From Staphylococcus phage S-CoN_Ph3, in the sequence record OR354826.1: a DNA stretch of 64,000 nucleotides, one strand, 5' to 3'. Position numbers and translations under genes: made by a program. Below, piece after piece: positions 1-64,000 of this stretch. Under the pieces are notes generated by a model. The model did no database searches. It was not told the DNA's origin and saw only the letters and a list, made by a program, of their open reading frames with translations. How positions within the stretch are numbered: the first letter of the stretch is position 1; each line of letters opens with the position of its first letter.

Positions 1-9104: not shown

Positions 9105-9190
9105 ATCTTTGTATGCTTATACAAGCATCTCTCTTTTTCTGACCTTAGAGGGGTGTTCGTATAAGTATATAAAGAAAGGTCAGATTAAAA

Positions 9191-9757
9191 ATGAAAGAAA
9201 TTTGGAAAGATATTCCTAATTATGAAGGATATTATCAAATTAGTAGTTTAGGAAGAGTTAAAAGTTTAGAAAGACATATTGTTTATAAAGATGGCAGAGA
9301 AAGAACTTATCCTAGTGTAATAATTTCTAATAGAGTCGGTACCAATGGTATGGAATTATGTACTTTGACTAAAAACAATAGAAAAAAGAATATAGAAATT
9401 CATAGAATGGTTTCTATTGTTTTTATAGGAGATTGTCCTAAAGGGTATGATATATGTCATATTGATGGTAATTGCTTAAATAACAATATTAATAATTTAA
9501 AATATGACACTCGTTCAGAAAATAGAATAGATAATTATAGATATGGCGGAAAAGCAAGTACAGGAAAATTAAATATAAAACAAGTATTAGAAATAAGACA
9601 TAAATATAAACATGAAAAATATACTTATAAACAATTATCTGATATTTATGATATTGGGATAACGCAAATAGGTAGAATAATAAGAAGAGAAGCATATACT
9701 TGGTTAAATGATAATGGGGAAATAGAAAAATCTTTAACAGAAATTAAATCTTGTTAA
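9191..9757 (+). CDS. free-standing HNH homing endonuclease (NUMOD4-like N-terminus plus HNH_3-like domain)
   Basis: MKEIWKDIPNYEGYYQISSLGRVKSL N-terminal motif; CHIDGNCLNNNINNL HNH region; close paralogue of the intron ORF at 40842-41390. Confidence 0.7.
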   Translation: MKEIWKDIPNYEGYYQISSLGRVKSLERHIVYKDGRERTYPSVIISNRVGTNGMELCTLTKNNRKKNIEIHRMVSIVFIGDCPKGYDICHIDGNCLNNNINNLKYDTRSENRIDNYRYGGKASTGKLNIKQVLEIRHKYKHEKYTYKQLSDIYDIGITQIGRIIRREAYTWLNDNGEIEKSLTEIKSC

Positions 9758-9776
9758 AAAAGGAGATTGTTTTTGA

Positions 9777-10955
9777 ATGAATGAATACATTAAAAAAACA
9801 GAGGAGAGCATTACAGCTTATTCTATCAGATTATATAAAAATAGAGCAACTTACGGTTTAACATTTCAAGAAATTGGAGATTTATTAAACGAAGTTTCTG
9901 GAGAGAATCATAGCGAAGCAAAGTGGCGAAGACCTATTCAAAACTACTTACAAATTCAAGAATACTTAGAACAAGAGAACCCAGCAGGATTAACTTCCGA
10001 ACAATTAGAAGAAATCCAATCAGAGAAATTAGAGCTTGAAAAAGAAAAAATAAAAATGAGAGACCAAAAACGTGAAATGCGTAATACTCTTAGACAAATG
10101 GCTCGTTTAGAACATTTAGTAGATTATGTTGAATCTGCAACAGAAACATTAGAACCATTTGAATTACCTATAGAAAACAAAGATAAAACTAACGATAGTG
10201 AAGCTATGGTAGTTATTTCTGATTGGCATTTAGGAATGAATATAGATAGCCAATTTAATAGATTTAATGAAGATGTAGCACGATACAGAATCACTAAGTT
10301 AAAGCAGAAAACATATGAAAAAGTAATTAAAGACGACATACAGAGATTGCATATAGCTAACTTAGGCGATTTAATTCATGGTGCTATACACGTATCAACT
10401 AGAATCCAAAGTGAAGAAGATGTTATTCAGCAAGTTATAAGAGCTTCTGAATACTTAAAAGACTTTATTGGGGATTTCTTGAAATTAGGTATTGATGTTA
10501 AGTATTATAATGTTATAGGAAATCATGGTCGTGTATCTCCTAATAAGCAAGACGTGGCAGGAATAGAAGAGAACTTTGAAAAACTTATTTTAACTATATT
10601 AGACACAGCATTTAGTTCTCAATTAAACTATACGTCTTTTGATTCTAAGGACGGTCTTATTGAAACTACAATAAAAGGACGTAAAGGTGTTCTAGTACAC
10701 GGAGACTACGATAAAGGCGCAAGTATTGTTGCTAAGTTACCACAGTTATTAGGATATGTTCCAGATTTTGTTATAGGTGGACATTTCCACAGAGAATCAA
10801 TTATGGATTATGGTAAGACAACATGTATTACTAATGGTTCTTTATGTGGTAGCGATGATTACGCAATACAAATGAGATTAGGTGGAAAACCTAGTCAAAA
10901 ATATTTAACTTTCACTGATGAAGGTATTGAAGAAAATAATACGATTTATCTATAA
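9777..10955 (+). CDS. calcineurin-like metallophosphoesterase with N-terminal coiled-coil/helical domain
   Basis: phosphoesterase motifs VVISDWHLG, ANLGDLIHG, GNHGRV, VHGDYD, GGHFHRE. Confidence 0.6.
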   Translation: MNEYIKKTEESITAYSIRLYKNRATYGLTFQEIGDLLNEVSGENHSEAKWRRPIQNYLQIQEYLEQENPAGLTSEQLEEIQSEKLELEKEKIKMRDQKREMRNTLRQMARLEHLVDYVESATETLEPFELPIENKDKTNDSEAMVVISDWHLGMNIDSQFNRFNEDVARYRITKLKQKTYEKVIKDDIQRLHIANLGDLIHGAIHVSTRIQSEEDVIQQVIRASEYLKDFIGDFLKLGIDVKYYNVIGNHGRVSPNKQDVAGIEENFEKLILTILDTAFSSQLNYTSFDSKDGLIETTIKGRKGVLVHGDYDKGASIVAKLPQLLGYVPDFVIGGHFHRESIMDYGKTTCITNGSLCGSDDYAIQMRLGGKPSQKYLTFTDEGIEENNTIYL

Positions 10956-10967
10956 GAATGACCTTAC

Positions 10968-11002
10968 GGGACAACTCATTTGAGAATGTCCCTTTTACTT
11001 TG
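10968..11002 (+). terminator. rho-independent terminator
   Basis: GGGACA-13 nt-TGTCCC followed by TTTTACTTTG, directly after the stop at 10955. Confidence 0.55.
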
Positions 11003-11183
11003 TTAAAATTACTTTTATTTATATTGGGGTAATTAACGTGATTATCTTTGCGTCTAAAAGTCAATAAGACAAAATGGCGACCGTATAGGTAAGAGTATTT
11101 TTAAGAGGGTAAAACCTCGATTTCCTTATTCATATTCATTCATAATAATTTCTCCGAGAGGGCTTTGCCCTCTTGTTGATTAA

Positions 11184-11257
11184 CAGAATGTAGTTCAATT
11201 TGGTAGAATACCACATTTGGGATGTGGTGGTTGTTGGTTCAAATCCAGCCATTCTGA
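11184..11257 (+). tRNA. tRNA-Pro (anticodon UGG) candidate
   Basis: 7-bp acceptor CAGAATG/CATTCTG, D-arm GTTC..GAAT with GG loop, anticodon stem CCACA/TGTGG with loop TTTGGGA (G37), T-arm GTTGG-TTCAAAT-CCAGC, discriminator A; no encoded CCA. Confidence 0.65.
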
Positions 11258-11546
11258 TACTGTCTTTTTGGAGTAGCCACCGTTTCACAGTTTTTAAAAC
11301 GATAACTTTTTTTAGATGGCTACATATACATAATAAAATGTGGATTTCATGTCCACCTATCCTAACTCTGAGACTGTGAGATAGTAACTTAAACTAGCTA
11401 TTTAAGTGAATGGAGAGATAGGTTAAAAACTAGATTCTCAATGTGGCTTATTGAGTGCTTTGTTGCTATAGAAAAATAGTAATGAAAGAACAAAGGGTAG
11501 TTTTGAATGGTTTGAGCCCTTTATACATATAAGGAGATGGTAGATT

Positions 11547-11900
11547 ATGATTGATAATTATATAATTGAACATCCATCTTATCAATATGCTTTATCAGTA
11601 GTTAATAATGAAATTATTTCTGGAAAGTATATCAAAAAAGAATGTCAACGTTTTTTAGATGAATTAGAAAACGAAGATAGTCCATACTTTTTAGAATTAA
11701 AAACATTAAAACTAATAGATGATTTAACAAAGTTACTCAACATGGCTGACGGAATGAAAATTGGTAAAAGTGTTAATGAATCATTAGCACCTTTCCAATG
11801 GTATTTCTTAGTCAACGCTTTATGTTGGAAATATAAAAACAACCCAGAAAAAAGACGTTATGAAAAATCAACATTACTAATTGCAAGAAAGAGTGGTAAA
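11547..11900 (+). CDS. terL: terminase large subunit, exon 1 (N-terminal ATPase region, ends in the Walker A box ARKSGK)
   Basis: Terminase_1-like N-terminus; ORF stops immediately after the Walker A lysine, and the motif resumes at 12929 (KSFLVALIF...). Confidence 0.6.
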
Positions 11901-12928
11901 TGAATTTGCCTAGATATATGGCGACATATATCTGTAATCGGGGAAAATCGGTAGAAGACTTGATTTTTTATTTTATTAATGTTATTATAATATATAAGGA
12001 GAGTGTGTATAGATGGTAAATTATATATTATATGAACATGTTAATAAAATTAATGGTAAAAAATATATTGGTATAACAAATGATAAAACGATAAGATGGA
12101 GAAATAATGGTATAGCATATAATCCTTATGGAAAATATGAAAGTAAATTTTGGTATGCTATACAGAAATATGGTTGGGATAATTTTGAACATAATATCCT
12201 ATTAGATAATTTAACATTTGAAGAAGCATGTGAAAGAGAAAAAGAAGAGATTTCAAAGTATGATTTGAAAAAAGATTTATATAACTTGTCTCCGGGAGGA
12301 AATGGAGGCGTAATATATATTAATCATCCTAAAGGGATGTTGGGGAAAAGCCATACAGATGAATACAAAGAAATGCTAAGATTGAGAATGATTGGAGAAA
12401 ACAATCCGTTTTATAATAAGTCTTGGGAAGAGTATGGTGGGCATCCTAAAGGGATGTTAGGTAAAAAACATACAGATGAAAAGAAAAAACAAATTTCAGA
12501 TACTTGTAAAAGGAAAGGTATAAGTAAGAAAAAAGTAAAATGCGTTTTCTATAATGGGTATGAAATTATTTTTGATTCTGTTCAAGAATGTGCAGAATCT
12601 TTTGGAATATCTCCTTCTGGTAGCTTAATGCAAAGAATGTTAAAGACTAATGAACCATATTACAAAAAGAAATCTGATTATACCAAGAATAAATTACCAA
12701 TTGGAACAAGATTTTTCAAGTTGATACCGAGATAACTTATTCTTTTAAAAGAGAAAAGTATTGTAGAGCATAGAAGTTGAAACTATGCTTTTTTATTTTG
12801 ATAAAAAACATAGAATATAATACTTCCAAGAGTCTCCGTCAGCTCATAAAATGAGTTGGACATGTATGCCGACCTTACTGGTAACAGTAAGAAGTAGAGG
12901 ATAAAAAACCTTTACGATAACACAAGTG
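11901..12928 (+). mobile_element. putative group I intron interrupting terL, carrying a GIY-YIG homing endonuclease ORF
   Basis: in-frame interruption of the Walker A motif by about 1 kb containing a free-standing GIY-YIG ORF; exon junctions approximate (+/-5 nt). Confidence 0.5.
12013..12735 (+). CDS. GIY-YIG homing endonuclease (intron-encoded)
   Basis: GIY-YIG N-terminus (NGKKYIGITND...RW..H), duplicated NUMOD-like HPKGMLGK(S/K)HTDE motifs, C-terminal DNA-binding region; own RBS. Confidence 0.7.
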   Translation: MVNYILYEHVNKINGKKYIGITNDKTIRWRNNGIAYNPYGKYESKFWYAIQKYGWDNFEHNILLDNLTFEEACEREKEEISKYDLKKDLYNLSPGGNGGVIYINHPKGMLGKSHTDEYKEMLRLRMIGENNPFYNKSWEEYGGHPKGMLGKKHTDEKKKQISDTCKRKGISKKKVKCVFYNGYEIIFDSVQECAESFGISPSGSLMQRMLKTNEPYYKKKSDYTKNKLPIGTRFFKLIPR

Positions 12929-14287
12929 AAATCTTTCTTAGTAGCTTTGATTTTTATTCTACTTCTTTTATTAGAACCTAAAAATTCAGAGTTCTATTCA
13001 GTAGCACCGGACAGAGAACTTTCTTCAATTGTAAAAAAAGAAATTGGTAAAATGATTGAAGCAAGTCCTCATATATCTAATAAGTTTAAAGTAATTAAAT
13101 CAGAAGTTACTTGTTTATTAAACAATAGCAAGATGATTGCTTTAGCTACATCTGATAACAGAATGGATGGTCGTAAAGCCAATGTATTCGTGGCAGATGA
13201 AGTTGGGGCACTTAAAAACAGATATCCAATTGAAGCAATGGAATCATCTCAAATGAATATGATTAATAGAACAGGTATTCTTATTTCTACTGCTTATGAT
13301 AGCACAGATAATCCAATGGTGCAAGAGGTAGAGTATGCAGAAAAAGTATTAGATGGTTTGATTGATGATGATAGCTATTTTGCTATGTTGTTCAAACCAG
13401 ATGACGTAAGAGATTGGATGTCAGATAAAACATTATACGAATCTAATCCTTTATGTTACACTGTACCTGCTAACTATGATTATTTAGTTAAGAAACGAAA
13501 TAAAGCATTAGAGATGTCTGATGCTAAATCTAACTTTTTAACTAAACATTTAAACATATTTATTGACGGAGATATTGAAGAATCATTTGTTACTATAGAC
13601 GATTTAAGACAAGGTAAAATAGCAGAAGAAGATTTTGATTGGGACGGTAGAGAAGTTTATTTAGGTATCGACTTAGCAGAAACTGTCGATAATACTGCTG
13701 TTTCAATGGTTTATTATGATAATGATGAAGATAAATTTTATACAAAATGTTGGTCATTTATTCCACAAGAGAAAGCAACAGAAAAATCAAAAAGAGAACG
13801 TATTAATTATTTCTTAATGCGTGATAAAGGTTGGGCTTTTTTATGTGGAGATAGAGTAATAAGTCAACGTTTTGTTGAAGATTACGTATTAGGAATAGAA
13901 AAGAAATATAATGTTATAGTAAAAGGTATCGGATATGATAGACGTAATGCAATATCATCTGTAAACAGATTTATAGATGAAGGAGATTACGAGTGTATAG
14001 AAGTAAGACAAAATAGTTCGTCACTTGGTCCAACATTTAAAATGATGAGAGATTATATTATAGATGGCAATTTCCTTTACCAAGAAAATGAACTTTTAGA
14101 AAACAACTATAAAAATGCACGAATAACATATGATACTACAATGAATATATATGTCAATAAAAAGAAAAGTGCCGGTAAAATAGATGGTGTCTATGCTACA
14201 GCAGACGCAATGTATTTATGGAAACAAGATATTGACGACGGATTATTGGCAAGTAGTTTTGAAGATAGGGGATTATTTATTTTGTAA
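12929..14287 (+). CDS. terL: terminase large subunit, exon 2 (ATPase remainder plus nuclease domain)
   Basis: continues Walker A (KSFLVALIFILL), Walker B VFVADEVGA, C-terminal RNaseH-like nuclease region (DLAETVDNTAVSMVYYD). Confidence 0.6.
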   Translation, partial: KSFLVALIFILLLLLEPKNSEFYSVAPDRELSSIVKKEIGKMIEASPHISNKFKVIKSEVTCLLNNSKMIALATSDNRMDGRKANVFVADEVGALKNRYPIEAMESSQMNMINRTGILISTAYDSTDNPMVQEVEYAEKVLDGLIDDDSYFAMLFKPDDVRDWMSDKTLYESNPLCYTVPANYDYLVKKRNKALEMSDAKSNFLTKHLNIFIDGDIEESFVTIDDLRQGKIAEEDFDWDGREVYLGIDLAETVDNTAVSMVYYDNDEDKFYTKCWSFIPQEKATEKSKRERINYFLMRDKGWAFLCGDRVISQRFVEDYVLGIEKKYNVIVKGIGYDRRNAISSVNRFIDEGDYECIEVRQNSSSLGPTFKMMRDYIIDGNFLYQENELLENNYKNARITYDTTMNIYVNKKKSAGKIDGVYATADAMYLWKQDIDDGLLASSFEDRGLFIL

Positions 14288-14300
14288 AGGAGGTACATAA

Positions 14301-15776
14301 ATGGGATTGATTGATGATTTAATGAAACAGTTTTCAAACAATCAAAATAATCAAAAAAAACAACAATTAAATAATATGTATGGTAATGTAAATTCAGCTA
14401 TTGTTGGTACTTCCTCTGGTGGTTCATCAAAGTTTACAGAAGAAGAAGCTCTTTCAATATCCTCTGTAGCAGCAGCAACAGATTTAATAACATCTACTAT
14501 TGCTAGATTGCCAGTAAGATTGTATAAAAAAGGTTCAAAAGGAGAATATATTTCTTTAGATGATGATAAAAGAGTATTTTTATTAAATAAAGAACCTAAT
14601 ACAACATTAACTGCTATTACATTAAAAAAACGTATTATACTTGATTATCTTTTTCATGGAAATTCATATATATATCCAGAATGGAATAGAAATGAATTAA
14701 TGGGATTACACCATATACCAGCTAAAAATGTTTTTGTTGAAAGATATGTAGATGAAAATATACCATTTGCTGTTAAAGGTCAATTTGAAGTTTTAGGAGC
14801 AGACGCCCAAAAAATTACTTTATTACCCGACGAGTTAATGATTGTATTAAAAAATTCTGATAACGGATTAGATTCAAAAGGTATATTAGACCTTAATTCA
14901 GAATTATTGCAACTTGCATTAAACCAACAACAATATAGTTCTTCTATACTAGAAAATGGTGCACTACCATTAGCTGTATTGACTACACCATCTCGGGTTA
15001 CGGATAAAGCAATGGCAAAAATTAAACAAAGCTGGGAAAGTATTTATAAAGGTGGAAAAAATGCTGGTAAGACAGTTGTTTTAGAAGAAGGTATGGATTA
15101 TAAACCAGTGTCTCTTAACCCTAATGAATTAGATTTAAGTACAAGTAAAGAAGCTGTGTTATCAGATATTGCAAGAGTTTTTGGTATTCCAGAATCAATG
15201 CTTAATGCAGATGCAAATAAGTATAATTCCAATGAGCAAAACAACTTGCATTTCTTACAGTATACATTAGACCCAATTATCACAGCACTTGAAAGCGCAT
15301 TAAATAAATCTTTATTGTTAGAATCTGAAAAAGACCAAGGTTACAGTTTTCAAGTTGACAGAGATTCAATATTGGCAACTACAGAAGCAGAGAAATTTGC
15401 TACTACTATCCAAGCAATGAAAGGCGGATTAATCTCTGTAAACGAAGCAAGAGCTAGACATAACCTTAAACAAATAACTGACGACTACATGATGTGGGGT
15501 CTAGGAAACATTTTCTACAACAAAGAAGATAGTAAAATGACTATCCCAAATATGGGTGCTATTATTGACCCTAATGACCCAGAAAGTGTAGCAAAAGCTA
15601 TGAATAAAGATTCTGAACAAGCCAGTAATGATTTAGCAGATAAACAAAAAGAACAAGAAGAAGAGAATACTGATAAAGACAACAACGAAGAAAAAACTGA
15701 TGATGAGATGAATGAAGATAAAGAAGACAAAGATAAAAAATCTAACAAGGATAAGGATATAAAAGAAGATAAATAA
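14301..15776 (+). CDS. portal protein with acidic C-terminal tail
   Basis: 491 aa directly after terL and before the prohead protease; HK97-type module order. Confidence 0.65.
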   Translation: MGLIDDLMKQFSNNQNNQKKQQLNNMYGNVNSAIVGTSSGGSSKFTEEEALSISSVAAATDLITSTIARLPVRLYKKGSKGEYISLDDDKRVFLLNKEPNTTLTAITLKKRIILDYLFHGNSYIYPEWNRNELMGLHHIPAKNVFVERYVDENIPFAVKGQFEVLGADAQKITLLPDELMIVLKNSDNGLDSKGILDLNSELLQLALNQQQYSSSILENGALPLAVLTTPSRVTDKAMAKIKQSWESIYKGGKNAGKTVVLEEGMDYKPVSLNPNELDLSTSKEAVLSDIARVFGIPESMLNADANKYNSNEQNNLHFLQYTLDPIITALESALNKSLLLESEKDQGYSFQVDRDSILATTEAEKFATTIQAMKGGLISVNEARARHNLKQITDDYMMWGLGNIFYNKEDSKMTIPNMGAIIDPNDPESVAKAMNKDSEQASNDLADKQKEQEEENTDKDNNEEKTDDEMNEDKEDKDKKSNKDKDIKEDK

Positions 15777-15801
15777 CTTTTATATAAGAGAGGTTAGATA
15801 A

Positions 15802-16938
15802 ATGGCTAAAGTGGAATTTAGAATGCACGATGCCAAAATGACTAGCGAAGGAGATATGATTGTTGCTGGATATGTAAACCAAACAGAACAATTTAGTCAA
15901 GAGCTAGGATTGGCAAAACGTTTTAAAGAAAAAATTTCAAAAGGTGCATTCCAACGTGCCATTTCAAAATCAGATAGAGATATTGACTTCTTAGCAGAAC
16001 ATGACAGTTCAGTTGTTTTAGCTTCTACTAAGAACGGAACTTTAGACTTAAAAGAAGACGATAAAGGTCTTTATATGGAAGCAAGAGTTATTAACACTTC
16101 TGCTGGTCGAGATTGGTATGAAATGATTAGTTCTGGACTAATTACTAACATGTCATTCGGGTTCCAATCTATCAATGATGAATGGCGTTCAGTTGGAGAA
16201 AACCTTTTCGAGAGAACGATTAATGATTTAGAATTATTTGAAGTATCAGCTGTTAGAAATCCAGCTTATGCTCAATCAAGTATCTCAAATCGTGGACTTG
16301 ACACTTCTGACGAAGATATAGTCCCAGAAGACATTGAGGAGGAAAATGTAATGGAACAACGTACAGCAGACCAATTGCTTACAGCAATTTCCGAACTTAC
16401 TAATGAAGTAAGAGAATTACGTGGAACATTAGGTACAGATAAAGACGGTAAAACTGTTAATGTACAAAAAGATAATTATGCAGCAGGTCAACAAACATCT
16501 GCACAAGCAGAATCAGATTCAGACCATAAAAGAATTAAAGCAGATGAAGAAAATGGTAAATATGCTGGAGATAAAGAAATCGACGGCAAAGGTTCATATA
16601 ACCATGACAAAAAAGTTCCAGCTGGTAAAGATGATGGTACAGTAGAAAACGAACCAGAATCACAATCTGGTAAAACAGCTTATTATGATGGTTCATTGCC
16701 AGAAGATATTCCTGGAGAACAAAACGGAGAAGATGGAAAACAAGGACGTGTTCAAGAAGATAAAGACACTTCTTCTAGTCAAACAGGTTCACAAGACGAC
16801 ACATCTTCATCTTCTACATCTGAAAAACAAGATGATAAAACACAATCTGACAGCACTTCAACAAGTCAAGGCGAAGGACGTTCTATTTCGTTCGCAGAAG
16901 CACAAAGACGAATTGAAGAATTACGTGGAGGTAAGTAA
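15802..16938 (+). CDS. prohead serine protease (HK97 family) with acidic/scaffold-like C-terminal extension
   Basis: N-terminal 170 aa match the S78 prohead protease pattern (GYVNQTEQ..., FLAEHD, SFGF); position between portal and capsid. Confidence 0.65.
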   Translation: MAKVEFRMHDAKMTSEGDMIVAGYVNQTEQFSQELGLAKRFKEKISKGAFQRAISKSDRDIDFLAEHDSSVVLASTKNGTLDLKEDDKGLYMEARVINTSAGRDWYEMISSGLITNMSFGFQSINDEWRSVGENLFERTINDLELFEVSAVRNPAYAQSSISNRGLDTSDEDIVPEDIEEENVMEQRTADQLLTAISELTNEVRELRGTLGTDKDGKTVNVQKDNYAAGQQTSAQAESDSDHKRIKADEENGKYAGDKEIDGKGSYNHDKKVPAGKDDGTVENEPESQSGKTAYYDGSLPEDIPGEQNGEDGKQGRVQEDKDTSSSQTGSQDDTSSSSTSEKQDDKTQSDSTSTSQGEGRSISFAEAQRRIEELRGGK

Positions 16939-16940
16939 TA

Positions 16941-18101
16941 ATGGAATTAAAAGAACTTAGAGAACAACGTAACAGCTTGTTAGACAAAATGGACGAAATT
17001 ACTTACAAAGTGAATGAAAATGGCACTGGTAAAGAATCTCGTAATTTAACAAGCAAAGAATCAGAAGAATTTGAAAAATTAGTAAATGAAGTAAGAACAA
17101 TTGATTCACAAATTAATGAATTAAAAAATACAAAAGGACAAAAAGTGGAGGAAAGAGAAATGGCAGACAATAAATTAGTAGAACAACGTTCCGCTTTAAA
17201 CTCATTCATTCGTAACGATAGAAAAGGTTTAGAGGAACGTGCTCAATATGTAAACACAACAAATGACGGCGATGTTTTAATTCCAGAACAAATCGCTGAT
17301 GAAATCTTACGTAAAATGGAAGAAGCGTCTCCAGTATTTGAGCAAGCTCGTAAATACCCATCAATCAATGGTACTTTAAAAATTGCTAAAGAAAATACTG
17401 ACGACCAAGCAGGTTTCGTTGGAGAAAACGAAGAAATTCCAAGTATCGCATTAAAATTCAAACACGTTACTTTAACTCAAAAACGTGTTGGTGCAGCAGT
17501 TACTTTAACTCAACAATTGTTAAACGATTCTGCAATGGATTTATTAAGTTATTCAGCTGACCTTTTAGCACGTCGTACAGCTCGTGCAGTTGAAAAATCA
17601 ATCTTTAAAGGTTTAGGTCAAGAAAGAGGATTCGTAGGTATTTTATCTAACGAAGTAACTGATTCAGAAGATTTAAACAAAGTAAAAATTTCTGCGAATG
17701 TTACTGTAGAAGAATTAGCTGACATTACTGGTTCATTAAACCCAGCTTACTTAGACGGCGCAGCTTTCTACATGTCACGTGAAGTATTTAACGGAATCCG
17801 TAAATTGAAAGACGGTACAGGAGATTTCTTATTACAAAATGGTACAGTCAATGGTGTTATTGGTTCTACTATTTTAGGTTTCCCTGTATACGTATCTGAT
17901 GTTTTAGATAAAAAAGATGGAATCATCTTTGGTAACATTGGTGCTGCTTATGGTATCATGGTTAAACAAGGATTCTCTCTTAAACATGTTAACGGAGATA
18001 CACAACAAACATTAAATGGTACACAATTACTAGCATTCGACGGTTATATGGACGGTAACGTTATTAACCCAGAAGCTATTACACTTGCAAATACTAAGTA
18101 A
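16941..18101 (+). CDS. major capsid protein (HK97 fold)
   Basis: 386 aa after the protease, N-terminal coiled-coil delta-domain-like region, followed by hairpin GACGAGAA/TTCTCGTC at 18124-18147. Confidence 0.7.
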   Translation: MELKELREQRNSLLDKMDEITYKVNENGTGKESRNLTSKESEEFEKLVNEVRTIDSQINELKNTKGQKVEEREMADNKLVEQRSALNSFIRNDRKGLEERAQYVNTTNDGDVLIPEQIADEILRKMEEASPVFEQARKYPSINGTLKIAKENTDDQAGFVGENEEIPSIALKFKHVTLTQKRVGAAVTLTQQLLNDSAMDLLSYSADLLARRTARAVEKSIFKGLGQERGFVGILSNEVTDSEDLNKVKISANVTVEELADITGSLNPAYLDGAAFYMSREVFNGIRKLKDGTGDFLLQNGTVNGVIGSTILGFPVYVSDVLDKKDGIIFGNIGAAYGIMVKQGFSLKHVNGDTQQTLNGTQLLAFDGYMDGNVINPEAITLANTK

Positions 18102-18168
18102 TTGTAGTATAGACGACGAGAAGGTTTTACTTTCTCGTCATATACATATTTGAAGGGAGAAGGTAAAA

Positions 18169-18393
18169 ATGTTAAGAGTTTTATTCTTCCAAGATACTTA
18201 CTTATCTGATTATAACACAGCTAGGAGAGTAGGTCAAGAAATAGACCTGCAATTTGATATGGCTTACGAACTTTACAGAGAAGGTAAGGCAGATATTTTA
18301 AACCCATATTATAACAAAGATTTATTTAAAGATATAGAAAGATACGATAAAGATTGGGAAAGATTTATAAGATTAGAGGGGGATAGACCATGA
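18169..18393 (+). CDS. hypothetical protein (74 aa)
   Basis: ORF between capsid and connector genes. Confidence 0.45.
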   Translation: MLRVLFFQDTYLSDYNTARRVGQEIDLQFDMAYELYREGKADILNPYYNKDLFKDIERYDKDWERFIRLEGDRP

Positions 18394-18893
18394 CCGATTC
18401 ACTAGAATTAAACTATGTGAAAAATTATCTCCGTGTTGATTATGACGAAGAACAAGAAGATAAATTTATACAAATGTGTATAACTGCTTCACGTTCTTTT
18501 GTAGAAACCTATATGAATAGGTCTCTTAGCGATTTCAACGAAGATGGTAGTTATCCAGCTGAAATAGATATTGCAAGACTTAACGTTATATCACAGTGGT
18601 ATGACACTAGAACTATAATGTCTCCACGTTCAAACGTTAAAGAAATGGAATATGTATTTGCAGGATTGCTAGACCCACACAGATATTGGAACTTTGCATT
18701 TATTGATGGAATGCAAGAAAGTGGTCTTGGAGATTTATCAAATATCTTTTATGACAAATCAGCTAACAGATTCTATAGAGCACAACAAGTTGATACTTAT
18801 ACAGCATTAACTGGAGAAGACAATACTAATGTTCCTAATACAGGATTTTATAAACCTGTAAATGAAGTTGATTATAATCAAAGGGGGAAATAG
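18390..18893 (+). CDS. head-tail connector (gp6-like)
   Basis: LELNYVKNYLRVDYDEEQEDKFIQMCITASRSFVETY typical of gp6-like connector N-termini. Confidence 0.55.
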   Translation: MTDSLELNYVKNYLRVDYDEEQEDKFIQMCITASRSFVETYMNRSLSDFNEDGSYPAEIDIARLNVISQWYDTRTIMSPRSNVKEMEYVFAGLLDPHRYWNFAFIDGMQESGLGDLSNIFYDKSANRFYRAQQVDTYTALTGEDNTNVPNTGFYKPVNEVDYNQRGK

Positions 18894-18896
18894 ATA

Positions 18897-19232
18897 ATGC
18901 CTTTGTTAAATGATGCTGGAAAATTAAATCAACGTTGTACTTTTTATTCTATGCAAGAAGTTGAAACTATAAGAGGTAACACCAAAACTGTAGAAAAAGA
19001 AGAATTTTCTTGTTGGTGTACTATTAGACAAGCTAGAATAAGTGAAGTTCAAGCTGCTATAGGAACTGAACATATAAATAGACAAACTCTTATCGTTAGA
19101 AGACAGCAAAGAAAAGAGATAAAAAACGATTGGACTGTAAAAGTAAAAGGTCAAATGTTCGATATAGTAAGTGTTGTACCAGATTATGAAACAGAAATGC
19201 ACGACATGATTGTTCTAAAGGAAAAACATTAA
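18897..19232 (+). CDS. head closure / head-tail adaptor protein
   Basis: size and position. Confidence 0.4.
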   Translation: MPLLNDAGKLNQRCTFYSMQEVETIRGNTKTVEKEEFSCWCTIRQARISEVQAAIGTEHINRQTLIVRRQQRKEIKNDWTVKVKGQMFDIVSVVPDYETEMHDMIVLKEKH

Positions 19233-19648
19233 TGGCTAAAGATGGAACAATAATAACAATCAAAGATTCTGGTATTTCTGATGAGTTAGCGAGATTGGCA
19301 CGAAATGTACCTAAAGTTAGAAATAAAGCGTTAAGAGAAGGTGCTAAACAGTTTGCCGAAGAAGTAGAAGCTGTGACACCCGTAGGACCACCACGTTCGT
19401 CAAATAAATATGGTGGTAAATGGTATTCTACTGTTCATATGAAAGATGACGTAAAATATCAAAAACTACAAGACGAAAGATATATTGTGGGATATGGTAA
19501 AGCTACTGGTTGGCGTGCTCATTTTATTAACGATGGTACTATATATATACAACCAACATTCTTTTTTAATAAAGTGGTAGATGCTAAACTAGGTAACTCA
19601 TATACAACTATAGAAAATATATTAAGAAGAGAGTTGTTTATGAAATGA
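19232..19648 (+). CDS. tail-component protein (HK97 gp10-like)
   Basis: position and size; overlapping start/stop coupling. Confidence 0.35.
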   Translation: MAKDGTIITIKDSGISDELARLARNVPKVRNKALREGAKQFAEEVEAVTPVGPPRSSNKYGGKWYSTVHMKDDVKYQKLQDERYIVGYGKATGWRAHFINDGTIYIQPTFFFNKVVDAKLGNSYTTIENILRRELFMK

Positions 19649-20034
19649 TTAGTGTTCAATTATCAGTAAAATTAAAAAGACTTGTAGCTGAACAAGTAAA
19701 AGATATTATACCATCAAAACATGTCTACCTATATAATATTCCAGAAGATGTTGATAGATTAAAAACATTACCGTTTGTTCGTATTAATCATATAACTTCG
19801 ACAGCAACAACACATTCTAGTAATGATATTAATTTCACTAGAGAGCGTTATCAAATTCAATTCTTCTTTGATGATGAAGATGAAAGAGATATAGAAGGAA
19901 TGATTATAAAAACAGACAAACAATTAAGACAACATGGTTTTTATTATTCAACGGGATATGATGGGTATGACCCAGATTTAGAAGGAGTAATAACTGTCAC
20001 ACGACAGTATAATTATAGAAATAAAACAGATTAA
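19645..20034 (+). CDS. tail completion / tail terminator protein
   Basis: position before the major tail protein. Confidence 0.35.
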   Translation: MISVQLSVKLKRLVAEQVKDIIPSKHVYLYNIPEDVDRLKTLPFVRINHITSTATTHSSNDINFTRERYQIQFFFDDEDERDIEGMIIKTDKQLRQHGFYYSTGYDGYDPDLEGVITVTRQYNYRNKTD

Positions 20035-20057
20035 AAATATATAGGAGGAAATATAAT

Positions 20058-20726
20058 ATGGCATCAACAATTGGATTTAAGCGTGCGACTTTCTTTATTT
20101 ATGATAAAGATGATAAAGTTGAAGACACTTATGTAGTAGAAGGTAAAGCAAATAAAGGTGGTACTACAGAGGCTAGTATCTCTGGTTTATCAGCAGAAGC
20201 TGTTAAAGTATACGCTTCAAACGTTGCATACTATGTTGCACAACGTGGTACTGGTTCAGTAGAACTATCACTATCTATTTTAGATATTACAGATGTATTA
20301 GCTGCACGTTTATTAGGACGTACAGAAAACGAAGACGGTATTTATTTAGTAGGAGAAAATACAGAGCCACCATACGCTGGGGTTCTTATGGAATCAGCAG
20401 CACTTGACGGACAACCTATTTTCTTTGCATTGTTAAAAGGTAAATTCCGTTTAGATGAACAAAACTTAGCAACAAACGAAGACGAATTATCTGAACCAGA
20501 AGCAGACGAATTAGAAGGTCAATTCGTAGCAGATGCTCATGGTAATACTTATGCAACTGCTCGTGGCGAAGATAAACGAGAAGCATTAAAACAATTATTC
20601 TACAATATTGCTGGAGACGGTTCAGAAAACACTAACTCTACTCCATCTGGTCGATTAGTAGATGATAGTGAAAAACATGATGAAACTCCAGTAGCAGATT
20701 CAGAAGAAACTACTAACACTCCCTAA
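20058..20726 (+). CDS. major tail protein
   Basis: 222 aa just upstream of the G/G-T chaperone pair; followed by hairpin AGCCCC/GGGGCT at 20788-20807. Confidence 0.55.
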   Translation: MASTIGFKRATFFIYDKDDKVEDTYVVEGKANKGGTTEASISGLSAEAVKVYASNVAYYVAQRGTGSVELSLSILDITDVLAARLLGRTENEDGIYLVGENTEPPYAGVLMESAALDGQPIFFALLKGKFRLDEQNLATNEDELSEPEADELEGQFVADAHGNTYATARGEDKREALKQLFYNIAGDGSENTNSTPSGRLVDDSEKHDETPVADSEETTNTP

Positions 20727-20835
20727 GAATGTCTCTGTATCAGCCAGAACAGATTCAGCAATAGTCGATGCAGAGTAATTTTTCAGCCCCTTAATTTGGG
20801 GCTTATACATATTTAAATAAAGGAGAAGATTATTT

Positions 20836-21180
20836 ATGGCTAAAGAAGTAACAATTAAATTAGAAGACGAGAAAGGTAAAGTACAAGAATACAAAGCAGG
20901 TAAAATTATGGCTCGTACTACACGAGATGCTATGAAGATGTACTCAAAATTAGAAGAAGTAGATAAGAACGGTAATCCAGTAGTATCAGAAGCAGAATCT
21001 TTTGACATGATGATTGATTTAGTAGCAAACTCTATTTTCAAAAAGAATGACGAAGTAACAGAAGACACTATTCTTGACGGATTAACTTCTGATGAAGTTG
21101 CTACTGTACTACAAGAAGTAATCATGTCTGCTATGGGTATTTCAGACGAAGACGTCGAAGAAGCTAAAGAGGGAAAGTAG
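20836..21180 (+). CDS. tail assembly chaperone (G-like)
   Basis: acidic 114-aa protein between the major tail protein and tape measure, ending at a slippery site. Confidence 0.6.
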   Translation: MAKEVTIKLEDEKGKVQEYKAGKIMARTTRDAMKMYSKLEEVDKNGNPVVSEAESFDMMIDLVANSIFKKNDEVTEDTILDGLTSDEVATVLQEVIMSAMGISDEDVEEAKEGK

Positions 21181-21419
21181 AAACATTTTCCTGGACAAAG
21201 ACGTATTACCAATATAATGAAATGATTGGTACATTAATAAAAGATTATGGTTTTCGTTGGTCTGATTTTGATGATATGACTGACGAAGACTTGCACGATA
21301 TTGTAAATGCAAAAGCAGAATACAAAAAGAAAAGACAACAAAACCAAGAAAACAAACAAAATAACGTTTCTCCAGAAAATTCTTTGGAGGCTTTCTTGAA
21401 ATCAAACGGATTACTATAA
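20836..21419 (+). CDS. tail assembly chaperone G-T fusion made by -1 programmed frameshift
   Basis: heptamer G GGA AAG at 21171-21177, identical to the lambda G-T slippery site; the -1 frame is open from 21168 to 21419. Confidence 0.55.
21171..21177 (+). other. -1 ribosomal frameshift slippery heptamer GGGAAAG
   Basis: X XXY YYZ aligned with the zero frame of the chaperone gene, 1 codon before its stop. Confidence 0.55.
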
Positions 21420-21433
21420 ATAAAAATAATAGG

Positions 21434-21483
21434 AGGGGTAAGGTATCTAACAAACAGATACTTTGCCCCTGTTTATTTTTTTG
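21434..21483. terminator. strong bidirectional rho-independent terminator
   Basis: 15-bp stem AGGGGTAAGGTATCT/AGATACTTTGCCCCT, loop AACAAAC, T-run GTTTATTTTTTTG on plus and T-rich flank on minus. Confidence 0.65.
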
Positions 21484-21516
21484 TATAATTTAAGACAATA
21501 AAAGGTAGATTTTACG

Positions 21517-21738
21517 TTAACAATGTTCGAATTCTGGTTCTTCAACAGTAATGATTTCATAGTCTTTTACAACAAAAGACGAATTATCAGCGAATCTTTT
21601 AGCGTCTTGTTCGATATTAAACCATACAGCATCAATAATATTTGTTATCCAACGTTTGTTGCCGTTATCATCAACACCAAAGTATAAATATTCTCCATTG
21701 AGTTTTTTATAACCAATTACATAAAAATCAGTAAACAT
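21517..21738 (-). CDS. hypothetical protein (73 aa), antisense gene embedded in the tail module
   Basis: ORF with RBS, own consensus promoter, bidirectional terminator downstream. Confidence 0.55.
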   Translation of the reverse strand: MFTDFYVIGYKKLNGEYLYFGVDDNGNKRWITNIIDAVWFNIEQDAKRFADNSSFVVKDYEIITVEEPEFEHC

Positions 21739-21770
21739 TTTAAAACCTCTTTCTTTAATTTGTTAACTTT

Positions 21771-21799
21771 ATTATAGCATACATATTTATATTGTCAAC
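21771..21799 (-). promoter_or_regulatory. sigma-A type promoter TTGACA-N17-TATAAT (minus strand) for gene 21517-21738
   Basis: minus strand TTGACA (21799..21794) + 17 nt + TATAAT (21776..21771). Confidence 0.6.
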
Positions 21800-21837
21800 A
21801 CATTTATACATATTTTTTATAAGGAGTGAAAAACACA

Positions 21838-24710
21838 TGCCAGCTAATGGAAAGGTCGTTGGTAAATTAGTCGCACAGCTTGATTTACAAACAGCAGGAT
21901 TTATGAAATCAACAACAGGCGTAAATAAAGCTATCAGACAAATTCGTTCCAACTTAAAAACATTAGACAAATTTTATAAAGCTAGTGGCGATGAAATGAA
22001 TCGTCTTAACTCTAAATATAAACAATCCAAAATTTTAATGGAAACATATAAAGAAAAACTAAATGGGTTGAAAAAAGAGTTAAGTAGCTTAAAACCTAAC
22101 ACACAAGCGTTTATAAAGCAACAAAGTCAAATTAGACGTACAGAAGCAGACATGAAGCAATTAGAATCTGAAATGAAAAACTATCGTAAGCAAATGCTTT
22201 ATGTCAACTCATCTATAGACCAAGCAAATGCTAAATATAAATCTCACAAAGCAGTTCTTGAAGCAAATAGAAAAATTGCTGTTGCTCAAGGAAATGCTGA
22301 AAAGAAATTAAGATATGATAAGAAATTAATGGCAGCTCAGATTCAAAGAAACAACGAGGTATTAAAAGGAGAACGAGTAATACTTGGTAGAATACGTTCA
22401 ACTTTAGGTATCACAAGCAATGAATATAAAGAACAAGCTGCTAAAGTTAAACAGTTAAAAGCAGAAAATGTCGGATTAACTGCTTCAATGAAATCAGTCA
22501 ACAGACAAATGTTGGCATATAGAGCATCACAAAAAAATATGAACGCTGGATTAAATCGTAGCTTGAATTTTATGAAACAAAATAAAGCTGGTTTAATTGA
22601 TGTAAGAAACAGTTTAATGGGTCTTACAGCAGCGGCTACAGGTGTAGCTTATCCGATTGCTAGAGCTTTTGGTGGAGCAATCAAGGCAACGGTACAATGG
22701 GAAGATGCTCAAGCAAATGTAGCAAAAACAACTAATGCTAGTAAAGAACAGATGAAAGACTATTCTGATAGTATTAGAAGTATGGCTAAACAAATGCCAG
22801 AATCACAAGCAGAAATTGCAAATACTATGGCAATGGCTGCACAATTAGGTGTTAAGAACCTAAAAGGCTTTACTAAAGTTGCTACACAAATGAGTGTTGC
22901 TACAGATATGACAGCAGAAGATGCAGCAACAAGTATGGCAAGATTTGCGAACGCTACAGGCAAACCTAATTCAGATTTCAAAAAATTAGGTAGTACAGTT
23001 GTTCAATTAGGTAACAATATGGCGACGCAAGAATCTACTCTTATGAATTTTGCACAGCGTCTTGCAGGTACAGCAACAGTAGTTGGAGTAAGCCAAAAAG
23101 ATATTATGGCGCTATCAGCAGCTATGGCTTCAGTTGGTATTAACGCTGAATCCGGTGGCTCTGCAATGTCTAAAGTTCTTACTAAAATGAACAATGCTGT
23201 TAAAGACGGTGGGGAGAAACTGCAAGGATTTGCAAAAGTGGCAGGAATGTCTGGTCAAGAATTTGCTGAAGTATGGAAAAAAGACCCATATCAAGCAGTA
23301 CAACAATTTGAGAAAGGCTTAGCTGACCAAAACAAGCAAGGTAAAAATGTTAAAGCAATGCTTAAAGATTTAGGTATTACTGAATTACGTGAAACCGATA
23401 CAGTATTGCGTTTAGCTAACGGTAATAAACAATTACAAACTGCTAGAGAAAATGCAAATAAAGGATATAAAGAAGGAAACGCACTTTCTAAAGAGGCTGA
23501 AACTAAGTATAAAACTTTAGGAAATCAAATGAAAATCTTTATGAACCATGTTAGAGATTTAGGTATTTCTTTAGGTTCAGCACTTGCACCGGCATTAATT
23601 GGTATTATGAAAGTATTAACTCCTTTAGTTGATGCATTGGCTAAAGCGCCTACACCAATTAAAGCATTTGTCGCAGCATTGGCACTGATTCCAGTTATTG
23701 CTGTCCCAGTATTGGGTGTAGCAGCAGCTATTACAGGTGCTATGGGATTAGTCGGACAATCAATGTTGGTAGCAGAAAAGGCGGCAATGTCAAGTTCCAG
23801 AGGATTAAGATTCTTTGTAGCTACACAAAAATTGATGTTTAGCCCTATTAAGACTACTACACAAATGTTACAAAATTTAGCAGCAAGTTTCAGAAGAACT
23901 GGAAAAGCTAGCAAAGTAATGGCAGCAGAAACTGTCGCTTCTGAAAAGGCAGTAGAAGCGTCAAGTGTAGGAATGAGCCGAGTAGCTAGAAACTCTAACA
24001 CAGCTAGTAAATCTATGCAAGGTGCAGGAGTTGCTATGGCTTCAACAGGTAAAAAAGCATCATTTACTAGTAAATTATTTGGCGGTTTGAAAAAAGTTAT
24101 TGGTCCACTTATCGGAATGGGCGGATTACTTACAGCTGCATTTGAGGCTTTAGCCGCAGTGATAGGAGCTCTTTCAGCGCCGATACTAGCAATTGTAGCC
24201 GCAGTTGCCGCAGTAGGTGTTGCATTTGTAGTTGCTTATAAGAAAGTAAAATGGTTTAGAGACGGAATCAACGGACTTGTTTATGTTCTTAAAGTTTTTG
24301 CAGGTGGAATAGTATCAAGTACAGTTAATGGAATTAAGTCTCTTGGACGTTGGTTCGGTTGGCTTGGTGGAATTGTTAAAGATAAAGCAACTTCTGCTAT
24401 TAAGTCTTGGTGGAAATCTTTACCACAAGACAGCGACATTAAACAACAAGTTAAGGCTGTTCAATCTGTAGGAAACAGTTTTAAAAACGTAATGAAAACA
24501 TTAGGAACTGCTACACACAAAGCGACGGATGTTTCAAACGTTTTAGGTAAAGGTGTTTCTAAAGGAACTAAACAAGCATTAAATAATTTCGTTGATTATT
24601 CAGAGAAATCTGATAAAATATTAGCTGAGATTAAAAATAATCACGGTAGAATAACAACAGAAGAAAAAATAAATTATTACAAATACAACAAGATACTACT
24701 AAAGATTTAA
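21838..24710 (+). CDS. tape measure protein, part 1
   Basis: long alpha-helical N-terminal half, central hydrophobic/TM-rich segment (aa 590-820); probable start at ATG 21838 with AAGGAG RBS. Confidence 0.65.
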
Positions 24711-27700
24711 TGTCAGAGTTTGAAAAGAGAGCTAAAGGTCAATTAGATATAGAACGTAAAGTTTTCTCTCAAAATAGTGGACTTTCAGAGAAACAAGAAC
24801 AAGCTATCTTACAGAGAACTGAAAAACGTTTCAGTAAAAGTAAACAAAAATTAACGGAAATCAACAAAGAAATTCAAGAACTTGTTAATAAACAATCAAG
24901 AGATGGCAAATTAAGCGGCAAGGAAATGAAAAGACTTAACCAACTATACGACGAACAACGTAAGTTAGCTGTCGGAACTCTTTCTTCAACTGACAAAGAA
25001 CAGAAACGTATTCTTTCAAGAATGTCAGCGAACAGAGAAGCATATAATGTTAAAGAAGCTCAATCTATAGTAAAAGAAGCTATTAAGGCAAGAGATAATG
25101 CTAAAAAAGAAAATAAAAAACGATACGACCAAGAAGTAGACCATATTAATAGTATGACAGACTTATCTAAAACTGAAAAAGAAAAAATGTTAAAAGATGC
25201 TGATGATAGATATAGAAAAGCTAATAAAAAAGCTGACGACAACCATAAGAAAGTTTTAGACGGCGTTAAGAAAAGCAACGAAGATATAGAAACAGAAATG
25301 GATTTATCTAACGGAAAAGTATACAGTAACGCAGAGAAATGGTGGGAAAAAACTAAGAAAGGTTTTGGCAATTTCTTTGGCGATATTGGAAAATCCTTCT
25401 CTGACATGGGTAAATCATGGAAGAAAAATTGGGATGAAATGATAAGTGATATATCTAGCGTTGATTGGTCTGGTATGTGGGACGGTATTAAAAATACCGG
25501 TTCCAATATCGGTGGTTGGTTCTCTGAAAAAGGACAAGAATTTGCTAAATCATTTAAAGGCGGTTGGGATGAAACTGTCACTAGATTAGGAGATTTATGG
25601 TCTAAATTGAAAGGGACTGGTTCAAATCTAGGAACTTGGTTTGCTGAAAAAGGTCGACAATGGTATACTGACTTTAAAGATAGTTGGGAAACAACTAAGC
25701 AAACAGCCGGAGATTTATGGCAAGGTCTTAAAAATACTGGAACAGGTTTAGGTCAATGGTTTGGTCAAAAAGGTTCTCAATGGTATAATAATTTCAAAAA
25801 CAGTTGGGAAACGACTAAACAGACTGCTGGAGACCTTTGGGCTGGTATTAAAAATACTGGTGCTGGACTAGGCGAGTGGTTTGGTAAAAAAGGCGCACAG
25901 TGGTATAATAACTTTAAAAGTCAATGGGACTTAGCTAAATCAACCGCTGGAGATTTATGGAATGGAATCAAATCCACAGGGGCTAACTTAGGTCAATGGT
26001 TTGGTCAAAAAGGTGGTCAATTGTGGGGTGCTCTAAAATCTGGTTGGACTAATGCTGTAAATACTACAGGAAATCTTTGGGGCACTATTACTGGAAAAAT
26101 GGCTACCGGTTGGGAATCTGTAAAAGGCTGGTTCGCAACAAAAGGTATGCAAATGGTATCAGCAATAGCTCAAGGTTGGAACTCTACTGTTCATATAGTA
26201 GGAACAGCGTTCGGTAATCTATGGGGCACTGTTAAACGTATCTGGGCTGGAATGTTCGGTACAGTGTCTTATTGGTCAGGTTTAATCTGGGGCAGAGTTA
26301 AAGCTGTCTTTGGTTGGATTGGTAACAAAATTGGTGGCTCTTTAAGTAGTGCTTGGAAACGAACTCAAGTTATTTGGAAAGGTATTAAAGGAACCTTTAC
26401 TTATTGGACTGGAGTAATCTGGACTAGGGTCAAAACTGTATTTAACTGGATTAAAGGAAAAATAGGTAGTGCTTTAATGGGTGCTTGGAAATCAGCACAA
26501 AGAATTTGGAAGGGCATGAAAGGAACTTTCACTTATTGGACAGGCGCTATTTGGAATCGTGTAAAATCAGTATTTGGTTGGATTAAAAATAGAATCAGCT
26601 CAACACTAAACGGCGCTTGGAAAATTGTACAACGTGTCTGGAAAGGTATTAAAGGTACGATAACTTATTGGACAGGTGCTATTTGGAATAGAATCAAGTC
26701 TATTTTTGGTGCAATTAAGAATAAAATAAGCTCTACAATGAACGCTGCCTGGAAGATTATGCAAAGAATCTGGAAAGGTATGAAGGGTACAGTAACATAC
26801 TGGACTGGAGCTATACTTGGTAGAGTAAAATCTATTTTTGGAACAATGAAAAATACTATTTCTAAAATAATGAATAGAATCAAATCTATTATGTCAAATA
26901 TTTGGCGTTCTATCAAGAGAAATAGTGTTGATTTAATGACTGGTATGTGGAACAGAATCAAGAGTGTATTTAACAATATGGTTGACGGAGTTAAAACTTT
27001 TGGTTCATCTGTTAAAAAACATATTGACGACATGGTTGGCGGTGTTAAAAAAGGTCTTAATGGATTGATTAACGGTGTTAACTGGGTCGGCGGAAAATTA
27101 GGTATAGACAAAAAAATACCTAAACTTTCTGTTGGTACAGAATCTACTCACACACAAAACTTTGTGAAAAATGGTGCTATCAGCACTCCAACACTAGCAA
27201 CTGTTAATGATAAAGGACCTGGTAATGGTATTGGTAGAAATGGTCATCAAGAATTAATTCAACGTAAAAACGGTTCATTATTAGCACCACAAGGAAAAGA
27301 TGTAGTAGTTCCATTAAACAAAGGCGATAAAGTAATTAATGGTAAAACTACTCAAAAAATGCGTAAACAAGGTCTTATTCCTAAGTTTTCTCGTGGTACT
27401 GATGAGGGAGACCTTGTCAGAAGAAGCATGTTAAAAGATGCAAAAAGAGCAAAACGTAAACAAAAAAGAAAACATAATCATAGTCATGGTATAGACGCCG
27501 GAGAAATGATGGGTCAAGGCGGCATGGGCGGTGCTGCAAAAGAAGCATGGAAATATGTAGAAGACAAAACCAAAAATATTGGTAAGAAAACTGGTAAAAC
27601 AGTTTCATCATTGAGTAACGGCGCACAAAAAATGCTTAACACTTCTAAAGAAGCACTAGGTGCTGCTGGAGATTGGGCTAAGAAAAAGCCGGAGACTTAA
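24710..27700 (+). CDS. tape measure protein-like, part 2, with tandem W/G-rich repeats
   Basis: start ATG overlaps the TAA of the previous ORF (TAATG); two repeat families inside. Confidence 0.6.
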   Translation: MSEFEKRAKGQLDIERKVFSQNSGLSEKQEQAILQRTEKRFSKSKQKLTEINKEIQELVNKQSRDGKLSGKEMKRLNQLYDEQRKLAVGTLSSTDKEQKRILSRMSANREAYNVKEAQSIVKEAIKARDNAKKENKKRYDQEVDHINSMTDLSKTEKEKMLKDADDRYRKANKKADDNHKKVLDGVKKSNEDIETEMDLSNGKVYSNAEKWWEKTKKGFGNFFGDIGKSFSDMGKSWKKNWDEMISDISSVDWSGMWDGIKNTGSNIGGWFSEKGQEFAKSFKGGWDETVTRLGDLWSKLKGTGSNLGTWFAEKGRQWYTDFKDSWETTKQTAGDLWQGLKNTGTGLGQWFGQKGSQWYNNFKNSWETTKQTAGDLWAGIKNTGAGLGEWFGKKGAQWYNNFKSQWDLAKSTAGDLWNGIKSTGANLGQWFGQKGGQLWGALKSGWTNAVNTTGNLWGTITGKMATGWESVKGWFATKGMQMVSAIAQGWNSTVHIVGTAFGNLWGTVKRIWAGMFGTVSYWSGLIWGRVKAVFGWIGNKIGGSLSSAWKRTQVIWKGIKGTFTYWTGVIWTRVKTVFNWIKGKIGSALMGAWKSAQRIWKGMKGTFTYWTGAIWNRVKSVFGWIKNRISSTLNGAWKIVQRVWKGIKGTITYWTGAIWNRIKSIFGAIKNKISSTMNAAWKIMQRIWKGMKGTVTYWTGAILGRVKSIFGTMKNTISKIMNRIKSIMSNIWRSIKRNSVDLMTGMWNRIKSVFNNMVDGVKTFGSSVKKHIDDMVGGVKKGLNGLINGVNWVGGKLGIDKKIPKLSVGTESTHTQNFVKNGAISTPTLATVNDKGPGNGIGRNGHQELIQRKNGSLLAPQGKDVVVPLNKGDKVINGKTTQKMRKQGLIPKFSRGTDEGDLVRRSMLKDAKRAKRKQKRKHNHSHGIDAGEMMGQGGMGGAAKEAWKYVEDKTKNIGKKTGKTVSSLSNGAQKMLNTSKEALGAAGDWAKKKPET
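25480..26045 (+). repeat. about 6 tandem coding repeats of about 28 aa (GIKNTGxxLGQWFGQKGxQWYNNFKxSWETTKQTAGDLW)
   Basis: read directly from the translation of 24710-27700. Confidence 0.6.
26230..26930 (+). repeat. about 7 tandem coding repeats of about 33 aa (TYWTGAIWNRVKSxFGWIKNKISSxLNxAWKxxQRIWKGMKGT)
   Basis: read directly from the translation. Confidence 0.6.
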
Positions 27701-29022
27701 TGGATTATGTTGGACATCCAGGCAAACTTTTACAAAAAGTAATGAGTGAGTTTGGTGCTGACTTTAGTATGGTTAAAGGGGAAATCCCTTCTATGCTTTG
27801 GGACGCAATGTGGAAACGTCTAAAAGAAGCTGTAGAATCATTATTCAATGACTGGTTAGACGACGCTATGGAAGGCGATGGCGACGGTAAATATATCAAA
27901 TATCTTGATAATATCACTACGCCATATAGTCCTAATGGACCACCACCAGGCTATGCGTTTAATTGGGCGCATCCTGGTATTGACTTACCTTATATATACG
28001 AAAAAGTTCAAACACCATTAGAAGGTAAAGTTCAAACTAAAGATACTGGTAATGTTGGATTCGGTCATCATGTCGTTGTTAAAGCGAAGCCTTATGACGC
28101 ATATTTCGGTCATATGAGTAAATGGTCAGTTAAGAATGGACAACACGTAAAACCAGGAGATGTACTTGGTATATCTGGTAACACAGGTTCAAGTACAGGA
28201 CCACACTTACACTATGAAATGAACAAGCACGGAATGGGTTCTATGACTGGTCACTCTATCGACCCTGTTAAGTGGTTAAAATCACATAACGGAAGTAAAG
28301 GTGGACGTGGCGGTGTAAACAAATCTGCAAGCGCTTGGTCTGGAGATATCAGACGTGCTGCTAAACAAATGCACACAAGCGTTTCTTCTAGTGATGTTAG
28401 CCGAATTGTTAGCCTTATCCAACATGAATCTGGTGGTAACGCTGGAGTAACACAATCTAGTGGATTACGAGATATTAACGTATTACAAGGTAATCCAGCG
28501 AAAGGTCTATTACAATTTATTCCACAAACATTTAGACACTATGCTGTTCGTGGTCATGGTAACATTATGAGTGGTTATGACCAATTACTTGCATTCTTCA
28601 ATAATAAATATTGGAGAAGCCAATTTAACCCAGGTGGCGGTTGGTCTCCTAGTGGACCTAGAAGATATGCAAATGGTGGCATGATTAAGAAACATGGTTT
28701 ATATGAAGCTGGAGAAGGTAATAGACCAGAAATGGTATTACCACTCACTAAGAAAAATCGTTCTATGCAATTAATCGAACAAGCCAAATCGTTCATGGGA
28801 ATTAAAGATGACCCCGTTTCTGTTGATAATGGCAACGGTGCTATAGATATTATAGCAAAACTCTTAGAACAAAACAATAGATTATTAGAAACTATTGTCA
28901 ATGTAGTAGATAATAAAGAATTAGTTGTTGACGGACAGGCTATTACAAATAGTGTCAGTCAGAACTTAGGTAGTAAATATAATCAGTCTAGCTACCATCG
29001 TGGCAAGAAACACAAAAGATAA
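27700..29022 (+). CDS. tail-associated cell-wall hydrolase (M23 peptidase plus SLT-like transglycosylase)
   Basis: M23 motifs GFGHHVVV and GNTGSSTGPHLHYE; SLT-like LIQHESGGNAG ... GLLQF. Confidence 0.7.
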   Translation: MDYVGHPGKLLQKVMSEFGADFSMVKGEIPSMLWDAMWKRLKEAVESLFNDWLDDAMEGDGDGKYIKYLDNITTPYSPNGPPPGYAFNWAHPGIDLPYIYEKVQTPLEGKVQTKDTGNVGFGHHVVVKAKPYDAYFGHMSKWSVKNGQHVKPGDVLGISGNTGSSTGPHLHYEMNKHGMGSMTGHSIDPVKWLKSHNGSKGGRGGVNKSASAWSGDIRRAAKQMHTSVSSSDVSRIVSLIQHESGGNAGVTQSSGLRDINVLQGNPAKGLLQFIPQTFRHYAVRGHGNIMSGYDQLLAFFNNKYWRSQFNPGGGWSPSGPRRYANGGMIKKHGLYEAGEGNRPEMVLPLTKKNRSMQLIEQAKSFMGIKDDPVSVDNGNGAIDIIAKLLEQNNRLLETIVNVVDNKELVVDGQAITNSVSQNLGSKYNQSSYHRGKKHKR

Positions 29023-29035
29023 GGAGATGTAATTA

Positions 29036-29872
29036 ATGGCAGGAGATAGATGGGTAAAGGTAATTAAGCCTAATAAAAGTGATATTTTATTAACAGACAT
29101 TCCAGGTCTCCATTTTCTGGAATGGAATATCCCATCTCCTGTTACTAATTCACAAGAACTAGAATTAACAGGCATTGACGGTGTTCTTCCTAGTAGGAAC
29201 ACCTACGGTGCTTTTGATTTAGAATTGTTATTTTATTTTGCTGGAACAGATTCTAAAGATTTGAATTTATTCTCTCAAAGAATGAAAAGTCTAGTAAATG
29301 AGAGAGACCCTTTTTATATAGTTCATTCTGATATGCCTAGATTTAAATATGCTGTAAATTCAGCTGAAATAGAATATGATAAAATAACAGTAGCAGATAT
29401 GAATTTCACAATTAAATTTCATTGCTATAAAGGATATGCAGAATCTTTATACAGTACAAAACATTATAGTCTATCAGATGATAATTGGCAATTCCAAAGT
29501 GGATTAGTAACTGATGAGGAGATTAAATATACTTTCCATTCAAATGGATTTAAAGTCTTTAATGGTGGAGACGATGAAATTAACCCACTATATAGACATA
29601 ATTTAAAAATATATATCAATGTAGATGCCCCAAACGGTTTTACTATTAGAAATAAAACAAACGGGACTTCTTTAACTTATAAAGGAAGTATTAAAAAGAA
29701 TAGAACTTTTGTTATAAATGGAATTTATTCTATTATAGATAATAAAAGAGTTGGAAAAGATACTGATTACGGTATTATTACTTTAGAACAAGGATATAAT
29801 GATATTGAAATAGATGGAACTTCAATAGGTTCAGCAAAATGTAGATTTGATTTTAACTTTATTTATAGATAA
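29036..29872 (+). CDS. distal tail protein (Dit)
   Basis: position right after TMP and tail lysin, before Tal. Confidence 0.45.
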   Translation: MAGDRWVKVIKPNKSDILLTDIPGLHFLEWNIPSPVTNSQELELTGIDGVLPSRNTYGAFDLELLFYFAGTDSKDLNLFSQRMKSLVNERDPFYIVHSDMPRFKYAVNSAEIEYDKITVADMNFTIKFHCYKGYAESLYSTKHYSLSDDNWQFQSGLVTDEEIKYTFHSNGFKVFNGGDDEINPLYRHNLKIYINVDAPNGFTIRNKTNGTSLTYKGSIKKNRTFVINGIYSIIDNKRVGKDTDYGIITLEQGYNDIEIDGTSIGSAKCRFDFNFIYR

Positions 29873-29885
29873 GGGAGGTAGAAGA

Positions 29886-30395
29886 ATGCACGAAGAAATT
29901 TTAATTATAGAAGATGAAAACAAAAACGTATCAGAACCGTTTATTGATTATTTATATGAATCTTTTAACTATGAACATGAAGAAAACGGTGCTCGTTCTA
30001 TCTCTTTTACTGCCTATAAAACAGATGAAAACCAAGATGTTTATTATTATTTGGTTAATGATAATTATATAATATATGCAGGACAATATTTTGTTATTAA
30101 AAATGTTGCTATAAAATCAGACAATACAAGTATACAAGCTGACATAACCGCTGAACACATAATGTTTGAATTGCAAAATCATTATATAGAAAAGGAAAAT
30201 GAAGAAGATGTAACAGTTGAAGTTAGTGATGATACTGAATCTGAAACTGAAAAAGTAATAACAATGACAGCAAAAGAATATATAGAAAATGGTTTAAAAG
30301 ATAATAAATTAGGATATACTTTTGAATTTATTGGTAAACATAATGTTAAGAAAAAGTTGATTCTCTTGGAGAAAAGAATGGTATGGAATATTTAA
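29886..30395 (+). CDS. tail-associated protein Tal, N-terminal fragment
   Basis: N-terminus resembles siphovirus Tal/tail-endopeptidase starts; overlaps the next ORF in the +1 frame. Confidence 0.45.
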   Translation: MHEEILIIEDENKNVSEPFIDYLYESFNYEHEENGARSISFTAYKTDENQDVYYYLVNDNYIIYAGQYFVIKNVAIKSDNTSIQADITAEHIMFELQNHYIEKENEEDVTVEVSDDTESETEKVITMTAKEYIENGLKDNKLGYTFEFIGKHNVKKKLILLEKRMVWNI

Positions 30396-31441
30396 CTTCT
30401 GGAGCTGAAACATTTGGTTATATTTATTTTGCTGACAATAAAAATATAAAAATATATGACCAAAAATCATACGGAACAGTAAATGACACTGTTATTAGAT
30501 ATAAGTATAATACGTCTAATATGGAGCTTACTATGAACTCTGCGGATGTTAAAACAGCAATTAAAGGATATGGTAAAAAAATATCTGATAAGGAATTAAA
30601 AAATTATAATGATAAAAAAACTAAAGACATGGAATTAAATGGTAATTTTATAAAACATGGAACATGGAGAACAGAAAATATAGGAGATAGTTATTCATAC
30701 ACACTGGATTGTAAGTGGGGAGATGAAACATTAATTTGGACACTTAAAAAAATGTCTAAAGGCGGAACACTAGATGTTTATCTTGATAACAAGAAAATAG
30801 GTAGTTATGATTGTTATAGTGAGAATGCTAAAACAGAAAAGAAAACACTTTCTAAAAACCTTTCAAAAGGTAAGCATACTTTTAAAGCAGTATTTACTGG
30901 AAAGAAAAATGGTGTCGATTATAAAAAATCAAAACCTTGTATGTATATTGGAACTGAAAAATCTGTTGTTCTTAAAACAGAAAGCAAAAGAACACCAGAG
31001 AAAACTTACCATGTTGTATCTGAATATCGTTCTCCTAACTTTAATCCTAAATTGCCAAAATATGCACCTTCTGTTTATTCAGAAGATATAGTTGACAAAA
31101 AAGAGTTGGACAAAGAATTAAAAGAAACATTACAAGATAAACCGGTTATTGAATTATCTGTTACTTATAATGGTCTTGAAAAATTTCAAGAAGACAGTAT
31201 TATAAGATTTATACATGAGCCTACTGGAATTAGCGATGATTTAAGAGTTGTTAGTTTTAAAAAGTCTTTAGACTTAATGAACCAACCATTAGAGATTGGT
31301 TTTAGTAATGCTAAGACAGATATTATAAAAATACAACAACAAATTGATAATAATATTAAACTTGCAACAACACCATTAGGATATGGTAATTCAGCACCGA
31401 TTTATTCTTCGGTTATAGGGAGTGTATTAGTAGATGAGTAG
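30383..31441 (+). CDS. tail-associated protein Tal, C-terminal fragment (separate frame)
   Basis: continuation-like sequence; 13-nt overlap with the previous ORF; either a frameshifted or split gene, or two genes. Confidence 0.45.
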   Translation: MEYLTSGAETFGYIYFADNKNIKIYDQKSYGTVNDTVIRYKYNTSNMELTMNSADVKTAIKGYGKKISDKELKNYNDKKTKDMELNGNFIKHGTWRTENIGDSYSYTLDCKWGDETLIWTLKKMSKGGTLDVYLDNKKIGSYDCYSENAKTEKKTLSKNLSKGKHTFKAVFTGKKNGVDYKKSKPCMYIGTEKSVVLKTESKRTPEKTYHVVSEYRSPNFNPKLPKYAPSVYSEDIVDKKELDKELKETLQDKPVIELSVTYNGLEKFQEDSIIRFIHEPTGISDDLRVVSFKKSLDLMNQPLEIGFSNAKTDIIKIQQQIDNNIKLATTPLGYGNSAPIYSSVIGSVLVDE

Positions 31442-32063
31442 ATATATTGATATAAGGAACTTACAAGATAGTAAAGGTAATGTATATTATCCACAGACGC
31501 ATGCAGAAGCAGTAGAAGGTCTTGATGTGAATGATATTGAAAACTCTATTACTGAACTTGAAGGCAGTGTAAACACCATAAATGAAACTTTATCGCAAAA
31601 AGCAGATGATACTCAGCAACAAGACGCAATGAATCAGCAACAAGAAAAAATAGATGGTTTAGATAAAAACATTCAATTCTTAAATTCTGCATTATCAGAT
31701 GTAGTAGGAGACACTGGTTGGAAAGATTATCAAGTAGCAAAGGGATTCGATAAGAATGGTGGCTTAAAAAGTGGTTTTGAATGTGGAATTAGAGAGATAA
31801 GAATTGGAAATAAACAATCTCCAATAGTAAGAATACGGACAATAAGAGTGAATATAGGGCTTGTGCCTCATAATCTGTCTGTAGCAAGACTTCCTATAGG
31901 TTTTGTTGATGAAGTTATTAGATTTGTACCAGGTGTTAGTAGTGGACATACTCCACCTGTAATTGGTATTGACCCAGACGGAACCATGAAAGTATATTTC
32001 CCACCAGAGGACAGAGACGGAAATCAATGGATTTATGGACAATATACATGGATTGTAAATTAA
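31434..32063 (+). CDS. tail/baseplate-associated hypothetical protein (209 aa)
   Basis: position. Confidence 0.4.
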   Translation: MSRYIDIRNLQDSKGNVYYPQTHAEAVEGLDVNDIENSITELEGSVNTINETLSQKADDTQQQDAMNQQQEKIDGLDKNIQFLNSALSDVVGDTGWKDYQVAKGFDKNGGLKSGFECGIREIRIGNKQSPIVRIRTIRVNIGLVPHNLSVARLPIGFVDEVIRFVPGVSSGHTPPVIGIDPDGTMKVYFPPEDRDGNQWIYGQYTWIVN

Positions 32064-32075
32064 GAAAGGTGGTAA

Positions 32076-34754
32076 ATGATTTTGAGATTATTTTTAGATT
32101 TCCCTGTTGAATTAGGGCAAGAGTTTAGATATAAAACAGTAGAAAATTTCAAAAGAATCGTTAATGCTCATGGGCGTTTAGTTGATGATTTAGAATACCA
32201 TAGAAAAGAAGAAAAGCACGCACATGATGCTAAACAAATTGATTACACAACAAGTTATTCAAGAAGTGTTAGTGACGCATTAGATAAACAGAACAATAGA
32301 ATCAATAATCTAGTAGTCGGTGCAAATGGAGATGCTATGGCAGAAGTTAAAGATAGCCGAGTTGCATTAGACGGAACAATAAGTGAATTGCTTTCACAAA
32401 GATTAGATTATGATTTTGGTAAATTGAATAAAAAAATAGATGATAACTTTAAGTACCTTAACGATAAGATTGAACGTATTGTTAATGTTAATGATTATGG
32501 CGCTGACCCTACAGGTCAAAAAGATTCAACATTAGCATTTCAAAAAGCATTTGGAGAAGGTCATAGACACGTTCATATGACAGAAGGTACTTATATTATA
32601 TCTGGTATTAAAATGCCTAACTACACTATTTTAAGTGGAGAAGGTAAAGGGATAACATATTTAAGAATTGCTGATGATGCTCCAGCTGAAACAATTGGTA
32701 TAACTAACTTAAATATGGATGGAACAGCTGAATATATCGGTGTTGATAATTTCACAATTGATGGAAATAGAACAAGACAAGGAAACACGTTATCTCCAGC
32801 TGGTGGTTCACGTTCAAGTAATATTAGATTTGCTGGTGTTAAGCATGGTTTTGCATGTTCTGTAGAATCATTTAGTAGTTTATTACATGGTATTGATGTA
32901 ACGTACGCTAGTGATGATTATTTCTATCAAGGAGACGGAATCAGAGTAAATGAAGCATTAGAAAGTAAATACATTCATATACAAGAATGTGAAACTTATG
33001 ATTTCGGAGATGATGGTATCACTACTCATCATAGTAGATACTTAATTCTACAAAATAATTATTCACATGACCCAGTAAAAGATAGTGGGAACCATAACGG
33101 TATTGAAGTAGACGATGGTTCACAACATGTATTTGTTATGGGTAACAAAACAGAAAAATGTTTTGGTGGTTTAGAAATCAAAGCACACGAACCTACAAGC
33201 GCAGCAAGCGATGTTGTTGTAAGTGACCATATTGATATTAAAAGTATTCGTTCTTATAATATTCGTCATATCGGACATCATAGAGCTGGGGATGTACAAT
33301 CTAAAACAGCTTATAATATTATGTTGAATAACTGTACTTCATTATATCCACAATATAATGGTTCATATGAGAACACAACACCAAGAGCAATGGTTATTTG
33401 TGCTTACAGAAATGTAGTCGTTAATAACTTTACAGCTATTGGCGATGGCAACTTTATGGCAAATATGCCAGTTATTGCTGTTCAATTCAGAGCTGAAAAT
33501 GTTATGCTTAATAATATTAATGTAAGTGGTTTCAAAAATTCATTAGCTGATGTTAAAGTATTTGGTGGAGCAAATAGACCTAAAAAAGTATCATTATCTA
33601 ATATCAACATTGTTAATTCATCTAACAATAGAGGTATTGCAGGCGGTGGAAAAATTTATGATTTAAGAATTATAAATGCTAACTTGCAAGGTAATGGTAC
33701 AGGAAATGGTGTTGAATTATATAACAACACGGCTGAAATTGTTGGAGTAAGTGCTGAGAATTATAAAAGACCAGCTATGATTGCTGGAAAAGAGTATTTT
33801 TATATGCCCACAAGTCTTAAAGGAGGATTTAGTGGAGGGAGTACAGGTAGTGCAGCTATTGCTGAAAGAAGTGCTGTTATTGCCTCTACTGATGGTTCCT
33901 TTGCTCATAGTAACCGTTCTTTTGTTATAGGCTCTGGTGCTGGTAGTATTGCTAATGGTTCACGTTCTGGTGTTATTAGTTCATTGTCATCTGTTATTGA
34001 GCCAGGCGGACATACTAGAATGATTATTAATAGTAAAAACATGAAAAACAGTGAAAACTATCACATTAAAGCTGGTTATGGAGCTGACGGTCCACCAAGT
34101 GAATCAAATACTAAACTTGATATTAGTACATTTACTGGTACAATCAAGACAGCAGGACAAGTTCAATCTGGACAAAACTTTGGGGACTATGCCGAGTATT
34201 TTGAATCACAAAGTGGTATGGCAATTCCTACTGGTAATATAGTTACACTTGATGGCAGATTTATAAGAAAAGCACAAGTCAATGATATTCCAATCGGTGT
34301 TATATCTGAGACAGCAGGAGTTATTTTAGGGGACCAAATGTTCCATCACAAAGATAAATATCTTAAAAATGAGTTTGGCGGAGTCATTACTGAAAGCGTC
34401 AAAAAAGAATGGCAAGATGATGCTGGTAATTGGTATTCAGATACAGTAGAAATGCCAGTTAAAAATCCAGATTTTGACGAACGAGACGAAGAAGAATATC
34501 TATCTCGTGCTGAACGACCAGAATGGAACGTTGTAGGTCTTATAGGTCAAGTATATATTAGAATAGATGGTACTGTCAAAGAAAATGATTATATTAAGCC
34601 AGTAAACGGTGTCGGAACTAAAGATAATATTAATGGTTATTATAGAGTTGAACAAATTACTACCCCATATGATAACGATAAAGGTTATGGTGTGGCAATT
34701 GCATTTATCCACCCTATTACACCAAGCATAATTAATAAAGGAAGTGTTAAATAA
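32076..34754 (+). CDS. tail spike / receptor-binding protein with pectate-lyase-like beta-helix domain (putative depolymerase)
   Basis: VNVNDYGADPTGQKDSTLAFQKAF start of pectate_lyase_3-like domains; many NxxN/beta-helix repeats; C-terminal GDYAEYFE region. Confidence 0.55.
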   Translation: MILRLFLDFPVELGQEFRYKTVENFKRIVNAHGRLVDDLEYHRKEEKHAHDAKQIDYTTSYSRSVSDALDKQNNRINNLVVGANGDAMAEVKDSRVALDGTISELLSQRLDYDFGKLNKKIDDNFKYLNDKIERIVNVNDYGADPTGQKDSTLAFQKAFGEGHRHVHMTEGTYIISGIKMPNYTILSGEGKGITYLRIADDAPAETIGITNLNMDGTAEYIGVDNFTIDGNRTRQGNTLSPAGGSRSSNIRFAGVKHGFACSVESFSSLLHGIDVTYASDDYFYQGDGIRVNEALESKYIHIQECETYDFGDDGITTHHSRYLILQNNYSHDPVKDSGNHNGIEVDDGSQHVFVMGNKTEKCFGGLEIKAHEPTSAASDVVVSDHIDIKSIRSYNIRHIGHHRAGDVQSKTAYNIMLNNCTSLYPQYNGSYENTTPRAMVICAYRNVVVNNFTAIGDGNFMANMPVIAVQFRAENVMLNNINVSGFKNSLADVKVFGGANRPKKVSLSNINIVNSSNNRGIAGGGKIYDLRIINANLQGNGTGNGVELYNNTAEIVGVSAENYKRPAMIAGKEYFYMPTSLKGGFSGGSTGSAAIAERSAVIASTDGSFAHSNRSFVIGSGAGSIANGSRSGVISSLSSVIEPGGHTRMIINSKNMKNSENYHIKAGYGADGPPSESNTKLDISTFTGTIKTAGQVQSGQNFGDYAEYFESQSGMAIPTGNIVTLDGRFIRKAQVNDIPIGVISETAGVILGDQMFHHKDKYLKNEFGGVITESVKKEWQDDAGNWYSDTVEMPVKNPDFDERDEEEYLSRAERPEWNVVGLIGQVYIRIDGTVKENDYIKPVNGVGTKDNINGYYRVEQITTPYDNDKGYGVAIAFIHPITPSIINKGSVK

Positions 34755-36502
34755 TGGCATCAGAAGAAATTAAAAAGACCGCTGTCATTAACATGTATGA
34801 TTCTCCTTACGCTAAGGCTACCCACGATTCTGGGGTAGTCTTTTATAATTTAGATATAGCTACTGCTGTATTGGAGTTTCATATTAAAAAAGACAATTTT
34901 CCACTACAAATAAGTGATAAGAACGTAGACACTTATGTTTATTTAAAAGGAACTGACAGAAACGGTAATCCTTATGGTAGACAATTAGATGTTGAATATA
35001 TTGACCCATTTAATGGTATTGTATCTTTAACAGTTCCAAATGATTATCTACAAACTGTTAATAATTCAACTGTAACAGGTCAAATGTATATTAGTTTGCA
35101 TAGAGATAATAGAGTACCAGAAACAAAATCTGACACAGCAGTATTAAATGAATTTAAATTCAAAGTAAGGGATTCTCTTATTAACAGCATATCTGGTGTA
35201 ACTAAGATTGAATATATAAGAATGTTTGATAAGTTAAGAGATGAAATCCAAAAAAGAATTAGTGACATTGAAGAAGCTATAGCAAATGGCGAAGATTATG
35301 TTGCAGAAATGAAAACAGTTTTATCAGACGGAACAAAACTTATAAAAGACACAGCAGATAAAGCAGTAGACACTGTTAATACCACTTCAGACAATGCTAT
35401 TAACACAGTAAATACTACTAAAGATTCAGCAGTTAACACAATAACTAGTGCTCGTGATGAAGTGTTAAACGCTATTAACGATAATGAAGTAGTAAGAAAA
35501 ACTGAAATGTCTGGGTACTTTGATGAACAAGATTGGCAAAAATATAAATTAACTAACGATGATGGTACTAGTTTTTATGATAGTGATATGCGTATAGACT
35601 TTGATAACAACGAACAATTAGACAGTTTACATTGTGATACTAGATATGTTATTAATTCAAAAGGGTTACCTAGTAATATACCCTCAAATTCTGGCTGGCT
35701 AACTAAATATTCTAGACAGGACGGAAACTCTACACTATTAATATTTAAACCTTATAATTCATCATATCTATATACTAAAGAGAAGTTTTATAATACTTGG
35801 GGAGATTGGAAAATATTAAACCCAAACTATGAAAAAGATTTAAACTGGCAAAAATATAAGTTTACTGAAGATGATGGAACAATAAAGTATATATCAAAAG
35901 GGTCTATAACAGATGTAAAAACTTTACCGCCAGGTTTTTACGAAACTGTATCTAACGATGATGCATCAAGTCAAGATATACCTTTAGATAACAGTTATGT
36001 ACAAATAAAAGTATGGGAAGCTAACGAAGGACGAAAAGAGATAGAGCTTACTTCTACTTATAATAACAAAAAATACTTTAGACTGCTCCATACAAACGGC
36101 GATAGAGATTCGGGCTGGATAGAAGTAGGTCCTACACAAGAAGACACAGGTTGGATTCCATTCCAACTATTAAACGGCGCTCAATCAAATACTGAATATA
36201 GCGATAGTTTAGGGAATGGTTTTAAATGTTCTTATAGAACTGTTGTTAACGGTAGTCTTGTTACGAACTATTTAAGAATAAATGGTAGAAATATACAAAC
36301 TGATACTGTTATTGCAAAAATACCAGAAAAAATGGTAAAACATGCTCAAACATTTATACCTAGAACGCCTACAAATAGACCTATGGGATATATTATATTA
36401 TATACTAATGGAGAAGTTAAGTTTTTTGTAAACGGTGGTACTGGGACAGCTTCTTGGGACAGTAGTGCATATATGTATGGAGAGTTTAGTTGGACTAATT
36501 AA
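34754..36502 (+). CDS. tail fibre protein
   Basis: 582 aa, repetitive TVNTT / DSAVNT segments, position. Confidence 0.45.
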   Translation: MASEEIKKTAVINMYDSPYAKATHDSGVVFYNLDIATAVLEFHIKKDNFPLQISDKNVDTYVYLKGTDRNGNPYGRQLDVEYIDPFNGIVSLTVPNDYLQTVNNSTVTGQMYISLHRDNRVPETKSDTAVLNEFKFKVRDSLINSISGVTKIEYIRMFDKLRDEIQKRISDIEEAIANGEDYVAEMKTVLSDGTKLIKDTADKAVDTVNTTSDNAINTVNTTKDSAVNTITSARDEVLNAINDNEVVRKTEMSGYFDEQDWQKYKLTNDDGTSFYDSDMRIDFDNNEQLDSLHCDTRYVINSKGLPSNIPSNSGWLTKYSRQDGNSTLLIFKPYNSSYLYTKEKFYNTWGDWKILNPNYEKDLNWQKYKFTEDDGTIKYISKGSITDVKTLPPGFYETVSNDDASSQDIPLDNSYVQIKVWEANEGRKEIELTSTYNNKKYFRLLHTNGDRDSGWIEVGPTQEDTGWIPFQLLNGAQSNTEYSDSLGNGFKCSYRTVVNGSLVTNYLRINGRNIQTDTVIAKIPEKMVKHAQTFIPRTPTNRPMGYIILYTNGEVKFFVNGGTGTASWDSSAYMYGEFSWTN

Positions 36503-36515
36503 GGAGGGTTATATA

Positions 36516-36944
36516 ATGGATTTTAAACAAGTTTTTTTATATGATGGAACACCATATTTAGCATTTCGTGGCTCCGATGGGGAATATGATTATCCTAATG
36601 ACGAGTGGACAGAAACTCCACCACCAGAAGGATTATATGAGCCTATATATTTTAATGGGAATGAGTGGAAAGGTGCAAGTAAAGAAGAATGGGAAAAGTC
36701 TATACAAAAGAAGAAGGAAGAAGAGTTATCTAAACTTCCACCGTATGAACCAACACCTATAGAACGTTTAGCTGCAACGTCACAGTTACAAACTTCTAAA
36801 ACAGCAAGAAGACTACAGACATTGGAACAGACACAAGCAAAAAGTTTAGTCAACGATGCTGAAAAAGACAGAAAGATAAAAGTTTTAGAAGAGCAAGTGG
36901 CTAGATTAATGCTTGAATTAACTAAAAAAGGAAGTGTTGAATAA
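36516..36944 (+). CDS. hypothetical protein (142 aa; track ORF 36435 shortened to ATG 36516 with AGGAGGG RBS)
   Basis: RBS-supported start. Confidence 0.45.
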   Translation: MDFKQVFLYDGTPYLAFRGSDGEYDYPNDEWTETPPPEGLYEPIYFNGNEWKGASKEEWEKSIQKKKEEELSKLPPYEPTPIERLAATSQLQTSKTARRLQTLEQTQAKSLVNDAEKDRKIKVLEEQVARLMLELTKKGSVE

Positions 36945-37096
36945 TGTATCCAGGTTTTGATGCTATTAAATATTTTTATGATATTAATTGCTATACTAAT
37001 GAAGATATTCAAACATATGTAGAATTAGGTTGTATTAATAAAGAAGAATATAAAAAAATCACTAAAGAAGACTATCCAGAAGACACTGAATTATAG
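36944..37096 (+). CDS. small hypothetical protein (50 aa)
   Basis: ATG overlaps the preceding stop (TAATG). Confidence 0.3.
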   Translation: MYPGFDAIKYFYDINCYTNEDIQTYVELGCINKEEYKKITKEDYPEDTEL

Positions 37097-37107
37097 TAGG
37101 TGTTATT

Positions 37108-37311
37108 ATGATGATTAAATTAAAAGATAATAAAAATTTATCTGATTTAGACGCTACTATTTATATAATTATAAATGGTGGCGTTTTTAAATATAGAACT
37201 TTTGTTCATAATGATAATGTGATTTTTATTGAAAAATATTTCGACAATATATATAAATTATATATAGATACGAAAGAATTTAACGTAGAAAATATAGAAA
37301 TAGGAGAGTAA
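37108..37311 (+). CDS. hypothetical protein (67 aa)
   Basis: ORF. Confidence 0.4.
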   Translation: MMIKLKDNKNLSDLDATIYIIINGGVFKYRTFVHNDNVIFIEKYFDNIYKLYIDTKEFNVENIEIGE

Positions 37312-37315
37312 TATA

Positions 37316-37891
37316 ATGGAAAAGAAACTAAGACTTTTTTCTAAAGACGGTAAAGTATTAAAAACATCAAATGCTATTGAAGATAAGACAGGACAAATAG
37401 TAATTGATGAATTAACTCCTAATACACAATATAACGATGGAGACTTTAAAGTTGCTTGGGTTATAGATGGTAAAGAAACAGGTAAAACAGATGTTCCATC
37501 ATTTAAAACTTTAGATAATCCAGAAAGAATTGTTGTTGTTACGTTCAACGGATTAGACGAACTAGACATAGAAGCACTAAAAGGACAAGACGGTACTGAT
37601 GGAGAAGATGGGAAATCTATCACAGTTACTAGTTCTGATTTAGATGAGCAGGGGAACACGGTAATCACTTTTAGTGACAATACTAAAGTAACAGTTAACA
37701 AAGGTAAAGATGGTCAAGACGGAAAATCATTTAATGTTTCAGATTTAACAGAAGATGATTATAAAAAAATACTTGATTATGGTGTAGCAAATGGCTATTT
37801 CAAACAACAAGAAAATACTGAAAATATTGTTATGAGTGAAACTGAACCAGAAGACAAATCAAAAATTTGGATAGATACTAGTAATCAATAA
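37316..37891 (+). CDS. collagen-like (Gly-X-Y) repeat protein, probable fibre component
   Basis: GQDGTDGEDGKS and GKDGQDGKS triplet repeats. Confidence 0.45.
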   Translation: MEKKLRLFSKDGKVLKTSNAIEDKTGQIVIDELTPNTQYNDGDFKVAWVIDGKETGKTDVPSFKTLDNPERIVVVTFNGLDELDIEALKGQDGTDGEDGKSITVTSSDLDEQGNTVITFSDNTKVTVNKGKDGQDGKSFNVSDLTEDDYKKILDYGVANGYFKQQENTENIVMSETEPEDKSKIWIDTSNQ

Positions 37892-37915
37892 AAGATAAAA
37901 GGAGTATAAAAAATA

Positions 37916-38353
37916 ATGAAGAATGGAATATTTTCTGATTCAGAAAAACTATCTACTATTCTTCTTATCATTCTTGGTTTAATACCGGCTTCAAGAGGTG
38001 TTTATTGGATAACAAACAGTCAAGTGGCTATTGATGATTCTCCTTTATATGAAAAATTAGATAGTATAGCTCCTTTATTTGTGTGGGGGCTACCTATTTT
38101 AATAGGAGGATTATTCTTAATAGTAGCGAGTATATTTATAGTATCGCCCAAAACAAGAACTCATTATTATATATTTCTTATAATTGGAGGATTGTTATGT
38201 GGTCTAGGTTCTATTGTAATAGCTGCTGCGTCAGTTGAGAACAACTTAAATTGGCTGACGCCAGTTCATAACACGTGTTTATCTATAGGCTTTTTTGCAA
38301 TAACTTGGATAGGGATTAGTTCTCTGTGGAACCAGAAAAAAGAAAAGACTTAG
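37916..38353 (+). CDS. polytopic membrane protein (4 TM)
   Basis: hydrophobic profile; in lysis region. Confidence 0.45.
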   Translation: MKNGIFSDSEKLSTILLIILGLIPASRGVYWITNSQVAIDDSPLYEKLDSIAPLFVWGLPILIGGLFLIVASIFIVSPKTRTHYYIFLIIGGLLCGLGSIVIAAASVENNLNWLTPVHNTCLSIGFFAITWIGISSLWNQKKEKT

Positions 38354-38781
38354 ACTATTCTTATTACGTTCCTAGACATGAATTTGAGATTGAAAAAAAT
38401 GAAATTTATAAGGATTTAAACAAAAAAGCCGAAACACTTAGAGATAAAATTGAAGAAGTTGATGATAAGCATTTACAAAACTTTCATCAAATACAAAGAA
38501 ATTTAGACCAATATGTAAGAAGTACAGATAGCTTAAATGAAAGTGTTAGAGAACTTAATCAGAGTTTTAACACAATGTCTAAAACGATAAATGAAAACAT
38601 TGGAGACATTAAAGATGTTAAAACTAGAGTAGAAAAAACAGAATCAACTATAACTGAAAAAGAACTACTTAAAGAACAAAGAAGAATAGAAATAATAAAA
38701 TCATTCTTTGCTCTAATTACTACTCTGTTAGGTGCTGGTGGATTAATTTCATGGCTAGGTCCTTTGATATTTGGAAAATAA
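38326..38781 (+). CDS. hypothetical protein with C-terminal TM anchor; start uncertain
   Basis: ORF track (non-ATG start). Confidence 0.35.
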   Translation: MEPEKRKDLDYSYYVPRHEFEIEKNEIYKDLNKKAETLRDKIEEVDDKHLQNFHQIQRNLDQYVRSTDSLNESVRELNQSFNTMSKTINENIGDIKDVKTRVEKTESTITEKELLKEQRRIEIIKSFFALITTLLGAGGLISWLGPLIFGK

Positions 38782-38802
38782 CTATAGAAAGGAATCAATA
38801 GA

Positions 38803-39279
38803 ATGTCAAAAATTAATTGGAAAGTAAGAGCTAAAAAGAAATCATTTTGGGTTGCTATTGTATCAGCAGTCGCTCTTTTTATTAACAATATTACTGGTGC
38901 GTTTGGGTTAGATTATTCAGCGCAGGTTCAAACTGGTGTTGATATTGTTAGTGCAATTTTAACATTGTTAGCAGGTCTTGGAATTGTTACTGATATGACT
39001 ACTAAAGGAATCGGAGATAGTGAAATTGCGCAGACTTATTCTAAACCACGTAACTCCAAAGACCCAGAACAATATGTTGATTGGATGAAAAATGAATCAA
39101 AAGAAACACCAGAAAAGAAAAATTTTGAATTAGAAGAATTTGATACAAGTAAACCATTTACTGATGATAAAGATGAAGTAGATTTTGATGTTTCTGAATA
39201 CGAACATGAAGATATTGGTGTTCATGGTAAAAGTGGAATGCACGATGAAGAAATAAAAGAACAAGAAGTAGATAAGTAG
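38803..39279 (+). CDS. holin (phi11/80alpha-type staphylococcal phage holin)
   Basis: MSKINWKVRAKKKSFW...FGLDYSAQVQTGVDIVSAILTLLAGLGIVTD...IAQTY..PR closely parallels known Staphylococcus siphovirus holins. Confidence 0.75.
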   Translation: MSKINWKVRAKKKSFWVAIVSAVALFINNITGAFGLDYSAQVQTGVDIVSAILTLLAGLGIVTDMTTKGIGDSEIAQTYSKPRNSKDPEQYVDWMKNESKETPEKKNFELEEFDTSKPFTDDKDEVDFDVSEYEHEDIGVHGKSGMHDEEIKEQEVDK

Positions 39280-39342
39280 AATTATAAAGCAGACTAGTTT
39301 TATACTAGTCTGTATTATTTATTATAAAAAAGGAGACAGATT

Positions 39343-39867
39343 ATGGCTATTATTAAAACATTTGATAAAGAAAAACAACAATGGTTAGAAGTCTTTGCTA
39401 GACCAGTTGCTGAAGAAGTAGTTAAGATAATGAAAGATGATTGGTTATCTAATAAGAAAACAATTGACTATTGGTTATTACAATATACAGAGGGGGTAGC
39501 CGAGCCTATACAAGTTGCTATATTTACTGATGGCAATGAAGTTGATGATACGCTAAAAAGTAATTTAGAATGGGCTTTTAACGATTATATATCTGGCTTG
39601 GAAAATAAGAAATTATTTAACTTACAAGATTTTATAAATGATTGTCATAGCAGAAAAATAGATTTGCCTAAACAATTTAAAGTTAATGCCACAGTTCAAT
39701 TTGACAGTTTAGACTATCCTATTCATTTGCAAGAAATAGACAATATGACTACTAATGTTGATGTAATAGGTATGTTAGATGAATCTTCTAAAGGTTCAAT
39801 TGAAGTGAAATATATTTACAATGACCACCCTATAGAAGATAAAAAATTAGTAAAAGAAAATAAATAG
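39343..39867 (+). CDS. hypothetical protein (174 aa)
   Basis: ORF between holin and endolysin. Confidence 0.45.
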   Translation: MAIIKTFDKEKQQWLEVFARPVAEEVVKIMKDDWLSNKKTIDYWLLQYTEGVAEPIQVAIFTDGNEVDDTLKSNLEWAFNDYISGLENKKLFNLQDFINDCHSRKIDLPKQFKVNATVQFDSLDYPIHLQEIDNMTTNVDVIGMLDESSKGSIEVKYIYNDHPIEDKKLVKENK

Positions 39868-39879
39868 GAGGGGTAATAT

Positions 39880-39967
39880 ATGGTAGCAACTTTAACGCAT
39901 AAAGAAGCCGTAGAATATGTTAAATCATTAGAAGGAAAATATGTTGACTTTGATGGTTGGTATGGGT
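39880..39967 (+). CDS. endolysin exon 1 (start of CHAP domain)
   Basis: MVATLTHKEAVEYVKSLEGKYVDFDGWYG matches LysK-like CHAP start up to the residues just before the catalytic Cys. Confidence 0.55.
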
Positions 39968-40242
39968 TAATTGGTAGCCCATGTAAAACTTTTTGAATTG
40001 CTGGAAACCCCTAACGTAAAGACGAGGGCAATCAGCAGCGAAGCTCACATGGTAACAGTGTGTGAACGTTCAACGACTATGTACTATCAATTGATAGGCA
40101 GCGGAAAGCACATTTAATATATGTGATGATATAGTCTGGTCTCATATGAAAATATGAGGCTTTCTTTATGAAAGCTATTAAATGTTATGCAATATTATAT
40201 AGAAATATATAATAGGAAAGGTATTTAATAAAACAAAAAACG
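39968..40242 (+). mobile_element. ORF-less group I intron (about 275 nt) in endolysin CHAP domain
   Basis: R-like GTTCAACGACTA (about 40066) and S-like GATATAGTCTGG (about 40127); 5' exon ends in U, intron ends in G; splicing gives WYG-Y-QCFDL. Confidence 0.55.
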
Positions 40243-40761
40243 ACCAATGTTTTGATTTAGCTAACAAATATTGGAATAAATTATTTGGTGGACAATTAAA
40301 AGGTCAAGGCGCAGCTGATATTCCTAATGTTAATGATTTTAGTGGAAAAGCTACTGTTTATCAAAATACAACAAGTTTCTTAGCAAAACCAGGAGATATT
40401 GTTGTATGGGGTAGAAACTTTGGTCAAGGATATGGTCATGTAGCAGTTGTTGTTGAAGCAACATTAGATTATATTGTTGTAATTGAGAATAACTGGTTAG
40501 GTGGTGGATGGACTAGTGGACCAGCACAAGGTGGTACTGGTTGGGAAAAAGCAACTAGACGCCGTCACAATTACGAGTCTCTTATGTGGTTCATCAGACC
40601 AAAATACAAAGACGAGAAAAAAACTGCTAATTATTCTGCTAAAACTAAAACGAAAAAACCAGCTGCTAAAAAGAAAAAAGCTAAAGAAATAAAACACATT
40701 AAAGATACAGTTAACGGTTATAAATTACCAAAACGTAACGGTAAATTAAAAGGTGTCGTGT
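40243..40761 (+). CDS. endolysin exon 2 (CHAP catalytic core plus linker)
   Basis: QCFDLANKYW (catalytic Cys), GQGYGHVAVV (catalytic His), lysine-rich linker. Confidence 0.6.
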
Positions 40762-41716
40762 AAAATGCCTATAAATTAATTGACTTTTTTATTTCTTTAT
40801 GATATAATGACTATATATTTATATATATAGGAGGATATTATATGAAAGAAATTTGGAAAGATGTTCCTAATTATGAAGGAAAATATCAAGTGTCTAATAA
40901 AGGAAGAGTTAAATCAATTAAAAGAACAGTAAAACATAACGGGAGTAAAACTAGGACATTTCCAGAAAAGATTTTAAAACCAAACAAAGTGTCTTTTGAT
41001 TATTTACAGGTCACATTATATAATAATGGTAAAAGAAAATGTAGATATATACACAATTTAGTTATGGAATCTTTTATTGGTAAGAAGCCAAACGGTTATG
41101 AAGTTAACCATATAGACGAAGATAAATCTAATAATCAATTAGAAAATTTAGAATATATAACAAGAAAAGAAAACAATAATTATGGAACTCGAATAGAACG
41201 GATGATTAAATCAAACGTTAATGGTAAAAAGAGTAAAAAAGTCAAAGGGACCCATTTAAAAACAGGAGAAATAGTTATTTTTCCATCAATATCCGAAGCG
41301 CAAAGACAAGGATATGGACCAAAAATATCAGAAGTTTGTAATGGAAAAAGAAACCATTCTGGTGGTTATAAATGGGAATTTATAAAATAGCACTGCATAA
41401 GTAGGAAACTCTTATGTACTAAAAACATAAATTGCTTAGAAGAACCTTAGAGCCTTAATGCCACAATATAGCTGAAAAGACTGTATGAAGGATTAAAAAG
41501 TTTAAGGATTGGTTTGTTTAGCATCGCTACTCCTAAGTTTTTTAGATACGGAGAACGTTCAACGACTAGACGATTGGCTCGTCGTAGGGTTTAAGTAAAC
41601 TCGAAAGAAGAACTACCTAAGTATTTTATATATGGTAGAAAGATATAGTCTGGACACGCCTTGTAATGGGGGTGCTAGGAATCGACCTAGAGTTAGATTA
41701 ACGACCTAATGAAACG
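40762..41716 (+). mobile_element. group I intron carrying an HNH homing endonuclease ORF
   Basis: same R (GAACGTTCAACGACTAGA, about 41553) and S (GATATAGTCTGGA, about 41644) elements as the first lysin intron; intron ends ...AACG; splicing gives KGVV-F-SIHNDAG. Confidence 0.55.
40842..41390 (+). CDS. HNH homing endonuclease (intron-encoded; NUMOD4-like plus HNH_3-like)
   Basis: MKEIWKDVPNYEGKYQVSNKGRVKSI; paralogue of 9191-9757. Confidence 0.7.
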   Translation: MKEIWKDVPNYEGKYQVSNKGRVKSIKRTVKHNGSKTRTFPEKILKPNKVSFDYLQVTLYNNGKRKCRYIHNLVMESFIGKKPNGYEVNHIDEDKSNNQLENLEYITRKENNNYGTRIERMIKSNVNGKKSKKVKGTHLKTGEIVIFPSISEAQRQGYGPKISEVCNGKRNHSGGYKWEFIK

Positions 41717-42564
41717 TCTCGATACACAACGATGCTGGAAGTAAATATGCAACAGCAGAAGCCTATCGTAATGGATTAGTCAATGCTCCATTATCAAGAC
41801 TTGAAGCAGGTATAGCACATGCTTACGGTTCTGGTAATACAATTTGGCAAGCATTAGACAAATCACAGGTAGGTTGGCATACAGCAAATCCTGTTGGTAA
41901 TAACGGTTATTATGGTTATGAAGTTTGTCAGTCTATGGGTGCAGATGATAAAACATTCTTAGCGAATGAGCAGTTAATATTCCAAGATGCTGCTAGACTT
42001 TTAAAAGAAGAAGGATTACCAGCAAATAGAAACACTGTTCGTCTACATTGTGAATTTGTTCGTACTTCATGTCCACATAGAAGTGCTAAGTTACACACAG
42101 GATTTGACCCTGTCACTCAAGGTTTATTACCTAAAGACAAACAACTAAAATTAAAAGATTATTTTATCAAACAAATCAGACAATATATGGACGGTAAAAT
42201 ACCTACTGCAACAGTTGTTAAAAGTTCAAGTGCTTCTAGCAACACTGTTAAACCAGTAGCATCTGGTTGGAAACGTAATAATTATGGTACTTATTACAAA
42301 TCAGAAAATGCAACTTATAGCAATGGCAACACACCAATTATCACACGTACAGTAGGACCATTTAGAAGTTGTGCTCAGGCAGGATTATTACCAGCCGGAG
42401 CATCTATTATATATGATACAGTTTGTCTACAAGACTATCATGTTTGGGTAAGTTATGTAACTAACAAAGGTTACAGAGTATGGCTACCTATTAGAACATG
42501 GAATGGTGTAGCTCCTGGAAACGCAGGATATGCTGTAGGACCATTATGGGGATATATCAGCTAA
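41717..42564 (+). CDS. endolysin exon 3 (amidase_2 plus SH3b cell-wall binding domains)
   Basis: IHNDAGS...[10 protein letters not shown]...[20 protein letters not shown]...SH3b-like C-terminus; collinear with LysK. Confidence 0.65.
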
Positions 42565-42698
42565 AATAAAAGACAGGTTTTATTCTGTATAAAAGTCGTC
42601 AACCATGCGCTTTATAAGCGTTTTGCTAGGCGCACCTAAATTTTTTACCCTCTACTTTTTATGTAGGGGGTGTTTACATATTAATGGAGGTTATTATA

Positions 42699-43679
42699 AT
42701 GGAAAGAAACAATATTTATAGTGAAGAAATATATAAAAAAGTAAATGATGAATCAAAAGAGCTTTTAAATGATTATATATTAGAGTTAAAGGTTCGTAAT
42801 CGAGCAGAAAAGACAATTACACAATATGAATTTGATTGTAAAATGTTTATGTGTTATGTTTATGATAACATGAACAACAAATCATTACTTGATTTAAAAC
42901 GCCGAGATTTTAGGAATTTCTTTTTATTCTTAAAAGAGAGTGGAAAATCAGCAGCAAGAATCAACCGTGTTCAATCTTCAATAAGAAATCTCTTACAGTT
43001 TGCCGAAGACGACGAAGAAATATACGAAGATTATGAAGTTAATCCTATGAGAAAAATTAAATCAGTTGAGAAAGAACCTGTTAGAGAGATTGTGTTCTTA
43101 ACAGATGAACAAGTTACTTATTTAATTAATTATTTATTAGAGAAAGGTAAAACACAAAAAGCATTGTTTGTTAGTTTTGCTTATGATAGCGTAGCTCGTA
43201 GAAATGAAATATCACAAGTTCAAAAATATAGTTTCCAAGACACAACTAAATCAAGCACTAACGAAGTTGTGGGTAAACGTGGAAAGAAATTTAAGTTAAT
43301 GTATTCTCAGCGTACTAAAGACCTTGCTAAAGAATGGCTGTCTGAACGTGGAGAAGATGATGTTGATAGCTTGTGGATAAGTTACTATAATGGTAAACCA
43401 CGTGCTATTGTATATGACACATTTTATTCTTGGGCTATATCATTTAGAAGTATATTAGAAGAAAAATACGATGTAGATTTACCATTAAATGCTCACTCGT
43501 TCCGTCATAGTGGAGCTGAGAATTATGAAAATGGTACACATAGCTCATTACAATTTATGGGTAAAGATAGCTTAAACATAAACGAACTAAAAATATTAAT
43601 GAATCATGAAAGTATTGATATTACTAATAGTTATTTAAGAAATAAAGACCAAGAAATATTGGAAAATTTATTCTCATAA
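42699..43679 (+). CDS. tyrosine recombinase / integrase (XerD-like)
   Basis: N-terminal SAM-like domain; catalytic R (VARRNEI), HxxR (HSFRHS), H (MNHES), Y (NSYL); GGAGGT RBS before ATG 42699. Confidence 0.6.
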   Translation: MERNNIYSEEIYKKVNDESKELLNDYILELKVRNRAEKTITQYEFDCKMFMCYVYDNMNNKSLLDLKRRDFRNFFLFLKESGKSAARINRVQSSIRNLLQFAEDDEEIYEDYEVNPMRKIKSVEKEPVREIVFLTDEQVTYLINYLLEKGKTQKALFVSFAYDSVARRNEISQVQKYSFQDTTKSSTNEVVGKRGKKFKLMYSQRTKDLAKEWLSERGEDDVDSLWISYYNGKPRAIVYDTFYSWAISFRSILEEKYDVDLPLNAHSFRHSGAENYENGTHSSLQFMGKDSLNINELKILMNHESIDITNSYLRNKDQEILENLFS

Positions 43680-43715
43680 AAAACAAGACTACTGTAACAG
43701 TAGTCTTTATACATA

Positions 43716-44036
43716 TTATTCTAGTTCTAAATAGGAGCCTATTATTTTAATATCTTTTGAATCGAAGTTAGCTAGACTTTCAACAATATTAGCATTCAAT
43801 CCTCTAATATTAGCTACACCATCTATAATTTCATCAACGTAAAACATAAGACCATCAATTTCTAACATATCAAATGTAAATATGTTATTATTATTCTTGT
43901 CCACTTTTCCTACTGTTACACATGTAGTACAATGAATATTGTGATGTAGTCTACCAAAATTCCATTTATCATCATCAATAAGTTCTGCATTGTGATACAT
44001 TATTTTATTAGCATTATCCCAAATTTTAAATTCCAT
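43716..44036 (-). CDS. hypothetical protein (106 aa)
   Basis: ORF. Confidence 0.45.
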   Translation of the reverse strand: MEFKIWDNANKIMYHNAELIDDDKWNFGRLHHNIHCTTCVTVGKVDKNNNNIFTFDMLEIDGLMFYVDEIIDGVANIRGLNANIVESLANFDSKDIKIIGSYLELE

Positions 44037-44267
44037 TCATTCATCAACCTTTTCTAATTTTACTTTAGATAATACAGAATAATCTACTTCTCCTAGTTCA
44101 ACTAAATCTAATAACATTTCGTCATAAGATACATTGTTCATTATATATGAATACCTTTTAGCAATAACTTTTCTTAGTTGTTGAATAAATGTGTTAAATG
44201 ACACTCTTCTATTTATTTGGTGGTGCAATTGAGCAAACCACTCTTTACTAGTTATTTGTTGCTCCAT
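44037..44267 (-). CDS. hypothetical protein (76 aa)
   Basis: ORF. Confidence 0.45.
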   Translation of the reverse strand: MEQQITSKEWFAQLHHQINRRVSFNTFIQQLRKVIAKRYSYIMNNVSYDEMLLDLVELGEVDYSVLSKVKLEKVDE

Positions 44268-44551
44268 ACATCCTCCTTAAGTGAATAGTAGTCTTCTGAT
44301 ATATTGTTTAAAATATATTCTTTGACTAAATTATATTTTAAATTTTGATAACTATACCATCTTTCCAACATATCATAAGGGAAATAAATATAGTGTTTTT
44401 GTTTTGTTATCATATTGGTAATTTCAGCTTCTACCATATCTGGTAAATTATTATCTATTTCAGTCACTTTAAAATACTCAAAAGTCATTCTCTTTAGAAT
44501 ATTAGTGATTCTCTCTTTTATCATTAATAAATTCCTCCGGATAACTTGCAA
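44252..44551 (-). CDS. hypothetical protein (99 aa)
   Basis: ORF. Confidence 0.45.
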   Translation of the reverse strand: MQVIRRNLLMIKERITNILKRMTFEYFKVTEIDNNLPDMVEAEITNMITKQKHYIYFPYDMLERWYSYQNLKYNLVKEYILNNISEDYYSLKEDVWSNK

Positions 44552-45023
44552 TTGTTTTTACTGATGTTTCATATGGCGCTTTTAATGATAATGTTACTTG
44601 CGCTCCTAAAAATTCCTTGTTTAAACTAGTGTAATGAGATTTAACATTCACATTTAATACTTTATATCGTGGATAATTTTTAACAAACTCATTTAATCTA
44701 TCGTTTAATTCTAAAATATCATTTCCATATACTTCATCAATAATTATTTTTTCCATTGTTTTTTCCTCCTGTAAATTAACATCAATCTTAGTTGCCATAT
44801 CTAATTTAATAAACATGCTTTGTAGTTCGAATTTAATTTTCTTTCCAATTATTTTGTTTTTTACTCCTTTTAATTTTCCTATTAAGGATATAGTTTCAAA
44901 AATCATATAACAAATATCATTATAATCAGAAAGATATATGGCTTTTCTATTTTTATTATAGCATCTATTAAACTCAAAGTCAATTTGTCTTTTTGATTGT
45001 TTGATTTCTTTTAATAGCTCCAT
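44502..45023 (-). CDS. hypothetical protein (173 aa)
   Basis: ORF. Confidence 0.45.
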   Translation of the reverse strand: MELLKEIKQSKRQIDFEFNRCYNKNRKAIYLSDYNDICYMIFETISLIGKLKGVKNKIIGKKIKFELQSMFIKLDMATKIDVNLQEEKTMEKIIIDEVYGNDILELNDRLNEFVKNYPRYKVLNVNVKSHYTSLNKEFLGAQVTLSLKAPYETSVKTIASYPEEFINDKRENH

Positions 45024-45560
45024 CTATCGTTCTCCTTTTATCTCATTACACATATATTGTAACATATCTTGACTGTCTGCGTCAAGTACAATATCAGCAA
45101 AATATGGAGCCGAAACAAATAAATCTCTGTCAACTGATAATCTTCTATTTACTTCATCAATAGAATCTCCACGTTCTTTTGCTCTCTGTCTGATTAAATC
45201 TTCAGAAGCATTTATATAAACGGAGGTTACTAAACTCCCAAACTCATCTTTAATAGCTCTAAGACCTTGTGGGTCAGTTATAACTATCTTTTCTTGTATT
45301 GGGATTAAATCTTCTTTTTTCATTGCATAAATAAATGGCTCTTCTCTATATTTAGTATAAAAATATCTATGTCCAAAATATTGTGGCTTTTCTAGTTCTT
45401 CTGTTGAAACAAAATGATAATCTTTGCCATTAATTTCTCCATCTCTCATAGGTCTGTTAGTATATGTTGTTACTTGCTCAATTCCTGTAGATGTTACCAA
45501 ATCTTTTACTAAAGTTGTTTTCCCACTAAGTGTTTGTCCAACTATTGCATATATTTTCAT
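45024..45560 (-). CDS. guanylate kinase-like nucleoside monophosphate kinase
   Basis: P-loop GQTLSGKTT and GMP-kinase signature TTYTNRPMRDGEINGKDYHFVSTEE. Confidence 0.55.
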   Translation of the reverse strand: MKIYAIVGQTLSGKTTLVKDLVTSTGIEQVTTYTNRPMRDGEINGKDYHFVSTEELEKPQYFGHRYFYTKYREEPFIYAMKKEDLIPIQEKIVITDPQGLRAIKDEFGSLVTSVYINASEDLIRQRAKERGDSIDEVNRRLSVDRDLFVSAPYFADIVLDADSQDMLQYMCNEIKGER

Positions 45561-45583
45561 AAATAACTTCCTCCTTTGATTAT

Positions 45584-45613
45584 ATTATATAATAAAAAGA
45601 AAAGTCCTGTCAA
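45584..45613 (-). promoter_or_regulatory. sigma-A type promoter TTGACA-N18-TATAAT (minus strand)
   Basis: -35 in loop of hairpin AGTCC/GGACT 45603-45618. Confidence 0.55.
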
Positions 45614-45616
45614 GGA

Positions 45617-47917
45617 CTAATCTTGTGTTTCTTTGTAATAATCATTTCTTAAAGTGATAATATCTTTTTTTAAATACTCTTTATCTTGTTGTTTTGCCCA
45701 ATAATAGAAGTTTGTAAGAGTTTTATCTTTTTGGAAAATTGCTTGAATAGGTCTTCTCTGTAGATTCCCTTTTGATAGTGATTCCACTAAGCTACGCATA
45801 TATTTCCAGTTGTTGTAATATGGTGTTTTATACTTTAACATAAATCCGTTAGAATCCTCAAACACAAATCCCTCTATTGCAATAGAATTATCCTTTTCTA
45901 AATCTTGATAGAAAGTGAACAAGTCATTCCAATTAGAGAATGAGTAAATAGGTATTGAGATATTTCTATCAATATTAATAATCTCTACTGCAAGGAAGGT
46001 TAAGGCATCATTAGATAATTTATTAAATTTAAGAGTATTATCAACTGTATCTAATAATACTACATTTCGTTTATCTCCATCATAAATAATATGTGGGTCA
46101 TTAATATTATCTATTACTTCAAATAGTAATGTTCTATTTGTATCTTTTAAATATTTTTTTGCGTTTTCGATTTGTTCATTGCTCCATGTTTCTTCAACAA
46201 TATCTTTAAATAATAGAGCAAAATCATTGTCATATTGTGACAAATGAGTTTTTGACTTACTAGCATAAATTAATTCATCACGGTTATTATCATAGAACAT
46301 TAACCCTAGAAATCCATTATATTTTAATGACGCAGTAACTGGAAATTTTAAGGTATCTGGTAGATTTTCTAGTTTTGTTTCTGGTCTTTCATTGATATTG
46401 AAAAATTTATTATAACCTCTGCCAACAATTTCATTTGTGCTTTCATCAATAAATAATCCTCTTGCTGTTACTGATAATTGATTCCAATGTTTTCTTTTAA
46501 ATGCTTTTTTAGTGAAGTTCACAGATACTACATTATCATATTGTGGGATTACTTTAATATATTTATCTTCTTTTGCAAGTCTTAAATATTCTTCAACTGT
46601 TAAATTGGTGTCAATATCTTTTGTATAATCATTATTTAATAGAAATTTGGAATTAAATATTTCATTTTTAATTTCGTGTGGTGTTAAAGTATTATCACTA
46701 TTAATTGTAACAGCTCTTAAGGAACCACCTTTTTCAACTCTGCCTTCTAAATTGATAGATTGTTTTGTTACATTTAATGGTTCTCTATAAAGATTTCTGT
46801 GTCCATGAATTTGTATAGTGTCTGAATTTTCCCATTGTTCATCAATTTGATATTCATATCCACCTACGCCATTAATAATTTGATGTGTAGATACTAAATT
46901 AATATCATCTAACATATTAGGCAAAATACCACCATGATTAATCATATAGTATTGACCTTTGTAATTAAAGTATAACATTTGTTGTAAACTATGAACGATA
47001 CGTCTTACTCTTTTTTGACTAACACCATAATTCAAAAATTCTTTAAGAGTAGGAACAAACCCTCTAGCATGAAACAATTCTATTGCAGTATCAAAAAATG
47101 TTTCATTTGTAGTATTTGAATCGTCTAATGTGTTATTTAATTTTAGATATTTATCTTCATCTAAAAAAGCGTATCTTCTTAAATGTTTTTCATGATTACC
47201 TTCCAACAATACTACATTAGGTTGTTTGTAAATTAGTTCTAAATAGTCAAACATCTCTTTGGTTTCTAAACCTCTATCAAAGTAATCTCCAACAAAAATA
47301 AATAGTTCATTTGGATTATCAATAATTTTTTGGTAACTTGCAAATTGATTAATTGCTGTAAAGCATGAGTGAATATCTCCAATAACATGTATTTTATCAT
47401 AATTGTCGGTATCAAGGAAGTCTTTATCCCATTTAATCTCATTCATTAATTTATTTGGTTTAATTTCTGTAGCATAACTAGGGATATGTTCATGCTGTAA
47501 TCTTTCATAAATATTATAAATTACTTCTTCTGGAACTTTCTTTAACTCTTCTCTTTGGTTATTGCGTTCAATTAATGTGTCTAAATCTTGTTCAACAGTT
47601 ACTACATAAGTACGATAACGATATTTACGTGCTAATGTTTCATATTTTTTAATTAATTTTCCTGTAGAATGTGTAGCGTCAATAACAGTAAAATCCCCAT
47701 TAATCATCCTTTCTTCAAGAATTTCCATTAGATTATCCCAAACTTGATTATCGTGTTTTTGTGAGATAACTCTCATTCCTTGTTCATTATACACAGGGCT
47801 TGTGTGCATTTGTCTAAGTTCATCTGGAGATATTGTGTATGGCTCTAAACCATTCTCCTTAATAAAAGTAGACTTACCAGCCCCTGGTACGCCTCTCATT
47901 AATACTAATTGTTTCAT
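45617..47917 (-). CDS. Pnkp-like RNA repair enzyme: P-loop polynucleotide kinase, calcineurin-type phosphatase and ligase-like nucleotidyltransferase in one protein
   Basis: Walker A GVPGAGKST; phosphoesterase motifs GDIHSC, GDYFDRG, GNHE; C-terminal KxNG-type motif I (SLKYNGFLG); RBS AGGAGA before ATG 47917. Confidence 0.55.
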   Translation of the reverse strand: MKQLVLMRGVPGAGKSTFIKENGLEPYTISPDELRQMHTSPVYNEQGMRVISQKHDNQVWDNLMEILEERMINGDFTVIDATHSTGKLIKKYETLARKYRYRTYVVTVEQDLDTLIERNNQREELKKVPEEVIYNIYERLQHEHIPSYATEIKPNKLMNEIKWDKDFLDTDNYDKIHVIGDIHSCFTAINQFASYQKIIDNPNELFIFVGDYFDRGLETKEMFDYLELIYKQPNVVLLEGNHEKHLRRYAFLDEDKYLKLNNTLDDSNTTNETFFDTAIELFHARGFVPTLKEFLNYGVSQKRVRRIVHSLQQMLYFNYKGQYYMINHGGILPNMLDDINLVSTHQIINGVGGYEYQIDEQWENSDTIQIHGHRNLYREPLNVTKQSINLEGRVEKGGSLRAVTINSDNTLTPHEIKNEIFNSKFLLNNDYTKDIDTNLTVEEYLRLAKEDKYIKVIPQYDNVVSVNFTKKAFKRKHWNQLSVTARGLFIDESTNEIVGRGYNKFFNINERPETKLENLPDTLKFPVTASLKYNGFLGLMFYDNNRDELIYASKSKTHLSQYDNDFALLFKDIVEETWSNEQIENAKKYLKDTNRTLLFEVIDNINDPHIIYDGDKRNVVLLDTVDNTLKFNKLSNDALTFLAVEIINIDRNISIPIYSFSNWNDLFTFYQDLEKDNSIAIEGFVFEDSNGFMLKYKTPYYNNWKYMRSLVESLSKGNLQRRPIQAIFQKDKTLTNFYYWAKQQDKEYLKKDIITLRNDYYKETQD

Positions 47918-47930
47918 AATAATTTCTCCT

Positions 47931-48236
47931 TTATTTTTTAATGTATACATCATATTTAGTATCTAATTCTCTATAACCTGTTAGGAAATAGAGTTTACTT
48001 TTCTTTGATACTGTATATATTGTTTTCTTTACATAACTTTTATTACTCTCATGTACTTTCACATCAACAGAAGATACTGCTGCTGTCTCATTAAATTGTT
48101 CTGCTGAAATTACTGATACATTTTTATCTTTTAAAGCTACTTCTTTAGGTAAAATAATAGTTACTCCTATTAGTAAAATACCTATAAATCCTAAAAATTC
48201 AAAACTTTTTTTCTCTTTTTTATCCCTACGTACCAT
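47931..48236 (-). CDS. membrane-anchored hypothetical protein (101 aa)
   Basis: TM helix. Confidence 0.45.
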   Translation of the reverse strand: MVRRDKKEKKSFEFLGFIGILLIGVTIILPKEVALKDKNVSVISAEQFNETAAVSSVDVKVHESNKSYVKKTIYTVSKKSKLYFLTGYRELDTKYDVYIKK

Positions 48237-48276
48237 GATACCACTGTTAAAACTAAAATAATAAAATTAAAAACCA

Positions 48277-48573
48277 TTAATTTTCTCCTTGTTTAAAATA
48301 TTCATTAGATAGAAATGCTAATTTTTTTATTTCTTTTCTATTGGTTAAACTTAAATGTTTCTTTTTGTTACCTTTTATAATGTCTATTTCATATAACCAA
48401 CCATCAAAATACGGTTTACTCAAATATTTCATTATTTCTCTTTCTAAATATATAGGATAATCCGCTTTAATGTATATACATTTTGAACTAGGTAAGTACA
48501 TTGAATATCTAAGTTGTTGTTTAGTCTTTTTTTCTGGTATATCATTAAACCAGTTTACAATATGATGCCACAT
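48277..48573 (-). CDS. hypothetical protein (98 aa)
   Basis: ORF. Confidence 0.45.
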   Translation of the reverse strand: MWHHIVNWFNDIPEKKTKQQLRYSMYLPSSKCIYIKADYPIYLEREIMKYLSKPYFDGWLYEIDIIKGNKKKHLSLTNRKEIKKLAFLSNEYFKQGEN

Positions 48574-48590
48574 TTATTATTTACACTCCT

Positions 48591-48791
48591 TTAAATTATT
48601 CTATTAGCTTTCTCTAATGCTATCAACAATTCAGTCATTACATCTCTTTTTTCAGAATTAGAGACTGGTAAATCAAGGTATTCCTTAATAATTTTATGTG
48701 CTTGGACATAACTTAGGTCATCAATACTTTCTGATTTACTTACTACTTTGTTTGCTTCATCATGTAAATTTTTAATTTGTTTATTATTCAT
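48591..48791 (-). CDS. hypothetical protein (66 aa)
   Basis: ORF. Confidence 0.4.
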   Translation of the reverse strand: MNNKQIKNLHDEANKVVSKSESIDDLSYVQAHKIIKEYLDLPVSNSEKRDVMTELLIALEKANRII

Positions 48792-48868
48792 AATAAATTC
48801 TCCTTTATCCTTTTGTTATATTATACTTTACGTTATACCTGTATATTTGTCAAGGTTTTTATCGTTGT

Positions 48869-49264
48869 TTATTTTAGATTGTCTATTGTTTCTTTAATTA
48901 AATAACCTTCTGGATTTGTTATTTCTTGAATACTCATAGGTACTCCTAGAATTACAGCACCTAGTAAAAGAAGAGTAAGAAAACCACTAACAATAAGAGC
49001 TATATAACCCAAATAAGTAGGGTCTACGTTTGAATTATAATCTTTTTCAAATAACATTGAAACATTACATTTAACACATTTTTTATAAGATTTATATAAA
49101 ACAATCCATGATATAATTGTAACAATTAAAATTGCTATAATAGATATTAAATCAAAAATCCCTTGCATAACGGTGTGTTTAATTAAACTTTCATATCCAT
49201 GTGAACCAACTTTTTCTAACTTTTCCCCTAATTGATTAAAACTTTCTAATGTTTCTTTATTCAA
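48869..49264 (-). CDS. membrane protein (131 aa, 2 TM)
   Basis: ORF. Confidence 0.45.
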   Translation of the reverse strand: MNKETLESFNQLGEKLEKVGSHGYESLIKHTVMQGIFDLISIIAILIVTIISWIVLYKSYKKCVKCNVSMLFEKDYNSNVDPTYLGYIALIVSGFLTLLLLGAVILGVPMSIQEITNPEGYLIKETIDNLK

Positions 49265-49274
49265 AATAATTACC

Positions 49275-49775
49275 TCACTTTTTTATTATGCTAATATCTA
49301 AAAAATCATTATCTCTTATTTTATGGTTCTCAATATTAATATTTTTATTATTTTCAAGACTAATTTTATCTCCTGATTCTATGTTTTTACTGTGTCTAGA
49401 ATTAATAACATACAATTCATTTTTAGTATCTTTAAAGTATATTTTTTGCTCTATTGCATCTCTATCATCTACTTTTGGTTTAAAGTTTTCTACTTCTGTT
49501 ACTTTAGTATAGCCTTTTGTTTCATAAATTTTATCTTTGACAAGTAAATAATTCATTGTTAAACCAAAGATAGTAACACCAAATACTAATGGAGGTACAA
49601 CTATAGAATGAAGTATAAAAGATGAAGATAATTTTATTTTTTCTACACTTAAAAAGAATATTGAAAAAACAAGAACAGCAAATATAGATACAGTAATACC
49701 TGTTACAATAAGGTCAGCATTAAAGCTTTCTTTTAAAAACTCAAAATAACCTATATCTACTTTATTTATACTCAT
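49275..49775 (-). CDS. membrane protein (166 aa)
   Basis: ORF. Confidence 0.45.
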   Translation of the reverse strand: MSINKVDIGYFEFLKESFNADLIVTGITVSIFAVLVFSIFFLSVEKIKLSSSFILHSIVVPPLVFGVTIFGLTMNYLLVKDKIYETKGYTKVTEVENFKPKVDDRDAIEQKIYFKDTKNELYVINSRHSKNIESGDKISLENNKNINIENHKIRDNDFLDISIIKK

Positions 49776-49776
49776 A

Positions 49777-50034
49777 TTAAACCCCCTTTATACTTTTTAG
49801 TAACTCATTATACTCATAAGCATTCCCTTTAACTTTTGAATGTTCTAATAACGATACAATAGAATTTGAACTAGACTCACTTTCAAAGTCTTCTGTTGAA
49901 ACATCTGTATGCTTAATTCTAAAATCAGATAAGTAGATACGCTCTTTTCCACCTACTAAATCAGCATTAACTACAGCACAATAATCAATGAATTCTTTGT
50001 TTATTGTATTCCAAACTATATATTTAAAAGTCAT
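49777..50034 (-). CDS. hypothetical protein (85 aa)
   Basis: ORF. Confidence 0.45.
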   Translation of the reverse strand: MTFKYIVWNTINKEFIDYCAVVNADLVGGKERIYLSDFRIKHTDVSTEDFESESSSNSIVSLLEHSKVKGNAYEYNELLKSIKGV

Positions 50035-50059
50035 TTATATTTAACTCCTTTTTTAATTA

Positions 50060-50260
50060 CTACTGATTAGGTAAACCAGCTTCTAGACATTCATTGTATG
50101 CTCTTTCGTTATCAATTTCTGTTCTATAATAATCAATAATTTGTCCTATTTCAAGATGTGTCATTCTATTAATTTCACTCGCTTTATATATTTCCTCATT
50201 TCTTAAACCATATTCTTTTTGTAATCCTTGTACATACTTAATTTGTTTCTTTGTAGCCAT
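50060..50260 (-). CDS. hypothetical protein (66 aa)
   Basis: ORF. Confidence 0.4.
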   Translation of the reverse strand: MATKKQIKYVQGLQKEYGLRNEEIYKASEINRMTHLEIGQIIDYYRTEIDNERAYNECLEAGLPNQ

Positions 50261-50275
50261 TATAAACTAACTCCT

Positions 50276-50824
50276 TTACAAATTTAATTTTTTCATAAGT
50301 TTTTCAAAATCATTTAAACCATCTAATTCATCCATATTCTTAATATCTTGTTTTAAAATACTTAATGTTCGTTCTATTGGTTGAGCTACATAACTAAAAT
50401 CTTCAACTTCTTTTAACTTCTCATAACCATATTTATAAGCACTTATTTTTTCTTCTTTGTATTTAAACCATATATCTTTATACCTATTATTTTCTTCCTT
50501 ATCGATATCCTTTTTATATACTAGTTCTTTAATGATTTGTGTATAATCTAAAACTGAATCATCACTTGAAAAACTAGTTAAAGAATCATTGTTAATTTCA
50601 TCAACATCTATGTTTTTTGTTATTTTTGACCAATCTTCCTTACTCAATGTTGTTGTATATTCTCTGCTTTTATCTCCCATAGAATTAGGTGGTTCTACAA
50701 TATGAGCAAATCGACAATCTTTATTCATACATACCAAATACGTTACACTTGTTGTTACACTTTCTACTTTATTACGCCCGCAATTAGGACAGTAATTATA
50801 ATATCTTACCATTTTCATCATTCC
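50276..50824 (-). CDS. zinc-ribbon containing hypothetical protein (start trimmed to ATGATGAAAATG after AAAGGA RBS)
   Basis: CPNCG...C..DC motif; track ORF overlapped the upstream gene. Confidence 0.4.
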   Translation of the reverse strand, partial: GMMKMVRYYNYCPNCGRNKVESVTTSVTYLVCMNKDCRFAHIVEPPNSMGDKSREYTTTLSKEDWSKITKNIDVDEINNDSLTSFSSDDSVLDYTQIIKELVYKKDIDKEENNRYKDIWFKYKEEKISAYKYGYEKLKEVEDFSYVAQPIERTLSILKQDIKNMDELDGLNDFEKLMKKLNL

Positions 50825-51228
50825 TTTATTGTTTGAATTATTATTACTATAACAGCTATTACAATAATTGTCAAGATAATATATAGAATTAGTATTGGAT
50901 AAATAAAACATAACGCTAATATTGAAAATACACAACCACCTAATACACCACATAACAATAAATTATACCATTTAACTTTTTCTTCTTGATTAAAATCATT
51001 AAGAAAGATAATAACTATACTAAATACAGAAAAAAACCAAATCATAGCGGGTATGGTTAAAATATATGATTGAATATTGAAATGGTTTAATAATAAACTA
51101 GGAAGTATTGCAATAAAAGATATTACACCAATTATAATAATAATTCCAGCCAAAACTAATAACACTAATATTATAGGTAATATTAAGTATTCCCACAAAT
51201 TTTTAAATAATCTTTTAATAAAATCCAT
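50818..51228 (-). CDS. polytopic membrane protein (136 aa)
   Basis: ORF. Confidence 0.45.
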   Translation of the reverse strand: MDFIKRLFKNLWEYLILPIILVLLVLAGIIIIIGVISFIAILPSLLLNHFNIQSYILTIPAMIWFFSVFSIVIIFLNDFNQEEKVKWYNLLLCGVLGGCVFSILALCFIYPILILYIILTIIVIAVIVIIIQTIKE

Positions 51229-51260
51229 TAATTTTTTCTCCTTTTAATAGAATGCATGAT

Positions 51261-51536
51261 TTAGCTATTATTTCTCAATTCTTTTAAAGCATCTAAGTAT
51301 TGTGCTAATCTATTAAAGTAAACATCTTCTACATAGTGTGTAGGAATATCTAAAATTACTTCACTTTCCTGTGTAATCTCATACGTTCTTCCTGAATGAT
51401 TTAAACCTAATAATTTATTTTCGTTCTTTTCAATAACTAGCATGGGCATATATCCTGCTATTGTAGAACCTTTAATAAATACTGAAACAAAATCTCCTAC
51501 CTTTAAATTATTAACATCTTTAATTTTTTCACTCAT
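51261..51536 (-). CDS. hypothetical protein (91 aa)
   Basis: ORF. Confidence 0.45.
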   Translation of the reverse strand: MSEKIKDVNNLKVGDFVSVFIKGSTIAGYMPMLVIEKNENKLLGLNHSGRTYEITQESEVILDIPTHYVEDVYFNRLAQYLDALKELRNNS

Positions 51537-51560
51537 AAATTAATCCTCCTATAAAATGTT

Positions 51561-51797
51561 TTACCCAGCATCATAATGATTATCATTTAAATCATAATCG
51601 GCATCTTTAGGTCTAACCCTACTCCAGTCTATATTTGCTTTAAACTTAGGTCGAAAATCCCCATCTCCATCAGCATATATAGAAACCGTTCTTGATGCAC
51701 CTAAATTACCTAAGTATTCCATCTTATCTAGCATTGACATAAAATCATTAATCCATCTTTCTTCCATTTCAACTTCAATTGTAAATTTCTTTTTCAT
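51561..51797 (-). CDS. hypothetical protein (78 aa)
   Basis: ORF. Confidence 0.45.
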   Translation of the reverse strand: MKKKFTIEVEMEERWINDFMSMLDKMEYLGNLGASRTVSIYADGDGDFRPKFKANIDWSRVRPKDADYDLNDNHYDAG

Positions 51798-51826
51798 AAT
51801 ATTTCCTCCTATATAAATTGTATGTT

Positions 51827-52336
51827 TTAAATTCTTTCAATTGTATCAGTGTTTAAATTCAAACAATATTTTACCTTTTTATCTAGTCCTCCTTTAGTGA
51901 AACCCTCGGATGTTCCTTGCCCTTGCATATAAAAATACTTAAACAGTTCATTATTGTATCGTAAGTATATATCCATACCGAAATATGTTTCAATATAAAA
52001 TGGAGGATATTCCATCACATTATCATTGTAAAAGTTATTGATATACTTACAAATAGATTCTAACTCTTGATGCATAAACTCTTCACTTGAATATAGATGT
52101 TTATACTTATCTTTATAGAGATACAGAATATCTTCTGTTGAGATACTTCCGAGTATCTCAATTGTCTCAGTAAACATTTTATTTAAATCAAAATCTTTGT
52201 TTTTGGCTTTCTTTAAAATTAAATTTCTTCTATTTTCTTTTTCTTTTAATTCATTATTAATGCTTTCTATTTGTTCATCAGTCATATTTGATATATTTTT
52301 CAATATTTTATCAAATTTGTCATCTATATTACTCAT
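51827..52336 (-). CDS. hypothetical protein (169 aa)
   Basis: ORF. Confidence 0.45.
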   Translation of the reverse strand: MSNIDDKFDKILKNISNMTDEQIESINNELKEKENRRNLILKKAKNKDFDLNKMFTETIEILGSISTEDILYLYKDKYKHLYSSEEFMHQELESICKYINNFYNDNVMEYPPFYIETYFGMDIYLRYNNELFKYFYMQGQGTSEGFTKGGLDKKVKYCLNLNTDTIERI

Positions 52337-52436
52337 ATAGTATCGCTCCTTATAAAATGATTCTTTTATTCTGTAATTTTAACGTCAACGACGGGCTTCA
52401 TCGACTATTATTTAGGCTTGCCTAACTTTTATAAGC

Positions 52437-52535
52437 TACTTGTCTTTCTTTATGATATTTTTACTATAATTTTTGTTGCTATTAAACTGCAAATTGCTTT
52501 TATCTTTTAAACTTTCTTTTTTCTTATCTTTTTCC
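52437..52535 (-). CDS. small lysine-rich ORF (33 aa), not in track
   Basis: ATG after AAAGGAG RBS, immediately downstream of the consensus promoter 52569-52597. Confidence 0.3.
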
Positions 52536-52568
52536 ATATTTAAAACTCCTTTACTTTATTATAATTTG

Positions 52569-52597
52569 ATTATATAATAAAAAACACCCCTTGTCAA
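52569..52597 (-). promoter_or_regulatory. sigma-A type promoter TTGACA-N17-TATAAT (minus strand)
   Basis: -35 in loop of hairpin ACACCC/GGGTGT 52584-52603. Confidence 0.6.
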
Positions 52598-53739
52598 GGG
52601 TGTTTTAAAAATTCTGTTGGGTTTTTATAACTTGGTTTTTGAACCTCTAATTTACCTTCTAAATTGTTATAGGTAAGAGTAGGAGTATTTTCAACGTCAA
52701 AAGGAATAATCTCTTTACTTTTATTCAATATTTCATCTATCTCGCTCATTAAGTGAGAAAAATCCGCAAATGACGATTCAACTTTGTTTAAATTGTTTTT
52801 ACGGAAGCTATAAGTTTTTCTAAAAGGCTTAATAATAAAATGATATACGTTGTTTTTTCTTACATAATCAAATTCTAAAGAATAATCATCGTGAACCTTT
52901 AAACTTTTCTCTTGTAAAATATATCCATTAATTGGTATTTTTGTAATACTATCAAAAGCATCTTGAAAGTTTGATAGGTCATACAATAATTCATTAGTAT
53001 ATGATTCTATTTTTTCTAAAATATTATTATTATTTACTACTTTATAATTAGGGATAGCAGAATAAAAAGACATTCTGTCTAAAGATATTGCTCTTCCTTT
53101 TGAGAAATTGACATTTAATGATAAAAAATTGTTATAGTCATTTTCTGTTAATAGTAATATTTTTAACTCGTCTGATAAAATAAATAAACTAATAACAAAC
53201 GGGATATTTGAATATTCAAAATGTGTAGATAGTAATTCATCATTATTAATATACTTACTGATTTTTTGTCTTATGTCGTTAAAAGTATCAATATTTTTGT
53301 TTAAACTGTGAATACTATTTTGAATATCTTTAATTATAAATGGTACTGTTTCTTTAAATTCTTTTTTGTATAGTTCATTTTTACTTAAGGTTTTCGTGTA
53401 AGAATAATGTAAATCGTACTTTTTATTACATGTAGTAATTGTAATCACGCCGAAAGAACCTGTATAAGGAAAATCTATATATGCTGATACTTTATATTCG
53501 TCAGATATATTATAAGTAAATTTAGATAGTTTTAATTTTGTATTGTTTTCATCAAATGAATAATTAGGAAATATTTTTTCTAATTGCTTACCTATCTCTT
53601 TGTACATATACTCTCTTGATACTTCTTCTTTTTTATTAACAACATTATCAACTTTGTTTTTCATTATATCTGAATGATACACATACATTAACACTAAAGC
53701 AATAACAATTAGTAATAAACCAATTAATAAAAATAGCAT
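52594..53739 (-). CDS. membrane-anchored hypothetical protein (381 aa)
   Basis: N-terminal TM. Confidence 0.5.
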   Translation of the reverse strand: MLFLLIGLLLIVIALVLMYVYHSDIMKNKVDNVVNKKEEVSREYMYKEIGKQLEKIFPNYSFDENNTKLKLSKFTYNISDEYKVSAYIDFPYTGSFGVITITTCNKKYDLHYSYTKTLSKNELYKKEFKETVPFIIKDIQNSIHSLNKNIDTFNDIRQKISKYINNDELLSTHFEYSNIPFVISLFILSDELKILLLTENDYNNFLSLNVNFSKGRAISLDRMSFYSAIPNYKVVNNNNILEKIESYTNELLYDLSNFQDAFDSITKIPINGYILQEKSLKVHDDYSLEFDYVRKNNVYHFIIKPFRKTYSFRKNNLNKVESSFADFSHLMSEIDEILNKSKEIIPFDVENTPTLTYNNLEGKLEVQKPSYKNPTEFLKHP

Positions 53740-53757
53740 TATAATTAATCTCTCCTT

Positions 53758-54111
53758 TTATTTTTTAAGAAACTCTTCGATTTTATTTTGTTTTTCTATA
53801 CTTTCGTTTCGTTTTTTCTGTTTTTCATTTACATACTCTTCATAATAAACATCAACTAAATCAAATACATTGTCAGACTTATAAATTCTTGCATTCGCTA
53901 TATCTATACTAAAATCAGTGGTTAAGTCGATATATGTCGTCCATGTGTTATTTTTTACAAATACTAAAGTTGAAATTATATCATTTTCGATATAACGTAT
54001 TTCATAACCATCTCCTAAATTATATAGTTTGTCGTTGCTTTGGTTTTCCGACGACCCGTGTATTTTAATATATTGTGCTAAGTCTAAAATATTAAAATCC
54101 ATTCTTATCAA
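53758..54111 (-). CDS. hypothetical protein (117 aa)
   Basis: ORF. Confidence 0.45.
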   Translation of the reverse strand: MIRMDFNILDLAQYIKIHGSSENQSNDKLYNLGDGYEIRYIENDIISTLVFVKNNTWTTYIDLTTDFSIDIANARIYKSDNVFDLVDVYYEEYVNEKQKKRNESIEKQNKIEEFLKK

Positions 54112-54133
54112 TCTCCTTATTTATTATATATAA

Positions 54134-54162
54134 ACTATAACATAGAAAAAGACCCCTGTCAA
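54134..54162 (-). promoter_or_regulatory. sigma-A type promoter TTGACA-N17-TATAGT (minus strand)
   Basis: -35 in loop of hairpin GACCCC/GGGGTC 54151-54170. Confidence 0.55.
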
Positions 54163-54214
54163 TAGGGGTCAAGTCAAAAGTTTAACATTTTTTCATTTTC
54201 AATAATTAATTACA

Positions 54215-55009
54215 TTACTTTAAGTTAACAATAGGGTCTCCACCAATATTAATTGGTTGGTCGCCCTTCCATTTTTCAATAAGTTGTTTTTGTAATAACT
54301 CATCACTTAATGATTGTTCTACAATTTCATTTGCTTTCTTAGTACCTTTTGCTTCAATTTCTTTACGTTCAGCTTCTTCTTTAGCAATTTGTTTGTCTAC
54401 TTTTTTACGTTCTAATTCTTGGTTTGCCTTAACACGACTGTCAATTGCTTTTTGAGTGTTCTTATCAGCTTTTGGAGAACTTAAAGCAATATCCTCAACA
54501 ATAAATCCTTGACCTTTAAGATTATCTTCAAGTTTATCTAAAGTAGATTTTTTAATTTCACTTGTTTTAACACCGAAAGCATCAATTACTGAATACTTAG
54601 AAACAGATTGACGTACATTATCTTGTACTCTTGAACGTAGATAACCTTTTTCTAGTTGTTCAATATCTGCACTACCGAAGCGATTAAACAATTCAACAGC
54701 TTTTGAACTATCAACTTTATAGTTTACATCAATATCTAAATTAAGATTTTTACCATCTGACGTTGATACATTCATGTCTTTGTAACTAATGGTTTGTGTT
54801 CTTGTCGGATATTCATTAACTCTATTCATTGGTGCTACTACATGCCAACCAGGACTTAAAGTATTGTCTTTGACCCCTTTAGGAGAGTATACAACACCTA
54901 CTGTTCCTTGTGGAACTCTTTCAATACATAAGATTACTATAACAAACAATACAATAACTCCCACCACTAATGCTGATAAGATACCACCTGCTTTAATTTT
55001 ACTATTCAT
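54215..55009 (-). CDS. SPFH/band-7 (prohibitin-like) domain membrane protein
   Basis: N-terminal TM then QGTVGVVYSPKGVKDNTLSPGWHVVAPMNRV, coiled-coil C-terminus. Confidence 0.55.
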   Translation of the reverse strand: MNSKIKAGGILSALVVGVIVLFVIVILCIERVPQGTVGVVYSPKGVKDNTLSPGWHVVAPMNRVNEYPTRTQTISYKDMNVSTSDGKNLNLDIDVNYKVDSSKAVELFNRFGSADIEQLEKGYLRSRVQDNVRQSVSKYSVIDAFGVKTSEIKKSTLDKLEDNLKGQGFIVEDIALSSPKADKNTQKAIDSRVKANQELERKKVDKQIAKEEAERKEIEAKGTKKANEIVEQSLSDELLQKQLIEKWKGDQPINIGGDPIVNLK

Positions 55010-55011
55010 AA

Positions 55012-55287
55012 TTAATCTTCTCCTCTTCTAATATCATCATGTAGTTTTTCTAATTCCTCAATATCATTGTCTAATTGTGCGACCTCTGATTCATAACCAG
55101 TGATTTTTTGTAGGGCATTTCTTTTATGCTGTTTAAAATTTATTTCACGTTCTATCCATGTTATTTCTCTGTCAGTTTCATTTTTTTCAATATGTTCTGT
55201 TACATAAGGAATTGTCTTTCTTATGAAAATATATGAAACCATAAATATAATGCTAAACACTAACAAAAAAATTAATATCCATACCAT
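55012..55287 (-). CDS. small TM plus coiled-coil protein (91 aa)
   Basis: ORF coupled to the SPFH gene. Confidence 0.45.
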   Translation of the reverse strand: MVWILIFLLVFSIIFMVSYIFIRKTIPYVTEHIEKNETDREITWIEREINFKQHKRNALQKITGYESEVAQLDNDIEELEKLHDDIRRGED

Positions 55288-55298
55288 TTATAGCACCT

Positions 55299-55991
55299 CT
55301 ATGTTAATATTGTTAATGCTGATTTAGACCAATTTTCTAAATCTAGTTTTTCAATCTCTTCTTTTGTTTTAAATGAACCTTCTAAAGTATCGGTTTCTTT
55401 AGATTCAACTGTCCAATTTTCTGGAATAACAATAACATTTAATACTCCTAAATGAACAGAATCAACCTCTGTTTTTTCGTTATATAATAAACCAATAATA
55501 GCTGATTCTTTAGTGATTTCATAATGATTAGTAATTTCAATACCGTTGTCAGTTTTAATAGTAACTTCTTCTTCAAGTTCTCTTGAGTTATTTACTGCTA
55601 AAATATGTTCAAAATTCCAAGCGTGCTCTACCTCATTTTGATGTCCACCTATACCTATTGAAGATTTACCATGTAATCTAGATTCTCCACTGCCTTCAAG
55701 TCTAGTATAAGTAAAATATTTATCTCCTTGCGCAATAATTGTGTAGGGAATTGGTTGAACGAAATCAAAATTCTCTTCTAAGTCTCCACGTCTACCAACA
55801 ACCCCTGCAATTTCCCATAAATTATTTAAAGTATTAACCATTGCATCATAGTCTTCTAAGTTAGTAGGAGCCAACACTTCTACATTTAACATGTCTTGAA
55901 TTAAATTAATTTTTTCTAGTGCTGACTTATTAAGTGCTAAAATTTGTTCATCATTTTTATTCATAAATAATTTCTCCTTTTTAATATTCAA
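55299..55991 (-). CDS. hypothetical protein (230 aa)
   Basis: ORF. Confidence 0.45.
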   Translation of the reverse strand: MNIKKEKLFMNKNDEQILALNKSALEKINLIQDMLNVEVLAPTNLEDYDAMVNTLNNLWEIAGVVGRRGDLEENFDFVQPIPYTIIAQGDKYFTYTRLEGSGESRLHGKSSIGIGGHQNEVEHAWNFEHILAVNNSRELEEEVTIKTDNGIEITNHYEITKESAIIGLLYNEKTEVDSVHLGVLNVIVIPENWTVESKETDTLEGSFKTKEEIEKLDLENWSKSALTILT

Positions 55992-56250
55992 ATTTTAATT
56001 CAGCATTTTCTGTGTCAGATACTAGTACATAGTCATCTGATACAGTGCTTAAATCAATAGGCTCGTCAAAAGCTAATACAATAGATTTTTCGTTAGGTTC
56101 ATATTTTTGGAATTTAACCAAGTTGTATTTATCAGCGTGTTTAACTACCATCATAATGTGGTGTTCATCATTTTTGGATAACTTGTGTTTAACCAAATCT
56201 CCCACCTTCAAATCTAATTTACGATTTCCTTCTTGAAAAATAAACTTCAT
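55981..56250 (-). CDS. hypothetical protein (89 aa)
   Basis: ORF. Confidence 0.45.
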   Translation of the reverse strand: MKFIFQEGNRKLDLKVGDLVKHKLSKNDEHHIMMVVKHADKYNLVKFQKYEPNEKSIVLAFDEPIDLSTVSDDYVLVSDTENAELKFEY

Positions 56251-56265
56251 AATATTTTCTCCTTT

Positions 56266-56568
56266 CTAATAGGTAATTTTAATATTGTATTGTTTTGATT
56301 TTACTAGTAAATGGTAGTTCTCGAAATTGTTAATTTCATCTAATGTACGAGGAGAGGAATGTCTAAGATGAACTTCTTCTCCTATAAGAGCATTTTCCAA
56401 CATAACAATATTATACCCCAAACCATCTTTAACAACTATACCGACAGTTTTTACTTTTTCTAAAAGACAATCTATATCATCTATTTCAATTAAATCTCCA
56501 ATCTCAATCCTCTTTTTTATATTACTTTTTTCTAATTCAACCATAATACCTTTTCTCCTTTCTAACAA
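56266..56568 (-). CDS. hypothetical protein (100 aa)
   Basis: ORF. Confidence 0.45.
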   Translation of the reverse strand: MLERRKGIMVELEKSNIKKRIEIGDLIEIDDIDCLLEKVKTVGIVVKDGLGYNIVMLENALIGEEVHLRHSSPRTLDEINNFENYHLLVKSKQYNIKITY

Positions 56569-56577
56569 TCTAATAAT

Positions 56578-56606
56578 AGTATAACAGAGAAATTAATCTC
56601 TGTCAA
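56578..56606 (-). promoter_or_regulatory. sigma-A type promoter TTGACA-N17-TATACT (minus strand)
   Basis: hairpin CAGAGA/TCTCTG 56585-56602 abuts the -35. Confidence 0.55.
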
Positions 56607-56613
56607 TACTATA

Positions 56614-57096
56614 TTAAAATTTTCTTCTATTTTTATTTTGTTCCGAATTAGTAGCCCATCTACAATTTTCTGGTGTATAATCCCCATCATTGTCTATCCT
56701 GTCTATAGAATCCTTATCTTCTGGTTTCTTCCCCACATCTTCTAAGAAGTTCTCAAAACTTTCTAACCATCTATCACAAACCTTGATTCCTCTACCTCCA
56801 TAATTATGATAATACATATGTTTTTTATAATAACATCTCGTTATCATATTATGGTAAACTTTATATTCAAAACTTTTTGTCATTCCATGAGTAGTACATT
56901 TTTCTCTTAATCTCTCTAATCTATAACACCCACAAGATTTAACTCTATTATTTCTTAATCTCGTTCCAGAAACTCTTACAATATTACCACATTCGCATTT
57001 ACAACAATACATAATTCTGCGATGGTTATCAGTTCCATCTCTATATAATACATTCAATCTTCCAAATGTTTTATTTATCATATTATCTTTTTTCAT
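56614..57096 (-). CDS. HNH endonuclease
   Basis: FGRLNVLYRDG N-terminus and SIDRIDNDGDYTPENCRWATNSEQ HNH motif; overlaps the 3' end of the polymerase gene. Confidence 0.65.
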   Translation of the reverse strand: MKKDNMINKTFGRLNVLYRDGTDNHRRIMYCCKCECGNIVRVSGTRLRNNRVKSCGCYRLERLREKCTTHGMTKSFEYKVYHNMITRCYYKKHMYYHNYGGRGIKVCDRWLESFENFLEDVGKKPEDKDSIDRIDNDGDYTPENCRWATNSEQNKNRRKF

Positions 57097-60000
57097 TTCT
57101 ATAATGATATTCTCCTTTTATTTTTTCTATTTTTATAACTGGTTTTCTATAAATATTATTACCTCTCATATTAAAAGCTGCTCCTGATTTATAGCCTAAA
57201 ATAACAAGAAGATTTCCTCTTTCCCACCAACTTTCATCATTGGCTGTTTTTTCTTGGTAAATTGTATAGTTTTTTCTTGATACTTTAATAGGTACTACAC
57301 CACTATTCTCCGTCAACAAGTAAACAATTCTTTTAACGTGATTATTGCCTACAACAACTCCAGAAATAGCCGATATTTCATAATCTACAAAACCTCTTTT
57401 ATTTCTTCCTAGTATAGGGTTGTTTTTCAATTCATTAAAATTAGAAAGTTTAAATCTCTCATTAACCTTTTTATTATCAATAACAAAATCATTAGAGTTA
57501 AATAATATAGTATCAATTTCCCACTCTGGTATAGTTCCTTGACATTCTTTTAACCAATATTCTTGACGTTTCTTTTTAGTAAACTCTTCTGCATATTGTG
57601 GTTTTTTGATTTCTTCTTTTAATGGTTTAATTTCTTTGTTGTAATATTTTTCAAATGATTTAATATCTATTACTAACTCATCTTCTAAAGTGTAATCAAC
57701 ATGTTTAGAATAGTTTTGTATAAATATTTTTTCTATTTCTTCATTCATCGGTTCTTTGTTTCTACCTTTAATTCTACTTCTAAAATCATGCAGCGCCAAT
57801 AATTTATCATATTTATCCGGTATTATATTTCTATAATAATCTAATTGAGACATTGTTACCTTTTCTTTTTGTGGTATTTCTAGTTTTACTAATTCAGCCA
57901 TTATATGACGTCTACTTAATTCTTCTAATGAATCCATAGCACCAGATTTAATTAATGAAATAGTTTTTTTAGTGCTTGTTAATTTAGTATCAACCATTCT
58001 TTCGTAATAGTCTTTTAATGATTTAAATGGTCTATTTTCAATAATAGCATCTAATGTGTTTGTATCTAAACCAATAATTGGTTTTAATCCATATAAAACC
58101 TTACCATCTTGGGCTGTAAATTTAAGTTGTGACTTATTAATATTAGGTAGAGTAATACTATCTCTCATACTGTTCACAGCTTTAGATACTTCTGTATAAT
58201 CTGTTCCTTTAGTTAAATCTCCTTCTAAACCGCTATTAATATTAAGACAAGCTGTTTTCCAGTAACCCACACCGTATTTATAGGCAATGTTCATTTCAAT
58301 CATTAATACTAAGGTATATCCAGAAACATGTGGACGAGAAAAACTATATTTCCGACTTAATCCAATTTGTTCGTTGATAATATAATCAGCAAATTCTTTG
58401 CTATGTCCGTTATCTAAAATATTTTTAGTGAATATTCTCTCACATTCTTCAATAGCCTTTTCATTTTTCTTAGCAATAGCTTTTCTATACTTATTAGCAA
58501 ATAGTAAGTTAGAATTACCTATTCTCTTATCCATTACAATAAGCATTATACCTTCTTGTGTGTCTAATATACCATTACGTTCTAGTAAATGTTCCTTCAT
58601 TAGTTCTATTTCTGTCTCATTTAAGCCATGATTCTCCATGTCTTTATACCATTCATTAATGTTATTCTTATATCTTACAAATTTATCTACAGGTTGCTCT
58701 TTTCCTCCATCTACCTGCAATCTAATAAGTGTATTAGTAACTTCTATTTCGTTAAATGTTTCGGGTCTAATTTTTTTCATAGCATTTTCTGCTACAAGTG
58801 AAGACATTTGAAAAGCATCAAATATTTCTCCTTCAGATAACATATTAAACATTTCTTTTGATGTCAAGTCTAATACGTCTGGATGGAAATATTTATCATA
58901 TGTTTCTTTTAAACTACCTTGCCATTCTATTTTACCATCTTCTAGTAATAATTCCATAGCTTCTCTTATTCTTCCTAGTGCAGAAATTGAGAGGAAATCA
59001 AGTTTTAGTTCAGAGGTATATTGTCCGTCTTCTGCATTGAATTGAGTTACTTCTAGTCCTTTTGTTGTTTTCATTTTAGCATTTACATCTAAGTAATGTC
59101 TAGGATAAAAAATAACAGAACTTGCATGTTGGGAGCGACCACTAATCAATCCCTCAATAGATAACATCACATCTTTTAATCCATCATATTTTTCTACTCT
59201 ATCAATAAATTCTTTGACTGGTTTTCTATTCTTCTTCTCATTGCCAAAGAAACAATCAGACACCGACCATAATGCAGCTCCTTCTGATGGTATTAAATTT
59301 GCAATATTATGTTGTTCAGCAACATCCAAACCATAACCCCTTGTTGCTGTGATTACAGTTGATTTAGGTCCTTCTGTAGTGAATGTACAACTATTCAAAA
59401 CTCTCTCACTACCATATCTATCTTTGGCAAGTTCGATTATTTCTTCTCTTTTAGATGATTCAGAATCTAAGTCTATATCTGCTAGCTCTGGTCTATCCTT
59501 GTTTAAAAATCTCCAATAAGGGAGTTTATATTCAATAGCGTTGATTTGAACAATATCTAATAAATAATTAGTATAGAAACAACTTGCAGAACCACGAGAT
59601 ACTCCAACTAAACTCACTTCCCACATCATCTCTACAACATCTTTTGTTAAAACAAAGTAACTAGATAATGATTGGTCTAATTTATTAGAAATTTCCCAAA
59701 TTTGCTCTAATTCAACATCAATTCTACTCAAGTTTTCCTTATTAAACTCTTGATTATGTGATAGCATACCTTCTCCAATAAGGTGTAGATAGTATCTATC
59801 CATATCTCTTTCAGAGTTTTTAAATTTATTAATATAAACATAGTCATCAAGATAATTTTCAAACAAGTTTTTATCATTATATTTTGGTATATCAATATTT
59901 GGGACTTGAGTTTTTTGTTTAAAATTAATAGGCTTTAGCCTTTTCATTAAATCATGGGTGTTCTGTATTAATCTATCAAGAAGTTCGTCATCAAAATACT

Positions 60001-60844
60001 CCAATAATTCTTTTCTATCCATAACGTATGTTGTATTGTAGAAACTATCAATCTCTCTATCGCCTTGAGAAGCGTTTAAGTATATTTTGTGAGCAAATGC
60101 TTGTTCTTTGTTGAGATAATGAGCATCGGTAGTTATAATTGGAGTTAAATCATACACTTTACAAAGTTGTAGTAGCATATCATTTACAATTTGTTGTTCT
60201 TGTTTCACATCAGCATTTGATTTATCATGTTTAATTGCTGGTTGTAACTCAAGATAAAAGTTCTCTTTACCTACTAAGTTAATAAAGAACATAATAAATT
60301 CATTAATCTTCTTCTTATCTTCTTTAGAATTGCTTTCATGGTATCTTAAGATAGTCTGGTTTAGTAAACTTCCGATACAACTCGAGCTGAAAATCACATC
60401 GTCTTCATAGCCCTTAATCAACTCTTCAATATCTTCAAAGTAGGTAGGAGTTCTTTCCATCCCCCTATAGAAGAAGCTATTGTTCCATTCTCTAGTTGTT
60501 AGTTTCTTCAAGAACTCATATCCATGTTGGTTCTTAGCTAGCACTAGAAAATGATAGAATGGTGTCTTTTCATTGTTTTCTCTGGCTTTTTCTATCACAT
60601 CTTTTTCTACTAAGTATATCTCATCTCCATATCCTAAGACAAAGTCTTTAAACTTGTCTTTATTATCTTCAATGTATCTGTGCGCTCTTACGTGATTACT
60701 AATTGTCGCATGGTCTGTGATAGCTATACCTGGTAGACCTAATTCTAAAGCGTAATCTAAAAGGTCTTTTGGTCTATTAATTGCATCACGTAAACGAAAG
60801 TTACTCGCATCTGTGTGATTATGAATAAGAAAAGGTTGATTCAT
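57083..60844 (-). CDS. DNA polymerase III alpha subunit-like replicative polymerase (N-terminal PHP domain)
   Basis: IHNHTDASNFRLRDAI...GLPGIAITDHATISNHV PHP motifs; 1253 aa. Confidence 0.65.
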   Translation of the reverse strand: MNQPFLIHNHTDASNFRLRDAINRPKDLLDYALELGLPGIAITDHATISNHVRAHRYIEDNKDKFKDFVLGYGDEIYLVEKDVIEKARENNEKTPFYHFLVLAKNQHGYEFLKKLTTREWNNSFFYRGMERTPTYFEDIEELIKGYEDDVIFSSSCIGSLLNQTILRYHESNSKEDKKKINEFIMFFINLVGKENFYLELQPAIKHDKSNADVKQEQQIVNDMLLQLCKVYDLTPIITTDAHYLNKEQAFAHKIYLNASQGDREIDSFYNTTYVMDRKELLEYFDDELLDRLIQNTHDLMKRLKPINFKQKTQVPNIDIPKYNDKNLFENYLDDYVYINKFKNSERDMDRYYLHLIGEGMLSHNQEFNKENLSRIDVELEQIWEISNKLDQSLSSYFVLTKDVVEMMWEVSLVGVSRGSASCFYTNYLLDIVQINAIEYKLPYWRFLNKDRPELADIDLDSESSKREEIIELAKDRYGSERVLNSCTFTTEGPKSTVITATRGYGLDVAEQHNIANLIPSEGAALWSVSDCFFGNEKKNRKPVKEFIDRVEKYDGLKDVMLSIEGLISGRSQHASSVIFYPRHYLDVNAKMKTTKGLEVTQFNAEDGQYTSELKLDFLSISALGRIREAMELLLEDGKIEWQGSLKETYDKYFHPDVLDLTSKEMFNMLSEGEIFDAFQMSSLVAENAMKKIRPETFNEIEVTNTLIRLQVDGGKEQPVDKFVRYKNNINEWYKDMENHGLNETEIELMKEHLLERNGILDTQEGIMLIVMDKRIGNSNLLFANKYRKAIAKKNEKAIEECERIFTKNILDNGHSKEFADYIINEQIGLSRKYSFSRPHVSGYTLVLMIEMNIAYKYGVGYWKTACLNINSGLEGDLTKGTDYTEVSKAVNSMRDSITLPNINKSQLKFTAQDGKVLYGLKPIIGLDTNTLDAIIENRPFKSLKDYYERMVDTKLTSTKKTISLIKSGAMDSLEELSRRHIMAELVKLEIPQKEKVTMSQLDYYRNIIPDKYDKLLALHDFRSRIKGRNKEPMNEEIEKIFIQNYSKHVDYTLEDELVIDIKSFEKYYNKEIKPLKEEIKKPQYAEEFTKKKRQEYWLKECQGTIPEWEIDTILFNSNDFVIDNKKVNERFKLSNFNELKNNPILGRNKRGFVDYEISAISGVVVGNNHVKRIVYLLTENSGVVPIKVSRKNYTIYQEKTANDESWWERGNLLVILGYKSGAAFNMRGNNIYRKPVIKIEKIKGEYHYRNEKR

Positions 60845-60845
60845 T

Positions 60846-61187
60846 TTATTGTTCCTCCATTTCTTTTAAAACTTCTATAAACTCTTTATTAATCTTATCA
60901 GAATCAACAATCTGTTTCATTTTTTCTTTTATGAAACCATTTATTTCATCCTTGTTATTAATTTCACTGTCTACGATTGGTTCATAAATGTTTGGTTTTG
61001 AAGTTATATCTATAATATCTTCTTGTGAAACTATATGTTTTACCCCTTTTACTTTATTTGTTACATGCCACATCTTAAACATTAAATAATGATTTACTTT
61101 ATTATCTCTCATGCCGTATGATAATTGAATTTCAAATAATTCGTTTTCATATTCTCTTGTAAATTCTATTTGTTTTATTAAACTCAT
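60846..61187 (-). CDS. hypothetical protein (113 aa; start at second ATG with GGAGGAAGT RBS)
   Basis: ORF directly upstream of the polymerase gene. Confidence 0.45.
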   Translation of the reverse strand: MSLIKQIEFTREYENELFEIQLSYGMRDNKVNHYLMFKMWHVTNKVKGVKHIVSQEDIIDITSKPNIYEPIVDSEINNKDEINGFIKEKMKQIVDSDKINKEFIEVLKEMEEQ

Positions 61188-61221
61188 AATACTTCCTCCC
61201 ATTAAAAAACTTGTTAAGTAT

Positions 61222-61250
61222 ATTATAGCATACTCAACAAGTTCTGTAAA
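61222..61250 (-). promoter_or_regulatory. promoter TTTACA-N17-TATAAT (minus strand) overlapped by 13-bp inverted repeat ACTTGTTAAGTAT/ATACTCAACAAGT (61209-61242)
   Basis: candidate operator spanning the -10 of the polymerase operon promoter. Confidence 0.5.
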
Positions 61251-61252
61251 GT

Positions 61253-61837
61253 CTAATTTAATTTTTTATTTAAAATAATTGTTATCAACGTAGCAATACC
61301 CATCATAACAAGGTTTACTGATTCTGTAATAATAGCACTTAAAGGCGCATGAGTTACACTCATATTAATAATCATAATACCTAATCCTGCAGCAAACCCT
61401 ATATATAATAAGTAATTAACGCCTTGTGCTGTCTTTTTATATATTAAGTGAATTATTTGTTCTAAATATGCAAAAGCAATTAGAAATGATGACCAATGTT
61501 GAACTATGTCATTAGGAACCCAATAAACAAGTATACTTGCTGCAAAAGAAAACATCATCAAATACACCCATATACCATAGAAACTATGTTTTTTATAAGC
61601 AACAATCAATAATATCAAAAATGCAATTGCAGCATTAATACATTGTGGTACTATTACATACCACACAGCACTTTCCTCAATAAGTGTTGAAGCAGTTATA
61701 GCAGTTGCTAATGCAATAGATAGCCAAAATATTTTAGAAACTCCTTTAATCTGTTTATGAGCAATTAATGATTTTATCTGTGGAAAATATGATAAAAGAA
61801 AAATAATGGAAACAAACACCCCAAGAATAACTTGCAT
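61253..61837 (-). CDS. polytopic membrane protein (194 aa; PnuC-like transporter possible)
   Basis: 6-7 hydrophobic helices with several Trp. Confidence 0.4.
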   Translation of the reverse strand: MQVILGVFVSIIFLLSYFPQIKSLIAHKQIKGVSKIFWLSIALATAITASTLIEESAVWYVIVPQCINAAIAFLILLIVAYKKHSFYGIWVYLMMFSFAASILVYWVPNDIVQHWSSFLIAFAYLEQIIHLIYKKTAQGVNYLLYIGFAAGLGIMIINMSVTHAPLSAIITESVNLVMMGIATLITIILNKKLN

Positions 61838-61899
61838 ACAACATTCCTCCTATTTATAAATTTAGGGCAAGTAAAAACCTGCCCTTTAAAAGTTAAGTT

Positions 61900-62919
61900 T
61901 TATTCTTTGATTAATTTTAATCCATCTGCAGCATGAACCCAACCTTTTGAGAATACACCGAATTTATCATACCCTGCTAAATAAACGTATTCAACATCTT
62001 CTTTGCCGTGACCAGTAACAATACCGTAACCACCTTCTTCTATCCCACCAAATGATTCTAGGACTTCCACAAGGTCTCCTTGTTCAAATTTTCTTTCTCT
62101 TTTTACATATGTTTCTTCTGACGTCGGAGTTAGTTTGGCATTTTTTAATTGTTCTTCAAATTCACTAGTTGTCAAAACAACAGGAAGTGTATCTTCTTTA
62201 GCATCAATACGTACTATATGCTCATCAATTTTATTAGTTAATTCAACATATTCATTATGAACAAAATCTCCAAATCGGTCTTCTATTTTACCTTCAATAA
62301 AGTAAGTCCCGTTTTTTAAATCTTCAATTTTTAATTCAGATTTATTATTGCCGTTTTTATATTCCTCTTCTGTTAAAAATTCCACATCTTTAATCGTATC
62401 AAAACGTTTATAAACAGAAATATCGTCATCTTCATCAGCGCTATAAAAAATATAATATTCATCTGAAATTCTTCTAAGTTCTATTTCTCCATATAAAACA
62501 TCATCTGAATTTACGTCATCTACAATTTTTTCTACATAATATTTTTTCCCAACAATCATGTCTTCATTGTAGAGTTCGTCATCTTCATAAAACTCAATTT
62601 CATTAATTTTGTCAACATCATCAAAATAAACTAATACCATATTTCTAGTCTTTTCCTCAATGAATAAGTAGCTAATTTCATCAATACTTAGTCTTACAGC
62701 TCCAGAAACCTCATCAGAGTCATCTCTTAATGGTTTAATATAATAAATCTTATCATGTTCTAAGTTTAAAGGATTCTTTTCCTGTTCTACATTATCTTCT
62801 TTTTTATTTACAAGCTCATCTTGGTCGTCTTCTTTAATTTTTCGTAAAAAATCACATACTTCTTCAATAGTACCTTCTGTCGTAACTTCATTTCCATTAA
62901 TAGTTGTTGTAATTTTCAT
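61900..62919 (-). CDS. hypothetical protein (339 aa)
   Basis: ORF with AAGGAG RBS. Confidence 0.5.
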   Translation of the reverse strand: MKITTTINGNEVTTEGTIEEVCDFLRKIKEDDQDELVNKKEDNVEQEKNPLNLEHDKIYYIKPLRDDSDEVSGAVRLSIDEISYLFIEEKTRNMVLVYFDDVDKINEIEFYEDDELYNEDMIVGKKYYVEKIVDDVNSDDVLYGEIELRRISDEYYIFYSADEDDDISVYKRFDTIKDVEFLTEEEYKNGNNKSELKIEDLKNGTYFIEGKIEDRFGDFVHNEYVELTNKIDEHIVRIDAKEDTLPVVLTTSEFEEQLKNAKLTPTSEETYVKRERKFEQGDLVEVLESFGGIEEGGYGIVTGHGKEDVEYVYLAGYDKFGVFSKGWVHAADGLKLIKE

Positions 62920-62953
62920 AATAATTATTCTCCTTTTTTATTAATCTAATATT

Positions 62954-62982
62954 ATTATATCGTATGACTAATGATTTGTCAA
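62954..62982 (-). promoter_or_regulatory. sigma-A type promoter TTGACA-N17-TATAAT (minus strand)
   Basis: perfect consensus; no flanking hairpin noted here. Confidence 0.6.
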
Positions 62983-63031
62983 GCGTTTTATAAAAATCAA
63001 AGGTGGAATTTTCCACCAATGATTGATATAA

Positions 63032-63460
63032 TTATAATTCTTTAATATCTCCTTCTTCAACATAACAAAAACTAATTAAATAAGAATCGTACTCATCGTC
63101 TTCATCAACAAATAGGTAAGATGTTTTGTCGATATTGTCTAGGATTAATTCTCTTTCAATTGTTTTTCCTTTATAGCTTGACAAGAAATATTTTTCTCCC
63201 TCATAAAGATTTAAAGGGTTGTTATCGCTAATACTGCCTACTACTTTTACAATATCTTCAACATCTTCTAATTCTGCGACAAATAAACTCTCTGCTGCAT
63301 GTACTAAATACTCTCCGTCTACATTAATAACACAGCCTCTATCGCCTTTCTTAAAATTATTTTTATCGTCGAAAGCAAAGAAAAAGTGTGTTGGTATAAT
63401 ACTATCAAAATCATCTAAAAATTCTACTACATCATGTTCTTTAATATTAGGTTTTACCAT
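63032..63460 (-). CDS. hypothetical protein (142 aa)
   Basis: ORF. Confidence 0.45.
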   Translation of the reverse strand: MVKPNIKEHDVVEFLDDFDSIIPTHFFFAFDDKNNFKKGDRGCVINVDGEYLVHAAESLFVAELEDVEDIVKVVGSISDNNPLNLYEGEKYFLSSYKGKTIERELILDNIDKTSYLFVDEDDEYDSYLISFCYVEEGDIKEL

Positions 63461-63540
63461 AAATAATCTCTCCTAGTTATTGTTTTATGTTACATATATA
63501 TCTTAACATGACAGTATATATCTTGTCAATATATTTTTAA

Positions 63541-64000
63541 TTAATTTCCACCTAATTTTTCTAATTCTTTTTTAACTTCTTCCCAAGACACAAACCCTTT
63601 ACCATTGGTTAATGATAAAATTACGCCATACAAAAATTGATTAAAAGCTACTTCTGTTCTATAGGGGTCATCATAAGTGTGTCCATTTCCTTCTCTAATA
63701 TCAGAAGAATAGATAAGTACAGGTTTATCAATAATTTTTTGCTGTTCTTTAATTTCATCTTCTAATGTTTCAGCCACTTCTGTAATATTACCTTCCACAT
63801 CACAATAATTAATATCTAAAATCTCTTTCAATCTATCAATTGTAATTTGTGCTTGCCTTTTCATACCAAGTAAAATGCTTAATTCTGAAATTGTTCCAGT
63901 AGCATGGTTCAGTATATCAAATGTAAAAATGTCACACTCTAGCATTGCATTATAATCATTATTTAATATTCTTTCAGCTAATCCTTTTTGTACAGCTTTA
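63541..64000 (-). CDS. hypothetical protein, partial (continues beyond window)
   Basis: ORF open to the window edge. Confidence 0.35.
   Translation of the reverse strand, partial: KAVQKGLAERILNNDYNAMLECDIFTFDILNHATGTISELSILLGMKRQAQITIDRLKEILDINYCDVEGNITEVAETLEDEIKEQQKIIDKPVLIYSSDIREGNGHTYDDPYRTEVAFNQFLYGVILSLTNGKGFVSWEEVKKELEKLGGN

Follow-up and report, generated by a model that had tools for sequence, protein, structure and literature searches.

The endolysin locus of S-CoN_Ph3

The DNA analysed here, which we refer to as the window, is a stretch of 64,000 nucleotides from Staphylococcus phage S-CoN_Ph3 (OR354826.1); it is 99.9% identical to S-CoN_Ph13 and belongs to Sextaecvirus. Its endolysin gene is broken into three coding segments (Table 1). 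The first lies within an ORF (39880..39996) that runs as far as ...DFDGWYG and then reads through into intervening sequence, ending in LIGSPCKTF-stop; the part assigned to exon 1 is only 29 residues long and breaks off immediately ahead of the CHAP catalytic Cys. QCFDL picks up again at 40243/40245, in a frame that is open as far as KGVV-stop at 40763 and has no in-frame start codon before 40584. IHNDAG, a motif that holds a zinc-binding His in Amidase_2 enzymes, is coded from 41722 (41717 being one candidate start of exon 3), and this third segment has no in-frame start codon before 41935. Every sequence feature quoted in the initial annotation of the locus was found where it had been placed.

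Table 1. Features of the endolysin gene in the window (the caret marks a splice junction)
Feature	Position	Strand	Description
Endolysin gene	39880-42564	+	CHAP–Amidase_2–SH3b; three exons, two introns
Exon 1	39880..39967	+	MVATLTHKEAVEYVKSLEGKYVDFDGWYG and base 1 of the following codon
Intron 1	39968..40242	+	275 nt group I intron without ORF
Intron 1 P1	39962-39969 paired with 39975-39982	+	U39967 opposite G39977
Intron 1 P10	39970-39975 paired with exon 2 40243-40248	+	6 bp, AUUGGU with ACCAAU
Intron 1 R element	40064-40079	+	
Intron 1 S element	40128-40139	+	
Intron 1 terminal G	G40242	+	
Predicted spliced junction 1			GGTATGGGT^ACCAATGT
Exon 2	40243..40760	+	Remaining CHAP including catalytic Cys, and Lys-rich linker
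Exon 2 3' end, candidate positions	40755, 40760 or 40761	+	
Intron 2	40761..41721	+	961 nt; alternative registers 40756-41716, 40762-41716
Sigma-70-like promoter in intron 2	40780..40808	+	TTGACT, 17 nt, TG-TATAAT; upstream of the HNH ORF
Putative HNH homing endonuclease ORF	40842..41390	+	182 aa; in the P1 loop of intron 2
Intron 2 ribozyme part	41390..41721	+	Core of ~330 nt
Intron 2 candidate guide sequence	41390-41394	+	GCACU
Intron 2 R element	41553-41568	+	
Intron 2 S element	41642-41653	+	
Intron 2 candidate terminal G	G41716 or G41721	+	
Candidate junction 2, P68-type			GGTGTCGTG^ATACAC
Candidate junction 2, X2-type			AAAGGTG^TCTCGATACAC
Candidate junction 2, initial annotation			GTCGTGT^TCTCGATACAC
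Predicted target of intron 2 endonuclease			AAAGGAATAGTTATACACAATGATGCC (intron-less, Ph14-type)
Exon 3	41722..42564	+	Amidase_2 from IHNDAG, SH3_5 wall-binding domain, stop; alternative start 41717

Evidence for three exons

Joining the three segments gives a lysin of ~482 aa (about 54 kDa), in which a domain search finds CHAP (4e-10), Amidase_2 (2e-6) and SH3_5 (1e-18) in a single polypeptide. The spliced lysin matches PDB entries 4ols, 8h1i and 2mk5, and its alignment with staphylococcal lysin domains of solved structure extends over the entire length, both junctions included. In the Ph10 allele, which lacks intron 1, GWYGMQCFDL is uninterrupted, the spliced window reading GWYGYQCFDL at the same place; the SEP9 and Ph14 alleles, which lack intron 2, are continuous across its site. 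These alleles independently confirm both intervening sequences, and the proposal of the initial annotation that the gene consists of three exons and two group I-type introns is supported. The pattern of variation in the exons bears on the same question. In the part of exon 2 that lies upstream of any start codon (40245-40583), 14 of the 16 variable sites are third codon positions, and in the corresponding part of exon 3 (41722-41934) the fraction is 23/27. Because these start-less stretches vary at third codon positions, both introns must be removed.

GenBank describes the region otherwise. The deposited records of S-CoN_Ph13, 6ec, SEP9, BE22, CF9 and others carry separate 'endolysin', 'hypothetical protein' and 'HNH endonuclease' CDSs, with neither a joined CDS nor an intron feature, a layout that implies a multi-gene lysis cassette without introns, with intergenic DNA and a free-standing HNH gene between its parts. 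We regard this organisation as extremely unlikely. It is contradicted by the coding segments themselves, given that exon 1 stops after 29 residues right before the catalytic Cys and that exons 2 and 3 lack start codons, by the 95 bits that intron 1 scores in Rfam (see below), by the continuous ORF that is restored in the intron-less alleles, and by the codon-position signature in the exons. An Rfam match to the S808 'sRNA' inside exon 3 was treated as a match to coding sequence and set aside.

Intron 1 is a compact group I intron

Intron 1 matches the group I covariance model RF00028 with 95.2 bits (E 2.9e-23) over the full length of the model (positions 1-253), the gathering score being 50 bits. 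Its P1 pairs AUGGGU^UA with UAGCCCAU, which puts a U•G pair at the 5' splice site. Together with the terminal G and P10, this pair agrees with the limits of intron 1, and with the 5' exon ending in U, that the initial annotation had given. The same annotation had called an intron of 275 nt unusually small, a view that we do not share: the RF00028 model is itself 253 positions long, and its matches to the introns of Twort orf142 span 225-287 nt.

The structural model of intron 1, comprising P1 and P3 to P9.2, holds 84 pairs and is 99.4% paired; when the partner strand is slid by 1-3 columns as a control, only 32-49% remains paired. Comparison with phage PMBT8 reveals 21 pairs that are changed on both sides, a number reached in none of 500 shuffles. 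PMBT8 carries this intron lineage in another lysin domain, with the exon end AUGGGU^ unchanged. Its copy has kept P1, and its P10 is re-tuned to GUUAU/AUAAC, fitting its own 3' exon.

Intron 2 and its endonuclease gene

Intron 2 opens with a 5' leader, after which come a promoter, the HNH ORF and finally the ribozyme core. The promoter is the best match in the region (11/12, with an extended -10). The ORF follows the 5' splice site and precedes the internal guide sequence, and its product has two Pfam domains that score above cut-off, NUMOD4 (3e-17, 62.8 bits) and HNH_3 (5e-15, 55.4 bits), and an I-HmuI NUMOD-like domain that scores below it (3e-4, 20.6 bits). The product is 74% identical to that of the P68 intron ORF and 72% identical to that of X2. 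It was correctly described at the outset as a paralogue of the ORF at 9191..9757, to which it is 46% identical across the first 112 residues (E 3e-27).

The lysin introns of phages X2, Mh15, StB20 and P68 and of the PG-2021 phages are full-length homologues of intron 2, nucleotide identity with those of X2, StB20 and P68 being 75-76% over the full length. PSU6 carries an ORF-less copy of 332 nt at the same site and with the same boundaries. A search of viral contigs for other exon settings of intron 2 gave nine matches, all of the X2 type.

The core of intron 2 has R, S, P and Q-like elements, and its candidate guide is followed by P2, P4 to P6, P7, P7.1, P7.2, P8, P9, P9.1 and P9.2. Across four lineages, 97.4% of the cells in this structure are paired (RNAalifold and pair counts), with 14 compensatory pairs. 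RF00028 gives intron 2 24.4 bits, below the gathering score (E 8e-4 in a 1.1-kb search, 0.047 in the whole window), and has no match at E up to 10 to the P68/PSU6-type homologue. Neither the Rfam alignment, RNAalifold, constrained folding nor comparison with Twort yielded a convincing P3 for intron 2. Both introns had initially been cast as group I introns. Intron 1 conforms in covariance score and in fold alike; for intron 2 the helices listed above are well paired, but the score falls short of the cut-off and P3 was not found.

Candidate junctions of intron 2

P1 of intron 2 would pair the exon strand GG(U/C)GU with GC(A/G)CU, which directly follows the ORF; one compensatory change is seen, in X2. 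In X2, StB20 and the window, the reading frame and a terminal G together put the cut one base ahead of the U•G pair; in the registers that fit the homologues, the last base of the exon is a G facing C, and the U•G pair follows one base later. A G before the 5' splice site of intron 2 is not the canonical group I arrangement. The junction put forward in the initial annotation, in which exon 2 ends at U40761 and exon 3 begins at 41717, is canonical and keeps the frame. The product it predicts (KGVV-FS-IHNDAG) is two residues longer here than all homologues, and in the X2, StB20 and P68 homologues of intron 2 the same rule of cleavage breaks the reading frame. Canonical U/G combinations for intron 2 in the window alter the length of the protein by -2 to +3 residues.

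The window offers two in-frame registers 5 nt apart, namely 40755^40756 with 41716^41717 (X2-type) and 40760^40761 with 41721^41722 (P68-type). Another candidate uses AUGCCU at 40764-40769, upstream of the ORF, which pairs with AGGUGU to give a canonical junction of 40754^40755 with 41721^41722. We ranked this guide low, given that the resulting KG^IHNDAG is two residues short before the conserved motif and that the pairing is found in no homologue. Transfer of the proven splice junction from lysK of phage K failed, the intron there being at a different site (WHTG^DG). Among the viral and metagenome contigs scanned, none was found to contain the exact exon 2 and exon 3 flanks of the window joined, whether cDNA-like or intron-less; relaxing the pattern brought up only unrelated sequences and, from another phage, a single lysin with no intron that reads KGVVIHNDAG.

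We tentatively raise the possibility, which we doubt more than we favour, that the lysin introns at this site (those of the window, X2, StB20 and P68) cleave after a C-paired G, one base upstream of the wobble U•G, and that the window copy, with both registers, may be a living intermediate of intron sliding. A non-canonical 5' splice site, if real, would bear on the choice of cleavage site by group I ribozymes.

The sub-threshold Rfam score, the missing P3 and the non-canonical-looking 5' splice site are also consistent with an intron 2 that splices poorly or no longer does so, the phage making use of a CHAP-plus-linker protein from exons 1 and 2 (ending in KGVV-stop) and leaving the amidase-SH3b part unjoined. 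A natural stop codon does end exon 2 right after the complete CHAP domain, and CHAP-only truncations of LysK are lytic, which counts in favour of such a product. That introns of this type can decay is evident from Golestan-105-M, which has lost the ribozyme of intron 2 and acquired a separate ATG for the amidase-SH3b part. Nevertheless, we consider a failure of splicing in the window improbable: the start-less 41722-41934 varies predominantly at third codon positions, the ribozyme helices of intron 2 retain compensatory changes across four lineages, and the boundaries of the ORF-less PSU6 copy are identical.

The two introns belong to different lineages

The initial annotation held that the same core had been copied to two sites in the gene. 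Indeed, the introns have in common an identical 16-nt R element (GAACGTTCAACGACTA) and a 12-nt S element. In the window, GTTCAACGACTA occurs only at 40068 and 41557, with 0.01 matches expected by chance, and GATATAGTCTGG only at 40128 and 41642. The C of GAACG is also found in both window introns, where the X2 and P68 homologues of intron 2 have U. These observations could be read as the trace of one core duplicated inside the gene to give a minimal ORF-less copy and an ORF-bearing copy.

We judge such a duplication to be very improbable. The best local alignment of intron 1 with intron 2 scores 32, which is the 16-nt R element alone, and there is no alignable similarity between them beyond R and S, whose strings in both introns agree with the family-wide group I consensus in Rfam. 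Each intron is far closer to relatives in other phages: alignment of intron 1 gives scores of 180 with the PMBT8 intron, 66 with the CHAP-site intron of PSU6 and 56 with the site-3 intron of BE22, and the core of intron 2 reaches 384 with phage X2 and 351 with phage P68. The helices are not the same in number or length either: P2, P7.2 and a long extension of P5 occur in intron 2 and not in intron 1. The similarity scores already point to different clades. Our conclusion from these comparisons is that the two introns are of different lineages, with only the generic R and S elements in common, although limited gene conversion of the R element may have occurred.

A model for the interrupted lysin gene

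We assign a probability of about 85% to the reading that the endolysin gene has three exons and that the two group I introns between them are mobile and differ in ancestry. Transcription of the late lysis operon would produce a precursor RNA in which intron 1 folds as a compact td/Twort-like ribozyme, its guide base-pairing both to the exon end AUGGGU and to the six bases that open exon 2, and cuts itself out immediately before the codon of the CHAP catalytic Cys. Intron 2 would act as a larger ribozyme, with a promoter and an HNH/NUMOD4 endonuclease gene in its P1 loop, and would excise itself just upstream of IHNDAG, where the amidase domain starts. Ligation of the exons would then yield the mRNA for the full CHAP, Amidase_2, SH3b lysin. 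The endonuclease presumably cuts intron-less lysin alleles of co-infecting phages, whose repair would copy the intron in; intron 1, having no endonuclease, appears to persist or to move by means of a guide-sequence match.

Annotation of Sextaecvirus lysins

A lysin gene interrupted by group I introns is a known kind of arrangement in staphylococcal phages; here it has been missed in the public annotations of this phage group. In all Sextaecvirus records that we inspected, the lysin is annotated in fragments. A published curated lysin catalogue shares the fault and lists 6ec as a 308-aa chimera under the label 'CHAP??' and SEP9 as a 428-aa protein without the catalytic Cys (PMC6507118). In the literature on introns in Sextaecvirus lysins we found only a coarse 'two genes spliced' entry for 6ec. 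The point is a practical one, since cloning the lysins of S. epidermidis phages as antimicrobials requires the true three-exon sequence. The gene also offers a compact natural system for the study of intron homing, loss and decay.

Comparison with known systems

The HNH-bearing lysin introns of X2, Mh15 and 85 (S. aureus), StB20 (S. capitis) and the Twortvirinae phages P68 and PG-2021 series are of the same lineage as intron 2. Phage 85 is among the staphylococcal phages listed with group I introns in their endolysin genes (PMC6507118). The X2/StB20/P68-type introns share with intron 2 both its target, the start of Amidase_2 at ..G(I/M/V)V^IHNDAG, and its core helices. The window copy differs from them in that it resides in a siphovirus (about 90-100 kb) of the genus Sextaecvirus. 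X2 and StB20 have the intron inserted 5 nt further upstream than P68 does; the window has in-frame candidates at both positions. The pair between the J6/7 strand and the 3' tail is C/G in the window and 6ec copies but U/A in the others.

In phage K, as in the window, a CHAP-amidase-SH3b lysin gene (lysK) is split by an HNH-bearing group I intron (with ORF31; lys-I1 / I-KsaI in publications on Kayvirus), and the deposited record joins ORF30 and ORF32. The lysin gene of related kayviruses is likewise described as split by the intron-encoded I-KsaI (PMC5618024), and for a Kayvirus whose lysK intron sits elsewhere than those of the window, the endonuclease gene is described as being under an early promoter of its own (PMC7698491). 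However, the phage K intron lies at ..AWHTG^DGTG, which is neither of the window sites, and ORF31 is only 27% identical to the window endonuclease. Its counterpart in Sextaecvirus is an extra intron of CF9, absent from the window, whose endonuclease shares 53% identity with K ORF31.

Twort orf142 (AF132670) provides a precedent for a staphylococcal phage gene that holds a number of small group I introns. Its CDS is joined from four pieces and contains three RF00028 matches (64-101 bits), and the Twort introns and intron 1 have R and S strings in common, with core sequences that are td/Twort-like. It differs from the window in that orf142 encodes a tail-tube-like protein in a different phage family and has three introns rather than two. 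The relatives BE22 and CF9 have three introns in the lysin gene. Across the genus this gene has four intron sites, two beyond those of the window; each lies directly beside or inside a conserved CHAP or amidase motif, the occupied subset varies by isolate, and the intron lineages concerned are found in myoviruses and temperate phages as well.

Lysin reading frame and probable removal of both introns

The initial annotation described the CHAP-Amidase_2-SH3b endolysin gene (39880-42564) as interrupted by two related group I introns, and its overall outline proved correct: the feature is real, the sequence features it named are present, and the joined pieces make up a three-domain lysin. The ORF 39880..39996 encodes MVATLTHKEAVEYVKSLEGKYVDFDGWYG and then runs off into LIGSPCKTF and a stop. 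The CHAP frame is open again from 40243/40245, (Y)QCFDL, and closes at KGVV-stop (40763), while the amidase frame is open throughout from IHNDAG to the end of the gene. Joined, the three pieces give one protein with CHAP, Amidase_2 and SH3_5 domains, which aligns over both junctions with the solved lysin domains 4ols, 8h1i and 2mk5. No in-frame ATG, GTG or TTG precedes 40584 in exon 2 or 41935 in exon 3. Of the sites that vary among five relatives, 14 of 16 in 40245-40583 and 23 of 27 in 41722-41934 are the third base of a codon in the lysin frame, which argues that these segments are translated in that frame; since they lack starts, joining to the upstream exons would be required. On these sequence grounds, we consider that both introns are removed.

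An Rfam match to S808 ('Staphylococcus sRNA 808', 189 bits) lies wholly within the lysin CDS, in the linker and SH3b region, and is present in every related lysin too; in this case the family probably describes the coding sequence of prophage lysins and not an sRNA of its own. Directly 3' of the lysin is a tyrosine recombinase/integrase-like ORF, whose counterparts in relatives are annotated as integrase or site-specific recombinase, although Sextaecvirus is described as lytic (PMC6507118).

Over 39800-42700 the sequence shares 99.9% identity with Staphylococcus phage S-CoN_Ph13 and 97-99.7% with CF1, BE22, CF9, Ph11 and 6ec, all Sextaecvirus. Every record opened divides the lysin region into separate CDSs ('endolysin', 'hypothetical protein', 'HNH endonuclease'), and no relative's record opened has an intron feature or joined CDS for the lysin. 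The sole treatment of Sextaecvirus lysin introns that we found has entries for 6ec ('two genes spliced', a concatenated 308-aa product under the label 'CHAP??') and for SEP9 ('single gene', 428 aa, first residues MPNVND) (PMC6507118); from these entries, intron 1 was overlooked and the true exon structure not given. The practical value of the exon structure is annotation correction. Several S-CoN_Ph records (Ph10, Ph17, Ph11) have single-base gaps relative to the window, those of Ph10 at 40617 and 40674 lying within the A-rich Lys linker, and broken ORFs in the lysin region. These look like assembly errors, and the records were therefore relied on only where other genomes concur.

Features of the lysin region and of related loci. 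A slash marks a junction; L-numbered loci have positions local to the named relative; intron 2 and its exons follow the second register.
Feature	Position	Details
Exon 1	39880..39967	
Intron 1	39968-40242	275 nt; ORF-less group I intron
Exon 2	40243..40760	
Intron 2	about 40761-41721	
Promoter ahead of HNH ORF	40780-40808	TTGACT, 17 nt, TG-TATAAT; near-consensus
HNH ORF of intron 2	40842..41390	NUMOD4 + HNH_3
Exon 3	41722..42564	
Junction, first register	40755/40756 with 41716/41717	KGVSIH; X2-type position
Junction, second register	40760/40761 with 41721/41722	KGVVIH; P68-type position
Junction, initial annotation	40761/40762 with 41716/41717	KGVVFSIHNDAG
Site 1		CHAP, before catalytic Cys
Site 2		before IHNDAG
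Site 3	41813/41814; BE22 L002 2516-3397; Ph14 L003 about 1595-2476	GIA/HAY; 882-nt intron; RF00028 77 bits; canonical ends
Site 4	about 41884; CF9 L011 2626-3516	WHTA/NP; 891-nt intron
Phage K lysK intron	L025 about 2370-3250	
Intron 1 homologue, PMBT8	L024 about 2511-2825	
P8-loop promoter	within the 317-nt intron 1 variant (6ec L004 669-985, also L011, L003, L010); PMBT8 L024 about 2660-2720	TTGACA, 17 nt, TATAAT; consensus
Ph11 replacement	L010 about 1495-1525 (window 40759-40771)	16 nt
Ph10 gapped region	L008 581-1108 (others: L009 Ph17, L010 Ph11)	
Golestan-105-M remnant	L029 about 1000-1170	~170 nt
S808 match	42120-42374	
Integrase-like ORF	42684-43679	
Free-standing HNH ORF	9191-9757	
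tRNA gene	11184-11257	65.9 bits

Intron 1

The Rfam model RF00028 matches 39958-40158; the score is 95.2 bits and the cut-off 50. P1 forms between UAGCCCAU and AUGGGU at the end of the exon, together with UA, which sets a G opposite U39967. Exon 2 opens with ACCAAU, and all six of these bases pair with the adjoining AUUGGU to form P10; the last base of the intron is G40242. Ph10 lacks the intron and reads uninterrupted GGT TGG TAT GGA ATG CAA TGT. Our model (P1, P3-P9.2), for which the copies from the window, SEP9, 6ec and PMBT8 were aligned, is 99.4% paired, with both-sided changes in 21 pairs, a count matched by 0 of 500 shuffles; sliding the partner by 1-3 columns leaves 32-49% paired. 6ec, CF9, Ph14 and Ph11 have a 317-nt variant in which a longer P8 is the sole difference. 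The initial annotation's view of 275 nt as unusually small does not hold: the size is ordinary, since 253 positions make up the Rfam model and its matches to the three introns of Twort orf142 span 225-287 nt.

A homologue about 70% identical resides in another lysin domain of PMBT8, whose lysin differs from that of the window (Amidase_3, GHG/YNDPGAV). It keeps the exon end AUGGGU/ and has a P10 re-tuned to GUUAU with AUAAC. Because the two sites have only AUGGGU/A in common, the comparison suggests that this ORF-less lineage may have been directed to new sites by its internal guide sequence and not by an endonuclease. The 317-nt variant and the PMBT8 copy also carry a promoter within the P8 loop, which may be left over from an endonuclease cassette since lost, or may serve the exons downstream.

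Intron 2 and its junction

SEP9 and Ph14 are uninterrupted at the site of intron 2 (Ph14: AAA GGA ATA GTT ATA CAC, KGIVIH). The whole element, including leader, ORF and 330 nt of 3' non-coding sequence, shares 75-76% identity with the lysin introns in the S. aureus phages X2 and Mh15, in the S. capitis phage StB20, and in the Twortvirinae phages P68 (whose lysin is LysK-like) and the PG-2021 series; the endonucleases are 72-74% identical. The myovirus PSU6 has an ORF-less, 332-nt copy at the same site, which argues that the HNH ORF was inserted into the loop bounded by the 5' splice site and GCACU, a strand (41390-41394) overlapping the ORF's stop codon. The ORF was rightly proposed to be a paralogue of ORF 9191..9757 (46% identity over 112 residues). 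The latter, of HNH/NUMOD4 type, stands between two unrelated ORFs with no group I core around it at E up to 0.1; a single tRNA gene occurs at 11184.

RNAalifold and pair counts back helices P1, P2, P4-P6, P7, P7.1, P7.2, P8, P9, P9.1 and P9.2, together with a further helix in which A(C/U)GUU, immediately 5' of the R core element, pairs with AAC(G/A)U close to the 3' end. Overall, paired cells make up 97.4%, and compensatory changes are seen in 14 pairs. Three points weaken the case: a P3 helix was looked for and none found, RF00028 gives only 24.4 bits on intron 2 and no match on the PSU6 copy, and the splice junction is ambiguous. In Ph11, 16 nt of intron-less-type exon-3 sequence, TATACACAA-GATGCCG, replace GTAAAATGCCT at the start of the intron, which looks like a recombination patch between intron-plus and intron-minus alleles at an ATGCC microhomology.

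What remains odd about the lysin gene is the candidate splice site of this intron. A U-ending 5' exon and a terminal G allow four in-frame junctions, one of them that of the initial annotation, which shift the protein length by anything from -2 to +3 residues when measured against the KG-xx-IHNDAG spacing that all homologues share. For X2 and StB20, the sole in-frame, G-ending combination puts the cut behind GG(C/U)G, one base short of the U paired with the guide G, and P68 also permits this cleavage. Applied to the window, the rule yields two registers, both of consensus length. The first has the longer P1 (GGUGU), a 3' end AAACG/ as in intron 1, PMBT8, PSU6 site 1, X2 and StB20, and a third-codon position for 41718 C>T, the only window/6ec difference near the junction; Ph11 also retains its P1 exon strand. 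The second agrees with the P68 alignment at both ends and with the conserved Val at that position, and GUCGU is handled as exon in the Ph11 chimera. From these comparisons we tentatively favour the second register (probability about 0.35); the first and the junction of the initial annotation are each somewhat less probable, on a par with one another, and any other is less probable still.

Relation between the two introns

The quoted R string does occur only at 40068 and 41557 (0.01 chance matches expected) and the S string only at 40128 and 41642. The claim that one core was copied twice is not supported: the best local alignment between the introns is the 16-nt R element, scoring 32, while intron 1 scores 180 with PMBT8, 66 with the PSU6 CHAP-site intron and 56 with the BE22 site-3 intron, and the intron 2 core scores 384 with X2 and 351 with P68. 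By these scores, the two appear related only as members of one broad class.

Intron sites across relatives and comparison with known systems

The lysin gene has four intron sites in the genus Sextaecvirus. BE22 and CF9 have three introns each; the window has those at sites 1 and 2, and lacks the site 3 intron. That intron splits the amidase and has the canonical 5' end AUCGCU/, a terminal G and P10 (GCAUG with CAUGC); BE22 has an intact HNH ORF downstream of the core, of which a short HNH-annotated fragment is all that remains in Ph14. PSU6 and Golestan-105-M have a CHAP-domain intron of a different lineage, 9 nt upstream of site 1. The site-2 intron of Golestan-105-M is without ribozyme: leader, promoter and the first ~22 HNH codons run directly into its final 12 nt, and this fusion gives the amidase-SH3b part an ATG of its own (MRNIRIHNDAG..). 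CHAP and amidase-SH3b now appear to be separate genes, and a lysin split by an intron could plausibly become a two-gene lysin in this way.

Group I introns in staphylococcal phage lysins are already established, in 20 of 205 phages (PMC6507118), and kayvirus papers describe the lysK intron and I-KsaI (PMC5618024, PMC7698491); in one Kayvirus, the endonuclease gene of the lysK intron is served by an early promoter similar to that ahead of the intron 2 ORF (PMC7698491). Phage K's own lysK intron lies at the site 4 motif WHT(A/G)/, and the CF9 site 4 endonuclease shares 53% identity with phage K ORF31; the lysK intron of phage K is therefore no homologue of intron 2. Twort orf142 is a precedent for several introns in one gene. 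The two-intron lysin of the window fits this established kind.
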